A stretch of DNA of 64,000 bases from an uncultured Spirochaetota bacterium (GCA_963745235.1 CAVUXE010000028.1:111449-175448); one strand, 5' to 3'; shown: positions 1-64,000, counted from the first letter of the stretch. Numbers and translations: made by a program. The notes: a model not told the origin generated them from the letters alone.

Positions 1-2240
1 GCTCCGGCCAGCGCCGCACGCGTCTTCGGCGTCCAGGGTATCTCCAAGTCCATCTCAGCACCGGCCCCGGGCGCCAGGTCGGGCAAAGCCCGAGTGCCGG
101 TGAGAATGGGCTCTCCGTCTGCCTGGAGTGCCCATCGAAGCTCGATCCCCGTCAGGTCCGAAAAGTCATGCCGGTTACGCAGGAGGATTCGGCCCTTGAA
201 CGGATGCTCCGCGGAAGCGGCCACGGGCTGAAAGAGCCTCGCGCACTCGGCAAGGACCGGCTTCGCGCTGCGATCAGGAAAGACCAGGCCGTTGCAGATG
301 AAGTCGAGGTCGCTTGGGCTGTCCCCGAAATCCCCCCCGTACTTCCAGTACTTCCTGCCTGCGGAGTCGAAAGCCTCCAGTCCCTGGTCCACCCAGTCCC
401 AGATGAAGCCGCCCTGCAGCCCGGGGAGGCGCTCGATCAGCGCCCAGTAGTCCGAGAGGCTGCCGTTGGAGTTGCCCATGGCATGCGAGTACTCGCACAT
501 GATGAAGGGACGGTCGTCCGTGGTCGTGGCGGCCCACTCCTCCAGCAGGTCCAGCGGCGGGTACATGGTGGACACGATGTCCGTGGCACGGCGGCCGCGC
601 TTCACCGACTCAAGGGTAGGCCGGCCCTGGCCCCACTCCGGACGGGAGCAGCCTTCGTAGTGCAGGGGCCGTGTGGGATCGAAGGTGCGCAGCCATCCGG
701 CCAGGGCGTCGTGGTTGGGGCCGTAGCCGGACTCGTTCCCCAGGGACCAGATGATGACCGAGGGATGGTTCTTGTCGCGCAGGGCCATCCGCATGCCTCG
801 TTCCAGGAAGGCGGACGCCCATCGAGGGTCTCGGCAGAGATGATCGTAGTAGGCGTGGCTCTCGATGTCGGCCTCGTCGATGAGATAGAGACCGTACTCA
901 TCGCACAGATCGTACCAGCGCTCGTCGTTGGGGTAATGGGAGAGCCGCACGGCGTTGAAATTGTGGCGCTTCATGATCTCGATGTCTTTGATCATGTCCG
1001 ACAGGGCGAGCGTTTTTCCATGACGCTCGTCGTGCTCGTGCCGGTTCACTCCCTTGACGAGCACACGCACGCCGTTGATGAGGAGCGCGCGTTCCTTGAC
1101 TTCCACGCGCCGGAAACCCACGCGGCAGGCGACGTGCTCGGTCGCAAGGCCCCCGGGAGAGACGAGACTCACCACCAGAGTGTAGAGCGCCGGGTCCTCG
1201 TGGCTCCACGGCGCGGGGGCCTCCAGGGGCAGCGAAATCCGCGCCTCCCAGCGCGAGGTGCGATACGCGGCCGCAACCGCGGTCCTGGCCAACGCCACGG
1301 GCGCGCCTGCCGCTGGGCTGAAGCCGCTTGACCCGAGCCTTTGCGGGCCGTGCAGGGCCGTCACGACAGTCCAGTCCCCGCGCCGCGCCGCTGCGTCCAC
1401 ACCCGGGGGCAGACCGCTCCCCGCTGCGTAATCTGGGGGTGCCGTGCCCGCAGCCGCGCCATGTGAGGGGTCGAACGTGAAACCCAGCTTCACTGTCACA
1501 TCAACAGAGCCCCCGGCCGGACGCGCGTCCACGTCAGCGATGTACGCGAAGTCCGTGCTGTAGAGATACACGCTGCGATAGATGCCGCCATACCACCACT
1601 GGTCCTGGTCCTCGATGAAGCTGGCGTCCGAGTAGCGGACCACCATGAACGCCAGGAGGTTGGTGCCCGCGCGGACACAGGGGGTCAGGTCGAACTCCGA
1701 GGGAAGGCGCGTGTCCTTGGAAAAGCCCAGCCGCTCTCCGTTGCACCACGTTTCCAGGAAGCTCTCCGCGCCGCCAACGTGGAGCACAGTGCGCCGCCGC
1801 TCCCAGTGGGCAGGCAGCGTGAAAGTGACGCGGTAAAGACCGGTCGGGTTGTGAGACGCCGGAGCGGACGGAGGCACGTTGCCAAACGGCATGACGACGT
1901 TGGTGTAGTGGGGCTTGTCATACCCCTGGAGGGTCCAGGTGCCCGGCACGCTGATCTCCCCCCAGGAGGACTCATCGAACTGAGGGTCGGCAAAACACGC
2001 GGCGCCGTTGCCTCGAGGAACGGCGACGGGGTTCTCCGCGAGAGCAAACCGCCAGGACCCGTCCAGGCTCAGGAACCAGGGGCTGCCGGACCCGGTGCCC
2101 CGGGGACCCGAAGCGGCCGCGGCCCGGGCATCTTCTGCGTCCGGCCAGGGAATGAGAGGGCTTCGCATGGGAAGCCTGCCCTCGCCGCTTACCTCAGGGC
2201 TTTGCCATGCATGTCTCGAGTGAAAAAGGTCTATCTCCAT
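1..2240 (-). CDS. lacZ: Beta-galactosidase, GH2 (LacZ/EbgA type); runs off the left edge
   Basis: Manual minus-strand translation from ATG at 2240 (MEIDLFHSRHAWQSPEV...) gives GH2 motifs YTNVVMPF, IEDQDQWWYGGIYRSV, GVNRHEH, NAVRLSHYP, NHPSVIIWSLGNESG, CEYSHAMGNS, GGFIWDWVDQ. Not in the ORF track because its stop lies outside the window. Confidence 0.93.
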   Translation of the reverse strand, partial: MEIDLFHSRHAWQSPEVSGEGRLPMRSPLIPWPDAEDARAAAASGPRGTGSGSPWFLSLDGSWRFALAENPVAVPRGNGAACFADPQFDESSWGEISVPGTWTLQGYDKPHYTNVVMPFGNVPPSAPASHNPTGLYRVTFTLPAHWERRRTVLHVGGAESFLETWCNGERLGFSKDTRLPSEFDLTPCVRAGTNLLAFMVVRYSDASFIEDQDQWWYGGIYRSVYLYSTDFAYIADVDARPAGGSVDVTVKLGFTFDPSHGAAAGTAPPDYAAGSGLPPGVDAAARRGDWTVVTALHGPQRLGSSGFSPAAGAPVALARTAVAAAYRTSRWEARISLPLEAPAPWSHEDPALYTLVVSLVSPGGLATEHVACRVGFRRVEVKERALLINGVRVLVKGVNRHEHDERHGKTLALSDMIKDIEIMKRHNFNAVRLSHYPNDERWYDLCDEYGLYLIDEADIESHAYYDHLCRDPRWASAFLERGMRMALRDKNHPSVIIWSLGNESGYGPNHDALAGWLRTFDPTRPLHYEGCSRPEWGQGRPTLESVKRGRRATDIVSTMYPPLDLLEEWAATTTDDRPFIMCEYSHAMGNSNGSLSDYWALIERLPGLQGGFIWDWVDQGLEAFDSAGRKYWKYGGDFGDSPSDLDFICNGLVFPDRSAKPVLAECARLFQPVAASAEHPFKGRILLRNRHDFSDLTGIELRWALQADGEPILTGTRALPDLAPGAGAEMDLEIPWTPKTRAALAG

Positions 2241-2259
2241 GCTTCCTCGGGCGCTCAGC

Positions 2260-3081
2260 TCACTTTACGGATCCCAGCAGGCCCGCGACGAACTGCTTCT
2301 GCATGGTCAGGAACAGAATCAGGACGGGCAGCGTGGAGATGCAGACGATCACCATGAGCGCGCCGTACTGGATCGTGTACGCCTGCATGATGGACGACAT
2401 TGCGATGGGGAGCGTCTTTATCGCATCGTTGAGGATCGTGATGAGCGGCCACAGGTAGGAGTTCCACTGGGCAAGGAACATGTAGATGGCGGCGGAGGCG
2501 AAGCTCGCCCGCATGGAAGGGGCCACGATGCGCACGAGGATGCTCAGCTCGCTCGCCCCGTCCACGCGCGCCGCCTCCATGATCTCCGTGGGGAACAGCT
2601 TGAAGTTCTGGCGCAGGAAAAAGATGATGAACACCGACATGATGGAGGGAAGAATGATTGCGGCGCGCGTGTTGAGCAGCTTGATGAAGCTGAAGAGCTT
2701 GAACATCGGGACCACGATGGCGATCTGCGGGAGGATGAGCGTCAGGAGAAGGATCCCGAAAACCCGGTCTCTTGCCCGGGAGGGGTATTTCTCGAAGCCG
2801 AACGCGGCCAGGGCATTGATGGCGACCCCGAAGATGACGGTGGCAAGCGCGATCACGAGGGAGTTCGTGAAAAAGAGGGGCAGGTTGTAGGCCGTCGTGG
2901 CCTGCCGCCAGTTGGACATGAAGTCCCCTCCGGGCAAGAGGATGCCGCGGAGCACATCGTTCGGGTTCAGCGTCATGCCGTTGAGCATCCAGTAGAACGG
3001 GAACACGCTCACCGCCGCGCAGACGAGCAGCACGAGCCACATCATCATTCGTCCCAGGGACCACTTGTTGGCGACGGTCAT
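2260..3081 (-). CDS. Carbohydrate ABC transporter permease (MalG/LacG type)
   Basis: Hydrophobic 273 aa ORF with EAA motif EIMEAARVDGAS and WNSYLWPL. Confidence 0.93.
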   Translation of the reverse strand: MTVANKWSLGRMMMWLVLLVCAAVSVFPFYWMLNGMTLNPNDVLRGILLPGGDFMSNWRQATTAYNLPLFFTNSLVIALATVIFGVAINALAAFGFEKYPSRARDRVFGILLLTLILPQIAIVVPMFKLFSFIKLLNTRAAIILPSIMSVFIIFFLRQNFKLFPTEIMEAARVDGASELSILVRIVAPSMRASFASAAIYMFLAQWNSYLWPLITILNDAIKTLPIAMSSIMQAYTIQYGALMVIVCISTLPVLILFLTMQKQFVAGLLGSVK

Positions 3082-3974
3082 TGCGCGCGCCTTTCTCCGC
3101 CCAGGAGTCGCAACTGGATGAAGGCCAGGATTCCGGAGATGACCACCACGACATACGACATCGAGGTGGCGTATCCGAAGTCGAAATTGACGAAGAAGGC
3201 CTGGCGATAGATGTAGAGCGCCGCCGTCATCGTTGCATTCGACGGCCCTCCCTGGAACGTGAGTATGTTGGGTTCTTCAATGAGCTGCATGGTGCCGCTG
3301 GTAGAGGTCACCGCGGAAAAGAGGATGATGGGGACGAGGAGCGGGACGGTGATGGTGAAGAACTGCCGGGCCTTGGAGGCCCCGTCCACCTCCGCCGCCT
3401 CGAAGATCTGCGTGTCGAGGCTCTGCAGCCCCACGAGGAAGAAGACCATGTTGTAGCCCGTCCATCGCCACGTGATGGCCAGCATGATGGTCACCTTGGC
3501 CCAGAATGAGTTGTTGAGCCAGCCAATGGGAGAGCTGATGAGGTGCCCGCTCAGCATCACGTTGTTGAGAAAGCCGTTGGTCTGAAGAAGGACCCGAAAC
3601 AGCACCGAGACGACGACCAGCGACGTGACGCTGGGCAGGAAGATGGCAAGCCGCAGCGCGCCGCGGAAGCGGCGGATGCCCTGGTTCAGGAGCACGGCAA
3701 GCACCAGGGCAAGGAAGACCATGACGGGGACCTGGATGAGCATGAAGATGAAGTTATGCCCCAGGGCCGCCTGGAAGACATTGTCATGAGCCATGCGGAC
3801 GAAATTGCCCAGGCCGATGAACGCGTTCGACGTTCCCTTCCATCTCCGCGTGACGTAGTACAGCGACGAGAGGATGGGATAGGCATAGAAAACGCAGAAA
3901 AAGAACGCGGATGGGGCGATGCAGAACCATCCGAATCGGTTGAGGTATCGTTGGTGGGCTCCAAACGCTGCCAC
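3078..3974 (-). CDS. Carbohydrate ABC transporter permease (MalF/LacF type)
   Basis: FIGLGNF, WRWTGYNMV, EAAEVDGAS; 4-nt overlap with next gene. Confidence 0.93.
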   Translation of the reverse strand: MAAFGAHQRYLNRFGWFCIAPSAFFFCVFYAYPILSSLYYVTRRWKGTSNAFIGLGNFVRMAHDNVFQAALGHNFIFMLIQVPVMVFLALVLAVLLNQGIRRFRGALRLAIFLPSVTSLVVVSVLFRVLLQTNGFLNNVMLSGHLISSPIGWLNNSFWAKVTIMLAITWRWTGYNMVFFLVGLQSLDTQIFEAAEVDGASKARQFFTITVPLLVPIILFSAVTSTSGTMQLIEEPNILTFQGGPSNATMTAALYIYRQAFFVNFDFGYATSMSYVVVVISGILAFIQLRLLGGERRAQ

Positions 3975-4070
3975 GGTTTGCTCCTGGTGGATCTGTCTTG
4001 CAAAAAGGCTTCCGCCCCCTGCCCGGTAGCTCCGAGCGGAGACGGAAGCCGCTGGGACACCCGGTGGTGT

Positions 4071-5355
4071 CTACTGGCCCATGACCTGCTTGTACTCGGC
4101 TTCTGCCGCGGCGATGGTGTCATCCACGCTGGACAGTTTGCCCTGGAAATAGTTCAGCACGGCGTGCGCAACAGCGTCCCGCATGGGCTGATAGTTCGGA
4201 GTGTACTTCAGGACGGGGACGTTGGACATCCACGCGGCAAAAGTCCTTGTAGATGGGCTGGCTCTTGTAGAAGAACTCGTCACGCGCCGTGTAGTTCGAG
4301 CCCTTCTGGCTGGGGAGGAAGGTGCCCATTGCGCCGGCGCCCTTGAGGATGGTGTTGTAGAAAGCAAGGGTGTCGGGCGTGGCGGTGGCCCAGACAGACT
4401 TCAGGAAGTCAACCGCGACGGCCTTGTTGGGGCTGGAGGAGAAGACGTACCAGCTTGAACCGCCGTTGTTGGAGGCGTTGGCCGCGCCAGGCACTCCTTC
4501 GATCCGCGGGGTGGGCAGAATCATGTACTTGCCCGCGTTCTCCGGCCGCGACTTCACGGACCCGACCATCCAGATGGCGTTGAGGAAGCCCGCGCTCTGG
4601 TCGCTGTTGATGGCGTTGATCCAGTCACTCCAACCGACCACGCTGTACAGCAGGCCCTTGTCGTTGAGCTCCTTGAACAGGCCGAGGGACTTCCTGAACG
4701 CCTCACTGTGCAGGTTGAGCGACCCGTCCGGCTTGAAGAACTGCCCTCCGGTGGACTGCACGACAATGCGCAGCATGTCGAAGTTGTCGCTCTGGTAGGA
4801 CAGCAGAGGTTTGTTTGTCTTGGCCTTCACCGTGACTCCGAGCTTCACAACGTCAGCCCACTTCATTTTCTTGCCCATGTAGCTGTCAGGGTTGAGCCCG
4901 GCGGCCTTGAGATAGTCCGCGCGAAGCCACAGGCCGGTTGAGCCCGTATCGAATGGGATGCCATAGACCTTCTTGCCCACCGTCATGGGCCCGACCTTGT
5001 ACGCGGCGAACTTGGAGTAGTCCACGCCCGCTGCCTTCAGGTCCACGAACGCATCCGGATAGTCGTGCAGGAACTGCTCGATACGGAAGTCCTGGAACAG
5101 GGCGATGTCCGGCAAGCCGGCGCCTCCCGCCTGCAGGCCGGCGCTGATTTTTGCCTCGATGTCCTGCGCCATGTCAACGACGTCAATGGTGACGTCGGCG
5201 TGGGTCTTGTTGTAGACCATTGCCGCCTGTTTCATGGCGTAGACGTTGAAGTTGGGGTCCCAACACCATACGGTGATCTTCTGCTGGGCAAAGACCCCGG
5301 GGACGAATGCCAGGAACAGGACCAGCGCGAGCGCTGTGACCAATCCTTTTTTCAC
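4071..5355 (-). CDS. Sugar ABC substrate-binding protein (lactose/galactoside type), frameshifted near 4240
   Basis: GTG at 5355 after GGAGG; signal peptide, ITVWCWD, PDIALFQD, YGIPFDTG, NNGGSSW. C-terminus (FAAWMSNVP...QVMGQ) continues in another frame after an extra base in the AAAA run at 4239-4242. Confidence 0.88.
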
Positions 5356-5434
5356 GAGAGGCCTCCTTCTGAGAGTGGTTGTGCACCCACAAGGGCGCGC
5401 AGGAGATTGTGCTTCCGGCCGGGCCCGTTCACAA

Positions 5435-5482
5435 GAGACAGATGTCACTGAAGGGGAAGGAATTACCCGGTACATTTGTCCC
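5435..5482. promoter_or_regulatory. Two imperfect 14-bp palindromes, putative NarL-family regulator boxes
   Basis: GAGACA-GA-TGTCAC (5435-5448) and GGTACA-TT-TGTCCC (5469-5482) between the response regulator and the binding-protein gene. Confidence 0.45.
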
Positions 5483-5512
5483 GCGTCTCCCCGGGGCAGG
5501 GCTGTCCGCGCC

Positions 5513-6188
5513 CTACTCGTGGTAGCGGAGCTTGTTCGCAAGCTGGATGATCTGGAACCGGTCCTGCACCCCGAGCTTGGAGTAGATCATGCTCACGTGG
5601 TTGCGCACCGTATGCTCGGCCATGTGGAGCTCCTCCCCTATCTGCGCATTGTCGTAGCCTCGGGCAATGAGCGTGAAGACTTCCCGCTCGCGCCGGGTCA
5701 GACTTTCAAACCATTCCAGACGTCCCGCGATTTCGCGCGCCGGCGAGGGCTCCTCGCTGAGGACGCTCCTCATCAGCTTTGCGACCACCTGCGGCGAGAT
5801 CTGGACTGCCCCGCCCTTGAGAGCGCGGATGCTGGCGATGAGCTCGGTCGGGGATATGTCCTTCAATAGATAACCCGCGGCGCCAAGCTTCAAAGCGTTG
5901 CGAACGTATTCGTCTTCGTCGTAGGTGGACAGGATCAGGATGCGGACCCCTGGCTGGGCTGCCAGGAGCTTGCCCGGTGGCTTCCACACCGTCCATGACC
6001 GGCATGTGGACATCCATGAGGACGATGTCGGGATGGAGATCCGCCGCTTTCTCCAGCGCCTCCCTGCCATTCCTTGCAAGTCCCACCACTTCGATGTCTG
6101 CCGCGTAGTTGCGAAGAAAAGTGGACAGGCTCTCCAGGAAGAGGACCTGGTCGTCGACAATCAGCAGGCGGATCTTCTCCATCGACAA
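5513..6188 (-). CDS. NarL/LuxR-family response regulator, frameshifted near 5975
   Basis: REC (LLIVDDQ, IVLMDVHMPVMDG) in one frame; GAAGYLLKD and LTRREREV...TVRNHVSMIYSKLG LuxR HTH in the next. Confidence 0.9.
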
Positions 6189-6193
6189 ACCTC

Positions 6194-7471
6194 TTACGCG
6201 ATGTCCGCGGGGGGCTTGATGGGCACCTGCACGGTGAGGGAAAACCCGCCTTCAGGCGCCCGTCCCACGCTGACGGTTCCCCCCAGAGCGCCAAGCCGCT
6301 CCTCCATCCCCGCAATGCCGATCCCTTTCACGATCTCGAAGGCCCCCTTGCCGTTGTCTGTAATGTTCAGCCGCAACTCCTCTCCCTCTACCCAGAAGAT
6401 CACTCTGACCCGGGACGCCTTGCCGTGGCGTACGGCGTTCGTGAGGGCTTCCTGGACGGTACGGTACAGGGCAAGGCTCAGCTCCCGGCTGAGAGAGTTG
6501 GGGAGATTGCCGAGACTGAGCATCACGTCGAGGCCCGTGATCTTGCGGAAGATGGAGACGATCTTGTAGATGGCGCGCGGGGCGTTGCTCTGCGCGGGCG
6601 GCTCGCCACGCAGCCTCCGCAGCGCAAGGCGCGTCTCCTGCAGCCCCTCCTGGGCCGTCTTGCGCGCCGTGATCAGCACGTCAGTCAGTCCGGCCTGGTC
6701 GTCGCGGGGCATGCTTCCCGCCGCGTCCATGAGGGCGACAAGGTTCGTGAAGATGTAGCCGGAGATATCGTGGATCTCCCTGCTGATGCGGTTTCGCTCC
6801 CGTTCGGAGGACTCTTCGTCCACGGTGCGCGCGTAGCCCTGGAGGTTGCGGTTCAGCTCCGCGAGGGTGTCCAAGTTCACCTCCTGGAAGCGAAGCACCT
6901 CGTCCTGCTCCTGACGCCGCTCCGTCATGTGCGCAAGAAGGGATGCCACAACGGCAAAAGCCGCCAGGACGAAGCAGTACGCTGTGAGCTGGTCCAGGGT
7001 CGGTGAAAGGATGGTATCCACGAGGCTGTTGGAGCCGAAGATTGCGGGCAGGGCCTGCGCAAGGGCAAGAGCGGCCAGGGCGAGTGCACTGATGACCAGC
7101 CCGACGGGAAACGCGGCAAGGATACCGATCTCCGTCATCAGCCCGACCCCCAGCACCAGCCGAGAGGAGAGAAAGGCGCCGATGCTGTACCCGAAAACGA
7201 TGAGCAGATACGTCCGCAGAAGCAGGACGATGGAGAGCCACATTCCGGGGCGCAGGAACAACGCGAGGACACTCATTGCCGCCGAGGCCGCGATGCAACC
7301 GAAGTAGGTTTCCGGGAAAAAGGCGTGCGTGCTCAGACCAACCGATGCGGGCCAGAAGAAAACCGCCGCCAGGCCGTACGTGAGGCCCAGGACAGCGAGA
7401 TGGAAAACCTTGACAATTGTCATTCTCCCGAAAAAGGACGAAGCGGTCAGGCTGGTTCCTCGCGCGGACAT
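6194..7471 (-). CDS. Membrane sensor histidine kinase (HisKA_3)
   Basis: Several N-terminal TM segments; ERNRISREIHD, QEALTNAVRHG, DNGKG, GIGIAGMEER. Confidence 0.92.
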   Translation of the reverse strand: MSARGTSLTASSFFGRMTIVKVFHLAVLGLTYGLAAVFFWPASVGLSTHAFFPETYFGCIAASAAMSVLALFLRPGMWLSIVLLLRTYLLIVFGYSIGAFLSSRLVLGVGLMTEIGILAAFPVGLVISALALAALALAQALPAIFGSNSLVDTILSPTLDQLTAYCFVLAAFAVVASLLAHMTERRQEQDEVLRFQEVNLDTLAELNRNLQGYARTVDEESSERERNRISREIHDISGYIFTNLVALMDAAGSMPRDDQAGLTDVLITARKTAQEGLQETRLALRRLRGEPPAQSNAPRAIYKIVSIFRKITGLDVMLSLGNLPNSLSRELSLALYRTVQEALTNAVRHGKASRVRVIFWVEGEELRLNITDNGKGAFEIVKGIGIAGMEERLGALGGTVSVGRAPEGGFSLTVQVPIKPPADIA

Positions 7472-7521
7472 GATAGAGCCTGATACCGCGGAAGTAAAGG
7501 AGGTGACAGCTTCACCCGCGG

Positions 7522-8394
7522 CTATCGCACGAGCCCACCTTCGCCTGGCAGCTTCATATCCGCCGGTGGACGATACTTTCCCAATCCGCCGCCGATCACG
7601 TAGTCCGCGATCTGCTCAAGGGTGGTGATCCATACCCTCTCTGTGCCCTGGATGGAGCCGATTATCCGCTCCAGGAGTCTCATGCGGGAGGGCCGTCCGG
7701 TGACAAAGGGGTGTAATGTCAGAACGAAGCAGCCGCCAAACTGATAGTAGCCCAGGAACTCCTCGGACCAGATGTCGAAGACCTTCGATGGGCTGGAAAT
7801 GCCGTTTCCAAGCTGGGGAGAAGAGCAGTAGCCGAAATGGACCCAATCATCGTTCGTCCAGTGGACGGGGATCTCCAGGAGCCTCTCATGCGCTCCCGCC
7901 TGAATGTGATACGGTTCATCATCTCCCATGAGGCTCGAGTCGTATTTGAAATCGTTTTCTTTCAACAACCTCGGCGTTCGCTCACGCATTTCCCACGAAG
8001 GCGCGCGGTACCCTCGTGGCCTCTTGCCGGTAATCCGTTGAAGAATCTCTATTCCCTTTCCCAGAACCTCTCTTTCCTGCTCCTCCTCGATGAGATCCGG
8101 CCTCTCATGAAGGTACCCATGGTGCGCCACTTCGTGTCCACGACGAGCCATGTCCTCCACCACGTCCTGGTGCCTTTCCGCCGCGTACCCAGGTACGAAG
8201 AATGTGGCGCGTATTCCACGATCGTCAAGAAGGTCCAGGATCCTCGGCAGTCCGACTTCAGGTCCGTATGTCGCCTCGGATTGCAAGGACAGGCGGTGCC
8301 TCGCGTTCTCCCTGTCGTAGCCAAACGCAGCACATTCCCCGTCTTCATCGAATGTGAATGCCACCGCGCACCTGTTCCCATGAGGCCAGTTCAC
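7522..8394 (-). CDS. Polysaccharide deacetylase (CE4, PuuE/PgdA-like)
   Basis: TFDEDGE, ATFFVPG, HHGYLHE, GYRAPSW, YDSSLM, LTLHP; likely GTG start at 8394 (VNWPHGNR). Confidence 0.88.
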   Translation of the reverse strand: MNWPHGNRCAVAFTFDEDGECAAFGYDRENARHRLSLQSEATYGPEVGLPRILDLLDDRGIRATFFVPGYAAERHQDVVEDMARRGHEVAHHGYLHERPDLIEEEQEREVLGKGIEILQRITGKRPRGYRAPSWEMRERTPRLLKENDFKYDSSLMGDDEPYHIQAGAHERLLEIPVHWTNDDWVHFGYCSSPQLGNGISSPSKVFDIWSEEFLGYYQFGGCFVLTLHPFVTGRPSRMRLLERIIGSIQGTERVWITTLEQIADYVIGGGLGKYRPPADMKLPGEGGLVR

Positions 8395-8464
8395 GCTCCG
8401 CTCTCTTTCCCATGAAGAGGCGCGGCACGCGCCGTGCCGCGCCCTGCGTCTTCTCTTTCTATTT

Positions 8465-9169
8465 CTATGGCAGAAGCTTGAAGTTCGGCATGTAGCCATG
8501 GATGCGAAATGCCCGAAACCCTTCCGCGTATCGAAACCCTGACTGCAGGCCGCGAAACTCGCTGATGACCCTGCAAAAATCGGAAAGAGTCTGCGTCTGG
8601 AATGTGGCCATCCAATCGAACTGACTCTTGTGAGAAGAGAGACCTTTCAGCTTCTTATCCATGACGTCGGTGATATCGACGTACACTTCCGGCTCGAAAT
8701 GTATCCCGGCGCCCGTATCCCAGTAGAAGAGTGAGGGAGATTTCTTGATCGGCGGGACATCGGCTTTTACGTTTTTCCCAGGCAGGGAAAGCATGATTCG
8801 ACTGACGATTGTGGCTATGACGTTGTGGTCTGTGCTCATGTCCCCGGGGAAATGAGTCAGAATGACGTCGGGATCCGCCCAGCGAACCGCATTCAGCACG
8901 TTTCTGCGGACGTCCTCGTTCTCGACGAGACCCTCGTCATCGTAGCGGAGGAACCTTACCTGTGCGCTGTAGATCTTTGCAGCTTCCAGCTGCTCTGCTT
9001 CCCGGATACGCGCGATCTCCTCCCTTCCCTCGAGTATGTTCGACCCCTGGTTGCCGCTCGTGGCAAGCGCAATGAAAATGCGATGCCCCGCCGCTGCGTA
9101 TTTCAGCAGGGTCCCGGCGCAGAAGAGCTCCACGTCGTCAGGATGAGCGCCGAATGCAAGAATGTTCAT
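8465..9169 (-). CDS. PIG-L/LmbE family N-deacetylase
   Basis: MNILAFGAHPDDVE, R..EQLEAA, DMSTDH, HKSQ, YAEGF. Confidence 0.92.
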   Translation of the reverse strand: MNILAFGAHPDDVELFCAGTLLKYAAAGHRIFIALATSGNQGSNILEGREEIARIREAEQLEAAKIYSAQVRFLRYDDEGLVENEDVRRNVLNAVRWADPDVILTHFPGDMSTDHNVIATIVSRIMLSLPGKNVKADVPPIKKSPSLFYWDTGAGIHFEPEVYVDITDVMDKKLKGLSSHKSQFDWMATFQTQTLSDFCRVISEFRGLQSGFRYAEGFRAFRIHGYMPNFKLLP

Positions 9170-9201
9170 GTCTTTTCTCCTTTTCTGGCACCTGTTTCGA
9201 T

Positions 9202-10029
9202 TCAGGCTTTCAAACCAGTCATTGCGATTCCTTGAACGAAATATCTGGACAAGAAGATGTAAAGCAGCAGCAAGGGAAGGCAGGCGATGACGCTCACGGC
9301 GAGCTGCTCGGGATAGGGGGTGTTGTACCCTCCCTTGAAGAGAGCGATCCCCTGGGGCAGGACGCGCATGTCGGGGTTGGAAATGAGAATCAGCGGCCAC
9401 AGAAGGAGGTTCCATACCCACTGGGCATGAAAGATCACGAGGGCCAGCAGCGCGGTTTTCGCCATGGGGACAGCAATCCTTGCGAAAATGGCGTACTCGC
9501 TCGCCCCGTCTATGCGCGCGCTTTCCACATAGTCATCAGGCAGGGAATAGAAGAACTGGCGCATCATGAAGACCCCGAAGGCCGTAAGGCCTTCCGGTAT
9601 GACCAACCCCCAGTAGGTGTTCTGAAGCCCCATTTTTCGAACCAGGATGAAAAGCGGGACCACGATTGCCTCGAAGGTAATCATGATGGTGGCCAGGACC
9701 ACGGTAAAAAGGAGGGCATTTCCCTTGAAGCGATATTTCGCAAACCCGTACCCTGCCGTGGCTGAGAGAAACAGGCAGAGCAGAACGGCAAGGGTCGTGA
9801 CTATCACGCTGTTGAGAATGAATCGGAGGAAATTGAAATCTGGAAAAGCGGTGAAGACGTTGTAGTAGCTTCTCCAGTTCCAGACGGGAGGGAGGAACCT
9901 GATAGGGATGGCAAGGACATCCTTGTTCAACTTGACAGAGGAGATCATCATCCAGAAAAAAGGAAACACGAAGGCAAGCCCGAGAATCAGGAGAACGGCA
10001 TAGAGTGCCGACTTTTTAATCGTTCTCAC
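9202..10029 (-). CDS. Carbohydrate ABC transporter permease (MalG type)
   Basis: ESARIDGAS, WNLLLWPL, TM pattern. Confidence 0.93.
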   Translation of the reverse strand: MRTIKKSALYAVLLILGLAFVFPFFWMMISSVKLNKDVLAIPIRFLPPVWNWRSYYNVFTAFPDFNFLRFILNSVIVTTLAVLLCLFLSATAGYGFAKYRFKGNALLFTVVLATIMITFEAIVVPLFILVRKMGLQNTYWGLVIPEGLTAFGVFMMRQFFYSLPDDYVESARIDGASEYAIFARIAVPMAKTALLALVIFHAQWVWNLLLWPLILISNPDMRVLPQGIALFKGGYNTPYPEQLAVSVIACLPLLLLYIFLSRYFVQGIAMTGLKA

Positions 10030-10032
10030 GCC

Positions 10033-10929
10033 TCATCCTCCTGCCGTCCCTGACTTGAAGAGCCGAAGCTGGAAAATCGAAAATACAAGGAGAGTCACGA
10101 AAAACAGCACCGAGATGGCGGCTGAATAGCCGAACTTGCTGAACTCAAAAGCCTGGCGAAAGAGGAGCAGGGAGAGGATCTCGGTTGATCGGCTTGGTCC
10201 TCCCTTTGTAATGACGTACTGGATGGAGAACTGTCCGAAGGTGAAAATAACGCAGGATATCACGGCGAGGGCAATCGTGTTCCTTATGCTTGGAATCGTG
10301 ACGTAGTATAACTGGGCCCAGAACCCGGCTCCGTCCATCCGTGAGGCTTCATACAGGCTCACTGGCACATCGAGAAGCCCCGCAATATAGATCACCATGT
10401 AATAGCCAACCGACTTCCATACGAACGTAATGATGATTGCGTAGGGGGCCGCGGCGGTGCTGGTCAGCCACGCGGGGCTCGCTCCGAAGATTGCCCGAGT
10501 GACAATGGAGATGATCCCGGTGGATTGATACATGAACTCCCAGACGACGCCCACGGCCACGATGGACAGAATGACGGGAAGAAAGACAAGGGATTGAAGG
10601 AGGTTCTTGTGCTGGATCAAACGACTCCCAAACAGGAGAGCGAAGACGAATGCCATGAGATTGATTGCCACCACGCTGATCACGCTGAAATGGAGAGTCC
10701 GCAGGTACGAGTTGATGGTTTGCGGGTCGCTCACCATCGTTACAAAGTTCCTGAGGCCGACGAACTTCTGCGGAGTAAGCAAGTCCCACTGGAAGAATGA
10801 CAGGCGGAAAGCGCTCAGCATGGGATAGATGAGGAAGAGAGAGAAGAAGATGAGCGTCGGCAGGATGAACACGTAGCCATGTCTCTGCAGGCGTGTCACC
10901 GAATAGCTGGCCTTTTGCATGCGCCTCAC
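10033..10929 (-). CDS. Carbohydrate ABC transporter permease (MalF type)
   Basis: FVGLRNF, WKSVGYYMV, YEASRMDGA, TKGGP. Confidence 0.93.
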   Translation of the reverse strand: MRRMQKASYSVTRLQRHGYVFILPTLIFFSLFLIYPMLSAFRLSFFQWDLLTPQKFVGLRNFVTMVSDPQTINSYLRTLHFSVISVVAINLMAFVFALLFGSRLIQHKNLLQSLVFLPVILSIVAVGVVWEFMYQSTGIISIVTRAIFGASPAWLTSTAAAPYAIIITFVWKSVGYYMVIYIAGLLDVPVSLYEASRMDGAGFWAQLYYVTIPSIRNTIALAVISCVIFTFGQFSIQYVITKGGPSRSTEILSLLLFRQAFEFSKFGYSAAISVLFFVTLLVFSIFQLRLFKSGTAGG

Positions 10930-10991
10930 TCTGTGCTCTTTGGGAAAAAGGGCGTCCCCGACGAGATGTCAGGGACGCGCGCAGGGACCCT

Positions 10992-12284
10992 CTACTGGTA
11001 AATGCCTTTCACGTCGCTCTGCAATTGCGTGACGGAGTCTTCAACGCCTACGTTCTGGTAAATAACGCGCGAAATCGCGTCCCACACCGCAGACGTGACC
11101 TGGTTGCCCTTGGTAGAGGACAGCCACACTGATGGTTTCGCAAGCTCTCCCTTGAAAACCTGGTCATAATAGGGGATGTACTTTCGGGCGAGAGTCGGAT
11201 CAAGAGCCTGCTTGCCGTTCGAAAGCCACATGCGCGGCTGATGCAGGCCTTGCTTGATGAACTCGTTTGGCTGGCTCGTCATGGTGTCAAGCCACTCGAA
11301 AGTCAGCGCTGGATCCTTGGCAAGACGCGAAACGTAGAGGGCGTTGCCATATCCCATCCCGCCGATATCCTTTCCGTCAGGGAAGCGCGGATACGGGAAG
11401 GGTTGCACGTCCTTGCGCTTCACAGAGTAGGTGTCCAGGACGCCCCAATACCAGGTGCCGCCCGTAAGGAAAATGCCGGACTTTCCCGTCCCGAATCCCT
11501 CGCGGTCATTGTTTGCAAGGGCAGGATCCCAGATCTTGTCCGTGGTCACGAAATCAGTGTACGTCTTCAACCCGCGGACGAGCGCGTCGGTCTGGTCCAT
11601 GGAAGCGATCATGCCTTTCTCCGTTCCCCAGTCCAGCCCGAGCTGCTCCATCATCGCAGAGATGACCAGGAAATTGAAGATCCCTTCCTTGGAATTGCAC
11701 ATGAACCCGTTCCGCACGGTGACGCCGTTGTCCACTTTCACCAGCTTCTTGGCGACGGCCACGAAATCCGCCCAGGTCTTGGGAATATCCGTCTTGGGGT
11801 TCAGGCCCGCTTCCTTCATGTAGGCAACGTTGATCCACCCCACATAGTCGGACAGCTCGAACGGGATCCCGTAGTACTTGCCGTCCCAGTATCCACCGCA
11901 GGTCTGGATTGCCCCCGGGGTCCACATCTTGACCACGTCATCGATGGATGACTTGCCGAATCCCTTCGGATCGATAGGGACCGCCTGACCTGCCGAGAGG
12001 AACTCCGCCGACTCTCCGTTGGTCAGCGCGAAGCTGTCGATCTGCCCATTGGCGGCCAGGACGGTGCGGATAATGTTCGCGCGGTCCCCGTCGGGCAGCA
12101 GAAGGAGCTTCACCTCCACGTCGGGGTGCTTCTTTTCAAAGATTTTCACCGCATTGAGGTCGATCGGGTCGTAGATCGTCTCTGTCCAGTGGTAGTGCAC
12201 GATCACCTTCTTGGGTGCAGCCCCCCAGCTAAAGGCAACAAGCACCAGGAATCCCACGATGCAGAAAAGCAATCGCTTCACCAT
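10992..12284 (-). CDS. Sugar ABC substrate-binding protein
   Basis: ATG at 12284 after GGAGGG; signal peptide MVKRLLFCIVGFLVLVAFSWGA, FEKKHPDVEV, DGKYYGIPF. Confidence 0.88.
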   Translation of the reverse strand: MVKRLLFCIVGFLVLVAFSWGAAPKKVIVHYHWTETIYDPIDLNAVKIFEKKHPDVEVKLLLLPDGDRANIIRTVLAANGQIDSFALTNGESAEFLSAGQAVPIDPKGFGKSSIDDVVKMWTPGAIQTCGGYWDGKYYGIPFELSDYVGWINVAYMKEAGLNPKTDIPKTWADFVAVAKKLVKVDNGVTVRNGFMCNSKEGIFNFLVISAMMEQLGLDWGTEKGMIASMDQTDALVRGLKTYTDFVTTDKIWDPALANNDREGFGTGKSGIFLTGGTWYWGVLDTYSVKRKDVQPFPYPRFPDGKDIGGMGYGNALYVSRLAKDPALTFEWLDTMTSQPNEFIKQGLHQPRMWLSNGKQALDPTLARKYIPYYDQVFKGELAKPSVWLSSTKGNQVTSAVWDAISRVIYQNVGVEDSVTQLQSDVKGIYQ

Positions 12285-12363
12285 ACACCCTCCCCTATGG
12301 CACCGGGCCGAGGCCGCGGTCCAACGAAGTCTTTCTTGCGGTCCCAACGGGGCCGTCCGGATC

Positions 12364-13605
12364 TCACAACCCTTCCATGCTCTCCTTGAATGCTGCCGCG
12401 AAAACCTTCGCCTTCTGGTCGATCTCAGCATCCGTGGAATGCGGGTGGACACCGAAGGCCGCGCCCAGCCCCTTGTCCACAACGCCAACGGAGATGTTGA
12501 TTGCCCGTCCGAGGATGTCGTCCGTGCGCGGGAGCATTCCCTTTCGATATTCCTGCTGGCAGGGATAGCAAGAGCAGTTGTACGGGCACCCACGTTCTAT
12601 GATCATCTTCTTGCCAAGAATCTGCTCCATGTTGTTGTACACGTGCCACCCTGACTTTGTTACTGTCGTGGTGCCTATCTTCAGCGCCAATCTTTCCGCA
12701 ACCTGAGCCGTGGGAAGGATGACAGTCAGCAGCGTGCTGCATTCGCCGGCGTCGTCATTGATCTTTCGAAAGCCAAGGCCCGGCAATTTCTCGATCTTCG
12801 ATTTGAAACGCTCCTTTATTTCGCGCAATCGCTTCATGATGACGTCCAGCCGTCGAAACTGGGCAATCAGAACAGCACCTGTCAATTCGTTCATTCGGTA
12901 GTTTTGCCCAACGATCGAACGGTTGCCGATCTCCACTCCCGAGCGGCTTGGAAAGTGCCCCTGGTCGTGGTAACCGAAGGCCCGGAAGTACAGGGAATCA
13001 TCATCGGTCACGAGCATACCGCCGTCACCCGCGTTGATCGTCTTGAAGATGTTGAAGGAGTAGATCCCGATCTTCCCCAGCGTGCCGAGGCTCTTCTTTC
13101 CATAGCTGCCTCCGAAGGCCTGGGCGGCGTCTTCGATGAGGATGAGACCGTGTTTCTCCGCTATTGCACGAAGGCGATTCAGATCACACGGATTGCCCAG
13201 CATATGAACCGCCATTATTGCCCTGGTGCGCGGCGTTATCTTCTTCTCAACATCCGCAGGGTCGAGGCTGAGGCTGTCGTCGATCTCAGCGAGGACCGGA
13301 ACCGCTCGAGCGATGATGATGGAGGATATTGAAGCGATGAAGGTGTATCCGGGAACGATGACCTCATCTCCCGGACCGATTCCGAGGGCGGAGAGCGCGG
13401 TAATCAGGGCGGCGGTGCCGGAGGTTACAGCCAGGGCATGCTTCACGGCGAACTTCTGCTCCACCATTTCCTCGAGAGTCTTGACTTTCCGCACAAATGC
13501 GGGATCTTTTTCGTCCCCATATCGGAAGAGCCACCTGTTACGCAGAACTTCCAGGACTTCTTTCTCTTCTTCTTTGCCTATCCATTCAAAGCCAGGTCCT
13601 GGCAT
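12364..13605 (-). CDS. DegT/DnrJ/EryC1/StrS PLP sugar aminotransferase (KdnA-like N-terminus)
   Basis: ATG at 13605 after GGAGG; SGTAAL, GPGDEVIVPGYTFIAS, IEDAAQA, SFNIFKT (PLP Lys), GDGG, NYRMNE. Confidence 0.92.
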   Translation of the reverse strand: MPGPGFEWIGKEEEKEVLEVLRNRWLFRYGDEKDPAFVRKVKTLEEMVEQKFAVKHALAVTSGTAALITALSALGIGPGDEVIVPGYTFIASISSIIIARAVPVLAEIDDSLSLDPADVEKKITPRTRAIMAVHMLGNPCDLNRLRAIAEKHGLILIEDAAQAFGGSYGKKSLGTLGKIGIYSFNIFKTINAGDGGMLVTDDDSLYFRAFGYHDQGHFPSRSGVEIGNRSIVGQNYRMNELTGAVLIAQFRRLDVIMKRLREIKERFKSKIEKLPGLGFRKINDDAGECSTLLTVILPTAQVAERLALKIGTTTVTKSGWHVYNNMEQILGKKMIIERGCPYNCSCYPCQQEYRKGMLPRTDDILGRAINISVGVVDKGLGAAFGVHPHSTDAEIDQKAKVFAAAFKESMEGL

Positions 13606-13720
13606 GGACGAACCTCCGTTCGGTGTAATTGGCAGCAAGATCTTAGCACAAACTTGCATGATGTCAACCTTTAAATCCAAAAATGTAAGAAAACGTTCGA
13701 TATTCCTCGTTAAGTTGTGA

Positions 13721-13748
13721 TAGTTAAATGCTTTTTTAGTTAAACTAA
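13721..13748. promoter_or_regulatory. Putative ROK operator in divergent promoter region
   Basis: Perfect palindrome TTAGTT-A-AACTAA (13736-13748) plus direct repeat TAGTTAAA (13721, 13737) in the AT-rich gap before the ROK gene. Confidence 0.5.
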
Positions 13749-13800
13749 TTCTCTTTTCCCTTTCAAAACAGCTAATTTCGTGTTAGCCTTGACATAATTT

Positions 13801-15027
13801 ATGAGCTCAGGAACTGGCAAAGATATTGATGCTGCAATCCTGCAAGCGATCTATGCCCTTGGGACTCCGACACGAAACGAGATCGCGGACTTTACGAACC
13901 TGAGCGCTGTATCCGTCACCAAATCGCTTACCAGGCTGATTCCGCAGGGTCTGGCTGAAAGATGCGGCAAGAGAGGGTCCAAAGCTGGCAGGCCGACCGT
14001 ACTTTACCGGCTCGGACCTGCTGCGGGGTACTCGGTAGGGGTCTCAATCGATGTTGCAGGCTTTCGCTTGACCGCGATCGATGTGCGGCATGAGCTACTC
14101 CTTGAACGCGGCGGGTTGTTGTCACTTTCAGCTGATCCTTCGCTTCACGCCGAAGAGATAGTCTCAAAAGTCACCGCGGAGCTTCGGAGCTTCGTCGCCG
14201 CGCCGGAACTTGCGGATCGACGGCTTGTTGCAGTCGGAATTGCGCCCCCTGGAATAGTGGACACACAGAAGGGCATTTGGCTCCACGGGCTGCGGATCAC
14301 CGGCGTCCTCCACGTGGCCCTTGGCGAAACCTTGCGAAGGCTTTTCGGCGTCTCCGTCCTTGTGGAGGATGGGGCTCGATGCCTCGCCTATAGAGAGGCA
14401 ACACGACGGCCGAGGGATGACGCGCGGAATCTCGTCTATTTCTATCTCGGTTCAGGCGTCGGGGCCGGTATTATCATCGATGGCAAGCCATTCTACGGAT
14501 GCCGCGGCATGGCGGGGGAAGTCGGCCATCTCATCGTGGAAGAGGGAGGGGTACGGTGCAGCTGTGGCAACGTAGGTTGCCTGGAAACGGTAATCTCCTG
14601 CTCCGCGGTTCTCAGCAGATTCAGGGAAAGACTGTCTGAGGGGGTAATCTCCTCGTTGCAGAGGTTTCGCGACGACGGTCGCCTGAGCCTGCAGGTGATC
14701 AAGGACGCCGCGGATGAGGGCGACAAGCTTGCAAAATCAACTCTCTTCGAGCTGGGCAGGTTTCTGGGCGACGCGGTGAGCAAGGTCATCAAGCTCTTCA
14801 ATCCAAGGGAATTGATAATCGGCGGTCCGGTCGCGTTGCTGGGAGAGCACATTCGAGAGTCCTTATGGATAGAGCTCAGGGAGAAGGTCATGCCTGAAAT
14901 GCTTGTCGATCTCAGTTTGGAAATGTCCCCAACGAAGGTGGGCGATGAGACACTAGGCGCAGCGATGCTTGCTGAAAGGCACTTCTGGAAGCACATTGGT
15001 GCGACGGACAGGGAGATCTCAGAATGA
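13801..15027 (+). CDS. ROK family transcriptional regulator
   Basis: N-terminal HTH with GRPT, GSGVGAG, GEVGH, CSCGNVGCLE zinc motif. Confidence 0.94.
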   Translation: MSSGTGKDIDAAILQAIYALGTPTRNEIADFTNLSAVSVTKSLTRLIPQGLAERCGKRGSKAGRPTVLYRLGPAAGYSVGVSIDVAGFRLTAIDVRHELLLERGGLLSLSADPSLHAEEIVSKVTAELRSFVAAPELADRRLVAVGIAPPGIVDTQKGIWLHGLRITGVLHVALGETLRRLFGVSVLVEDGARCLAYREATRRPRDDARNLVYFYLGSGVGAGIIIDGKPFYGCRGMAGEVGHLIVEEGGVRCSCGNVGCLETVISCSAVLSRFRERLSEGVISSLQRFRDDGRLSLQVIKDAADEGDKLAKSTLFELGRFLGDAVSKVIKLFNPRELIIGGPVALLGEHIRESLWIELREKVMPEMLVDLSLEMSPTKVGDETLGAAMLAERHFWKHIGATDREISE

Positions 15028-16391
15028 CGCTTGAATCGATCAATCCAACCACGGGCCAGAGGATCCGGGTTTACACGGGTGCCTCACGCGCCGAAGTCTC
15101 TACCAATCTCGCTGCCGCCTCCGCCGCCTCTCTGCGATGGAGCAAAGCAGGCATGGCCGAACGCGCGACCTTTATGCGCAATGCCGCGCGGATCCTTCGG
15201 GAATCGAAAGAAAAATGGGCGGTGCTCATGGCGGAGGAAATGGGGAAGCCGGTCGCCCAAGGGGTCGCAGAGGCAGAAAAGTCCGCCTGGGCCTGCGACT
15301 ATTTCGCCGACAACGGGGAGGCTTTTCTCGCGCCGGTGGAAATAGCGGCGGATACACGCAAAAGCTACGTCGCCTTCCAACCGCTTGGCGTCATTCTTGC
15401 GGTCATGCCGTGGAACTTTCCGTTCTGGCAGGTCTTCCGCGCGGCTGCACCCGCGCTCATGGCTGGGAACGCAATGGTCCTCAAGCATGCCTCGAACGTG
15501 TGCGGATGCTCGATGGCAATCCAGGCGATATTCGAAGAAGCGGGATTTCCAACAGGCGTGTTCAGCAGCTTGCTCCTGGACTCTGGTGAGGTCGCTGCCC
15601 TGATCAAAGACCGGCGGATTCAAGCCGTTACGCTGACGGGCAGTACAGAAGCAGGAAGGTCAGTGGCCCGGACCGCCGGTGAAGCGCTGAAGAAGGTTGT
15701 GCTCGAGTTGGGGGGAAGCGACCCCTACCTGATTCTTGAGGACGCCGACCTGGAGCTGGCAGCAAGCAGCTGCGCGGCAGGCAAGTTGATCAATTCCGGA
15801 CAGAGCTGTATTGCGGTAAAAAGAATAATCGTCGTGCAGAGCATCAAGACGCGGTTCGAGGAGCTCCTGCTCCAACGCATGGGGGAATACAAAATAGGCA
15901 ACCCCCTCGACAGCACCACGCAGATCGGACCGCTTGCAAAAGCCGATATTCGCGACGCGGTCTCCGTTCAGGTCGAGCGCAGCATCTCCGCGGGCGCGCG
16001 ATGCATCATGGGCGGAAAGATCCCGAGAACGGCCGGCTTCTTCTACCCTCCGACCGTCCTTACTGATGTCCATCGAGGAATGGCGGTTTTCGACCAGGAG
16101 GTATTTGGCCCGGTCGCCGCAATCATTCCCGTTGACAACGAGGCCGAGGCTGTTGACTGCGCCAACGATTCTTCTTATGGCCTGGGCGCGGGCATATTCA
16201 CACGAGATCTCAAGAGAGGCGAGCGCATCGCCAGAGAAGAGTTGATGGCAGGCAGTTGCTTCGTGAATGCATATGTTCGCTCGGATCCGCGGCTTCCTTT
16301 CGGCGGCATCAGAGAGAGTGGATTCGGACGGGAGCTTTCGTCATTCGGTATCCGTGAGTTCGTGAACATCAAGACCGTCTACATTCAATAG
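15024..16391 (+). CDS. NAD(P)-dependent aldehyde dehydrogenase, succinate-semialdehyde dehydrogenase (Sad/GabD1) type
   Basis: MPWNFPFWQ, LTGS, LELGGSDP, NSGQSC, EVFGPV, PFGGIRESGFGRE. Confidence 0.92.
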   Translation: MTLESINPTTGQRIRVYTGASRAEVSTNLAAASAASLRWSKAGMAERATFMRNAARILRESKEKWAVLMAEEMGKPVAQGVAEAEKSAWACDYFADNGEAFLAPVEIAADTRKSYVAFQPLGVILAVMPWNFPFWQVFRAAAPALMAGNAMVLKHASNVCGCSMAIQAIFEEAGFPTGVFSSLLLDSGEVAALIKDRRIQAVTLTGSTEAGRSVARTAGEALKKVVLELGGSDPYLILEDADLELAASSCAAGKLINSGQSCIAVKRIIVVQSIKTRFEELLLQRMGEYKIGNPLDSTTQIGPLAKADIRDAVSVQVERSISAGARCIMGGKIPRTAGFFYPPTVLTDVHRGMAVFDQEVFGPVAAIIPVDNEAEAVDCANDSSYGLGAGIFTRDLKRGERIAREELMAGSCFVNAYVRSDPRLPFGGIRESGFGRELSSFGIREFVNIKTVYIQ

Positions 16392-16473
16392 TTGCCCCTT
16401 AAGGGCAACACCGACCGTTGTTCGACGGCCCCCCCTCTCGTAAGAACCACATATTTTGGCTCCGGCTTCGCAG

Positions 16474-16545
16474 TTGACAGTTCAAAACAATTAGAATTAT
16501 GATTCGACCAATAGAATACTCGACCATAATATATCTTTGGTCGAA
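16474..16545 (+). promoter_or_regulatory. Sigma-70 promoter with adjacent TetR operator
   Basis: TTGACA (16474)-N18-TATGAT (16498); inverted repeat TCGACCA-N11-TGGTCGA (16520-16544) and a further TTCGACCAA half-site at 16503. Confidence 0.65.
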
Positions 16546-16572
16546 ATAAGCAGTCTGGGAGGTTAGCATTAA

Positions 16573-17160
16573 ATGCACGGCAAAACGTATGAAGATCAAA
16601 AGGCTTCAGTGGTCCAAGGCGCTGCATTAGTTATTCAGCAGTTCGGTTTTGGAAAGACAACCATGAACGACATTGCGAGAGCCCTCCACATGGGAAAAAG
16701 CTCTCTCTACCACTATTTCACCAGCAAAGAGGACATTTTCCTCGAGGTCTTCAAGAACGAAGTTGCGGAGCTTCGAGACGAGTTCCTCAAGGCAATCGAC
16801 GCTGAACGGACCCCGGAAGGCAAGATCCGCGCGTACATCCTGAAACGCACGGAAATGTACCGTCGGAAACTGGACCAGCACATGGAGTTCATTGAAGCCA
16901 CCACGGAACGCTACGAGCTGCTCCTGAGAATCCACCAGATGTTCGACCCGGATGAGATCCGGATCATTTCCAGCATCCTCGAACAGGGAGTTGCCGAGGC
17001 ACGATTCTCGATTCGAGACATCCCCACCACGGCAACCGCCATGGTCACGGCTTTTCGAGCCTTCGAGTACCCCTTTCCCCCAGCCCTGCAGCCCGCGGAT
17101 ACGGAGAAGACCCTGGATTCCCTGCTCGAAGTCGTCTTTCAAGGGCTTCTCAGAAGGTGA
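16573..17160 (+). CDS. TetR/AcrR family regulator
   Basis: GFGKTTMNDIARALHMGKSSLYHYFTSKEDIF HTH. Confidence 0.94.
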   Translation: MHGKTYEDQKASVVQGAALVIQQFGFGKTTMNDIARALHMGKSSLYHYFTSKEDIFLEVFKNEVAELRDEFLKAIDAERTPEGKIRAYILKRTEMYRRKLDQHMEFIEATTERYELLLRIHQMFDPDEIRIISSILEQGVAEARFSIRDIPTTATAMVTAFRAFEYPFPPALQPADTEKTLDSLLEVVFQGLLRR

Positions 17161-17163
17161 CAG

Positions 17164-19838
17164 ATGAAACGACTGGCGGGTTTCGTTTTTCGCAATCGCG
17201 CGTCGATCATCGTTGTCTTTCTTGTCCTTACCGCGTTCTTCGCGTTCTGGATCAAGGATCTCAAGCTCAACAGCGACAGCATCTCGTATCTGCCGAAGGA
17301 TGACGCGGCTGTCCAGCTCTTCAATCACCTGGGAGACACTTTCAAGCAGAACGACGTGGTAGTGGTCGCCGTGGAGTCGGGAGACGTCTTCACCGCCCGG
17401 ACGCTCCAGGACGTGGACCGCCTGACACAGGCGTTCCAGGCCGTGGACGGCGTCTCCACCGTTCTCAGCCTTGCCGACATGATGGACATCCGCAAGGCAC
17501 CGGACGGCGGGATCGAGATCGGGAGGCTCTTCGAGCCGGGAAGCGCGCCGACAGCGCCGGACCGGATTCGGGCCCTGCGGGCCACGGTCATGGGAAATGA
17601 GAGATACCGCGGAGGCCTCGTCTCAAGGAACGGCCGTGCGACGCTTATCGTCTGCCAGATCAGGTCAGATGCCCGGGCGGGCTCCATCGTCGAGCACCTG
17701 AAGGCGGCCGCCGCGGCCAGCCGCGCGGAGGAAAAGCTGTACTTCGGCGGGAACCCGCTGCTGGCCACGGAGCTCAGCTCCGTCATGCTTCGTGACCTGC
17801 GGGTCCTGATTCCCGTTGTTTCCTTCCTTATCATCCTCACGCTCTTCTTTGCGTTCGGCACCATCCGGGGGGTCCTCATTCCCCTCGGCTCGGTCCTTAT
17901 GAGCGCGGTCTGGATCATGGGCTTCATGGCCCTGGTGAAGGTGCCGCTGACACTCGTCTCGAGCATCATTCCAGCCCTGCTCGTGGCAATAGGGACGGCG
18001 CCCTGCATCCATATCCTCAGCAAGTTCGATGAGGACGTCAGCCGATACGGAAACCGTGGAGAGGAATCCCAAGGCGCCTTTCGCGAGGTGGGCACCCGCG
18101 TTGTCCTGGCGGCCCTCACGATCGTCCTTGGCTTCTCCTCGTTCATTGCAGGCTCATACCTTACGACCATCCGGGACTTCGGAATCTTCGCTTCAGTCGG
18201 CGTCATTTTCTCCCTGCTGATCTCCATCATGTTCGTGCCGGCAGTGCTCGGCTCCATGAAGGTTTCCCCTCGCCGTTACCGGCGCGGCGAGGGCCGTCTC
18301 ATCCCGAGACTCATGGCGACGTGGGCCGGCATCGTAGTCCGTCACCGAAAGACAATCATCGCGGCGAGCGCGCTCATCCTTCTGCTGGGGATGGCCGGGC
18401 ATCCCCCTGATCAGGCGCGAATCTGAGTTCACCACGTTCCTCGATCAGAAAAACCCCGTGCGGGTCACAGAGGCGCTCCTGCAGCGGGATTTCGGCGGCT
18501 CACGTCCGCTGGAGGTCGATTTCACGGGAGACCTCACAAATCCGTTCGTCCTCAAAGAGATGCTTCGATTCGAGAGGTTCATTGCCGGCCAGCATCTTGC
18601 GAACAACCCGCTCTCCCTCGCTGACCTGATCGCTGAGATGAACGATCTCATCGACAACCACAAGACCGTTCCGGATGACCGGGCAAGGGTTTCGAACCTG
18701 ATGTTCATGCTGGAAGGCCAGGATATTGTGAACGGCCTCGTGAGCGAGAACCGGGACGAAGGCCAGATTCAGTCCATGGTAGGTCTCCTGGACAGCGCAC
18801 GGCTCAAGGGGATGATCGCAGTCCCTGGACCGGTATATCCGCTCCATGAACAGGGACCTCGTGGAGGTGCGGATGGCGTCCCTGTCCCCGCAGGACCGCG
18901 CCGAGGTAACGCGGTATCGGACGCAGCGGGCATACGAAGAGCTGCTCTGGCTTATCCAGAAGCGAACGGGCAGGATCGAGTTCGATCCCACGCAAATGAA
19001 GGAGGAGATCACGTCCCTCTACCGGGACTCCTGGCCGTCGCCTGACCCGGACGCCGCCCTCTCCCGGGTCCTCCCTTTCACCCCGGCAGAGCTCCAGGAA
19101 AACAAGGACTTCCGGTCGGAGGTGGAGGGAGAGCTTGCGGACCTGTCCCAGCTCGCAACCGCCGTGCCTGTGAAGCTGTTCCGCGCCTTGAGCATCTCAC
19201 GCGGGGCGCAGGCCACTCCTGAGCTCATCACGTTCAACGTTCGCTACACGGGCATGCCGCTCATTTCCTGGCATCTCGATCAGAGCGTCCTGTGGAGCCA
19301 GGCAGAAAGCCTTGCGATCGCAATCGTATTCATATTCATGCTCCTGGCTCTGAGGCTCCGGTCCTGGCGCGGCGGGCTCATGGGGCTCGCGCCGATTGTC
19401 CTCGCAGTCGTGCTGATGTTCGGCTTCATGGGCCTCACCGGCATCCCGATCAACGTGGCAACGGTCCTTGTCGGCTCCATCGCCCTGGGCATCGGGATCG
19501 ATTATTCGATCCATTTCAGCGTGAGGTTCTCGACGTACTACCGAGGTCCTTCCACCGCCGCGGCGGCTGTCGCAAAGACCATCCAGACCACGGGTCTGGC
19601 AATCATCATCAACGTGCTCGCCGTCACCATGGGGTTCATCGCACTCCTGTTCGCCGATCTTCTGCCGCTGCGGCAATTCGGGATCCTGACCGCACTGGCG
19701 ATGATCGCCAGCGGCGCAGGCGCGTTGAGCCTGCTTCCCGCGCTGATGCTGAGCGCGCCCGCTGCATTCATGGGCAAGGGGTGGGAGAAGCTTCAACGAA
19801 GCACGACGGGGGCGGGCGAAGCAACGCAAAAGACGTGA
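17164..19838 (+). CDS. MMPL/RND family transporter, two frameshifts (~18398, ~18818)
   Basis: Three consecutive ORF segments rebuild the two-repeat MMPL topology; LGIGIDYSIHF, FGILTA. Confidence 0.85.
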
Positions 19839-19850
19839 AGGAGACATTCC

Positions 19851-20609
19851 ATGGGAAGAACAAAGACTATCATCGTCCTGGCAGCCGTTTTCTGTCTGAT
19901 GGGGGCGGCTGTCCCGGCCCTGGCGCAGGATACCGGTCTGACGGCAGCGCAGATCCTCGACAAGGTGGATGACGCGATCAACGGTCCGAAGGATCAAAGC
20001 TACACGGTTCACCTTGTCCTGATCGACAAGGACGGCTCGCAAAAGACACGGGAGATGATGATGCTCCAGAAGGGACGGCAAAAGCGCCTGGTGCGCTTCA
20101 CGGCGCCGGCAGACCAGCGCGGCATCGCATTCCTCTCCCTGCCGGGAGATCTTCAGTACCTGTACCTGCCCGCCTTCAACAAGGTGCGCAGGATCGCCAC
20201 TTCCGTGAAGAACACGAAGTTCGCCGGGACGGACTTCACCTATGACGATCTTGAGGCGGCGAGGTGGTCGGATAAATGGGTCCCCTCGATCAAGAGCAGG
20301 GATGAAGGCACGACCCTGCTGGAGCTGACTCCAAAGCCCGGCAGGACTTCAGACTACGCGAAACAGATCGTGACGGTTCTCGACGACAGCTTCTATCCTG
20401 TTCGCGTCGAGTACTACGACACGGTGGGGACCCTGGCAAAGGTGCTGGTCCGCGGGGACCTGAAGCGGGAGCAGGGATACTGGGTCGCAATGAGCACCTC
20501 CATGGAGGACCTCAAGAAGCAGCACAAGAGCCAGATGCTCGTATCCGACCTCAAGCTCGACTCCGGGATCGGAGACGAAAAGTTCACGGAGCGCTATCTC
20601 AGCCAGTAG
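19851..20609 (+). CDS. LolA-like 'outer membrane lipoprotein-sorting protein'
   Basis: Signal peptide; RFTAPADQRGIAFL, YLPAFNKVRRI, FAGTDFTYDDL; usual partner of MMPL genes. Confidence 0.88.
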   Translation: MGRTKTIIVLAAVFCLMGAAVPALAQDTGLTAAQILDKVDDAINGPKDQSYTVHLVLIDKDGSQKTREMMMLQKGRQKRLVRFTAPADQRGIAFLSLPGDLQYLYLPAFNKVRRIATSVKNTKFAGTDFTYDDLEAARWSDKWVPSIKSRDEGTTLLELTPKPGRTSDYAKQIVTVLDDSFYPVRVEYYDTVGTLAKVLVRGDLKREQGYWVAMSTSMEDLKKQHKSQMLVSDLKLDSGIGDEKFTERYLSQ

Positions 20610-20618
20610 GAGCACCTC

Positions 20619-22001
20619 ATGAAGACAAAGGTTCTCATTGCGCTGCTCGGCTTTTTCGCTTTGGTCGTGAGTCCCGCTGCGTGGGCCGAGCAGAAGCCCG
20701 ACTCCGGCTCACCGGGAGGCATCTCGCTCGGCGGAGCGGTTTCCACGGATGACCGTGTATCCACGGAAACGGATCCCGAGCTTTCGTTTCAGGAGTATCG
20801 CCTGGAGCTTGCGGCGGATGCCAGACCTGCCGAGGCGGCAAAGTTCCATGCGGAGGCATGGATCCGCTCTCCCGGCCTCCTCCCCTCAGCAGTCTCGGGG
20901 ACTGACCTCTTCTCACCTGGCAGCGTTGCGCCAGTCGTGCTGGACCTTCGGGAAGCGTACTTCGAGCTGAACGGATTCATCTTTGACAATATCGATCTGA
21001 AGGTCGGCCGGCAGCGCATTGCGTGGGGAACGGCGGACAAGCTGAACGTCGTGGACAACGTGAACCCGATGGATCTCAGCGACCCGTGGGACTTCGGCAG
21101 GCGCCTCGGATCCGACGGCGCTCAGCTCAACGTGTACGCCGCAGGACTGCAGATCACGGCCCTTGCGGTGGCGCAATTCACTCCCGCTGTTCTTCCCGCG
21201 GGGCAATGGGCAACCGCCCTCCTGCCCTCCGCGGTGCAGGCGCCTCCCGGGCTGACCCTGGGCAGTGTCAGCTCGACCGCGACGCTCCCCGGTCTGTCCA
21301 TCGCAAACAGCCTCACCGCGGGACTGAGGGTCAAAGGCAATCTCCTGGGATACGACCTTTCCGTGTCCTATCTCTACGGCAGGCAAAGCCTGCCTGTCAT
21401 CGACAGCATCGTCATCACGTCACCCGGGTTGCCCGTCGTGAACGCTGTAACGGACCTGACCTATCCCAGGGAGCATATCTTCGGAGCGGACTTCGCGGGA
21501 TCCGTTCTCGGGATCGGGGTCTGGGCGGAAGCGGCGGTTTTTCTCCCGCAAGAGGTGACCTTGACCACGGACTCCAGCCAGCTTCCGGGCGGAGGGGTGG
21601 TCCAGTCTGCCGCGCTGTCCAGCACGCCGTACGTGAAGTTCGTGGCAGGAGGAGACTACACCTTCCCCGGCGATGTCTATCTCAACGGCCAGTACGTGCA
21701 TGGGCTTTTCCAGGAAGCGGGATCAGGACACCTGAACGACTATTTCTCGGTGGACCTCGAATGGCGCCTGTTCGACGAGAAGGTAAAGCTCACGCTGCTC
21801 AGCTTCATCTTCGAGGTGGAGGACTGGAGCGATATTCCGGACAACTACGCGATCCTGGCGGCCCCGTCCATCGGCATCCACCCCATGGACAACGCTGAGT
21901 TCGTGCTCGGCTTCCACTGGATCCAGGCCGCCAGCTCCACGGTGTTCTCGGCTCTGAGCGGCCGCAACGAGGTCTTCGCCCACGCCCGCTACAGTTTCTG
22001 A
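20619..22001 (+). CDS. Outer-membrane beta-barrel protein (DUF1302-like)
   Basis: Signal peptide, LREAYFE, KVGRQRIAWG, NPMDL, C-terminal RYSF. Confidence 0.75.
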   Translation: MKTKVLIALLGFFALVVSPAAWAEQKPDSGSPGGISLGGAVSTDDRVSTETDPELSFQEYRLELAADARPAEAAKFHAEAWIRSPGLLPSAVSGTDLFSPGSVAPVVLDLREAYFELNGFIFDNIDLKVGRQRIAWGTADKLNVVDNVNPMDLSDPWDFGRRLGSDGAQLNVYAAGLQITALAVAQFTPAVLPAGQWATALLPSAVQAPPGLTLGSVSSTATLPGLSIANSLTAGLRVKGNLLGYDLSVSYLYGRQSLPVIDSIVITSPGLPVVNAVTDLTYPREHIFGADFAGSVLGIGVWAEAAVFLPQEVTLTTDSSQLPGGGVVQSAALSSTPYVKFVAGGDYTFPGDVYLNGQYVHGLFQEAGSGHLNDYFSVDLEWRLFDEKVKLTLLSFIFEVEDWSDIPDNYAILAAPSIGIHPMDNAEFVLGFHWIQAASSTVFSALSGRNEVFAHARYSF

Positions 22002-22357
22002 TGGATAAGGCTATCAGGAAGTACAACGCCGATCTCCTTCGCGGAAGCACCGATGGCCTGCTCCTGCACGTGATCAACGAGCTGGGGGAAACCTACGCGT
22101 ACCGCATCATCAAGGAGCTCGATGCAAGAAGCGCCGGATACTTCCGATTCAGCGCGGGAACCACGTACCCGGCGTTGCACAGGCTGGAGGATCAGGGACT
22201 CATACACGGAGAGTGGAAAAAAATCGACCGCGGCGCCGCGCGGCGCTACTATACCATAACGGGTGCGGGGCAGGAGCTGCTGTGCAGAAAGCGTGTGATG
22301 TGGCGTGATTTTACGCGCGCCATGGCGCTTGTCATAGCCGTGAAAACGCTTCCATGA
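22001..22357 (+). CDS. PadR family regulator
   Basis: YAYRIIKEL, GTTYPALHRLEDQGLI, RRYYTITGAG. Confidence 0.92.
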   Translation: MDKAIRKYNADLLRGSTDGLLLHVINELGETYAYRIIKELDARSAGYFRFSAGTTYPALHRLEDQGLIHGEWKKIDRGAARRYYTITGAGQELLCRKRVMWRDFTRAMALVIAVKTLP

Positions 22358-22459
22358 CCCGCGCGCGCACTGATACTTGAAGTTGCAATTGCCGCCAAGG
22401 GAGGTGACTGAAGGCTGCCGACCCTGTGGCCACTACCCCTGCCGATTCAGAACCTTGGG

Positions 22460-25156
22460 CTACTGAGAAACAATAAGAGACGCATAGCTGCTCCACCAGG
22501 TGGCAGTCGTATATGTGGCAACGCTCGCGGCCGGAACCATGATAGTCGAAAGCCTGGCACAACCCGCGAACATCGCCCCTGAGTCAGAAGAAGGAGGGAC
22601 CAGGGGATTGAGGATGACGCTCGTCAGATTCCCACAGTTCCAGAAAGCTTCACTTCCGATGAAAGCTACCTTGCCAGGAATTGAGATGCCGCTCAGGCCG
22701 GTAGCTGCAAATGCCTGGTCACCGATGGATGAGACGCCGTTCCCCAGGGTTGCGGTGGTCAAACCAGAACAGCCTTGAAACGCACTCTGACCGACGGTTG
22801 CTACGCTGTCCGGCAATGACAAACTTGCCAGGTTCGCGCAGGCTCCAAAAGCGTACAACCCAAGAGAAGCTACCTTGCTGCCGATCGTTACGTTCGTCAA
22901 GCTCAGGCAGTCATAGAACGTCCAGTCAGGAATCGTAGTGAGGCCGTTCCCAATAGTCGCGTTTGCCAGGCTGATACAACCGTAGAATACGTTTGTCCCG
23001 AGGGAAAGGACACCGTCTGGGATCGACACGCTTGTCAGCCCAGAGCCCTGGAAAGCCGAGCCTCCAATGGAAAGCACGCTGTTGGGGATCGTTACATTCG
23101 TCAGCTTTGTGCAACCATAAAACGCATTTCCGCCTATGACCGTTACACTGCCCGGTATTGTCACGCTCGACAGGTTCTTGCAGCCGTTGAACAGATTGCC
23201 TCCCAACGAGCTCACGCTGCCGGGGAGAGAAACACTCGGCAGGACGACGCAATTCATGAACACGCCGTTGCCCAGAGCAGTCACGGTGCCTGGCAGATTC
23301 ACACTGTTCAGGCTCGCGCAACTGCTGAAAGCTCCGTCCCCAATGGAGGTGACCCCCGACGGGATTGTGACGCTCGTCAGGCCGGTCGCGGAGAATGCAT
23401 TTGTGCCAATTGATTTCACGCTGCCGGGTATCGTGACATTTGTCAGACTTGCGCAGCCCTCGAACATCGAATTACCGATTGAGACGACCCCGCTGGGAAT
23501 CTCAACGGATGTCAGTCGATAGCAGCCGTAGAAAAGCGAATCACCGAAAGAGGCTGAGCTGCCAAGAATCGTGACGCTGCTGAGTCCGGCGCAATTTGCA
23601 AATGCGCCATAACCCAGGGTCACAGTGCTTGCGGGCAACATTATACTTGCGAGATTTCCGCAGTTTTCGAAGGCTTGCTTCCCGATCGAGGTGATACCGT
23701 TCGGCACCGTGACGCTCGTCATTGCACAACCGTCGAATGCATAGTCACCGATGCTCGTGACCGGCGATCCTTCCCAGGTGGCCGGAATAATCACATTTCC
23801 GTCGGAGCCGGTGTAGGCTGTTACGCTGTAGGCTGTGTTTCCGTTGACAGGCGTGAAAACGAGGCCTGGCGTGTATGTCAACCAGATAGCGTAGAGAGTC
23901 ACATTCGCGTTGCCCATCATGAAGGTCTGACCGGGAGCATACCAGGTTCCGCCGCCGTTGGCTTGCGTGTTCCAATACGCGAAGTTGGAGCCAGGGCTCG
24001 TGAGGTAGCCGCTGTTGCCCGACACCGTGACCATCTGACCTTGTCCATAGAAATTTGGATCTGTAGGAGGCGTTCCTCCAGTGTTGCCGTTGCCATTGTA
24101 CATGACGCGGTACGCCGCGTTTACCGTCACGGTCGCCACAGCGGAAATCGCCGAGCCTTCAGCGAGCTTGAAGTAGTAGCTTCCTGCCACAGACGTGGCG
24201 TCCGCCGCCATGGTTATCACAGCCGCGTTGCCGGTCACGGCGGTTACCGAGGGCGTTATGCCGGTCGGCGCCGTTGTCGTGGCGGACCCGGCCGTCGAGG
24301 TGTACCAGGTAAAGGTGCCCGTGGTTCCAGCACTCACATTGGCGGTGCTCACCGCGAACGTGGCGGCTCCCGCAGTGCCGCTGATGATGGTTCCTGTTTG
24401 ACCAGCCAGGGTGACAGTCGGGGTCCCCGGCGAAGTCACTGTCACGGTCGCCACAGCGGAAATCGCCGAGCCTTCAGCGAGCTTGAAGTAGTAGCTTCCT
24501 GCCACAGACGTGGCGTCCGCCGCTATGGTTATCACAGCCGCGTTGCCGTTCACCACGGCTACCGAGGGCGTTATGCCGGTCGGCGCCGTTGTCGTGGCAG
24601 TCCCGGCCGTGGAGGTGTACCAGGTAAAGGTCCCTGTGGTTCCAGCACTGACGTCAGCAGTGGTCACCGCGAACGTGGCGGTTCCCGCAGTGCCGCTGGT
24701 GAGGGTTCCTGTTTGACCAGCCAGGGTGACAGTCGGTGTCCCTGCCGAGATCACCGTCACGGTCGCCACAGCGGAAACCGCCGAACCTTCAGCGAGCTTG
24801 AAGTAGTAGCTGCCCGCCACAGCCGTGGCGTCCGCCGCCATGGTTATCACCGCCGCGTTGCCGGTCACGGCGGTTACCGAGGGCGCTATGCCGGTCGGCG
24901 CCGTTGTCGTGGCAGTGCCGGCCATGGATGTGTACCAGGTAAAGACCCCTGTGGTTCCAGCACTGACATCAGCGGTGGTCACCGCGAACGTGGCGGCGCC
25001 TGCAGTGCCGCTGGTGATGGCTCCCGTTTGACCAGCCAGGGTGACAGTCGGAGAATTACCTGCGACGGTCGAGGTCCCCCCGCCTGGCACCGGGCATCCG
25101 GTGAAAATGAGAAGCGCGAGCAGCAGAGAAGCTCCAAAGGCGAGACCATTCTTCAT
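22460..25156 (-). CDS. BspA/TpLRR leucine-rich-repeat surface lipoprotein with three Thr/Ala-rich domains and an InlB B-repeat
   Basis: Lipobox LLIFTGC; 3x ~105 aa repeats; YNGNGNTGG...WNTQANGGG...VTLYAIW; many VTIPxxVTSIGxxAFxxC repeats. Start chosen at MKNG after GGAG. Confidence 0.9.
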   Translation of the reverse strand: MKNGLAFGASLLLALLIFTGCPVPGGGTSTVAGNSPTVTLAGQTGAITSGTAGAATFAVTTADVSAGTTGVFTWYTSMAGTATTTAPTGIAPSVTAVTGNAAVITMAADATAVAGSYYFKLAEGSAVSAVATVTVISAGTPTVTLAGQTGTLTSGTAGTATFAVTTADVSAGTTGTFTWYTSTAGTATTTAPTGITPSVAVVNGNAAVITIAADATSVAGSYYFKLAEGSAISAVATVTVTSPGTPTVTLAGQTGTIISGTAGAATFAVSTANVSAGTTGTFTWYTSTAGSATTTAPTGITPSVTAVTGNAAVITMAADATSVAGSYYFKLAEGSAISAVATVTVNAAYRVMYNGNGNTGGTPPTDPNFYGQGQMVTVSGNSGYLTSPGSNFAYWNTQANGGGTWYAPGQTFMMGNANVTLYAIWLTYTPGLVFTPVNGNTAYSVTAYTGSDGNVIIPATWEGSPVTSIGDYAFDGCAMTSVTVPNGITSIGKQAFENCGNLASIMLPASTVTLGYGAFANCAGLSSVTILGSSASFGDSLFYGCYRLTSVEIPSGVVSIGNSMFEGCASLTNVTIPGSVKSIGTNAFSATGLTSVTIPSGVTSIGDGAFSSCASLNSVNLPGTVTALGNGVFMNCVVLPSVSLPGSVSSLGGNLFNGCKNLSSVTIPGSVTVIGGNAFYGCTKLTNVTIPNSVLSIGGSAFQGSGLTSVSIPDGVLSLGTNVFYGCISLANATIGNGLTTIPDWTFYDCLSLTNVTIGSKVASLGLYAFGACANLASLSLPDSVATVGQSAFQGCSGLTTATLGNGVSSIGDQAFAATGLSGISIPGKVAFIGSEAFWNCGNLTSVILNPLVPPSSDSGAMFAGCARLSTIMVPAASVATYTTATWWSSYASLIVSQ
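24123..25051 (-). repeat. Three tandem 315-bp intragenic repeats
   Basis: Near-identical blocks with a 315-nt period (shadow ORFs at 24195, 24510, 24825). Confidence 0.95.
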
Positions 25157-25196
25157 GGACATTCTCTCCATCAACGGGCCCCCGTTCACACGGGGG

Positions 25197-25241
25197 CAAA
25201 AACAAAGCGGGATCGGTCCCCGCTTGTGCACCGATCCCGCT
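25197..25241 (-). terminator. Intrinsic terminator-like hairpin
   Basis: 12-bp stem AGCGGGATCGGT/ACCGATCCCGCT followed by TTGTTTTT on the minus strand. Confidence 0.7.
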
Positions 25242-25354
25242 CTCCACTTTCTCAATTATGCTTTTGCGACATGATGGGGCAGCAGGGGAAGGAACGACAA
25301 TCAGGTAGTTGCCTATTTTGATAGGGGAAACTCCCGACTGGGGCGCCGCCGCAG

Positions 25355-27025
25355 TCACCTGATGGCGGAATCGATTTTTGCGTCGATCAGGTAAGGCCCG
25401 CCGCTCGTGAAACCACGCAGCAGCGCGGCGGAGACATCAGCCGCTCGGGTGACCTGTTCGCCCGGCACACCGAGAGAGCGAGCCAGGGCAACGTGATCGA
25501 TGAGCGGTCGATCCAGATCCATTCCAACGAAGGTTTCATCGCATGCAGAGAAGCCTTTGAGGGAGAGCACGCGCTGCTTGAGAATGCGATAGCAGGCGTT
25601 GTTGAAGATGACAAAAACAACAGCAATTGAATCTCGCGCGGCAGTCCACAAGGCCTGGATTGTATACATCGCGCTGCCGTCTCCAAGGAGAGCAACAACC
25701 GGGCGTGCAGGGAGGGCAAGCTTGATCCCCATTGCGGCAGGAAGGCCCCACCCGATGCCCCCACCCCTCATCCCGAAGAGTGCTTTCGAGTCTGCGCAGG
25801 GAAAGAACTGGCGGATGCCTTCTACGGAAGAAAGGACCTCTTCGACGATCGTCACGTCCTTCGGGACGCCGCGCGCAACGGCCTGAACGAGACTGAGAGC
25901 GGAGATCGGGGTCAGGGCCGAATCCTTTGTCGCGCGCTTGTTCAGCTCTTCCAGCACTCGCCGGTGCTCCGCTCCGGCGGCCTCTCTTCGTCGAGCCGCG
26001 TCCGGATGGCCTTGCCTGGAGGTATGTCGGCGAAATGCCTCCGTGAGCTCCGGGAGAGTGACCTTTGGATCCCCCTGGAGCGCAACGGTCGCGGGATAGT
26101 TCTTGCCGAGCTCCCACGGGTCCTGATCGAGATGAACCACGACAAGCCCCGGGGGGAACGGGTCGATCTGGTCCGGCAGCGAAAGGGTGAAAAGGTCCGC
26201 TCCCACCGAGAACAGCAGGTCATGGCGGTCGAGCATCGCACGAATCTGCGGAGCAAGACGCGACATGGAGCCGGCGTACTGCGGGTGAGTGAACGGGAAT
26301 GCGCACGTTGAGGCCATGCACTCGTTGATCACCGCGCAGCCGACAAGCTCCGCAAGCTCCACAAGCTCAGCGAGCGCGTCACCATGGGCCACAACATCTC
26401 CCACCACAATGAGAGGGCGCTCGGCCCTGGCCAGGAGACGCGCAGCCTGATCGATTGCCGAGCGATCGGCGACCATCCCCGAGGCTATCCTTGTGGGACT
26501 CAACAGATCGTAGTCGCGCTCGCTGTTGAGCACGTCGACGGGAAGCGAGAGAAAGACCGGCCCTGTCGGATGAGCGAGGGCCGTTTTCGTGGCACGCCGC
26601 AGGAGACGTGGCAGATCCTCCGCCCTGCGGACCTCTCCCGACCACTTGACCAGCGGCTTGGCCAGCGGAGGAAGGTCGGCCCACACGACCGGCTCAGTGG
26701 CCGTGAACGACTGGTCGTGCTGGCCTGCCGTCAGGAGGAGCGGAGCCCCGGATTTCTGGGCGTTGTAGAGCATGCCCAGGGCGTTGCCGAGCCCGGGGGC
26801 GATGTGCACGCTCGCCACGGCGAGGCCGCCGCTCCCCAGCGCGAACCCGTCCGCCATTCCGACAGCCACTGACTCGTGAAGAGCCAGCACGTAACGGATG
26901 GAGGGCTCCCGGACAAGTGCGTCCATGAGCGGAAGCTCCGTGGTGCCAGGGTTGCCGAAAATGACCCCCACCCCTTCCTGTTTCAGGATCTCGAGGAATG
27001 CCTGCCTGCCGGTGGTTTGTGCCAT
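25355..27025 (-). CDS. Thiamine-diphosphate enzyme, benzoylformate decarboxylase-like
   Basis: FGNPGTTELP, LHESVAVGMADG, GGGIGWG, GDGSAMY...NN. Confidence 0.9.
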   Translation of the reverse strand: MAQTTGRQAFLEILKQEGVGVIFGNPGTTELPLMDALVREPSIRYVLALHESVAVGMADGFALGSGGLAVASVHIAPGLGNALGMLYNAQKSGAPLLLTAGQHDQSFTATEPVVWADLPPLAKPLVKWSGEVRRAEDLPRLLRRATKTALAHPTGPVFLSLPVDVLNSERDYDLLSPTRIASGMVADRSAIDQAARLLARAERPLIVVGDVVAHGDALAELVELAELVGCAVINECMASTCAFPFTHPQYAGSMSRLAPQIRAMLDRHDLLFSVGADLFTLSLPDQIDPFPPGLVVVHLDQDPWELGKNYPATVALQGDPKVTLPELTEAFRRHTSRQGHPDAARRREAAGAEHRRVLEELNKRATKDSALTPISALSLVQAVARGVPKDVTIVEEVLSSVEGIRQFFPCADSKALFGMRGGGIGWGLPAAMGIKLALPARPVVALLGDGSAMYTIQALWTAARDSIAVVFVIFNNACYRILKQRVLSLKGFSACDETFVGMDLDRPLIDHVALARSLGVPGEQVTRAADVSAALLRGFTSGGPYLIDAKIDSAIR

Positions 27026-27111
27026 GACTCCGTATGATATCCTACAGGAAGCTTTTTGTGAGGCCTGTCGAGGACGGGGTCATGCCCCGCGGTGTCCGGG
27101 AGCGCCGGCTT

Positions 27112-28038
27112 CTATGGATGCACTCTCAAGACGATGCGACCCCTCCCGTGCCTTGCCTGGCTCAGGTCCTGCGCTGCCCCCGCCTCAGCCAACGGGAAGA
27201 TCCTGCCGACTTCGGCGCGCAAGGTTCCCGCGGCCGCCATTTCACCAATCATCTTCAATTTCTCGGTTGGTCCGCGATTCGAATGGACAGCCTTCACCCC
27301 ACGTGCCCTGGCCTTTTCTTCCGAAACCTGGCCGGCCATGGTCACAAGCACGCCTCCCTTTCCGAGCAGTCCATAGGATCTTTCCAGGGTTTCCCCGCCG
27401 ACCGTGTCGATGACGACATCAGCATCCTTGATTTCCGCGTCAAGGGATCCCTTCGTATAGTCCACAAACCTCTCCGCCCCGATGGATTTCACGAACTCCT
27501 GGTTGGCAGCGGAAGCCGTTCCGGTCACGCGTGCCCCCTTCATGCGGGCGAATTGAACCGCAAAAAGCCCGACTCCTCCAGCCGCGCCCTGGACAACGAC
27601 GGTCTGTGCAGCCTTGATTCCGGCATCCTCGACCGTCTGCCAGGCCGTCAGCGCTCCAACGGGGAGGGTGGCAGCCAGCTCGAAGCTCACGCTATCCGGC
27701 TTGGCCGTGACATCACTGGCTGATGCAATTGCGTATTCAGCGTATGCGCCTTTTGCAACACCGAAGATGGCTTGTCCCTTTTTCAAGGTCCGCACTCCTG
27801 GACCGAGCTCTTCGATGGTGCCGGAGACATCGATGCCGGGGATGAAAGGGAGCTGGAGCGGCATGTAGTCCTTGAGGAAGCCGGCCCGCAACTTCCAATC
27901 GACGGGATTGACTCCAGCGAAATGCACCTTGATCAATACCTCGTTGGCCTTTGGCACGGGCCGGGGGATTGTTTCCAGGATCAGTTTTTCTGAACCGCCA
28001 TACTCATGAAAACGGATCACCCTCATTTGTTCAGACAT
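27112..28038 (-). CDS. NADP-dependent oxidoreductase (MDR/quinone reductase family)
   Basis: AGVNPVDWK, GAAGGVG, GRGRIVL; start MSEQMRV after AAGGAG. Confidence 0.9.
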   Translation of the reverse strand: MSEQMRVIRFHEYGGSEKLILETIPRPVPKANEVLIKVHFAGVNPVDWKLRAGFLKDYMPLQLPFIPGIDVSGTIEELGPGVRTLKKGQAIFGVAKGAYAEYAIASASDVTAKPDSVSFELAATLPVGALTAWQTVEDAGIKAAQTVVVQGAAGGVGLFAVQFARMKGARVTGTASAANQEFVKSIGAERFVDYTKGSLDAEIKDADVVIDTVGGETLERSYGLLGKGGVLVTMAGQVSEEKARARGVKAVHSNRGPTEKLKMIGEMAAAGTLRAEVGRIFPLAEAGAAQDLSQARHGRGRIVLRVHP

Positions 28039-28190
28039 ATGACACTCCTTCTTGAATCTTTTCACAAACGTAAGCAATGGATGCCCGAACGCCAACTCGG
28101 GACTCTCGTTCAAGCTGCCGTCGCCGCCGGGCTCGAGTATGCTGGCGGGCACGAATCGGTTTCGATATACTCCGATCTGGGAGGGGCAGC

Positions 28191-28828
28191 ATGAACCGAG
28201 TAGTCGTTGGGAAGGACGTAATCCCCTTCTCAATTACCTATAGTCCGAAGGCAAGGAGAAAGAGAATTGTCATAGCCCCGTCCGGGGTGAGAGTGGTCCT
28301 CCCTCATGGATCACAGGAGAAGGAAGCAACTGAGCTGATCGAAAGCTTGAAACACAGGGTCCATCGTGCCATGGAAAAAGTGTTGAAGCAGGATGAGAGG
28401 CTCAAGGGAGTTACGGACATCCACTATGTTTCGGGAACGAAAATACCCTTCCTGGGAAACGAGCTGCCTTTGCTTGTCTGCCCGGAACGGAGAAAGCGCT
28501 CTCGTCTTGAATACGATGGCCGCCTGATCGTGAGAGTCCCCGTTGGTTTGCCGTCTCAGGGTATGAATGCGGAGGTGAAAAGAAAGGTCGAAGGTTGGAT
28601 CAAGAAGGAAATGCATGGGGAAGCTGCGGGAGGAATCACGTCATAAACTTGAATTGGAAGCTTGCCCTGTTTCCACGGAAGGCCTTTGAGTACGTTGTTG
28701 CCCATGAAATGTGTCACATGCGGCACCTGGATCACTCGAAGGCGTTTTGGAAGCTTCTTTCCTCACTCATGCCCGGATATCAAGAGCAAAGAGATTGGCT
28801 GAAGTTCAGAGGGCACGGCTGTCCGTAG
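28191..28828 (+). pseudogene. M48/YgjP (DUF45) metallopeptidase-like gene with internal deletion and frameshift
   Basis: N-half ends at WIKKEM; WGSC...LNWKL...YVVAHEMCH...HSKAFW follows at once in another frame. Confidence 0.7.
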
Positions 28829-28885
28829 GAGGTCCCTCTCCCCAAGACTTGACCGGTGTCTTCATTGGCTCAATAATCGGGAAGT

Positions 28886-29644
28886 GTGAAGATCGAGAAT
28901 TGGATTGAGGCCAACGAGTCCAAGATCGATTCCGACCAATTGTTCAGCGAATGGGTAGAAATGCACTCCACTCACAACTATTGGAGGGAAGAACAAGCGT
29001 CCATAATCGTTCGAACCTTGGAATCGATCGACGTCGAACATCCAATCGTCATTGATCTCATATGTGGAGCCGGAGGGCTTTCCGAGTTTTTGCTGAAATG
29101 GCTTCCCAATGCCAGGATTATTGGGTTGGATGCCAACCCGTTTCTCCTCATGATATACAGAAATCATCTTGCGGAGTACAAGCACAGGTTTTCTCTTGTT
29201 CAAGGAGATGTCAGAGACGATCGAGCGATAAAGGGAGCAGGGACCTTCCACGCCGCGGTTTCCTTCACTTCTTTCCACAATCTCACCCGTCAAAGCATAC
29301 TGAAGGTTTATCACAATCTCCATGAGTCCCTTCCGAAGGGTGGGCTGTTTGTAACTGGTGACGTTACGACACTATCGGACACCTGGTTGGAGGGGCTTCA
29401 CCTATCCGCGAGGTCCGAGAAGCCTGTAATTCGGATGGTCGACTTCTGGCAACGAATAAAGGACAGATACGGCATTGCAGAAGAGATTGACGAAATGAAT
29501 GCACTCACTTCCATCAGGGATACCCCGGAACACGGGTACCCGCCATCCTTCTACGTCAACAGCTTGCGGTGGGCGGGATTCGGAATTGCCGATGTGGTTT
29601 TCCAGGCTGGAAACAGGATCGTGTATTGCGGGAAGAAAGTCTAG
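28886..29644 (+). CDS. Class I SAM-dependent methyltransferase
   Basis: VIDLICGAGG, IIGLDANP, QGDV, LPKGGLFVTGD. Confidence 0.8.
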   Translation: MKIENWIEANESKIDSDQLFSEWVEMHSTHNYWREEQASIIVRTLESIDVEHPIVIDLICGAGGLSEFLLKWLPNARIIGLDANPFLLMIYRNHLAEYKHRFSLVQGDVRDDRAIKGAGTFHAAVSFTSFHNLTRQSILKVYHNLHESLPKGGLFVTGDVTTLSDTWLEGLHLSARSEKPVIRMVDFWQRIKDRYGIAEEIDEMNALTSIRDTPEHGYPPSFYVNSLRWAGFGIADVVFQAGNRIVYCGKKV

Positions 29645-29658
29645 AAACAGATCCCCTT

Positions 29659-29862
29659 CTAGTTCTGCCGGAATCTCTTTCCCTGCCACTGTCGAAACGC
29701 AAGCCGCGCGAGCCGTTTCTCCGCCGCGCTTCCCTTCTTTTCGAAGAAGAGCACCTGCGCCTTGGCTTGTTCGTCGTTCGAAAAGGCTTGTTGAGCGTCT
29801 ACCACTTTTTCTGTTGGCTTTCCATTTTCAATCCAATAGACCGAACCACCAATCTTGGGCAT
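29659..29862 (-). CDS. Small hypothetical protein (67 aa)
   Basis: ATG at 29862 preceded by AGGAGG; MPKIGGSVYWIENGK... Confidence 0.5.
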   Translation of the reverse strand: MPKIGGSVYWIENGKPTEKVVDAQQAFSNDEQAKAQVLFFEKKGSAAEKRLARLAFRQWQGKRFRQN

Positions 29863-29922
29863 GTAGCAAAATCCTCCTGAACAGTTGAAGACATCACAAA
29901 TTGCGTTTGTTGTCAACCTGTC

Positions 29923-29950
29923 ATGAGTTGCTGTGTGATGAGTTGCTGTG
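29923..29950. repeat. 13-bp direct repeat x2, 15-bp period
   Basis: ATGAGTTGCTGTG at 29923 and 29938. Confidence 0.85.
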
Positions 29951-29968
29951 CCATGACGTGATGAGCAA

Positions 29969-31864
29969 TCACTGCGCGTCTCTCAGTTCCTGGTATTGCG
30001 CAGTCTTTCTCAGCTTGTCGTTCTGCGCGGCGTAGTCATACGCAGTCTTTCCATCATGGGATTTTGATTTCCCATTCGCTCCCGCCTCCAGGAGCACTGA
30101 GATCACTCGGGGAGTCTGGTTGTACCTGGCCGCCATCATCAAGGGTGTCAAGCCGTTCGTGTCCCGGACTTCGATCTTTGCCCCCGCTTTGAGAAGCGCG
30201 GAGATGACGTCTGCGCTCTTGTTGTCGATGGCTGCCACCATCAACGGCGTCCAGCCATTCCTGTCCTGACTTTCGATATCTGCCCCGGCTGTCAGAAGCG
30301 CGGAAATGACGCCGGCGTTGCGGCTATGCATCGCGGCATACATGAGTGGCGTCCAGCCCTTCGCGTCCCGCGCGTCGACCTTTCCCCCCGCTTTGAGGAG
30401 CGCTGTGATGACCTCTGGGTTCTGGTTGTGCCTCGCCGCCACCATGAGCGGCGTCCGGCCGTCTTTGTCAGGTTCGTTGATATTCGCCCCCGCTCTCACG
30501 AGCATCGAGACGACCTCGGGATTCGGATTGGACCTGGCCACTGCCATCAAGGACGTCCTCACCTCCCTGGTGGGCCGGTCCACCTTTGCCCCAGACTGCA
30601 GAAGCGCGGAGATGACCTCGGGATTCGGATTATTCAGGGCCGCGCGGGTCAAAGGTGTCAGGCCCTCCTCGTCCCGGTCATCGACCTTCGCGCCCGCCTG
30701 CAGAAGCACTGTAATGACCTTGGAGTTCAAGGTATCAGAGGCTGCTATCATGAGGGGTGTCAATCCCTCCCCGTTGCGCTGGTCGACCTTTGCACCAGCA
30801 TGGATGAGCGAGCTGACCACGTCTGGATCAGGGTTGTGAGAGACAGCCACTGTCAAGGGCGTCCGGCCTTCCGCGTCCTGCTCGTCCACTTTGGCACCTG
30901 CCTGCAGGAGCGCGGAGATCACGTCCGCGTTCGGGCTGGAATAATCCGCCGCCCATAGCAAGGCCGTCCGGCCCTGTTCATCCCGGTCGTCGACTTTCGC
31001 TCCCGCCTGCAGGAGCGCAGAGACAACCTCGGGGTCCGGGTTATGAGAGACTGCCATCAGGGGCGTTCTGCCCTTTGCGTCCCGCGCCTCGACTGGCGCT
31101 CCCGCCCGCAGCAGTGTCGTGACGACCTTGGGATTATGATTGTGCAGGACCGCCATCATCAGGGGTGTCCAGCCGTCCGGGTCCTGCTCGTCGATCTTCG
31201 CTCCCGCCTGGAGGAGCGCTGAAATGACCTCGGGGTTCGGATTGTTCAGGGCCGCAATCATCAAGGGGGTCCGGCCACCAGGGTCCTGGTCCTCTACTTT
31301 CGCTCCTGCCTCCAGGAGCACGTTGATGACCTGCGGGTCCTCGCTCATGAAGGATGCAGTCATCAAGGGTGTCCAACCGTCGATGTCCCGCTCTTCGACC
31401 ATGGCCCCCGCCTGCAGAAGCGCGCTGATCACCTCGGGGTTCCGGTTGTGCAACACCGCTATCATCAAAGGCGTCCAGCCGTTCTTGTCCCGGTCGTTTA
31501 TGTTGGCGCCCGCTTTCACGAGCGCTGCGACGACCCCTGGATCCTGGTTGTAGGCTGCTGCCAACATCAGGGGGGTCTGGCTGCTCACTTCACGGTCGTC
31601 AATTTTCGCTCCTGCGTTCAAGAGCAGGGAGATGACGTGCGGGTCGCGATTGCTCCTGGCCGCGAGGATGAGGGGGGTCTGGCCATTCTGGTCGCGCTCC
31701 TCGATGTTGACCCCCGCTTGAAGGGCAGTCTTGATTTGTTCCAGCGTTCCGTCTTTCACCAGCTCCAGCAAGCTCAGAGCAGATGAATCCAACGATGCTG
31801 CAAGCAGCCCAAGGACGGCAAAGCTCATGATCAGCTGCCCGGAGCGCCTTCCCACGATCCCCAT
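29969..31864 (-). CDS. Ankyrin-repeat protein with probable signal peptide (~16-17 repeats)
   Basis: Repeated GxTPLMxAA..N.NPEVISALLQAGAKVDxRD units of mostly 35 aa; hydrophobic N-terminus. Confidence 0.93.
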   Translation of the reverse strand: MGIVGRRSGQLIMSFAVLGLLAASLDSSALSLLELVKDGTLEQIKTALQAGVNIEERDQNGQTPLILAARSNRDPHVISLLLNAGAKIDDREVSSQTPLMLAAAYNQDPGVVAALVKAGANINDRDKNGWTPLMIAVLHNRNPEVISALLQAGAMVEERDIDGWTPLMTASFMSEDPQVINVLLEAGAKVEDQDPGGRTPLMIAALNNPNPEVISALLQAGAKIDEQDPDGWTPLMMAVLHNHNPKVVTTLLRAGAPVEARDAKGRTPLMAVSHNPDPEVVSALLQAGAKVDDRDEQGRTALLWAADYSSPNADVISALLQAGAKVDEQDAEGRTPLTVAVSHNPDPDVVSSLIHAGAKVDQRNGEGLTPLMIAASDTLNSKVITVLLQAGAKVDDRDEEGLTPLTRAALNNPNPEVISALLQSGAKVDRPTREVRTSLMAVARSNPNPEVVSMLVRAGANINEPDKDGRTPLMVAARHNQNPEVITALLKAGGKVDARDAKGWTPLMYAAMHSRNAGVISALLTAGADIESQDRNGWTPLMVAAIDNKSADVISALLKAGAKIEVRDTNGLTPLMMAARYNQTPRVISVLLEAGANGKSKSHDGKTAYDYAAQNDKLRKTAQYQELRDAQ

Positions 31865-31964
31865 TCTCCATTTTTCCGGGCTCCTCGTCGATAGGCAATC
31901 TCCCCGTGCCGTCAACGGCCTTCATGGAAACCTTCAGTCAACCGGCCCTGCTTTCAACCCCGGT

Positions 31965-33182
31965 TCAGGAGCGGTTCCTCTTGGATGTAACGTCGATATA
32001 GACCGCCGCGATGATGACAAGGCCGCGGATGATGTACTGCCAGAAGACGTCCATGTTCATGACGCTCATCCCGTTCAACAGGCTGGCGATGATCAGCGAA
32101 CCGACGATGGCGCCGAAAATGGTCCCCTCCCCGCCCATGAGGCTCGTTCCTCCGATGACGCAGGAGGCGATGGCGTCCAGCTCATAGTTGACGCCTCCGC
32201 CGATGGTGCCTGCGGCCACGTAGCCGGTCAGGACGATCCCGGAAACTCCCGTCAAGAGCCCCATGAGGATGAACACCATGAACACGAGGCGGTTGATGTT
32301 GATTCCAGAAAGCCGGGTGGCTTCCTTGTTGCCGCCCAGCGCGTAGGTGTAGCGGCCGAACTTCGTGTTGTTGGCAAGGTACGTGAAGATCACGGCAACC
32401 ACGGCCATGAGGAGAACGGGGTTGGGGATGCCGCGGTAGCTGTTCATTATATAGATGAAAAAAATCACGAGACATGAGATGAGAAGGATCCTCAGCAGGT
32501 CCTGGTACACCGGCACGAGCTTGAATCCGAACTCCTTTCTCTGCTGCCTGCCGCGCAACACAAAGAAAACCACCAGCACCACGACAATAGCGCCCAGAAT
32601 CCACCCCACCATCGCGGGCACGTACCCCTGGGCAATGAGCCGGAAATCATCCTCGTAGATCGTCAGCGTTTTCCCCTGGGTGACGGCAAGCACTCCTCCC
32701 CGAAAGATCAACTGCCCTCCGAGGGTCACGATGAAGGCGGGGACTCCGAGGTAGGCAATGATCGTGCCCTGCCAGACTCCGACGATCAGGCCGACAAGAA
32801 GGGCAGACACGATTGCGATGATCGTATTGAGAACGCCCAGAGGTCCCGCCGCCATGGCGGGAAAAATGCCGTGCAGGATGGCCGGCATGGTATTCAACTG
32901 CAGGTAAGCGGTCACCGCGCTCACCAGCCCGGTCGAGGAGCCGACGGACAGGTCGATGTTCCCCGTAATGATGACCAGCACCATGCCGATCGCCAGGAAT
33001 GACACGATCGTGGTCTGGCGGAAAAGGTTCGAAAGGTTCCGCGGTTCGAAGAAAACCCAGTGGGTGAGGCTGCCAAAGAGAAGCCAGATCAGCGCAAGCG
33101 CGATGATCATGGTGTACGTCCGAATGTTCGTTCGGATACCGCGCGTGATGGTCGCCACCGAAGTCGTCTTGGTTGCCAGCAT
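31965..33182 (-). CDS. xylH: Monosaccharide ABC permease, XylH/GguB type
   Basis: GNIDLSVGS, PAFIVTLGG, GGNKEATRLSGIN, YELDAIASCVIGGTS. Confidence 0.85.
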   Translation of the reverse strand: MLATKTTSVATITRGIRTNIRTYTMIIALALIWLLFGSLTHWVFFEPRNLSNLFRQTTIVSFLAIGMVLVIITGNIDLSVGSSTGLVSAVTAYLQLNTMPAILHGIFPAMAAGPLGVLNTIIAIVSALLVGLIVGVWQGTIIAYLGVPAFIVTLGGQLIFRGGVLAVTQGKTLTIYEDDFRLIAQGYVPAMVGWILGAIVVVLVVFFVLRGRQQRKEFGFKLVPVYQDLLRILLISCLVIFFIYIMNSYRGIPNPVLLMAVVAVIFTYLANNTKFGRYTYALGGNKEATRLSGININRLVFMVFILMGLLTGVSGIVLTGYVAAGTIGGGVNYELDAIASCVIGGTSLMGGEGTIFGAIVGSLIIASLLNGMSVMNMDVFWQYIIRGLVIIAAVYIDVTSKRNRS

Positions 33183-34737
33183 TACCTCACCTCACTCGTT
33201 GCGCCTGCCAGACCTGTCGCCATGGCCATGAGCTTTTCCTGCGTCGCATCGCGCCGGTCGATGATTCCGGCGTTTTCCCCCTCGTGCATGACGAGGATCC
33301 GGTCGCTCATGCCCAGGATCTCGGGAAGCTCGGAGGACACGAGGATGATGGCGACCCCTTCCTCCGCAAGCTTGTTCATGAGCTTGTAGATCTCGTACTT
33401 CGCCCCGACGTCGATCCCCCGGGTCGGTTCGTCCAGGATGAGAACCTTCGGTTCGGACATCAGCCATTTCGCAATGACGACTTTCTGCTGGTTTCCGCCG
33501 CTCAGGCTGTTGACGAGGGCCTGCAACGTCGGCGTCTTGATGGCAAGATACGTCGCCATGGATTCGCACGCTTTGAGCTCCGCGTTCCTGTTGATGGAGA
33601 GGAACCCTGAGAATCGCTCCAGGTTCGGAAGCGACATGTTCTTGAGGATGGATTGATCGACGACGAGCCCCATGCGCTTGCGATCCTCCGGAACGAGGCT
33701 GATCCCGTTGTTCATGGCGTCGCGCGCGGAATCTATCTCCACGGGAGCACTGTCGAGAGTGACCTCTCCGCTGCGGTTCTGGCCGTATTCGCCGAAAATC
33801 GTCGTGACCAGCTCGCTGCGGCCCGAGCCCATGAGGCCGGCAATACCGAGGATCTCCCCCTTGCGCACGGAAAAGGAGACGTTCTTCACAACTTTCTTTC
33901 CCGCCTGATACGGGCTGTCCACGGACAGGTCTTTGACTTCGAGGACGACTTCCCCGGGGGACCGCGTCGCCGGTGGGGAATCGTTCCCGCATCTCCCGCC
34001 CGACCATCATCGAGATGATCTTTTCGTAGGTTGCATCTTTGGTGGCCAGGGTCCCGACGACACCCGCCGTCTCGAAGAACCGTGATGGTGTCCGTGATGC
34101 GGAAGAACTCCTCGACCTTGTGCGAGATGTAGATGCAGGTGACGCCGCGTTGCTTGAGATGGGCAAGGATGCCCATGAGGATATCGACTTCGGCCTCCGT
34201 GAGGGCGGAGGTGGGCTCGTCCAGGATCAGCACCCGCGCGTTCTCCGAAAGGGCCTTGGCGATTTCCACGATCTGCTGCTGGCCGACGCCCAGGTTGGTC
34301 ACGACGGAGGACGGGACAATGCGAAGGTTGTATTCATCGAGAACCTTTTGGGTCTCATGGTAGAGCCTGTTCCAGTTGATCACCCCGCTTGCTCCCGGTT
34401 CGCGGCCCAGGAAGATGTTCTGCCCCACGGTCATGAGCGGTATCAATGCGAGCTCCTGATAAACGATCGCTATTCCCTTTTCAATGGCCTGTCGTATCGA
34501 ATCCTTCCCGAAGCGCAGCTCCTCCCCGTTGTAGACGATGCGCCCCTCATAGGAGTCGAAGGGATACACGCCCGCGAGGATCTTCATCAGCGTGGATTTT
34601 CCCGCGCCGTTTTCCCCGCAGATCCCGTGGATCGTTCCTCGCTTCACGGAAAAAGAGACGTCGCTCAGAGCGACCACGCCGGGGAACTCCTTGGTCACCT
34701 GTTGAATGTCAAGGATGATGTCATTCATCTCGCTCAT
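33182..34737 (-). CDS. xylG: Monosaccharide ABC ATPase, XylG/GguA type (tandem NBD), frameshifts ~34065 and ~33955
   Basis: GENGAGKSTLMK, LDEPTSAL, YISHK; second NBD GLMGSGRSE, LSGGNQQK, LDEPTRGIDVGAK. Confidence 0.87.
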
Positions 34738-34850
34738 GCTGGCCATGCCCCTCGATACCGGGAAGCGAGGGTGCATGCCCTCGCTTCCCTCCTTGGTGAA
34801 GATGCAATTCCGAGCGCAAGCGGCTGCTCCGCGCTCGTCAGCGCGGTGAA

Positions 34851-35934
34851 CTACGGTCTCGGCCGGCTTCTCGAGTCCGGGACGTCCCGATACACGTCGT
34901 CATAGCTCTGGAAACCGCTCTTGACGATCTGATCGTAGACATTGGACTTGTCCACCTGGACGACCGGGAGGAACTTGCAGGGCACCTGGCCCATCTGCTT
35001 CTTGTCCAACGTGAGGTCGGCAAGGTTGTACATCTTCAGCCCTTCGATCTGCTGTCCCTTTGCAAGCTTGATGGCCATGTCGATGGCCATCGGCGAGAGC
35101 AGGCGGACGTCCTTGTAGACGGTGACGGTCTGCTCGCCCTGCACGATGGAGTTGCAGCCGGCGGCAGTGGCGTCCTGACCCGAAATCGGCACCTTGCCGG
35201 CCAACCCCTGGGCCTTCATGGCCTGGAGCGCGCCGCAGCGCGGTCCCATCGTTGGAGGCGACAACGGCATCGATCTTGTTGTGCTGCGCCGTGAGGACGT
35301 TCTCCATGATCTTGGTTGCCGTCGGGGGATCCCAGTTGTCTACCCACTGGTCAGCGACGATCTTGATCTTGCCGCTGTCGATGAGCGGCTTCAGGACCTC
35401 CATCTGGCCGTTGCGGACGAGGACGGCGTTGTTGTCCGTCGGGCTTCCGCCGAGGAGCATGAAGTTGCCGTGGTCCACGACCTTGATGACTCCGCGGGCC
35501 TCGGCGCGTCCGACCTCGGTGTTGTCGAACGAGATGTAGGCGGAGATGTTCGTCGACTTGATGAGCCGGTCGTAGGCGATGCACTTCACCCCGGCCTTTA
35601 CCGCCTCATCCACCGCCGTGGCTGCCGCCGCGCCGTCTTCTGCAATGATGATGATGACGTTCACGCCCTGCAGCGCCATGTTCTCGATCTGGTCGTTCTG
35701 CAGCTTCGCGTCATGGTTGGCAACCTGCGAGACAACTTGCGCGCCCTGGGCTGCGGCCAGCTTTGTCATGAGGGCCTGTTCGACCGGCCAGCGCTCGGTC
35801 GCGAAGTCAGAGAAGGAGAGGCCGATCTTGATGGCCCCACCCTTGGCGGGAGCCTTCTGCTCGCCCGTTCCAGACGCAAAGATCATGCCGCCCAGGAACA
35901 GGACGGTGAGCAGTACGAGATACGCTTTCCTCAT
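34851..35934 (-). CDS. xylF: Monosaccharide-binding protein, XylF/ChvE type, frameshift ~35237
   Basis: ATG at 35934 after AGGAGG; ATERW, AYDRLI, ISFDN, GGSPTDNNA, NDGTA, ISGQDA, QTVTVYKD. Confidence 0.85.
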
Positions 35935-35968
35935 AAGGAAACCTCCTTGAATTGAGCTACCCATCGAA

Positions 35969-35985
35969 TGCAATTCATGTGCCAA
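35969..35985 (-). promoter_or_regulatory. Sigma-54 (-24/-12) promoter of the xylFGH-like operon
   Basis: Minus strand reads TTGGCAC-ATGAA-TTGCA, matching the RpoN consensus, about 35 nt upstream of the xylF ATG. Confidence 0.88.
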
Positions 35986-36076
35986 GTGTCTTCCCTGAAT
36001 CGGTTGTACTAATTTGTTCCTGGAGAAGCAATTAAGGGAAGCGTTCCGGGTGGCAGCCGCGCGGCGGCGGGGGCAC

Positions 36077-36094
36077 TGAGTAGACCCTTACCCA
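36077..36094. promoter_or_regulatory. Putative enhancer (UAS) for the NtrC-type activator
   Basis: Imperfect palindrome TGAGTA-GACCCT-TACCCA ~90-110 nt upstream of the -24 box; extra TACTCA half-site at 36114. Confidence 0.45.
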
Positions 36095-36174
36095 TCACGG
36101 CTTTCTCATATTGTACTCATTTCCTCACGGGCATAGGACATTTGACCGCTTGTGCGGCAGTTTATCATGACGCT

Positions 36175-37491
36175 ATGAGCTTTACGATTCTCATCGTCGA
36201 TGACGAACGGGAGGTATGTCTCTCCCTTGGCGAAGTGCTCCGGTCCAAAGGCTACATGACCTTGCATGAGGATGAACCGCTCAAGGTGCTCTCTCTTCTG
36301 GAGCGAGAGAAGGTTGACGTGATACTCATGGACGTCCGCATGCCGGCGCTGGGCGGCATAGATCTCCTCAAGACAATCAGAAAGACGCGGCCCCTTGTCC
36401 CCGTCATCATGATTTCCGGGTACGCCTCCGTGGAGAGCACGGTGAAGGCAATGAAGTATGGCGCTTTGAACTATTTCGCAAAGCCCGTGCAGCTGCCGGA
36501 GCTGCTGCGGGAAATCCGCCACGTGGAGAGCTCCGTACGCATCAAGAGGCCCATTCCTGATGCGCAGACCATCGTCACCCAGAATTGGAGAATGGACGAG
36601 GTCCTCCGCCTGACGGAAAAAGCGGCTCCCACCGAGGCATCCGTGATAGTCCTTGGTGAGAGCGGCACGGGCAAGGAGCTGGTCGCAGATCTCCTTCATC
36701 ACGCGAGCAAGCGCAAGCACAAGTCGTTGATCAAGGTCAATTGCGCAGCCATTCCCGACAACCTGCTGGAGAATGAGATGTTCGGGCATGAGAAAGGGGC
36801 CTTCACCGATGCGCAGAGCCAGCAGAAGGGAAAGATCGAGCTGGCGGATGGAGGCACGATCTTCTTCGACGAGATCGGTGACATGAGCCTGCAGACACAG
36901 GCCAAGATGCTTCGCGTGGTGCAGCAAAAGCATTTCACCCGGCTGGGGGGTTCGGTCCCCATCAGCGTGGATTTCCGCATCATAGCGGCGACGAACAAGA
37001 ACATCGAAGAAATGATCGCCCAGGGAAACTTCCGCGAGGATCTCTACTATCGGCTCTCCGTCATCACGCTGAAGTTGCCTGCCCTTCGCGACCGAAAGGA
37101 GGACATCCTTCCCCTTGCCCTCCATTTCGCGAGGGAGTTCAACCAGGCCTACGGGAAGAGAGTGCTTGGCATCTCGGAGAGCGTGAGCGGGATGCTCGGG
37201 GAGCACACCTGGCCGGGCAACGTGCGCGAGCTGAAGAACATCATGGAGCGGGCAGTGATTTTCTGCGAAACCGAGCTGATCGAGCCCCGGGATCTTCCTG
37301 AGCAGTACCGCACCGTCAATCGACGCGCTGACGGCTTCGAGGCCATTCGGGAGTTCTCCTCGGAGAAGGCACGCTCCGTGATCCGCGAGGCGCTGCTGCA
37401 GACGAACGGCATCAAGGGGGAGGCGGCGCGACTCCTGAAAATCACCCGCAAGACCCTCTACAACAGGATGAAGCGACTGAACCTGACATGA
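36175..37491 (+). CDS. NtrC-family sigma-54-dependent response regulator (REC-AAA+-Fis HTH)
   Basis: ILIVDDE, LMDVRMP, GESGTGKE, NEMFGHEKGAFTDA, FFDEIG, FREDLYYRL, WPGNVREL, RKTLYNRM. Confidence 0.95.
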   Translation: MSFTILIVDDEREVCLSLGEVLRSKGYMTLHEDEPLKVLSLLEREKVDVILMDVRMPALGGIDLLKTIRKTRPLVPVIMISGYASVESTVKAMKYGALNYFAKPVQLPELLREIRHVESSVRIKRPIPDAQTIVTQNWRMDEVLRLTEKAAPTEASVIVLGESGTGKELVADLLHHASKRKHKSLIKVNCAAIPDNLLENEMFGHEKGAFTDAQSQQKGKIELADGGTIFFDEIGDMSLQTQAKMLRVVQQKHFTRLGGSVPISVDFRIIAATNKNIEEMIAQGNFREDLYYRLSVITLKLPALRDRKEDILPLALHFAREFNQAYGKRVLGISESVSGMLGEHTWPGNVRELKNIMERAVIFCETELIEPRDLPEQYRTVNRRADGFEAIREFSSEKARSVIREALLQTNGIKGEAARLLKITRKTLYNRMKRLNLT

Positions 37492-39329
37492 GCACATATC
37501 CTGCGCCGCCTTTGCTCGCTCCCTGTCACCAGTGCCTCCTGCGGATGCGCAATATCCACGTCTCATACAACGGCGTGCCGGCCTTGAAAGGGGTGGATTT
37601 CGACCTGTACGAGGGGGAGATCCACGCGCTGGTGGGCGAGCACCGCGCGGGCAAGTCATCCCTGGTCAAGCTGATGAGCGGCGCGGTCCAGAAGAGCCAG
37701 GGAGAGATCATCTACCGGGGGACGGAGGTGAAATCCTTTTCCCCGGAGAGCGCGATCCGCGCGGGCGTGGGGATGGTCTATCAGAATCTCAATGTGCTTC
37801 CGAGCCTCAACGCCATAGAGAACATCTTCGCCGGGCAGATGGTTCATCGCAGATTCCTGAGGCTCGACTACCGGCGCATGTTCGTGACCGGCCGAGAGCT
37901 CTTCAAACGAATGAACCTGGAGATCGACCTGGAGACGCCGCTGCGCCGCCTGTCGCAGGCACAGCAGCTCATGGTCGAGTTCGCCCGGATGCTCTTTCTG
38001 AATCCGCAACTCTTGATTCTCGACGAGCTTGCCAACAAGCTCACGCCGGAAGAGATGGGAACCATCTACGAAATCATGTTCGACTTCCGCAAGCAGGGGA
38101 AGAGCATCATCTACATAACCCACGACATAGAGGAGACGCTCAAGGTCGCTGACCGCGTGACCATCCTGAAGGACGGCTACCGCCGGGGGACGGAGCGCGC
38201 GGCGGATCTGGATCGCTTCCGCCTCTACGCGCTCACCTACTCCTTCGCGCTGGGCAAGAAGGAGATCGAAGCCAACCGCATGCAGTTCTACATGTTGAAG
38301 CGATACAGCGAAGACTTCATCCGCCACCTCTCCGCCGGCCTCGTCATCCTGGACGCAGCCGACGCCGTGCAGCTTGCCAACTTCGCGGGGATCGAGATCA
38401 TGCAGCCCGGTCCCGAGCAGCTGGCCACGCATTCCATCCAGGAGCTGCTCGCCGCGCTGCGCTTCCCCAACGCCGGTGAGATCCGCGAAAGGGTCGCCGC
38501 GAGGGAGGAGTATGTGTGGGAGGAGATCCGCATCGACGAAGACACACTGGTTCGCGTCGACGTCTTCCCGCTCCGTGATGACGAAAGCTCTTTCATCGGG
38601 ACCGCGGTTCTGATCCATGACGTCTCGATAGATCGCTACATGAAGGACTACATCATCAGGGCCGAGAAGATGGCAACGGTGGCTGAGGTGGCCGCGGGGG
38701 TGGCCCACGAGATCAACAATCCTCTCTTCATCATCCGCAACTACGTGGAGCTTCTGAAGGACAAGAGGCTCGATCCCGATGGGAAGGAGAAGCTGCGGAA
38801 GATCCAGAAGGAGCTCGGCCGGATCTGCGAGATCACCGAGAGTCTTCTCTCATTCTCCAAGGTCAAGGAGCTGCCGGAAAGTCGGACGAACCTGGTTGAG
38901 GTTGTCGACGATGCGATACTCCTCCTGCAGCACAATGTCTCCAAGAAGAACATCCGCCTTGACAAGGATCTGTGCGAGCAGCGCGTGGAAATCGTGGGCG
39001 ACGAAAACCGCCTGAAACAGCTTTTCCTGAACCTGCTTCTCAACAGCATCGACGCCGTGCTTGATGGCGGCACTGTACGGGTCAGGGTGGCCGCCAGCAG
39101 GGAGGACCGTTTCGCGGAAGTGACGGTCTCCGACAATGGGTACGGTATCCCCGCCGAAATTCAGGGCAAGATCTTCGATCCCTTCTTCAGCACGAAGGTA
39201 AACAAGAAGAACGTGGGCCTGGGTCTGTCGATTTGTCAGCACATCGCCGAGGCGCATGAGGGGATCATCACCTTCACGAGCGTGCCCGGAGAGCTCACCG
39301 AGTTCAAGGTGAAGCTGCCGCTCCGATAA
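37488..39329 (+). CDS. Fusion of sugar-ABC ATPase-like domain, PAS-like domain and histidine kinase
   Basis: One 613 aa ORF: ALKGVDFDL.EGEIHALVGEHRAGKSS, MVYQ, LSQAQQ, LILDE, YITHD; then AGVAHEINNPL, QLFLNLLLNSIDA, DNGYG, FDPFFSTK, GLGLSI. Confidence 0.92.
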   Translation: MSTYPAPPLLAPCHQCLLRMRNIHVSYNGVPALKGVDFDLYEGEIHALVGEHRAGKSSLVKLMSGAVQKSQGEIIYRGTEVKSFSPESAIRAGVGMVYQNLNVLPSLNAIENIFAGQMVHRRFLRLDYRRMFVTGRELFKRMNLEIDLETPLRRLSQAQQLMVEFARMLFLNPQLLILDELANKLTPEEMGTIYEIMFDFRKQGKSIIYITHDIEETLKVADRVTILKDGYRRGTERAADLDRFRLYALTYSFALGKKEIEANRMQFYMLKRYSEDFIRHLSAGLVILDAADAVQLANFAGIEIMQPGPEQLATHSIQELLAALRFPNAGEIRERVAAREEYVWEEIRIDEDTLVRVDVFPLRDDESSFIGTAVLIHDVSIDRYMKDYIIRAEKMATVAEVAAGVAHEINNPLFIIRNYVELLKDKRLDPDGKEKLRKIQKELGRICEITESLLSFSKVKELPESRTNLVEVVDDAILLLQHNVSKKNIRLDKDLCEQRVEIVGDENRLKQLFLNLLLNSIDAVLDGGTVRVRVAASREDRFAEVTVSDNGYGIPAEIQGKIFDPFFSTKVNKKNVGLGLSICQHIAEAHEGIITFTSVPGELTEFKVKLPLR

Positions 39330-39403
39330 CGGGTCTCCTGCTTGACCGCGGAGGACCTCCTCTGTAGCTTCGACTGTGCTGATTCTCAAACCAAGGAGGG
39401 AAC

Positions 39404-39676
39404 ATGAAGCGAAGGGTTTTGAGGAATCTTGTCATTGGCGCAATCATAGTGGGACTGCTTTCAGTCACCGTCTCGGTCTTCAGCCAGCAGGTGAGCGGCG
39501 AGCGCCATCCAAACCTCGCGGCGGCGCAGCAGTTCATTCAGGACGCCATAGGCAAGCTGACGGAGGCCCAGAAAGCAAATAAGTACGACATGAAAGGGCA
39601 CGCCGCAAAGGCAAAGCAGCTTCTCGATGAGGCGTATCATGAAATCTGGCTGGCGGCGCAAGCGGCAAACAAGTAG
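39404..39676 (+). CDS. Small secreted helical protein (HPNL...GHA motif)
   Basis: AAGGAGG RBS, signal peptide, HPNLAAAQQFIQDAIGKLTEAQKANKYDMKGHAAKA. Confidence 0.85.
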   Translation: MKRRVLRNLVIGAIIVGLLSVTVSVFSQQVSGERHPNLAAAQQFIQDAIGKLTEAQKANKYDMKGHAAKAKQLLDEAYHEIWLAAQAANK

Positions 39677-39691
39677 CTGAGGCGTGGAATC

Positions 39692-39943
39692 ATGAAGCTG
39701 TCATCTTTCATCCGGCTGACTATCAGCTGTATGCTGGCGGGCGTCCTGCTCAGCTGCGCTACTGTTGGACACCCGAATCTTGCAGATGCTGAGCGGTTTG
39801 TTCAGCAGGCAATTGACAAGGTCTCCGACGCCCAGAAGGCAAACAACTTCGACATGAGAGGCCATGCCGCCAGGGCCAGGCAACTCATGCAACAGGCTAT
39901 CGAAGAGATCAGACTTGCCGGACAAGCCGCAAGCGGCTACTAG
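39692..39943 (+). CDS. Small lipoprotein paralogue (HPNL...GHA motif)
   Basis: Lipobox LLSC; HPNLADAERFVQQAIDKVSDAQKANNFDMRGHAARA aligns with the upstream ORF. Confidence 0.85.
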   Translation: MKLSSFIRLTISCMLAGVLLSCATVGHPNLADAERFVQQAIDKVSDAQKANNFDMRGHAARARQLMQQAIEEIRLAGQAASGY

Positions 39944-39960
39944 TGGATTGCAGCGTTGAC

Positions 39961-39990
39961 GACCCCTGTCCTCGTTGACAGGGGTCTTTT
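39961..39990 (+). terminator. Intrinsic terminator
   Basis: GACCCCTGTC-CTCGTT-GACAGGGGTC-TTTT. Confidence 0.8.
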
Positions 39991-40004
39991 CGGTTCCCGT
40001 ACGA

Positions 40005-41252
40005 TCAGAGTCCGTGCCTGATGGTGTCGTACCCCATGGAGAGTCCGAAGGCAACCACGATCAGCACGAGGCTCCAGGCGATGATCCTGTGGGCACCTCT
40101 CATTCGGTACTTGTCGGGCAGCGCTCTGCGTTCAATAAGAAGGAGAAACCCCAGAACCAGGGGAAGAACAAGGGCATTCAACAACTCGATGTCCAGAGTC
40201 AGACCGGTGAGTGAAATATGAGAAAGGACGAGCCCACCGCCCACCAGGTTTGCCGCGATGAAAGCCGCGTAGAACCCTTTTGCCTCGCCAAAGCGGAGAT
40301 TCAGGCTTTTCTGGACCCCGAGGGCCTCCCCTACTCCCCACGCCCCTGCAAGTGAGACAACAATCGCGGCTATCAGGCCTGCCCCTCCTATCCCAAGACC
40401 AACGAGCACCTTGGCCCCGAACGAGCCGAGGAGCGGCTGCAAGGAATCCACTATATTACCTACTGAGTTCACCTGGAGAGTCGTCCGAGTGTGGGCGCCT
40501 GCTGATGCGGTGGCGACAATCACCGCTATCATGATGACCTGGGTGACGACCGCGCCAAGAAGAGTGTCCATGCGAGCAACTTTCAAGTCCGCTTTTCCAA
40601 GCTTCTTGTCAATGACCGCATCCTGTTGATAGAAAACCATCCAGGGCATGATGACCGCCCCGACGTTGGCGGCGAGAAGAAAGCGATAATCCGCGCTCAA
40701 CAGGGGCTGCGTTTTCATGCTCCGGACCAAAGCGCCCCAGTCGGGATGGCTCAGGAAGGCGGCGGGAATGAACAGCAGCTCGAACAAACCAACGAGGATC
40801 GCCACTCTTTCGACCCGACGATAGCTGCCAGAGACAACCAGACCGACAAGAAAGACAATCGAAAGCGGCACGGTTATCCATCTCGGAATGCCGAAAAGCT
40901 CACCGATGCTTGCGACTCCGACATACTCCGTAGCGAGCGCCCCCAGCGCCGCAAGGAACAGGGTGGAGGATGAAAGATATGCCCACCCCTTGCCAAAGTG
41001 GAGTCGAACGAGCTCGGCATGACCTTTGTGTGTGATGACACCGAGTCGCACCGTGATTTCTTGAATAATGTAGAGAAAGGGAATCAGCAGAACCTGGGGC
41101 AAGACGAGCGTGTATTGCCACAATGCCCCGGATTGAGCGGCGGTAATGATGCTGCCGACATCGCTGTCGGCGAGCATGACAGACAGTCCCGGGCCGATGA
41201 GCAGAAGCCACGTCCCGAATGTTCTGAAACGCGTTCTTGTGATGTCACCCAT
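40005..41252 (-). CDS. NRAMP-related divalent metal transporter
   Basis: IGPGLSVMLADSDVGS, QEITVRLG, ANVGAVIMPWMVFYQQ; ~11 TM segments. Confidence 0.88.
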   Translation of the reverse strand: MGDITRTRFRTFGTWLLLIGPGLSVMLADSDVGSIITAAQSGALWQYTLVLPQVLLIPFLYIIQEITVRLGVITHKGHAELVRLHFGKGWAYLSSSTLFLAALGALATEYVGVASIGELFGIPRWITVPLSIVFLVGLVVSGSYRRVERVAILVGLFELLFIPAAFLSHPDWGALVRSMKTQPLLSADYRFLLAANVGAVIMPWMVFYQQDAVIDKKLGKADLKVARMDTLLGAVVTQVIMIAVIVATASAGAHTRTTLQVNSVGNIVDSLQPLLGSFGAKVLVGLGIGGAGLIAAIVVSLAGAWGVGEALGVQKSLNLRFGEAKGFYAAFIAANLVGGGLVLSHISLTGLTLDIELLNALVLPLVLGFLLLIERRALPDKYRMRGAHRIIAWSLVLIVVAFGLSMGYDTIRHGL

Positions 41253-41391
41253 TTCGCGGCCACGTTGAGGATACAGCTTTTGCGGGTCAGCGCCCAAGGA
41301 ATCCGCTGCTCGTGAGGACCCTGTATAAAAATATTCTTGCCCCTATCCGCGTTTCAAGCCTATCCTCTCGGAGGAAGGAGCAGAGAGTAGC

Positions 41392-41601
41392 ATGAGAATC
41401 AGCGCCCGCAACGTCCTCAAGGGAAAGGTCGTCAAGCTGACAAACGGAGCAGTCAACAGCGAGGTGACAATCGTGTTGCCCGGCGGCTTGCAGATGGTCT
41501 CGATTATCACAAGGTCTTCGGTCAAGAGCCTCGGCTTGAAGAAAGGCAAGGAGGCCTACGCGGTCGTAAAGGCGAGCAGCGTCATGATCGCAGTAGACTG
41601 A
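41392..41601 (+). CDS. TOBE/Mop molybdate-binding protein (molbindin)
   Basis: MRISARNVLKGKV, SIITRSSVKSLGL, AVVKASSVM. Confidence 0.93.
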   Translation: MRISARNVLKGKVVKLTNGAVNSEVTIVLPGGLQMVSIITRSSVKSLGLKKGKEAYAVVKASSVMIAVD

Positions 41602-41678
41602 TTCTGCGCCGGGGAAGACTCCGGCGCTCATCCCTCGGGGAAACGCATGCCTTCAGCGCGGAAGGAGGAGTAGATTCG

Positions 41679-43207
41679 ATGTGGTCGGGAATTGCGGTCA
41701 GTTCAGAGATTGAATCAAGCGCCGGAGCCTTGCAGGCTGTCGTGAGGAAGGAAAAGCGCGACGGCGGAGTGACGGCGTACTCCGTGCATGTCTCCGGCAA
41801 GGGCCGCGTCAGAAGCGTAATCCTGAGAATCACGGGCACAGACGCGTTCGAAGAAGTCTTTCTCACTGCGCCCAACTTCAACGACGTGAGGCTCGCTCAT
41901 CCTCAACAGGGATGTTATCAGGGGCTCGGATTTGAGCACAGAGATGGGTTATTCGGACCCCAGTGGATGTTCACACCTCCGCCGATGGTTTTCCCGGTAC
42001 GAAAAGGAGACGCGTGGTATGGCTTCGGGCTTGGAGCGCCCCCGGGCTGAACCAGTACTCCGGGTGGTCCTACTGTCCTGGGCAAGATCAAGTGTTTTCC
42101 CTCCGAGTCAGCTATGAGGGCTACTTCGACCCGCCGAACGCACAGATCTTCTCGGTGCTTTTCTTCGGCAAAGGGCGAAAAAAACCGTCGGAGGTCGTCA
42201 TAGACTACGCGGAAGCGCTTCGGGGGCTGGGCTGGGCAGCGCGACCGGCGCGGCATCCCCCCGACTGGTGGAGTGACACCTTCCTCTTTCCATGGGGAGA
42301 ACAGTGCAACCTGGCCAAGGCAAAAAGCGCCAAGCCGTATTTTACCGGAGATGCTGTCACAATGTACGAAACCCAGGCAAATCAGGAGAGGTGGTTCAGG
42401 CGCCTGAAGAATCGGGGGGTGCCTGTCGGCATCTCGTGTACCTCCGACAAGTGGCAACTCGAACGCCAGCGCCTGGTTCCTGACCCCGGGAAATACCCCG
42501 ACCTGCGTGGATTTGCCGACTCTCACCATGCGGAAGGACGCCACGTGATGGCGTGGTGGGGGCTGTGGCGTCACGACGCAGCGGACTCCGAGTGGTGCCT
42601 GAGGGATGCAAGCGGCGCGGGCCTTTGCCTGGACCCGGAAAGCGAAGGCTACGCGATGCAAATCCGCAACGGCGTCGAAGAGATGATCAGCCCCCGCGGT
42701 TATGATTTCGACGGCTTCTTCATCGATTTCACCGCCGAGCTCGTTATCCAGGAAGGTCTTCGCAAGTCCGGCTCCCGATGGGGGGTGGAGCTCCTGCACC
42801 ACTACCTGTCGCTGATCCATGACGCCGCGAAGAACGCCAAAAAGGACGCCTTGATCATGACGCACTGCGCCCATCCCTACTTCGCTGACGTAACAGACGT
42901 TTTTCGCCTCAACGATTGGTCTGTCAAAAGACCGGATCTTGTAGAGCAAGGGCGTTACCGACATTCAATTGCGTCCGCGTGCTCGGACTGGCTCATCAAT
43001 ACGGACAACTGGTTCATGTACGATATCAACCAGTGGCGGGAGTACCTTCGCGTGGCACCAGAGCTCGGCATACCGGCAACGTGGTACACAACCGGTATCT
43101 GGGGGGACGGACCGAACGCCCGCTATGAAGAGCTCACGGACAGGGACTACGTCGAATGGGCATCCATCTGGTCCTGGTATCGCAAGTCGAAAGGGCTCGC
43201 GAAGTAG
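41679..43207 (+). CDS. Glycoside hydrolase, clan GH-D-like (GH36/GH31 fold), frameshift ~42045
   Basis: PWGEQ, SDKWQ, KYPDLRGFAD..H.EG, LDP, FDGFFIDF, RLND; GAPPG/LNQYSGW joined across a one-base loss. Confidence 0.65.
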
Positions 43208-43531
43208 CCTCCTAGCGTATCCACGAAGCGACGTTACGCCATGGGTTAGACGAAAAATAGCTTGACCTGCCCTTGCTGAAGACTTAAATTCATTTCACAC
43301 AAAATGTTTACATGTCTACGGGGGGGCGAACGTAAAGTCTTCGAAAGTCTGGTCGAGCATTCACGCTTAGGGGAGGTTGCGCGTGATCTCGAGAGCTTCA
43401 CAACTGCTTGCGCCCCGTCGGATCCGGACCAACCTCTTTCTTCAAGCCGTCACAGCCGACCTCAAACCATATTTACGAACGTTCAAGCGCTGGTCGTGTT
43501 GCCATGAGCCTGGACAACTCGTTGAGATGAA

Positions 43532-45771
43532 TTGAAGGATTCGAAGCCTCTGTTCGCCCAACATATCAGCGCATATGGAATAGCCGTGGCTGCGGTGGCG
43601 GCAGCATTTGCGGTTCGACATGCTCTGTCCCTGCTCGTCGGGCATGGGCTGCCGCCCTTCATCACCTTCTATCCTGCTGTCATGCTTATCGGGCTTCTGG
43701 CGGGGATGGGGCCCGGGTTGCTTGCGAGCACCGGTGCAGCCCTGGTGACGGTCTTCTGGATCTTCCCCGCCGAGGGCCACGTCCGAAACACGCTGGCCGC
43801 TGATGCGCTGGGGTTGGCTCTCTTCTCCTCCATGGGAGTTTTCATGAGCGTCGTTGCCGAGCTCTACCGGAGAGCGAGGCAGCGGGCAGAAGACTACCGG
43901 CAAGAGATGTCCCTGCGTGAGAGCGAGGCGAGATTCTCTACCGTGTTTCAGTCCAGTCCGGTCGGCATGAGCATCACGGGCGTGGCCGATGGGCGGTACC
44001 GTGACGTCAATGAGGCTTTCGCAAGCCTGTTCGGCTACACGAGGAAAGAAGCAGTTGGCCGCACGTCGCTGGAGCTGAACCTGTGGGTTTCGACGAAGGA
44101 CCGAGACAGTCTTCTCCGCGCGCTGCGAGAGCACGGCAGCGCGCGGAATTTCGAGGGGCGTTACCGCAGGAAATCCGGAGAAACTTTGACTGCCCTCGTC
44201 ACGGCGGAAACAATAGAGATACCGGTGAGCGCTGCTACTGGACGATCTTCCAGGACATCACCGAGTGGAAACGCGCGGAGGAGAAGTTCCGGCTCGTGGT
44301 GGAAACGGTCCAGACCGGGATGATCATGGTGAATGGTGAAGGAGAGATCCTTCTTGTGAATGCGCAGGTGGAACGGCTCTTCGGTTACAGTCGTTCAGAG
44401 CTGCTTGGCCTCCCCATCGAGGTTTTTATTCCCGAGCGTTTCCGCTCGAGCCACCCCGGGCATCGAGCCGGGTTTTTCGCCCAGCCGCAGGCTCGCTCCA
44501 TGGGGGCGGGCCGGGACCTGCACGGGCTGCGCAAGGACGGGAGCGAGTTCCCCGTGGAGATCGGACTGAGTCCCTTGGAGACCGCGGAGGGCATCCGGGT
44601 GATGGCCTCCGTCATCGACATTACAGAGCGCAAACGCGTTGAGACCGTCCTGCGGGAAAGCGAAGAGCGCTTTCGCGGGACTCTGGAGAACATGCTGGAA
44701 GGCTGCCAGATAATCGGTTTCGACTGGCGATACATCTATATCAACCCGGCGGCGGAGGCGCACAACCGTCGACCGAAGGAGGAGCTCCTGGGGAGCCGGT
44801 ACATGGACATGTGGCCCGACATCGAGGCGACAGGGGTGTTCGCGGTCATTCGACGCTGCATGGAAGAGCGCGTTCCCCAGGCCATGGAAAACGAGTTCAC
44901 CTTTCCCGATGGGACCGAGGGCTGGTTCGACCTGCGGATGTCTCCCGTGCCGGAGGGGGTCGTCATACTCTCCTATGAAATAAGCGAGCGCAAGCGGTCG
45001 GAGAAGGAGATTCGCACTCTGAACGCTGAGCTTGAGCGTCGCGTGCAGGAACGCACGGCGGAGCTGGAAGCGGCAAACAAGGAGCTGGAGGCGTTCGCGT
45101 ACGCGGTCTCGCATGACCTTCGCGCCCCGCTGCGCGCGCTCAGCGGTTTCAGCCACGCGCTCCAGGAGGATTATGCGGCGGCACTGACGGGGGAAGCCGG
45201 CGAATACCTGGACCAGATCTCCCAGGCCAGCGTGAACATGGGAGAGCTGATTGACGGAATCCTGAGGCTCTCCCGCTGCACCCGCGGCGAGATGCAGCGC
45301 CAGGACGTTGATCTTTCGGCCCTGGCAGAGGGGATCATGAAAGACCTTGCCAGGGCGGAGCCCGGACGCCGCGTGGTCTGGGCAGTCGAGCCGGGCCTGA
45401 CCGCCCGCTGTGACGCCAAGTTGATGGAGGTAGCCCTGGGCAACCTTCTTGCGAACGCCTGGAAGTATACGGCGCTCACATCCCAGCCGACCATCCGGTT
45501 CAGCAGCGAAACACTCGATGGAGAAACCTGGTTCTGCGTGACTGACAACGGCGCAGGGTTCGACATGAAGCACGCCGCCAGGTTGTTCCAAGCCTTTCAG
45601 CGTCTTCATCGCCAGGATGAGTTTCCTGGAATCGGCATCGGGCTCGCAACGGTTCAGCGCATCATCCGTCGGCATGGAGGCGCCATCCGCGCCGCAGCCG
45701 AGCCGGGAAAAGGGGCCGCCTTCAGCTTCAGCCTGTCCCCCGCCGATGCTCCGAACACGGAGGAATCATGA
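43532..45771 (+). CDS. Multi-PAS sensor histidine kinase with N-terminal membrane (DUF4118-like) domain, frameshift ~44220
   Basis: PFITFYPAV...GPGLLA; three PAS domains; [31 protein letters not shown]. Confidence 0.88.
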
Positions 45772-46199
45772 CGCCCAGGATGATCCTGCTGGTGGAGGAC
45801 AATCACCAGGATGAAATGCTGACGCTGCGCGCCCTGAAGAAGATCAACCTGGCCAACCGTGTCGACGTGGTTCGGGATGGCCAGCAGGCCCTGGACTACC
45901 TGTTTCGAGAGGGTGAGTTCGCCGGCCGCGAAGGTTCGGACTTGCCGACGGTTGTTCTCCTGGACATCAATCTCCCCCGCGTAAGCGGGCTTGACGTGCT
46001 GGAGCGCGTGCGCGCGGACCCGCGGACACGGTTGCTGCCCATAGTTCTCCTCACCTCGTCAGACGAGGAACGTGATCGGCTGCGCGGCTACGACAAAGGC
46101 GCCAATAGCTTTGTACGGAAGCCCATGGACTTTTCCGAGTTTGCGGAAACAGTGTCCCGTCTGGGCATCTACTGGCTCGCGGTAAACGACCCACCGTAG
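45768..46199 (+). CDS. Single-domain response regulator (Rcp1-like)
   Basis: [26 protein letters not shown]. Confidence 0.93.
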
Positions 46200-46209
46200 G
46201 AACAGTACG

Positions 46210-48492
46210 ATGGCAGACACACCAATCAGAATCCTGGTAATCGAAGACAGCAGGGCCGACTTTCTGCTGATAGAGCGTTTCCTCAAGAAGCAGCTCCCGC
46301 CTTTCCTCTCGCGGCACGTTGCGAGGGATGCCGAGCTGGAGACCGCCCTGGCTGAGGAACCGTGGGACATTGTCCTGTCAGATTACTCCATCCCCGGAAT
46401 GGACTTTCGCAGGAACCTGGACCTCATCCATAACCGCACCCCCGGTCTTCCTATCATCCTGGTGTCAGGAAGCCTGGGAGAAGAGCAGGCTGTCTCCCTC
46501 GTCAAACAGGGAGTCTGGGACTTCGTTCTCAAGGACAATCTGGCGCGTCTGGCGCCCGCGATCAAACGCGGACTCCAGGAGGCGGCGGAGCATCGCGCGC
46601 GATCGGAAGCGGAGGTTGCTTTGCGCACGCTGGTCAACGCCATTCCAGAGTCGGCTCTCCTCATCGACGCGGAGGGAATCATCCTTGCGGCGAACGAGAC
46701 AATTGCGCGGAGGCTTGGGAAGATACCGCGGCAGCTTGTCGGCGCCCGAATCTATGACCTCCTCCCGGTCGATGTGGCCGAAATCAGGAAGAAGCATGTC
46801 GCGGAGAGCGTCCGCACGGGCGAGCCTCTTCGTTTCGAGGATGCCCGCTTCGGCAGGAACATCGACAATTACGTGCACCCCATCAAGGATGAGCAGGGAC
46901 GGGTGAAGCGGCTTGCCATGCTCGGCGTGGATGTGACGGAGCGCAAGGAAACAGAGGAGAAGCTGAGACAGCAAGCCGCCCTTCTGGATGTCACTGCGGA
47001 CGCGATAGTCGTGAAGGACCTGGAGAATCACGTTCTCTATTGGAACAAGAGCGCTGAAAGAATCTACGGCTGGCGCGCTGACGAGACCCAGGGGAGAAGC
47101 ACATTCGAATTCCTGTATTCTGAATCGGACCTCCCCGATGCAACGCGAGCCCGAAGGGAAACGCTGGAAAAAGGAGAATGGCGCGGCGATCTCCGCCAGC
47201 GCGCGAAGGACGGCAAGGATCTCGTGGTCGAAGGACATTGGACCCTCATGCGAGACGAGCAGGGAGAACCGAAAGGGATCCTTTCGGTCAACAGCGACGT
47301 CACGGCTCGGCGTTCCGTCGAAGCGCAGCTCCTGAGATCGCAGCGGCTGGAAAGCCTGGGGACCCTGGCCGGAGGAATCGCCCATGACCTGAACAACGTC
47401 CTCTCACCCATCCTCATGGGGGTGGAAGGGCTTTCCTTCCATAACCCTGACGATTCCACGCGAAACATCCTCACGATCATCAAGACGAGCGCTCAACGGG
47501 GCGCGAATATCGTTCGACAAATTCTCAATTTCGCGCGCGGCATGGAAGGAAACTACGGAGAGCTGCAGCTGAAGCACGTTCTGCGGGAAATCGAAGATAT
47601 TATCCGGGAAACCTTTCCCCGATCGGTCGCGCTGAAAATGGAAATCCCCCTGGACCTCTGGCCGGTCGTCGGGGACGCCACCCAGTTGCACCAGGTCCTG
47701 ATGAACCTGGCCGTCAATGCCCGGGATGCAATGCCGAATGGCGGGTGGCTTACCATTTCCGCGGAAAATGTTCAGCTTGACGAGGCCTACGCACAAATGA
47801 ACATCGAGGCCAGGCCGATCCGCTACGTCGTGCTGATGGTCGAAGACACGGGTACGGGGATACCCGCGGGAGTTCTGGAGAGAATCTTCGATCCGTTCTT
47901 TACGACGAAAGAGCCGGGAAAAGGGACCGGCCTGGGTCTTTCAACCGTCCGTTCCATCGCGAGGAGTCACGGTGGGTTCATCAACGCTTACAGCGAGCCC
48001 GGCAAGGGTGCCGCATTCAAGGTCTACGTTCCGGCAGCCGAGCAGGGATTGACTGAGCACGCTGAGGGCCCCGAGGAGGGAATCCCGATGGGAAAGGGGG
48101 AGCTCATCCTGGTGGTCGAAGACGAGATTTCCCTGCGTGACATCACTCGCCAGATCCTCGAGTCCTACGGGTATCGGGTCATGACGGCAAGCGACGGGAC
48201 CGATGCCCTTGCCCAGTACATCGCCAGGAAGGGCGAGATACGGCTCGTCATAACGGACATGATGATGCCCTACATGGATGGCGCGGCAACCATCCGGGCC
48301 ATCCGGAGGGTGGATTCCGAGGCGCTCATCATTGCAACAAGCGGTCTGATGGTCGGCGAGTACGCACAGGAGGCAAAGGGTCTCGGAGTGCAGGCGTTCC
48401 TGGCAAAGCCGTACACGGCCGAGACGCTTCTGCAGACCCTGCGGGACGTGCTGGAGGCTCGATCCAGAACTGAGGGCGGGACGCTTTCATGA
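46210..48492 (+). CDS. Hybrid histidine kinase REC-PAS-PAS-HisKA-HATPase-REC
   Basis: [32 protein letters not shown], terminal ITDMMMP. Confidence 0.94.
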
Positions 48493-49541
48493 AAGACGGC
48501 AAGGCGATGGTCCTTATCGTTGACGATGATACGACGAGCAGGCAGATAGCGCGCGTCCTGCTTCAGACACAGGGCTACGACACCCTCGAAGCGGAGAGCG
48601 GCGAAGCGGCGCTCGAGCTGACACGGGTCGCCCTGCCTGACCTGGTTATTCTCGATGTCGAGATGCAGGGGATCAACGGCTTCGATGTCGTGAATCACCT
48701 GAAGACCGAGGATCGGACAAGATCCATTCCCGTCATCATGGTCACCGGACTCGGCGACCGGGCGTCCCGCATGCGTGCCCTCGAGGCCGGAGCGGAGGAC
48801 TACCTGATAAAGCCGGTCGACGCCGCGGAGTTGAGGACGCGTGTCCGCAACCACCTCCGCCTGAAGGAGTACGGGGATCTGCTCGCTGATCTGAACCGCG
48901 TCCTTGAAACGCGGGTCAAGGAGAAAACCGCGCAGCTCCAGGACAGTCACCGCCAGACCATCTACCTGCTGACAAGCGCGGCCGAGTATCGGGATGAAGC
49001 AACGGGCGCCCATGTCAAGCGAATCAGTCACTTCGCCTCGGCGTTGGCTCGGGCCATGGGAATGGAAGAGGAGTTCGTGGACACCATTTTCTATGCCAGC
49101 CCGATGCATGACATCGGCAAGATCGCGATTCCAGACAGCATCCTCTTGAAGCCAGGCCCCCTCTCGCCATCCGAATGGGAAGTCATGAAGACACACACCA
49201 CGCTCGGCAAAGACATGCTGCGAGGCGGTACGTCGCCCTATATCGAGATGGGCGCGTTGATCGCCCAGACTCACCATGAGTGCTGGGACGGCACCGGATA
49301 CCCGGCAGGGCTGCGGGAAGAGGAAATCCCCGCGCCGGGACGGATCATGCTGCTGTGCGACCAGTACGACGCGCTTCGCAGCAGGCGCCCGTACAAACCG
49401 GCGATTGGTCACGAAGAGGTGGTGAGGATCATTCTGCAAGGGGACGGTCGGACAAAACCGTCTCAGTTCTGCCCGCGCGTCCGGGAAGCGTTCCGAGCCC
49501 ACAGCAACGAGTTCGAGGCTATCTACTCTCAGAGCCAGTAA
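48489..49541 (+). CDS. REC-HD-GYP cyclic-dinucleotide phosphodiesterase (RpfG type)
   Basis: REC plus ETG-like EATGAHVKR, MHDIGKI, HHECWDGTGYP, RPYK. Confidence 0.93.
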   Translation: MKDGKAMVLIVDDDTTSRQIARVLLQTQGYDTLEAESGEAALELTRVALPDLVILDVEMQGINGFDVVNHLKTEDRTRSIPVIMVTGLGDRASRMRALEAGAEDYLIKPVDAAELRTRVRNHLRLKEYGDLLADLNRVLETRVKEKTAQLQDSHRQTIYLLTSAAEYRDEATGAHVKRISHFASALARAMGMEEEFVDTIFYASPMHDIGKIAIPDSILLKPGPLSPSEWEVMKTHTTLGKDMLRGGTSPYIEMGALIAQTHHECWDGTGYPAGLREEEIPAPGRIMLLCDQYDALRSRRPYKPAIGHEEVVRIILQGDGRTKPSQFCPRVREAFRAHSNEFEAIYSQSQ

Positions 49542-49670
49542 GGTCATTCAGGCCCCCGGGCACCGATAGGAAAAAGTCCCACGCGTTTGAGCCTTTTGCC
49601 GATTGACCCAGGTATCCGGTGACGTTGGAATAGTGCAACAATCTTGGACCGCCTGGGAAGGATCGCCGGT

Positions 49671-49862
49671 ATGGATGCAAGGCTGATCAGCGCAGAGAAG
49701 CTGCTATCGACCAGAAGAAAGGCCGTATGCTCGGATTGCGGCGAGGACGCCGTCCATTCACCCAAGGATTCGATGTGGGTAATCTATCAGGAGATTCTGG
49801 TCTACTGTCCACAATGCGCGGTCAACGAAGGTCTTTCGATGCAACAAAGAGGGATTTCATGA
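49671..49862 (+). CDS. Small putative zinc-finger protein (63 aa)
   Basis: CSDC and CPQC pairs; modest RBS. Confidence 0.5.
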   Translation: MDARLISAEKLLSTRRKAVCSDCGEDAVHSPKDSMWVIYQEILVYCPQCAVNEGLSMQQRGIS

Positions 49863-50088
49863 GACAACCGCGCTGCGGCCCGTTATGGATTCAGCGCTTG
49901 AGCGACATGCGCTCGGACCTTTGCGAGAGGAGGCGGTTAAAGCTTGCCGAACCGCCGTTGGGATCCACGCCTCTCAGGGCGGCAATGTGAACGCACTGCA
50001 AAGCGCAGGGTGCCCTGTAGTCGGCCCTGGCCGAGTCGTAGGCGCAGCAGGATTGACGCGTTGTTCTGGAGATTTTTCAGTTTTTTCA

Positions 50089-50117
50089 TTGACGGCACGC
50101 CGGTAGCGGGATATCAT
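50089..50117 (+). promoter_or_regulatory. Sigma-70 promoter
   Basis: TTGACG-N17-TATCAT about 130 nt upstream of the beta-barrel gene. Confidence 0.55.
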
Positions 50118-50245
50118 GTTGGCTGAGCTGAGGATTGCCCTGAAGTCCATGTAAAAACCGACGCTTCTCAAGCGCTGTGCTTCGCTGACCTTCAGGCTCT
50201 CGGTCACATTTCGGTCAAAGGCTTTCTCAAAAGGAGGAAAAGATC

Positions 50246-50832
50246 ATGAGAAAGATCTGTTTCACCGCAGTCGTTGTGCTCTTGCTGGGCTGCCTTGTCA
50301 GCATGTCGAGCTTTGCTGATGGCAACATGCCGAGGGTCCGGGCGGCGGGTCAGTTCGGAGGCAACCAGTCGTTCACGGCTGTGACAACCGCAAACTTCGC
50401 AGTGAGCACAGGCTTTTCAATGGGGGCGGAGGGCCTTATTGGAATCACTCGCAATTTCCAGCTCGGCGCCGGGCTGGAATACCAGCTTGGGCGCACCATA
50501 ACCGCTTCAGGCGTCACCGGCACCTTCGAGTTCCTGCCAATCTATGGAGTGGTGCGAGTTCCCTTCGATATTGGATCAGTCCAGCCGTACCTCGTGGGCC
50601 GTATTGGGTATGGATTGTGGTCTGGGGATGCTGCTTACGCCGGAGGCATATCGCTCAATGGGGGCTTTTCTACGCGGGCGGAGGTGGAGTTGATTTCCGT
50701 TTCGGAAATCTGGCCATCTTCGGAGAAGCCGCTTACTCGGTCAACAACGGTTCATACACTTCCCTCGGGGTAAATGTAGACACCTCGTATACGCGGCTGG
50801 ATATCTCGGCGGGATTGTCAATCTCCCTCTAG
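50246..50832 (+). CDS. Small outer-membrane beta-barrel protein (OmpW/OmpA-like), frameshift ~50668
   Basis: AAGGAGG RBS, signal peptide, amphipathic strands (QPYLVGRIGY, FYAGGGGVDF), ends ISAGLSISL. Confidence 0.78.
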
Positions 50833-50853
50833 ACCCGGTTTTGGCCGGTCACG

Positions 50854-51516
50854 CTACGTGACCGGCCTGCCCACGTCATTATCAGGGCCCGCTTTTCGTG
50901 TGATCACTCGGGGGAAAGCTTTGCGCCGGGCGGGCCAACCAAACTTCCGGGATAGATGGCGAATCGCCGCGAATGCCACGAATACCGCGATGCCCTTGTC
51001 TACCAGATTTGCCGGGATCCGTGCGAGAAAAGCCGCCGAAAAGATGGTTCTTCCGGTGGCCAACAGGCCGATGGCTACATAGTCAACGGCGGCCGTTCCG
51101 GTGATTCCTCCATAGAGAAAAGTTGCAACCAGGGCGCCCAGCAGGGAATTGGACGTGGTCACAAGCAGAACTGCAATGAGTGCATGCGTTCCCGATCGAA
51201 AAAGCCCTTTGCCCGTCATGACTCCGACGATCAAGCCGGTGGACATGTTGCATATCGCAAAGGGTAATATCGTCATGGGAAAACCAAAGACGAGCTCGCA
51301 TGCCAGGTTCGTCCAAAAGCCTGCGATAAGACCAGGCAGCCACCCGAAGAGGGCTCCCATGCAGGCAGTAAAAATGGAGTCGAAAAACAGGGGCAAAAAA
51401 ACCCGGGTATTCACCACCACAAGCAGCGTGTTCAGGGCACCCGCAACAACAATCGAGGCTGCAACCAGCCAGAGAGGACGGGTCTGCGCATGCGATGACA
51501 GAAATGAACCTTTCAC
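50854..51516 (-). CDS. ECF transporter S-component-like membrane protein
   Basis: LPLFFDSIFT...ALFGWLPGLIAGFWTN, FLYGGITG, ANLVDK; ~6 TM. Start inferred (GTG 51516). Confidence 0.65.
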   Translation of the reverse strand: MKGSFLSSHAQTRPLWLVAASIVVAGALNTLLVVVNTRVFLPLFFDSIFTACMGALFGWLPGLIAGFWTNLACELVFGFPMTILPFAICNMSTGLIVGVMTGKGLFRSGTHALIAVLLVTTSNSLLGALVATFLYGGITGTAAVDYVAIGLLATGRTIFSAAFLARIPANLVDKGIAVFVAFAAIRHLSRKFGWPARRKAFPRVITRKAGPDNDVGRPVT

Positions 51517-51588
51517 GTCGTGCAGAGTGTACAATACCGGATAAGAAAAGCAACATTTCACGATTCGTGATATGCTCAGCTGACGCTC

Positions 51589-54048
51589 ATGGTAAAAGTC
51601 ACCAGTAGAACTCTGCCCTGGGCAATCCTCCTCGCTGTGGTTTGTGTTTCGGTCGTTCTCTACTTCGCCGCCATGCTCGAAGTGATTGGGCGGCTCTCGA
51701 AGGAACGTGACGACCTGGGAGCGATTGCCAAGAAGTGGTTCGAGATCGAGCTTGCAATTGCAGAAGGGACCCAGCCGAGCTCTGGACTGGGGAATGCCAC
51801 CTACGGCGAAAGAGTCAACGGCTTCCGTCGCCAACTGACTGCCTTCCTTGACCTGCCGTGGTTCTCTGTGCTGCGCCAGGCATACCCGCAGCTCAAAACC
51901 CGCAGCCTGGCCCTGCGTTCGGCAGTCTCGGAGCTGGCCGTGGAGCCGGGAATGCCGTTGCCGTCGCGGCAGGCGTTCATCCAGGAGGCCAGGGGCATCA
52001 ACGATGACCTCAACAGCCTCATTGCGTGGATAGGCGCGTACAGCGCGGAGCAGATGACCGCCTTTCGCGTGCTGCTGGTCTTCCTGGCCGCATTCATCAG
52101 CCTGGCCGCGGTGCTCCTCCTGGGAGTCGGCAACCTGGTCAGGATACAGGAGGCCAGGTTCCTCGCCGCCATCGACAGCATGAGCGACGCGCTCATCGTA
52201 ACGGACGCCAACAACGCCATCATCCATGCGAACCCGTCAGCCTGCGAGCTCTTCGGCGTCAGCGCGGACCGGCTCCAGGGAAGACCACCACCGCAGGCGC
52301 TGGAACCGCGGCAGGATGAGGCCATCTCGGCGAGTCGCGGAAGTGAGGCCGCCAGCCCTGGCGACCCCATCGATGCCTTTCTCACGGATTCGTCGGGTCG
52401 TCGTCGCCCGGTATCGCTGAAGGTTGAGCGTATTCGAGAGCCCTCGGGCAAGAGCCGCGGCTCGGTGTATCTGATCCGCGACCTCACCGAGTGGAAAAAG
52501 CTTGTCGCCTCGATTTCGTCTACCTTCGTGACGTTGCAAATCGAGGACGCTGACCGCGCGGTCACCCGGGCACTGGACGAAGCGGCCTCACTGTGCAGGG
52601 CAGAGATACGTTCTCTCGTCCTTTTCGGCGCAGCGGCAGAAGACGACAGTGAAGCCAACGGAAATCAAGCCGCCTGCCTCCCCCCGCTCCTTCGCCGGTG
52701 GACCCAGCACGTTGCGGCAGGAGGGGAACCGGTGTATCTGCGCGCGGAGCTCGCGCACGGGGATCCCGCTTCTGTCCTTCGGGCCGAGTCACTGGCGTGG
52801 GCGGCGGCCATTCCCCTGAGCTTCGGCGGCACTGTGACCGGCGCCATCGCGCTTGCCTCGCGCAGGGCGAGTCCTCCCTGGGGCGAATCGCAAATGACAA
52901 TGGTCCGCATCCTGGGAAGCCTGGTCATCGAGCTTCTCGCCAAAAAATGGGTGATGCGGGAAATGAACAGGCTGGGCTTCGAGTACAAGGACCTCATAGA
53001 GCACGCGAACGTCCCGATCTGGGGGGTTGACAGCAGGGGAATAATAAACGAATGGAATCAGGCCATGATTTTGCTGACCGGCTCCGAAAAGAGCCGCGCC
53101 CTCGGCCTCGCCGCCACGCCCCTGATTGATCCGACGGATGGCAGGGGTGGATTTGCCGGCTTCCTGGCAGAGGTGCTGGCCGGCGGCCGCATTACGGAAA
53201 AGGAGCTGATGGTTCAGGCGGTCGGCAAGGGACCTTCCACCCTCCTGGTAAGCGGGTCGACGCGGCAGGACTCCTCCGGCAAGGTCATTGGTGCGCTGTT
53301 CATCGGCCAGGACATTTCTGCCCGGGTCGCCGGTGAACAACGGATCAAAGAACTGGCGCGTTCTCTTGTCGAGGTACAGGAAATCGAGCGACTGCGCATT
53401 TCTCAGGACCTTCACGACAACGTCGCGCAGGACCTCTCAGCCGCTCGCATCGCCTGCGAAACGCTGTTCGACGGGCTCGACCAGGATGGAAGTGTTCTCC
53501 GGCAGCGTGTAGCAGGGCTTTCCTCCGCCATCGCCTCCTCCCTCCAGTCCATCCGCAGCATTGCGTATGACTTGAGGACGCAGGACATCAACCAGTACGG
53601 GCTCGTCACGTCGCTTGACCGGCTCTGCGGTTCGTATGCCAGACCCGATGTGCCCTCGGTCACATTTCAGTCCGCGGGAGTCGAAAAGCTTCCCCTCGGG
53701 CCGGATGAAGCGCTGAACATCTACCGTATCGTGCAGGAAGCGCTGGCAAATGCCCGGCGCCACGCGAACGCAAGGTCAGTGACGGTTACTCTTGTCCACT
53801 CTCATCCCGACCTGATCCTGAGAATAACCGACGACGGAGTCGGTTTCGATGTCGAGCGGACGTTCGCGGAGGCGGCTGAGCGCAGGTGCATGGGCCTGGT
53901 CGGAATCCGCGAGAGGACCGCCATCCTCAGGGGAACCCTCACAATCGCGAGCCGGATTGGCAAAGGAACGCAGATCAAGGTCACGATTCCCTTCGAGAGC
54001 ACGGAGAAACCCGATGGCGCAGCAGAAAAGCATTCTCCTCATCGATGA
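51589..54048 (+). CDS. Membrane sensor kinase (periplasmic domain-PAS-GAF-PAS-HisKA_3)
   Basis: Two TM, PAS and GAF-like segments, ISQDLHDNVAQ, QEALANARRHA, DDGVGF, MGLVGIRER. Confidence 0.92.
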   Translation: MVKVTSRTLPWAILLAVVCVSVVLYFAAMLEVIGRLSKERDDLGAIAKKWFEIELAIAEGTQPSSGLGNATYGERVNGFRRQLTAFLDLPWFSVLRQAYPQLKTRSLALRSAVSELAVEPGMPLPSRQAFIQEARGINDDLNSLIAWIGAYSAEQMTAFRVLLVFLAAFISLAAVLLLGVGNLVRIQEARFLAAIDSMSDALIVTDANNAIIHANPSACELFGVSADRLQGRPPPQALEPRQDEAISASRGSEAASPGDPIDAFLTDSSGRRRPVSLKVERIREPSGKSRGSVYLIRDLTEWKKLVASISSTFVTLQIEDADRAVTRALDEAASLCRAEIRSLVLFGAAAEDDSEANGNQAACLPPLLRRWTQHVAAGGEPVYLRAELAHGDPASVLRAESLAWAAAIPLSFGGTVTGAIALASRRASPPWGESQMTMVRILGSLVIELLAKKWVMREMNRLGFEYKDLIEHANVPIWGVDSRGIINEWNQAMILLTGSEKSRALGLAATPLIDPTDGRGGFAGFLAEVLAGGRITEKELMVQAVGKGPSTLLVSGSTRQDSSGKVIGALFIGQDISARVAGEQRIKELARSLVEVQEIERLRISQDLHDNVAQDLSAARIACETLFDGLDQDGSVLRQRVAGLSSAIASSLQSIRSIAYDLRTQDINQYGLVTSLDRLCGSYARPDVPSVTFQSAGVEKLPLGPDEALNIYRIVQEALANARRHANARSVTVTLVHSHPDLILRITDDGVGFDVERTFAEAAERRCMGLVGIRERTAILRGTLTIASRIGKGTQIKVTIPFESTEKPDGAAEKHSPHR

Positions 54049-54691
54049 TCACAATCTGTTCCGTGAGGGGCTGAAGACGATCATCCGCCGAGACAGCCAG
54101 TTCACGGTGGTCGCGGAGGCAAAGAACGCGGACGAGGGAGTCCGTGCCGCGCTGCACGTACGACCTGACATCGTGCTGCTCGATATTTCGCTGCCCGGCA
54201 GGAGCGGGATCGACGTGGCGCGCGAGATCCGAGGAAAGCTTCCGGAGACGTTGATCATCATCGTGAGCATGTTTTCGAGGCCCGATCTCGTCATGGAGGC
54301 CGTGGAGGCGGGGGCCAGGGGATACGTGACCAAGGGCTCCACGCCCGAAACCCTCCTCCAAGGCATCCGCTCCGTGGCCGAAGGACAGTTCTATCTCGAC
54401 GGCGCGGCGTCCCAGGAGCTTATTACCGCTCTGGAAAACAAAGGCTCCAAGGGACGCACGGTGATCAACAACGAGTACGGGCAGCTCTCATCCAGGGAGC
54501 AGGAAGTTCTGCGAATGATCGCTGAGGGCGTCCCAGCCCGGGATATCGCTGAGAGGTTGTTCATCAGCGTCAAGACGGTGGAAAACCATCGCACCAACAT
54601 ACTTCACAAGCTTGGGCTGAAGTCCACGGTCGACCTCGTGAAATATGCTGCGCGCATCGGCCTCATCGACGTGGAGACGTGGAAGGGGTAG
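54014..54691 (+). CDS. NarL/NreC-family response regulator
   Basis: LLIDDHNLFREG, LLDISLP, LSSREQEVL, KTVENHRTNILHKLG. Confidence 0.94.
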   Translation: MAQQKSILLIDDHNLFREGLKTIIRRDSQFTVVAEAKNADEGVRAALHVRPDIVLLDISLPGRSGIDVAREIRGKLPETLIIIVSMFSRPDLVMEAVEAGARGYVTKGSTPETLLQGIRSVAEGQFYLDGAASQELITALENKGSKGRTVINNEYGQLSSREQEVLRMIAEGVPARDIAERLFISVKTVENHRTNILHKLGLKSTVDLVKYAARIGLIDVETWKG

Positions 54692-54738
54692 AGGGGCCCT
54701 CACGCCTCCAGGTCAACGTCGACTTTGTTTGCCTTTCC

Positions 54739-55680
54739 TCACGAGTATTTTTCTCCGCGGATCTCATCGATGTATTGCCCGGCAGCGTGGGCGGCGACCG
54801 CTCCTTCACCGGCTGCCACCACGAGCTGGCGGAATGGGCTTGCCCGCACATCGCCAACCGCATAGAGCCCGGGAATGCGCGTCTCCATCCGCTGGTTGGT
54901 CTCGATGTATCCTCCGTCGTCCAGGGGCAGGTTCATGCTCTTGACGAGCTTCGTCTGGGGATCGGAGCCAATGAAGATGAAGACCGCGGCAACTTCCTCC
55001 ACGCATTCTTTGCCCGTGACGTTGTCGACGAGCACGACTCTTTTCACCACCTTGTCTCCTTCGATCCTGCGCAGCTCCGTGTTGAACCTGACCGTGATCC
55101 TGGGGTTCGCGAGGACCCGCGCCGCAACCGCTTTCTGAGCGCGGAACCTGTCTCGCCGGTGAATCATGAGGATGGAGTCAGCCAGGTGCGACAGGTATGT
55201 TGCCTCGTCGCAGGCGGCGTCTCCGCCGCCCACCACGAGCATGCGTTTGCCCTTGAAGAACGGGCCGTCGCAGGTGGCGCAGTAGGAGACCCCCTTGCCG
55301 GAAAGGTCCGCTTCACCGGGCACCCCGACGGTGCGGTGCCTGGCTCCGGTGGCAAGGATGACGGTCATGGTGGTGATGGGTCCCCGCTCGGTCTCCAGCA
55401 CGAAAATCCCGTCCTCCTTTCTTAACGAGGAGACACCCACGTTCTCCACCGTTGCTCCGAACTTCAAGGCCTGCTCTTCCATTTTCCGGGTGAAGTCGAA
55501 TCCGCTGACCGGTTCGGGAAAACCCGGGTAGTTCTCCAAAGTATCTATCAGGAGGGCCTGGCCCCCTGAGGACAGCTCATCAAGAAGAAGGGTGCGCAGG
55601 TTGCCCCGAGCCCCGTACTGGGCCGCGGAAAGGCCAGCTCCGCCGGCTCCAATGATGATCAAGTCGTGATCCGTGGTCAT
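54739..55680 (-). CDS. trxB: Thioredoxin-disulfide reductase
   Basis: GAGGAG, ENYPGF, GVSYCATCDG, GGGDAA, HRRD, AVGDVR. Confidence 0.95.
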   Translation of the reverse strand: MTTDHDLIIIGAGGAGLSAAQYGARGNLRTLLLDELSSGGQALLIDTLENYPGFPEPVSGFDFTRKMEEQALKFGATVENVGVSSLRKEDGIFVLETERGPITTMTVILATGARHRTVGVPGEADLSGKGVSYCATCDGPFFKGKRMLVVGGGDAACDEATYLSHLADSILMIHRRDRFRAQKAVAARVLANPRITVRFNTELRRIEGDKVVKRVVLVDNVTGKECVEEVAAVFIFIGSDPQTKLVKSMNLPLDDGGYIETNQRMETRIPGLYAVGDVRASPFRQLVVAAGEGAVAAHAAGQYIDEIRGEKYS

Positions 55681-55814
55681 TTCAACTCTCCTGTCCTTTG
55701 TCGACTTAGAATGTCACGCCGAGTGTTCACTGAAGTGTCACAAAAGGGTGAAAATATCCGTACACCTCGTGGCATAGCGACTGGATAGCGGCTGAACAGC
55801 TTCGAAAAGTTCTC

Positions 55815-55847
55815 TTGATATATATATTATATATAATGTATGATATC
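55815..55847. promoter_or_regulatory. AT-alternating promoter/operator of the GntR gene
   Basis: TTGATA-N18-TATGAT enclosing TATATATTATATATA in a GC-rich background. Confidence 0.5.
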
Positions 55848-55856
55848 GGCAATCAC

Positions 55857-56540
55857 ATGCAGCAGGCAAGCCCGACAGTCGCAAGCCGCAGGTCTCTGAG
55901 CGAACAGGTGCGAAACAGGATCCTCCATAAGATAGCGACTGGAGAGCTCCCGCCCGGTCACAGGGTTGTCGAAGCGAACATCGCGCAGGAGCTCGATGTC
56001 AGCGCCATACCGGTCCGGGAAGCCATCCGGGAGCTGGTTGCGCGGCGCGTCCTCGAGTGCGTCGTCCACAAAGGCGCCCGGGTCCGCAAGGTCAGCATGT
56101 CGGAAACCATCGACGCTCTCCAGGTGAAGGGAGCGCTGGAGGCTCTGGCAGCGCGTCTGGCGGGCGGGAAGCTGGTCGAAACGGCGCTGCTCATACGGCA
56201 GCACATCGATTCGCTGCGGAAATCCCTCGAGGAGCGAGACTCCATACAGTTCCAGGACCTGAACCAGGCCTTTCACAGGAGCATCGTCGAAGCTTCAGGA
56301 AATGCCCTCCTCCTCACACTCTGGGACTCCCTCGCGTTCGAGGTGCGGACGAAGTTCTTCATGGACTCCCTGGAGGTGGTGGATCCCGACGAGATTGCAC
56401 GGGAGCATGAGGATGTGCTTCACGCCGCAGAGGCTGGCGACGCGGAACGCGTTGCGTCCCTGCTGATCGACCACTCGACCAATCTGATAAAGCACCTGAG
56501 CGTGCAAATGGCGGAAAACGCGAAACGGGAAGGTCCATAA
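55857..56540 (+). CDS. GntR family regulator (FCD)
   Basis: GELPPGHRV, LDVSAIPVREA, NQAFHRSI, EHEDV. Confidence 0.92.
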   Translation: MQQASPTVASRRSLSEQVRNRILHKIATGELPPGHRVVEANIAQELDVSAIPVREAIRELVARRVLECVVHKGARVRKVSMSETIDALQVKGALEALAARLAGGKLVETALLIRQHIDSLRKSLEERDSIQFQDLNQAFHRSIVEASGNALLLTLWDSLAFEVRTKFFMDSLEVVDPDEIAREHEDVLHAAEAGDAERVASLLIDHSTNLIKHLSVQMAENAKREGP

Positions 56541-56575
56541 ACAAGGAGACTCTCTTGAGCGAGTGGTCCGAGGCG

Positions 56576-57433
56576 CTAGGTGTACACTCGAAGCACGTGG
56601 CTGCTGGAAGGATGCCGGAGGCGCTTGATTGCCGTCTTCTCGATCTGGCGAATTCGCTCCTTGGTGAGCTTGCATCGTCTGCCGATCTCCCTCAGCGACA
56701 TCGGCTTCCTGCCATTCAACCCGTACCGGCACTGGAGGACCTCCGACTCCCTCTGAGAAAGGGAGGTCAGGACGGTTTCGATGTCGTCTCGGAGGGAGCT
56801 CCTGGTAAGGATCTCCTCAACGGACCCGCGGCTCTTGTCCTCCACGAAGTCCTCCAGCGGAGAGAAGTCCTCATCCGCGGAAACGGGTGCGTCCAGGGAA
56901 AGCAGGTCACGGGAGATGGTCAGCAGCTCTGCGACCCGGCCGCGATCCTTGTGGAGCCTCTGCGCGATCTCCTCTTCCACCGGTGTGCGGCTTTGCTCTC
57001 CCTGCAGCTCATCACGCACCCGCGTGACCTGGAGAAGCTCCTGGGCCTTGTTCTGGGGGAGACGGATCATGCGGGATTTCTCACCGATGGCCCTCAGGAT
57101 GGTCTGACGGATCCACCACACGGCGTACGAGATGAACCGGTAGCCTTTGCCGGGATCGAAATGTTCCAGGGCAAGCACCAGCCCGATGTTCCCCTCGCTG
57201 ACAAGGTCCTCGAGCGGAATGCCATAGGAGGGAAACTTCTTTGCGAGGTTCACGACAAACCTCAGGTTTGCCTTGATCAGCTTTTCCCCGGCGAGCCTGT
57301 CACCGCGCATCGCGCGGCGGGCAAGCGCGTCCTCTTCCGCCCGAGAAAGAAGGGGGATCCGGCTGATTTCCTTGAAATAGATTGAAAGGACGTTCTCTTC
57401 AGCCTTTCGTGTCCTCTTGACGGCGCTACTCAT
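56576..57433 (-). CDS. Sigma-70 family factor, RpoD/RpoS-like lacking region 1.1
   Basis: ANLRFVVNLAK, DLVSEGNIGL, GYRFISYAVWWIRQ, LTKERIRQIE. Confidence 0.92.
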   Translation of the reverse strand: MSSAVKRTRKAEENVLSIYFKEISRIPLLSRAEEDALARRAMRGDRLAGEKLIKANLRFVVNLAKKFPSYGIPLEDLVSEGNIGLVLALEHFDPGKGYRFISYAVWWIRQTILRAIGEKSRMIRLPQNKAQELLQVTRVRDELQGEQSRTPVEEEIAQRLHKDRGRVAELLTISRDLLSLDAPVSADEDFSPLEDFVEDKSRGSVEEILTRSSLRDDIETVLTSLSQRESEVLQCRYGLNGRKPMSLREIGRRCKLTKERIRQIEKTAIKRLRHPSSSHVLRVYT

Positions 57434-57496
57434 ACCTGCGTAGATCGTAGCGTCGCCTGATTACGGTTTGATTGCGGCCAGGTTAAATCTTCTTAA

Positions 57497-59060
57497 CTAC
57501 CGTGACCGCAGGTCCTCCCTCAGCTCAACCTGGCCGTCCTTCAGCTGTTCCAGGGCATGGTCCCTGAGCACGGCTCCACTCGCCCGGCCCAGCTCCATCA
57601 ACGCCTGCCGGAAACGGACCACTGCCTCCAGCTCGTGCTGCCTGGCCTGCCGCAGCTCATCCTCGGCGTTGTAGACTTCCAGGAGGCTGGCCGTCCCGCC
57701 GTGCAGCCGTTCGGTCTGGACAGCCAGCAGGTCGCGCTTGACCTGGACCACCGTTCGCTGGTTGTCGATGTGCTCACGGAGTGTCGCGATGCTCTGGACA
57801 AGGGAGACGATGGTGTCTGTCATTTGCTGGCGCACCGCGGCGAGCCGCACGGTTGCGAGCTCCCTCTTGAGCTCCTCCACGTCGAGCTCGTTGCGCTGCT
57901 TCACACCCAGGAGGAGGGGCATGTGGAGCTCCAGCCCGAGCGACCACGTCGGATAGCTCTGGCTCCCAAGGGTGCCAAGGGAATCCTGAGGCGTGTCGCC
58001 GAGCCCGCTGTACCCGTAACTGCCCGTGAGGCTGAGCTCAGGCAGAGCCTGGTCCTTCTGCAGGTCGACCAGGAGGCCCTCCTTGAGCACCTGCTCCGAT
58101 TCGATCATGTAATCGGGTTGCGCGCGCTCGGCCCACTCCTGGTAGCTGCGGCCTTCGGCCGCCGGGTCCCACTGCCCTCCCTCGTTGGCAACAAGCGGGT
58201 CGGTGGCAACGATACTGTCGTTTGCTGGTTTTGCCCCCGCACCGCCGGTGAGCAGCCGCAGTTGCCGCAGGGCCTCGTTGAGGGAAATCTGCCCGTCTTC
58301 CCGCGCTGCCTCGCGGGAGGCAAGCTCCGCCTCCGCTTCGCGAACATCCAGGTCGGACATTTTCCCCACGAGCGCTGCCTCCTTCGCGGTCGTGAGGAGG
58401 TCGCGGGCCACCTGGACGGATTCGGAGTCCATGCGAAGCACTTCCTGCGCGAACGCAAGGTTCCAGTATGCCGCCTCTGCCTGGGTCACCGCGGACATGA
58501 GCTGCCGGCGATACTCGTGAAACGCAATGATGCGGTCCTCGAAAGCGGTTCGAATGGAGCCCATCGGGGCGCCGTGGGTAAACCCTTTCAGGAGGGGCTG
58601 CTGGGCGGAAATGCCCACGAAGGATTTGAACTGTCCCTGCTCGACGTAGGTATCCTGCAACCTGGTGATGGAGGCGCCCAGATTGTAGTTTGCCCCCGTG
58701 GGAAGATTCCCCTCGACCCCGAGGGAGTAGGCGTCGTTCTTCTCGTCGTACAGAGGGGTTCCCAGCTGCTGGAACTGTTCAAGGGCCGTGTTCTGCTGGC
58801 GCAGCCCTTCCTCCTTCGCGCTGGCCGCGAGAACGGGCTCGTAGGTGCCCCATTCCGCGCGCGCCTGCCCCGTCTGGATGAGCCACTGCAGGCGGGCCTC
58901 TCGCACCCCGGGGTTCGTGCGAACGACGTCCCCCAGGAAAGAGGCGAGGCTCATCATGCGGCCAGGCGCCGGTATTTCCTGCGCCTCTGTGGACCCTGCG
59001 TTGGACAGGACGCAGGAGAACGCGAGCGCTCTGAAGACGCCGAGGACTGATGACGCGTGG
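57497..59060 (-). CDS. TolC-family outer-membrane protein, 5' end apparently missing
   Basis: QQPLLKG, EAAYWNLA, LPELSLTGSYG, WSLGLELHMPL; signal-like stretch VLGVFRALAFSCVLS has no upstream start before the opposing gene. Confidence 0.82.
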
Positions 59061-59835
59061 GACGACCAGATCAATGGCGTGGGCGATGCCTTCGTGCGCA
59101 ATCTTCCCGCTTTCGTCGAACGCGTGCAGGGGGCGTGGCCGGATTTCCCCACCTTCGGCGGAGTCTGTGAGGGCCACGAGATGCTGTGGCGCATCATCGG
59201 CTCTGAACACACGCTGCTGTGGATGGGATTGTACCCGGACCACATCGCGCGCTTCGTGGAACGCATCAACGCCTTCTCCCTGGAAGTGCTGAAGGCCCAG
59301 ATCAAGGCCGCCGACGGCATGCTGGACGGCATGGTGATCTGGGGAGACGTCGCCTACAAAAACGGCATGCTGTTCTCACCCGTTTTTTGGCGGAAGCACT
59401 TTAAGCCTGGGGTCAAGGCCCTCATCGACGAGTGCCACAAGCACGGCTTGCCGGTCATCTATCATGGCTGCGGCAACGTCAATCGCGATTTTTGAGGACT
59501 TCATTGAAGTGGGAGTCGACGCCTACAATCCGCTGGAGGCGAAAGCGGGGCTGGACGTCATCGACCTGCGCCGCCGGTTTGGCCACCGCATGGGGTTCTG
59601 CGGCAATATGGATGTGATGCTTTGGGCCAACGGAAGCCGGGAGGAAATCAAGGCCGCCGTCCTCACCAAACTGAATGCCGCCAAGGGGGGCGGGTTCATC
59701 TTCCAGTCGGACCACTCCGTCCCCAACAGCATTTCCGGCGAGAACTACGATTACGTCGTGCGCTTGGTCAGAGAATACGGGAAATACCCGCTGCAACTGG
59801 GCGAGTACGACATCGCCTTCCCCGCCGCGGCCTAA
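59061..59835 (+). CDS. Uroporphyrinogen decarboxylase/MtaA-CmuA family protein, C-terminal part only, frameshift ~59487
   Basis: WGDVAYK, IYHGCGN, YNPLEAKAG, FCGNMD, GGFIFQSDHSVP; no start or N-terminus. Confidence 0.8.
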
Positions 59836-59940
59836 AGCAGGGGCAGCGGAGACACTCCCCTGGCCCCGATCTGCTGGAAGGGAAATGTCGAGACCAAAAG
59901 TGTGCCAGCGCCAGCGCTAATGGCGTTGACTGAAACCTGA

Positions 59941-60495
59941 CTAATGGTTCCCGAGGAACATGACGTGAATGTACGTACCCAGCCTGACGTTAAACGCCAG
60001 ATACCAGCCCACGTGGTCCGGGTCATCGTAAATCACGATTTGGTCGCCGTCCCAAATCCAGTCATTGCAGTATCCGTAATCGTCGGGGGCAACGCTGAAA
60101 TAAAAACCATTAAACCAGAAGCGGTTGCGTCCTCCGCCGGCCAAATGCCAAACGTGGCCGCGGCCAATTCCGCCGCTTAAAGTGCCCGTGCTCCCAAGGA
60201 TGATCGAGGTGGTAGTGGGCGTCTCCGGGGCCGGTATCGTGTCCGATCCATTTGCCGTTGGTGTGAACGTGCGGGGCCTCGGGGTGCCCGGGTGCGTCGT
60301 TATAATGACGCGCTTGCGGAGCGGGCGCTTGATGGGGTTGGACCATGGCTGGCCTTGGCAGGGCCGATGCTGCGGGGATGGCGTGTCCACCTGCTGTTGC
60401 CCCCGTGTTCTTCCCCCTTGCCCTCTATCGTGTTGGGCCCAAGCAGAAACCGAGAACACCAGCAATACTGCAAGAATTCCACATAGCCGTTTCAT
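59941..60495 (-). CDS. Secreted Gly/His-rich hypothetical protein (internal compensating frameshifts)
   Basis: AGGAGG RBS, signal peptide; GHPEAPHVH...HPWEHGHF lies in an alternate frame; ends [20 protein letters not shown]. Confidence 0.65.
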
Positions 60496-60718
60496 GTGCA
60501 GCCTCCTCCAGGCCTGTCCACGTTGCCTCTCGGGTCTGTAACGTCAGCCTGGTTTGGCGTAGGAAACTGACTTCCTGCGCCTGCTACGTCGTCATTATGG
60601 TTTGTCGCATGCCGGAACAGTTTAAGCTTAGCAGAGTGTCGGCGACTGCCCGCAAAACAGTTGAACGAAGTAGAACGCCTTAAAATATTTCGCGTCATTA
60701 TTTCGTCTACACTACTGG

Positions 60719-61306
60719 ATGCATGACGCGCTGAGCATCGAGTTCATGACCGACGAGCAAAACCGCCGCATCGCGGAGACCGTCGAGCGGGAACAACCCC
60801 GCCTGCGCAACTTCATTCGCAAGCGCGTTCTGGACGAAAGCGAGGCGGAAGACATTCTGCAAGAGGTCTTCTATGAACTCGTGCAGGCTTACCGGCTGAT
60901 GAAACCCGTGGAGCAAGTGGGCGCATGGCTCTTCCGGGTGGCGAGGAATCGCATCATCGACAGATTTCGCAAGCGGAAGCCGGAGGCGGCAAGCAGCGAT
61001 GCCCTCGCCGGAGAAGAAGAGGGAGAGTTGTTCCCGTGGGAAGACCTGCTCCCCTCGCCCGATGCCGGCCCGGAAGCGGCCTACGCGCGCGAGGTGCTGC
61101 TCGAAGAAATTGACGCGGCTTTGGACGAACTCCCGGAAGAACAGCGCGAGGTGTTTGTCGCCCACGAACTCGAGGGCCGGAGCTTCAACGACCTGGCAGC
61201 GGCGACCGGGCTGAGCGTGAACACCTTGCTCTCCCGAAAGCACTACGCGGTGCTCCACCTGCGGCGGCGCTTGCGGGCCATTTACGACGAATTCAAGAAA
61301 GCGTGA
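60719..61306 (+). CDS. ECF sigma factor
   Basis: AEDILQEVF, AWLFRVARNRIIDRFRK, LPEEQREVF, NTLLSRK. Confidence 0.92.
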   Translation: MHDALSIEFMTDEQNRRIAETVEREQPRLRNFIRKRVLDESEAEDILQEVFYELVQAYRLMKPVEQVGAWLFRVARNRIIDRFRKRKPEAASSDALAGEEEGELFPWEDLLPSPDAGPEAAYAREVLLEEIDAALDELPEEQREVFVAHELEGRSFNDLAAATGLSVNTLLSRKHYAVLHLRRRLRAIYDEFKKA

Positions 61307-61317
61307 GGGTAAAAACG

Positions 61318-61657
61318 ATGAGAAGGCATCGGATTTTGCGAGGATTGAAAATTTTGTTGATTGTTGCTGCTGGCGGCAACGGTATTCAGCTTTGTGGTCA
61401 TGTGGCTCTGGAACCGGCTGATGCCGGCCATCTTCGGTCTGCATGCCATCAGCTTCTGGCAAGCTTTGGGCCTGCTGGTGCTGAGCAAGATTCTCTTCGG
61501 CGGGTTTCGCGGCCGGCCGGGCTTCGCGATGCACTGGCGCCAGCGCATGATGGAGCGCTGGGAGCAGATGACCCCCGAAGAACGCGAGAAATTCCGAGCC
61601 GGCATGCGCGGCGGCTGCGGCCCCTTTGGATCCTCACCGGCCGCGCCCAAGGCTTGA
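61318..61657 (+). CDS. Small membrane protein, frameshift ~61370
   Basis: VVMWLWNRLMPAIFGLHAISFWQALGLLVLSKILFGG, MTPEEREKFR. Confidence 0.7.
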
Positions 61658-61688
61658 CTCATGAAAAAGAATCCGGACGGAGGAAACC

Positions 61689-62246
61689 ATGGCGCACCGT
61701 GTCTGTCCCTGGTGGTTAGGATATCTGCTGGCCAGCCCGCTGCGGCGGCTCATGCAGGATCCGGCGAAGGTGCTGGCCCCGTACGTTCGAGAAGGCATGA
61801 CCGTGCTCGAACCCGGGCCGGGCATGGGCTTCTTCACGCTCGAACTCGCCCGCTTGGTGGGCCCCTCCGGCCGGGTGGTGGCCGTCGATATTCAGCCGCG
61901 CATGCTCTCCAGCCTGAAGCGCCGCGCCGCCCGGGCGGGGCTTCTGGAGCGTGTGGATGCGCGCTTGGCCGCCCCGGACACCCTGGGCATCGCGGACCTC
62001 GCCGGCGCCGTGGACTTTACGCTGGCGTTCGCTCTGGTGCATGAATTGCCGGCCGTCGAACCGTTTTTCGCGGAAGTCGCGAAGGCCTCGAAGCCCGGTG
62101 CGGGGTTGCTCTTTGCCGAGCCGGCCGGACACGTGAAGACGGCGGATTTCGAGGCCGAGCTGGAGGCGGCAATCCATGCCGGGTTCGAGTTGGTAGAGCG
62201 TCCCGCGATTCGCCGCAGCCACGCGGCTTTTCTGAAGAGGGCGTAA
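61689..62246 (+). CDS. Class I SAM-dependent methyltransferase
   Basis: VCPWW, VLEPGPGMGFF, AVDIQPRML, KPGA. Confidence 0.9.
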   Translation: MAHRVCPWWLGYLLASPLRRLMQDPAKVLAPYVREGMTVLEPGPGMGFFTLELARLVGPSGRVVAVDIQPRMLSSLKRRAARAGLLERVDARLAAPDTLGIADLAGAVDFTLAFALVHELPAVEPFFAEVAKASKPGAGLLFAEPAGHVKTADFEAELEAAIHAGFELVERPAIRRSHAAFLKRA

Positions 62247-62414
62247 GTCCCGAGCGGCACCGGTCAGCGTCAATTGCTCGCCGCCACCCTGCGATTCCTA
62301 GCTGGTGCACGCCTCGGGCAACGCCGGACTCTCACCTCGCCAAATTCGGCCATGAGGAGCTTCCCGATTGCCAGGCAACCGGACTGGCCAATTCTCAGCC
62401 CCATAACAAATGAC

Positions 62415-62473
62415 TTGACAATGCTCCATTGCGGCTATGTTCTGTCGAAATAATGACTGACTGTTCAGTCATT
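62415..62473 (+). promoter_or_regulatory. -35 box and TetR operator
   Basis: TTGACA at 62415; inverted repeat AATGACTGA-CTGT-TCAGTCATT (62452-62473) directly before the TetR gene. Confidence 0.72.
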
Positions 62474-62475
62474 TT

Positions 62476-63138
62476 ATGGAGAGAGCCATGAAGGCAATGA
62501 ATTCCCGGCGAGTGAAGGCTGCCAAAACCTCCCCGCGCCGGCGGGAGCAGAAGCTGCATCGCCAGGAGGAAATCCTGGCGGCCGCCTTCGAAGTCTTCGC
62601 TGCCCACGGGTACGAGGCCGCCCGCATCGACGAAGTCGCCCGGCAGGCCGGAATCGCCAAAGGGACGATCTACCTCTATTTCCGTGACAAGGAGCAGCTC
62701 TTTCGGGCGGTGGTGCGAAGCCTGGTGCAAAAGCGATTTGACGTCCTCGCAGGAACCTTCCAGGGGACGGCGGAGCAGTTGCTGCGCGCGCTGCTATCGC
62801 GGATGTATAGCCAGGTCGTGAGGAACGAAAAGGTTCGCTCCATCGTCCGCCTGCTGATCGCCGAAAGCGGAAGATTTCCCCAACTTGCCGAGATCTACCA
62901 TCGCGAAATTATTGCCCCGGGAATGAAGGCGATGCGCCAGGTGCTGAGGCGAGGAATCGCCTCGGGCGAATTCCGGAAAACCGCGGCCGTGGAATTCCCG
63001 CAGATTCTGGCGGCGCCGGCAGTCCTGGCGATGGTGTGGAGATTGCTTCACGGGGAGCGCCACCGGCTCGACCTTGATGCCTACAGCAAGGCGCACTTGG
63101 AGTTCGTGCTGGGCAGCCTGCGGAAGCAACCGGATTGA
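62476..63138 (+). CDS. TetR/AcrR family regulator
   Basis: GYEAARIDEVARQAGIAKGTIYLYFRDKEQLF. Confidence 0.94.
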   Translation: MERAMKAMNSRRVKAAKTSPRRREQKLHRQEEILAAAFEVFAAHGYEAARIDEVARQAGIAKGTIYLYFRDKEQLFRAVVRSLVQKRFDVLAGTFQGTAEQLLRALLSRMYSQVVRNEKVRSIVRLLIAESGRFPQLAEIYHREIIAPGMKAMRQVLRRGIASGEFRKTAAVEFPQILAAPAVLAMVWRLLHGERHRLDLDAYSKAHLEFVLGSLRKQPD

Positions 63139-63181
63139 AAGCCGCGAGGTGATCGAGGCGGCGCGGCAAAGGAGAAGTTCC

Positions 63182-64000
63182 ATGCGGTCGAGGGCAAGGT
63201 GGATCACGTTGTTTGTGGCGTTGTCGTTTGCGGCGGGGACGCCCGTGCGATGCGCAACAGACCCCTCCGCGGCGGCTGACGCTGAGGGACGCAATCGGTT
63301 TGGCGCTGAAGCAGAACCTCAGCGTGCGCGTGGCGAGTGCGCAGGTGGAGGAATTGGAAGGCACGCGCGACCGGCGGCGGGCTTCCCTGCTGCCGCACGT
63401 CAACGGGGACGCGTTAGCCAACCGCGAGAATATCGATTTGGGCGCCATGGGAATTTCCTTTCCCGAGGTTCCTGACCGTCGTCGGTCCGTTCGCGCACTA
63501 CGATTTCCGCCTCTCGGCGAGCCAATCCTTGATTGACCGCCACTCCTACCACAACTGGAAGGCCAGCGAAAAACAAGAGGAGGCCGCCAAGCTCGATTAT
63601 CAGGACGCGCGCGATTTGGTGATCCGCCAGGCCGCCGGGCTTTATCTTGACGCCCAGGCTTCCGCCGCGGAGGTGGAAGCGGCGGAAAGTCGCGTGACGA
63701 CTTCGCAAACCCTGGAGAAATTGGCGCGCGACCAACACGCCCAGGGACTGGCAACCGCTGTGGACGAGGTTCGCGCCCAGGTGCAACTGGCGCGGGACCA
63801 GCAGAACCTGCTGGTGGCGCGCAACACCTATCAGACTTCCCTGCTCGTCCTTGCCCATTTCCTCGGACTGAGCCCCGGCGCCCCGCTGGACTTGGCCGAG
63901 CCCTTGAAATTCCATCACGTGGAATCAGCCGACGCCGACCAGGCGCTGCACACCGCCCTCGAGGCGCGATCCGATTACGCCGCGCTTCTCAAGCAACGAG
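63182..64000 (+). CDS. TolC-family outer-membrane protein, frameshifted, runs off the right edge
   Basis: Signal peptide, LTLRDAIGLALKQN, RASLLP, then ARDLVIRQAAGLYL, GLATAVDEVRAQVQL across two frame changes. Confidence 0.8.

What the first reader, a model, noticed from the sequence alone, without database searches (positions are those of the whole stretch)
37488..39329. Histidine kinase whose input domain is a sugar-ABC ATPase fold
Seen: one uninterrupted 613 aa ORF joins an RbsA/MglA/XylG-type nucleotide-binding domain (~aa 20-255) to a PAS-like segment and an NtrB-class kinase core (H-box HEINNPL at ~38706). No transmembrane segment is evident. The NBD keeps the Walker A Lys (GEHRAGKSS versus GENGAGKST in the neighbouring XylG), Q-loop, Walker B DE and H-switch, but has an altered P-loop and D-loop (DELANKL versus DEPTSAL) and no second NBD. 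Known: transporter-coupled kinases (BceAB-BceS, PstSCAB-PhoU-PhoR, ChvE-VirA) use separate proteins. Inference: this kinase may dock on the XylH permease, or pair with XylG, and report the transport cycle. I do not recall this architecture being characterised.
Basis: partly seen in the sequence, partly recalled or inferred. Interest (0 to 1): 0.92.

Follow-up and report, generated by a model that had tools for sequence, protein, structure and literature searches.

The report
Sensor kinase with ABC-ATPase input domain
A soluble bacterial sensor kinase carries, as its input end, one ATP-binding domain copied from a sugar-transporter motor; it always sits next to such a transporter, so it may show directly how a transporter can signal to a kinase.

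Summary
ORF 37488-39329 (+) is one 613-aa protein: ABC_tran, PAS, HisKA, HATPase_c, with no membrane segment.

It is not an assembly chimera. Contigs from three independent metagenome studies bridge the NBD/PAS junction without gaps. 119 of the 120 best homologues listed carry the same fusion. 110 of the 150 best 50%-identity representatives are full length with both motifs. The family is mainly spirochaetal, and this genome has four paralogues.

- **NBD type:** it is NBD1-like, from CUT2 sugar ATPases. It keeps Walker A/B, the catalytic Glu and the Q-loop, but has no LSGGQ signature and a changed D-loop.
- **Gene context:** an NtrC-type regulator gene lies directly upstream in 27 of 27 assessable cases. 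CUT2 ABC genes are adjacent in 27 of 28. A sigma-54 -24/-12 element precedes the neighbouring operon in 25 of 28, an ABC operon in 24.

Best reading: a two-component system that drives the neighbouring sugar-ABC operon. Nine literature searches found no description. I rate it a new variant of transporter-coupled sensing.

The parts
31965..33182 (-). xylH/gguB-like permease of a CUT2 sugar ABC importer (405 aa)
   Evidence: Pfam BPD_transp_2, E 3.7e-33. Best NCBIfam match is GguB, 349.9 bits, below its cut-off of 450.
33182..34776 (-). xylG-like two-NBD ATPase. It reads as two ORFs in the window because of two assembly indels (extra bases at 33967 and 34066).
   Evidence: Both pieces match ABC_tran. 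NCBIfam matches xylose/GguA ATPase halves. Frame changes are seen. Contigs of X1, X2 and X5 lack one base at each site.
34851..35934 (-). xylF-like periplasmic sugar-binding protein, ATG 35934 with GGAGG 7 nt upstream. There is one assembly indel (extra base at 35235).
   Evidence: Peripla_BP_4, E 1e-40. TIGR02634 xylF, 249.8 bits, below its cut-off. Frame change and true stop at 34851-34853. All four runs laid lack one base at 35235.
35970..35984 (-). Sigma-54 type -24/-12 promoter element TGGCACATGAATTGC, 36 nt upstream of the xylF ATG
   Evidence: It is the only zero-mismatch match of 61 matches in the 64-kb window. Position read. Equivalent elements lie in the three paralogous loci and beside 21 of 24 kinase genes in other genomes.
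36142..37491 (+). NtrC/AtoC-type sigma-54-dependent response regulator (REC, Sigma54_activat, HTH_8). The likely true start is ATG 36175 (MSFTILIVDDE). Its stop overlaps the kinase start (ATGA).
   Evidence: Pfam: Response_reg 3.5e-26, Sigma54_activat 3.7e-69, HTH_8 3.1e-9. NCBIfam AtoC and NtrC matches are below cut-off. ATGA overlap confirmed.
37488..39329 (+). NBD-PAS-HisKA-HATPase_c cytoplasmic sensor histidine kinase (613 aa)
37533..38240 (+). Input domain, aa 16-251: a single NBD1-type ABC nucleotide-binding domain. It has Walker A at aa 50-57, Q99, Walker B plus catalytic Glu at aa 176-180 and H212. The signature is degenerate (LSQAQ, aa 155-159) and the D-loop is changed.
   Evidence: Pfam and NCBIfam matches. 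AlphaFold block-mean pLDDT is 75-92 over aa 11-240. Foldseek to transporter NBDs: LptB TMt 0.87, 1ji0 TMt 0.82. Motif comparison. Tree.
38322..38627 (+). PAS domain, aa 279-380, preceded by helix aa 259-278 and followed without a break by the DHp helix
   Evidence: PAS_4, E 8.7e-6. Secondary structure. It is the least conserved part of the family.
38685..39323 (+). Kinase core: HisKA at aa 400-460 with phospho-acceptor His407 (nt 38706-38708), and HATPase_c at aa 504-612 with N, G1 and G2 boxes
   Evidence: N515, N519, D549, G551, G553, G577 and G579 are present in 111 of 111 aligned members; His407 is too, but it was a selection criterion.

Best explanation
This is the sensor half of a sigma-54-dependent two-component system that switches on the adjacent xylFGH-like sugar ABC importer.

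**The kinase.** It is soluble. Its input module is a single ATP-binding NBD that descends from the first (catalytic) NBD of CUT2 sugar ATPases. A short linker and a helix join the NBD to a PAS domain, and the PAS domain runs straight into the dimeric DHp/CA kinase core.

**Proposed mechanism.**
1. The two NBDs of a kinase dimer sit on the cytoplasmic coupling helices of the (XylH)2 permease, at the place normally taken by XylG.
2. Docking of sugar-loaded XylF on the permease closes the two NBDs around ATP.
3. This closure is passed through the N-terminal helix and the PAS domain to the DHp helices and raises autophosphorylation of His407.
4. The phosphate goes to the NtrC-type regulator.
5. 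The regulator activates the -24/-12 promoter in front of xylF.

**Shown here:** the architecture; its conservation; NBD1 ancestry; retention of the ATP-binding motifs; loss of the signature motif; conserved synteny with the regulator gene, the CUT2 operon and the sigma-54 promoter; and rpoN in the genome.

**Inferred:** that the regulator acts on that promoter; that the NBD binds ATP; and, least certain, that the NBD docks on the permease rather than acting alone.
For: **The fusion is real**
- One ORF of 613 aa.
- Contigs from three studies cross the domain junction with 0 gaps.
- 119 of the 120 best homologues listed carry ABC_tran together with HisKA, at 48-100% identity and about 600 aa.
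- 121 of the 150 best 50%-identity representatives are 570-660 aa. 110 of those have both a Walker A and an H-box.

**NBD ancestry and state**
- In a tree of 60 NBDs, the 24 kinase NBDs form one side of a branch (SH-aLRT 99). They sit next to NBD1, not NBD2, of the cognate ATPases.
- Motif consensus: the kinase NBD shares GE(N/H)GAGKS, vYQ and I(T/S)H with NBD1. NBD2 has GsGRtE, pEDR and iSSE, but it carries the only LSGGNQQK.
- Counts in the 111-sequence alignment: D179 111/111, E180 101/111, Q99 96/111, H212 73/111.
- In the unfiltered 20-sequence alignment A1, G50, G55, K56, Q99, D179 and E180 are invariant.

**The kinase looks active**
- N, G1 and G2 box residues are present in 111 of 111.

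**Circuit**
- The NtrC-type regulator has REC, Sigma54_activat and HTH_8 and its stop overlaps the kinase start.
- The only perfect TGGCAC-N5-TTGC in the window lies 36 nt before the xylF ATG.
- rpoN is present in the genome: 229.8 + 155.2 bits in two adjacent frames.

**Conserved linkage**
- All 4 paralogues in this genome have the regulator gene directly upstream, a CUT2 set adjacent, and a -24/-12 element with 0-1 mismatch in front of that set.
- Across 24 kinase genes in 23 loci of other genomes:

| Feature | Count |
|---|---|
| Regulator gene directly upstream | 23 of 23 assessable |
| CUT2-type ABC genes in the flank | 23 of 24 |
| -24/-12 element (≤1 mismatch) in the expected intergenic region | 21 of 24 |
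| Such matches elsewhere in the 377.5 kb examined | 5 |

- The adjacent transporter varies in sugar type, and in having a two-NBD or a one-NBD ATPase (L107, L118). It always has a Peripla_BP_4 binding protein and a BPD_transp_2 permease where I checked.

**Several paralogues per genome, each next to its own transporter, argue for transporter-specific sensing.**

**Geometry**
- In the AlphaFold model the NBD is followed by helix aa 259-278, then PAS, then a continuous DHp helix at aa 380-424.
- The best fold matches of the C-terminal part are PAS/LOV-histidine kinases such as 4gcz.
Against:
- Almost every linked transporter keeps its own complete ATPase. The kinase NBD would therefore have to compete or alternate with it.
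- One of 24 loci (L119) has no ABC genes within about 9 kb. There the sigma-54 element precedes a Big_5/ice-binding-like gene, and a LacI-family regulator gene, an FGGY-family sugar kinase gene, a class II aldolase-family gene and araA follow the kinase. Adjacency to a transporter is thus not obligatory.
- 3 of 24 loci (L005, L107, L108) have no -24/-12 match at ≤1 mismatch.
- A homodimer of NBD1-type domains has no signature motif in either site, and a third of the family lacks the H-loop His. Canonical closure and hydrolysis may therefore not occur.
- The variable PAS domain could itself be the sugar or metabolite sensor.
- A search of longer proteins found no natural fusion of this NBD type to a permease. 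It gave one hit at E ≤ 1e-30, a LivG-type protein at 26% identity. The tool itself says that finding none is weak evidence.
Confidence: 0.5

Rival explanations
1. The NBD is a free-standing nucleotide switch and does not touch the permease. ATP (or the ATP/ADP ratio) drives dimerisation of the two NBDs and gates the kinase. Sugar specificity comes from the PAS domain binding the imported sugar or a metabolite. The system still regulates the neighbouring ABC operon.
For: - Walker A/B are conserved, while the signature motif is absent and the H-loop His is present in only 73 of 111 members. This is the pattern of a binding switch, not a motor.
- PAS is the most variable domain, as expected if it sets ligand specificity.
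- L119 has no adjacent transporter.
- The transporters keep their own ATPase.
Against: - It is hard to see why a transporter-type NBD1 would be kept in particular, including the Q-loop Gln (96 of 111) and the ENIF segment after it. That segment is shared with both NBDs of the cognate ATPases. From recalled ABC structures, it lines the coupling-helix groove.
- A pure energy sensor would not need one paralogue per transporter (4 in this genome).
- No cofactor or ligand motif was recognised in the PAS domain. It gives only weak generic PAS matches.
Confidence: 0.27
2. The kinase NBD pairs with the transporter's ATPase rather than with the permease. The NBD2 of XylG (or a one-NBD ATPase) supplies the LSGGQ signature that the kinase NBD lacks, and the kinase reads out the ATPase cycle.
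For: - The kinase NBD has every catalytic motif of NBD1 but no signature. NBD2 of the linked ATPases carries the only canonical LSGGNQQK.
- The linkage to ABC ATPase genes is conserved.
Against: - In XylG, NBD2 is tethered to its own NBD1, which would have to be displaced.
- The D-loop of the kinase NBD (DE-iSnklTP or DE-LEkLs) differs from the DEPT-type D-loops of both NBD1 (DEPTsaL) and NBD2 (DePTRGID). This argues for a changed partner interface, not a conserved one.
Confidence: 0.12
3. The kinase NBD is a working alternative motor. The kinase dimer itself energises sugar uptake through XylH and signals as a by-product.
For: Walker A, Walker B, the catalytic Glu and the Q-loop are retained.
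Against: - There is no signature motif in either site of a homodimer.
- The H-loop His is lost in 38 of 111 members.
- A complete ATPase gene is present in nearly all linked operons.
Confidence: 0.05
4. The fusion is an artefact of an error-prone assembly, such as a lost stop or a frameshift joining a half ATPase gene to a PAS kinase gene.
For: The assembly does contain indel errors: three in xylF and xylG. rpoN and the C75 paralogue are also split across frames.
Against: - Independent contigs of three studies cross the junction with 0 gaps and 0-1 differences.
- The fusion is present in 119 of the 120 listed homologues.
- It is present in 12 of 300 other genomes of the phylum.
Confidence: 0.01

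Closest known systems
BceS-BceAB type transporter-dependent sensing (passage seen in the discussion of PMC12070737; otherwise recalled)
   Same: A histidine kinase has no ligand-binding input of its own. It depends on an ABC transporter encoded next to it, and its regulator controls that transporter's expression.
   Different: - BceS is a membrane protein that contacts the permease BceB through its transmembrane helices. The transporter is an exporter-type system for peptide antibiotics, and its NBD (BceA) is a separate protein.
- Here the kinase is soluble and an NBD is covalently part of it.
- Here the transporter is a binding-protein-dependent sugar importer and the regulator is sigma-54 dependent.
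PhoR-PhoU-PstSCAB phosphate signalling (abstracts of PMC9239213, PMC13577022 and PMC4423584, seen in the search listing only)
   Same: The state of an ABC importer is reported to the cytoplasmic PAS domain of a histidine kinase. The domain order NBD-(adaptor)-PAS-DHp-CA is functionally the same chain.
   Different: - In Pho the chain is three proteins (PstB, PhoU, PhoR) and PhoR is membrane anchored.
- Here the NBD is fused directly in front of the PAS domain, no PhoU-like gene was seen, and the transporter keeps a separate ATPase.
XylFII-LytS-YesN and ChvE-VirA: sugar-binding proteins that feed histidine kinases (passages and tables of review PMC8050422)
   Same: A Peripla_BP_4 sugar-binding protein is the primary sugar sensor. 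In the XylFII-LytS case the output is the xylFGH operon.
   Different: - Those kinases have periplasmic ligand-binding domains that touch the binding protein directly.
- This kinase has no periplasmic or membrane part, so the signal would have to cross the membrane through the permease.
- In that review 'ATPase' and 'nucleotide binding domain' each occur 0 times.
CUT2 two-NBD sugar ATPases (XylG, RbsA, AraG, MglA, GguA)
   Same: The input domain matches their first NBD at E 1e-55 to 1e-41. It shares the Walker A, Q-loop and H-loop consensus of NBD1 and its already degenerate signature.
   Different: - The kinase has a single NBD and no NBD2, so no LSGGNQQK is available in cis.
- The D-loop is changed.
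- All NCBIfam scores are far below the equivalog cut-offs (for example 169.5 against 699 for the xylose ATPase).
- The NBD is fused to a kinase.
AtoS/NtrB-class PAS kinases with NtrC/AtoC-class regulators
   Same: - aa 269-612 aligns with AtoS over PAS, HisKA and HATPase_c (E 3.7e-66).
- The partner has REC, Sigma54_activat and HTH_8.
   Different: - The AtoS score of 223.8 is below the cut-off of 646.
- AtoS has a membrane-anchored N-terminus (recalled), whereas this protein has an NBD there.
MalK-MalT, and the P-loop N-terminal domain of KdpD (both recalled, not checked here)
   Same: - MalK: an importer NBD doubles as a regulatory surface for a transcription activator.
- KdpD: a P-loop nucleotide-binding domain sits in the cytoplasmic input region of a histidine kinase.
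   Different: - MalK is not fused to its target and acts by sequestration.
- The KdpD domain is not an ABC NBD, and KdpD is a membrane protein.

Membership tests
HisKA-type sensor histidine kinase | HisKA and HATPase_c domains above the Pfam gathering scores | tested here: met
   HisKA scores 50.9 bits against a cut-off of 26.9. HATPase_c scores 89 bits against 26.4.
HisKA-type sensor histidine kinase | Phospho-acceptor His in an H-box, plus N, G1 and G2 boxes of the ATP lid | tested here: met
   HEINNPL with His407 is present. N515, N519, D549, G551, G553, G577 and G579 are in 111 of 111 members. The H-box itself was a selection criterion.
HisKA-type sensor histidine kinase | Autophosphorylation and transfer to a cognate regulator | not testable with these tools
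   Only the adjacent, translationally overlapping regulator gene is seen.
AtoS equivalog (NF008468) | Whole-protein score above the curated cut-off | tested here: not met
   The score is 223.8 bits against a cut-off of 646. The match covers aa 269-612 only.
ABC ATPase nucleotide-binding domain (PF00005) | Pfam match above the gathering score, and an NBD fold | tested here: met
   87.7 bits against 25. The AlphaFold NBD superposes on LptB (TMt 0.87) and 1ji0 (TMt 0.82).
ABC ATPase nucleotide-binding domain (PF00005) | Walker A GxxxxGK[ST], Walker B hhhhDE, Q-loop Gln, H-loop His | tested here: met
   GEHRAGKS, LLILDE, Q99 and H212 are present in this protein. Family counts: D179 111/111, E180 101/111, Q99 96/111, H212 73/111. 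Walker A is found by regex in 117 of 121 length-matched representatives.
ABC ATPase nucleotide-binding domain (PF00005) | LSGGQ signature motif | tested here: not met
   The sequence is LSQAQ here. In the family only L155 is kept (88 of 111), and positions 156-159 are variable.
CUT2 sugar-transport ATPase (XylG/RbsA/GguA equivalogs) | Two tandem NBDs and a score above the equivalog cut-off | tested here: not met
   Only profile positions of roughly 1-246 of about 500 are matched. The best score is 186.8 against 850 (YtfR), and 169.5 against 699 for the xylose ATPase. There is no second NBD.
Sigma-54-dependent two-component system | Regulator with REC plus a sigma-54 interaction AAA+ domain plus an HTH | tested here: met
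   Response_reg 3.5e-26, Sigma54_activat 3.7e-69, HTH_8 3.1e-9.
Sigma-54-dependent two-component system | rpoN in the genome and a -24/-12 promoter at a target | tested here: met
   rpoN lies at C9:13216-14569 in two frames (229.8 + 155.2 bits; each piece alone is below the 277 cut-off). TGGCACATGAATTGC lies at 35984-35970(-). The consensus used is recalled.
Transporter-coupled (co-sensing) kinase, BceS-like in logic | The kinase gene is conserved next to the transporter it depends on | tested here: met
   4 of 4 paralogues in this genome and 23 of 24 kinase genes in other genomes.
Transporter-coupled (co-sensing) kinase, BceS-like in logic | Physical and functional dependence of the kinase on the transporter | not tested
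No experiment was possible.

The most novel reading that the evidence does not exclude
The binding protein, the permease dimer and the NBD-kinase dimer together form a transmembrane receptor built from importer parts. The conformational coupling that normally turns substrate docking into NBD closure and ATP hydrolysis is used instead to switch a histidine kinase. The signature-less NBD pair would act as an ATP-glued clamp. That would make this a new class of histidine-kinase input, an 'ABC transducer'. It would also be a natural covalent model of how PstB/PhoU-PhoR-like and BceAB-BceS-like systems pass information from transporter to kinase.
Probability: 0.4. Interest if true: 0.85.

Novelty: new variant of a known kind. 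Interest (0 to 1): 0.74.

Why it matters
How transporters talk to kinases is a long-standing question. The known cases (Pst/PhoU/PhoR, BceAB/BceS and others) involve separate, mostly membrane-bound proteins that are hard to reconstitute.

Here nature has fused a transporter NBD to a soluble PAS kinase. The family has at least 110 clusters at 50% identity, a simple predicted output (a sigma-54 promoter in front of the sugar importer) and several paralogues per genome.

That gives a system that can be tested directly:
- one purified protein plus a reconstituted permease and binding protein;
- point mutants with textbook expectations (Walker A Lys, catalytic Glu);
- natural specificity pairs for swap experiments.

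It also bears on annotation. These proteins are currently named 'ATP-binding cassette domain-containing protein' or 'AtoS' by automatic pipelines.

It is also relevant to how saccharolytic spirochaetes in soil, peat and wetland samples choose among their many sugar importers. This genome gave dozens of matches to CUT2-type NBDs.

Tried and rejected
Nothing was folded, so there is no verdict on docking.

**Searches that led nowhere**
- Natural fusions of this NBD type with more domains (longer proteins, region 14-262) gave one LivG-type hit at 26% identity. That is no Rosetta-stone evidence, and the tool calls a blank weak evidence.
- Two long representatives were checked. P0128 (851 aa) is the same architecture with a duplicated HisKA region. 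P0249 (829 aa) is a two-NBD ATPase joined to a binding protein. Neither is informative.
- The search for related loci chose H-box patterns, so 73 of its 80 loci were unrelated kinases or an NBD-only match. Only L001-L007 were used.
- My first ORF-dump script was not used, because high GC gives too many spurious ORFs.

**Literature**
- Nine full-text searches found no paper describing an ABC NBD fused to a histidine kinase.
- The 2005 signal-transduction census (PMC1183210, passages) mentions ABC only in another sense.
- PMC12070737 (passages) says only AtcSR and Hpk2/Rrp2 have been characterised in T. denticola.
- Subscription journals and supplements were not searchable, so 'not in print' means 'not found in these searches'.

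**Things not done or rejected**
- I did not search for stand-alone short forms of this NBD, so I make no claim that split forms are absent.
- RNA contigs of X19 cover 37922-38121 and parts of xylF. Contigs from an RNA library do not show transcription, so I do not use them as evidence.
- Artefact reading: rejected (see rivals).
- A role for Arg53 in changed ligand specificity: rejected as a family feature, because 74 of 111 members have Gly there.

Full report
**The object**

The window has an uninterrupted ORF at 37488-39329 (+) that encodes 613 residues. Pfam finds four domains:
- ABC_tran, aa 33-181, 1.4e-24
- PAS_4, aa 279-380, 8.7e-6
- HisKA, aa 400-460, 1.6e-13
- HATPase_c, aa 504-612, 3.5e-25

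NCBIfam aligns aa 15-260 with only the first half of the two-NBD sugar ATPases (YtfR, AlsA, AraG, RbsA, XylG). It aligns aa 269-612 with AtoS. All these scores are far below the equivalog cut-offs, so no curated family covers the protein.

The highest 19-residue hydropathy mean is 1.36, which indicates no membrane helix.

An AlphaFold model built on a 20-sequence alignment has mean pLDDT 77.8. It shows:
- an NBD at aa 16-250 (block-mean pLDDT 75-92 over aa 11-240);
- a low-confidence linker at aa 252-265;
- a helix at aa 259-278;
- a PAS fold at aa 283-378 that runs into a long DHp helix at aa 380-424;
- the catalytic domain.

Foldseek matches the N-terminal part to transporter NBDs (LptB TMt 0.87, 1ji0 TMt 0.82, MalK). 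It matches the rest to PAS/LOV histidine kinases such as 4gcz. No solved chain has both parts. By sequence, no CUT2 ATPase appears among the solved structures. The best hit is an amino-acid importer NBD at 9.3e-29.

**Artefact or real?**

The assembly is error-prone. xylF changes frame once and xylG twice. rpoN and one kinase paralogue are also split between adjacent frames.

I laid Logan contigs of three DNA runs from three studies, plus one RNA library, on 33100-39400.
- All three DNA runs lack one base at 33967, at 34066 and at 35235. These are exactly the three frame-change sites, so the transporter genes are intact in nature and the window carries insertion errors.
- Over the kinase the contigs show no gaps.
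- The NBD/PAS junction is bridged by X2 record 24, X5 record 31 and X1 record 7.

Independently, 119 of the 120 best homologues listed carry ABC_tran with HisKA at about 600 aa and 48-100% identity. The one exception is a 483-aa piece.

In the library of 50%-identity representatives, 121 of the best 150 are 570-660 aa. Of those 121, 117 have a Walker A, 113 have an H-box and 110 have both. The list is cut at 150, so the family is larger than that.

Names given by sources are 'Spirochaetia bacterium', 'Treponemataceae', 'ATP-binding cassette domain-containing protein' or 'AtoS'.

In 300 other genomes sampled from the phylum, 12 have a full-length match at E ≤ 1e-60. Only four candidates per genome were scored, so this is a lower bound. 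A KSB3 genome also has one (L005).

**What kind of NBD?**

I built a tree of 60 NBDs: 24 from kinases, and 18 NBD1 and 18 NBD2 from the linked ATPases. The method was quick IQ-TREE with LG+G4. I left out kinases that my extraction returned shorter than 550 aa (L001, L005, L108, L120) and ATPases under 480 aa.

The kinase NBDs form one side of a branch with SH-aLRT 99. They lie next to NBD1 sequences and split into two subfamilies of 13 and 11 rows.

Motif consensus by group shows how the CUT2 ATPase is organised:

| Motif | NBD1 | NBD2 |
|---|---|---|
| Walker A | GENGAGKST | GsGRtE |
| Q-loop | vyQE | pEDR |
| H-loop | IsH | iSSE |
| Signature | weak (L.v.qqQ) | LSGGNQQK |

The kinase NBD follows NBD1 in Walker A (GEH[R/G]AGKS), Q-loop and H-loop. 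Its signature region is even more degenerate than that of NBD1. Its D-loop is changed: DE-iSnklTP or DE-LEkLs, against DEPTsaL.

In a 111-sequence alignment of diverse representatives:
- D179 is in 111 of 111.
- E180 is in 101 of 111.
- Q99 is in 96 of 111.
- H212 is in only 73 of 111.
- Position 53 is G in 74 and R in 25.

Walker A and the H-box were selection criteria for that set, so their invariance there is by construction. In the unfiltered 20-sequence alignment A1, G50, G55, K56, Q99, D179 and E180 are invariant.

The kinase core residues are invariant. The PAS region is the least conserved part.

My reading is that this is an ATP-binding domain under strong constraint. Hydrolysis is probably slow or dispensable, and the dimer interface has changed.

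**Context in the window**

On the minus strand lie three genes of a sugar importer:
- xylH/gguB-like permease, 31965-33182;
- xylG-like two-NBD ATPase, 33182-34776;
- xylF-like binding protein, 34851-35934.

Divergent from them are an NtrC/AtoC-type regulator at 36142-37491 (likely start 36175; REC, Sigma54_activat, HTH_8) and the kinase. The kinase ATG overlaps the regulator's stop.

The only perfect match to TGGCAC-N5-TTGC in the 64 kb is at 35984-35970 on the minus strand, 36 nt before the xylF ATG. The total of 61 matches at ≤2 mismatches is at chance level (65.8 expected), so the argument rests on position and perfection. rpoN is present in the genome.

**Is the context conserved?**

This genome has four paralogues: C28 (this one), C9 at 49% identity, C35 at 30%, and C75, which is split by a frame change. 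Each has the regulator gene directly upstream on the same strand and a CUT2 set adjacent. Each also has a -24/-12 element with 0-1 mismatch exactly in front of that set.

For other genomes I used the 7 full-length loci and 16 stretches fetched around the matches. That gives 24 kinase genes in 23 loci:
- The regulator gene is directly upstream in 23 of 23 assessable cases. L118 runs off its contig.
- CUT2-type ATPase or permease genes are in the flank for 23 of 24.
- A -24/-12 element (≤1 mismatch, GG and TGC fixed) lies in the expected intergenic region for 21 of 24. L005, L107 and L108 lack it.
- Only 5 such matches lie elsewhere in the 377.5 kb examined.

Three kinase genes are interrupted in their assemblies (L001, L108, L120).

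The exception is L119. It has a Big_5/ice-binding-like gene behind the sigma-54 element. A LacI-family gene, an FGGY-family sugar kinase gene, a class II aldolase-family gene and an L-arabinose isomerase gene follow the kinase. The sugar theme remains, but no transporter is adjacent.

In L107 and L118 the linked importer has a one-NBD ATPase (262-281 aa). It has the same Peripla_BP_4 binding protein and BPD_transp_2 permease families. The constant partners are therefore the binding protein and the permease family, not the ATPase format.

**Mechanism**

Well supported: this is a two-component system whose output is sigma-54-dependent transcription of the neighbouring sugar importer.

The input is where inference starts. 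Four points lead me to favour docking of the two NBDs of a kinase dimer on the permease dimer:
- The domain is a transporter NBD1 in particular.
- It keeps the Q-loop and the following ENIF segment, which it shares with both NBDs of the cognate ATPases. From recalled ABC structures, that segment lines the coupling-helix groove.
- Each genome has one paralogue per transporter.
- The kinase has no membrane or periplasmic part, although the sugar is outside.

In this model, docking of the loaded binding protein would close the NBDs around ATP. The N-terminal helix and the PAS domain would carry that movement to the DHp helices. I give this about 0.5.

The main rival (0.27) is a permease-independent ATP-driven clamp, with the variable PAS domain sensing imported sugar. 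A pairing with the ATPase's NBD2, which holds the only signature motif, is possible (0.12). A motor role (0.05) and an artefact (0.01) are unlikely.

**Comparison and novelty**

The logic resembles several known systems:
- BceS-BceAB (passage in PMC12070737).
- PhoR-PhoU-PstSCAB, where the importer state reaches the PhoR PAS domain (abstracts of PMC9239213, PMC13577022, PMC4423584).
- Kinases fed by binding proteins, XylFII-LytS and ChvE-VirA (passages of PMC8050422).

In all of those the parts are separate proteins, and the kinase is in the membrane or has a periplasmic domain.

The protein fails membership of AtoS and of the CUT2 ATPase equivalogs, and it lacks the ABC signature motif. Nine literature searches found no description of the architecture.

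The Atlas search returned its own cluster (62 members, commonest Spirochaetota). As leads only (score 0.84), it also returned clusters with ABC_tran, GAF_2 and HisKA in Actinomycetota. I rate the finding a new variant of a known kind (transporter-coupled sensing) with interest 0.74.

**Limits**

- No experiment was possible and there is no complex model.
- Promoter calls rest on a recalled consensus.
- Neighbour calls rest on tblastn with this window's proteins, plus Pfam on selected loci.
- The genomes are a sample, and many are incomplete assemblies.
- Supplements were closed and not consulted.

Noticed in passing
window 33967, 34066, 35235; G000 C9:13216-14569; G000 C75:69471-71238: The assembly carries single-base insertion errors. 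Three in xylG and xylF are shown by independent contigs. rpoN and one kinase paralogue are split between adjacent frames in the same manner. Apparent pseudogenes in this genome should therefore not be trusted.
   Followed up: partly
window 36004-36015 and 36111-36122: A direct repeat TTGTACT(A/C)ATTT occurs twice, 107 nt apart, between the sigma-54 element and the regulator gene. It could be an enhancer or operator site, or it could be chance.
   Followed up: no
L006, L112, L113, L116, L117, L120: intergenic regions just before the regulator gene: In loci of the second kinase subfamily, an inverted motif of the type TGTGTA-N(6-8)-TACACA recurs close to the regulator start. I saw it by eye in the sequences printed. 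It is a possible binding site for the regulator.
   Followed up: no
L119:4800-16126: This is the one kinase/regulator pair without an adjacent ABC transporter. The sigma-54 element precedes a secreted-looking Big_5 plus ice-binding-like protein. A LacI-family gene, an FGGY-family sugar kinase gene, a class II aldolase-family gene and an L-arabinose isomerase gene follow the kinase.
   Followed up: partly
L007:2950-9800: Two regulator/NBD-kinase pairs lie back to back, each next to its own CUT2 operon. One of these operons is the closest relative of the window's xylFG (60-70% identity).
   Followed up: no
L107:5692-8773; L118:2571-8849: The sugar importers linked to the kinase here have a one-NBD ATPase (262-281 aa) instead of the fused two-NBD type. 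They have the same binding-protein and permease families. L118 has two such sets in tandem.
   Followed up: partly
Atlas clusters (no coordinates): Clusters annotated ABC_tran plus GAF_2 plus HisKA (about 850 aa, 166 members) and ABC_tran plus HisKA plus HATPase_c (826 aa) are commonest in Actinomycetota. They appeared at feature score 0.84. This is a lead that NBD-kinase fusions may have arisen elsewhere. I saw no sequences.
   Followed up: no
window 29969-31915 (-): A 648-aa ORF next to xylH is made almost wholly of about 33-residue repeats that look like ankyrin repeats (G-TPLM-A ... VI-LL-AGA). It follows a hydrophobic N-terminus. I read this by eye and did not scan it.
   Followed up: no
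window 44083-45771 (+) and 46210-48492 (+): Two further large signalling ORFs lie downstream. Read by eye from their translations (not scanned), they look like a multi-PAS histidine kinase and a REC-PAS-kinase-REC hybrid. The neighbourhood is rich in sensory genes.
   Followed up: no
G000 whole genome: The search with the kinase found 159 matches. Several dozen of them are in open frames of about 500 aa that match its NBD, as CUT2-type two-NBD ATPases do. This is an unusually large set of sugar importers, in keeping with four dedicated NBD-kinases.
   Followed up: no
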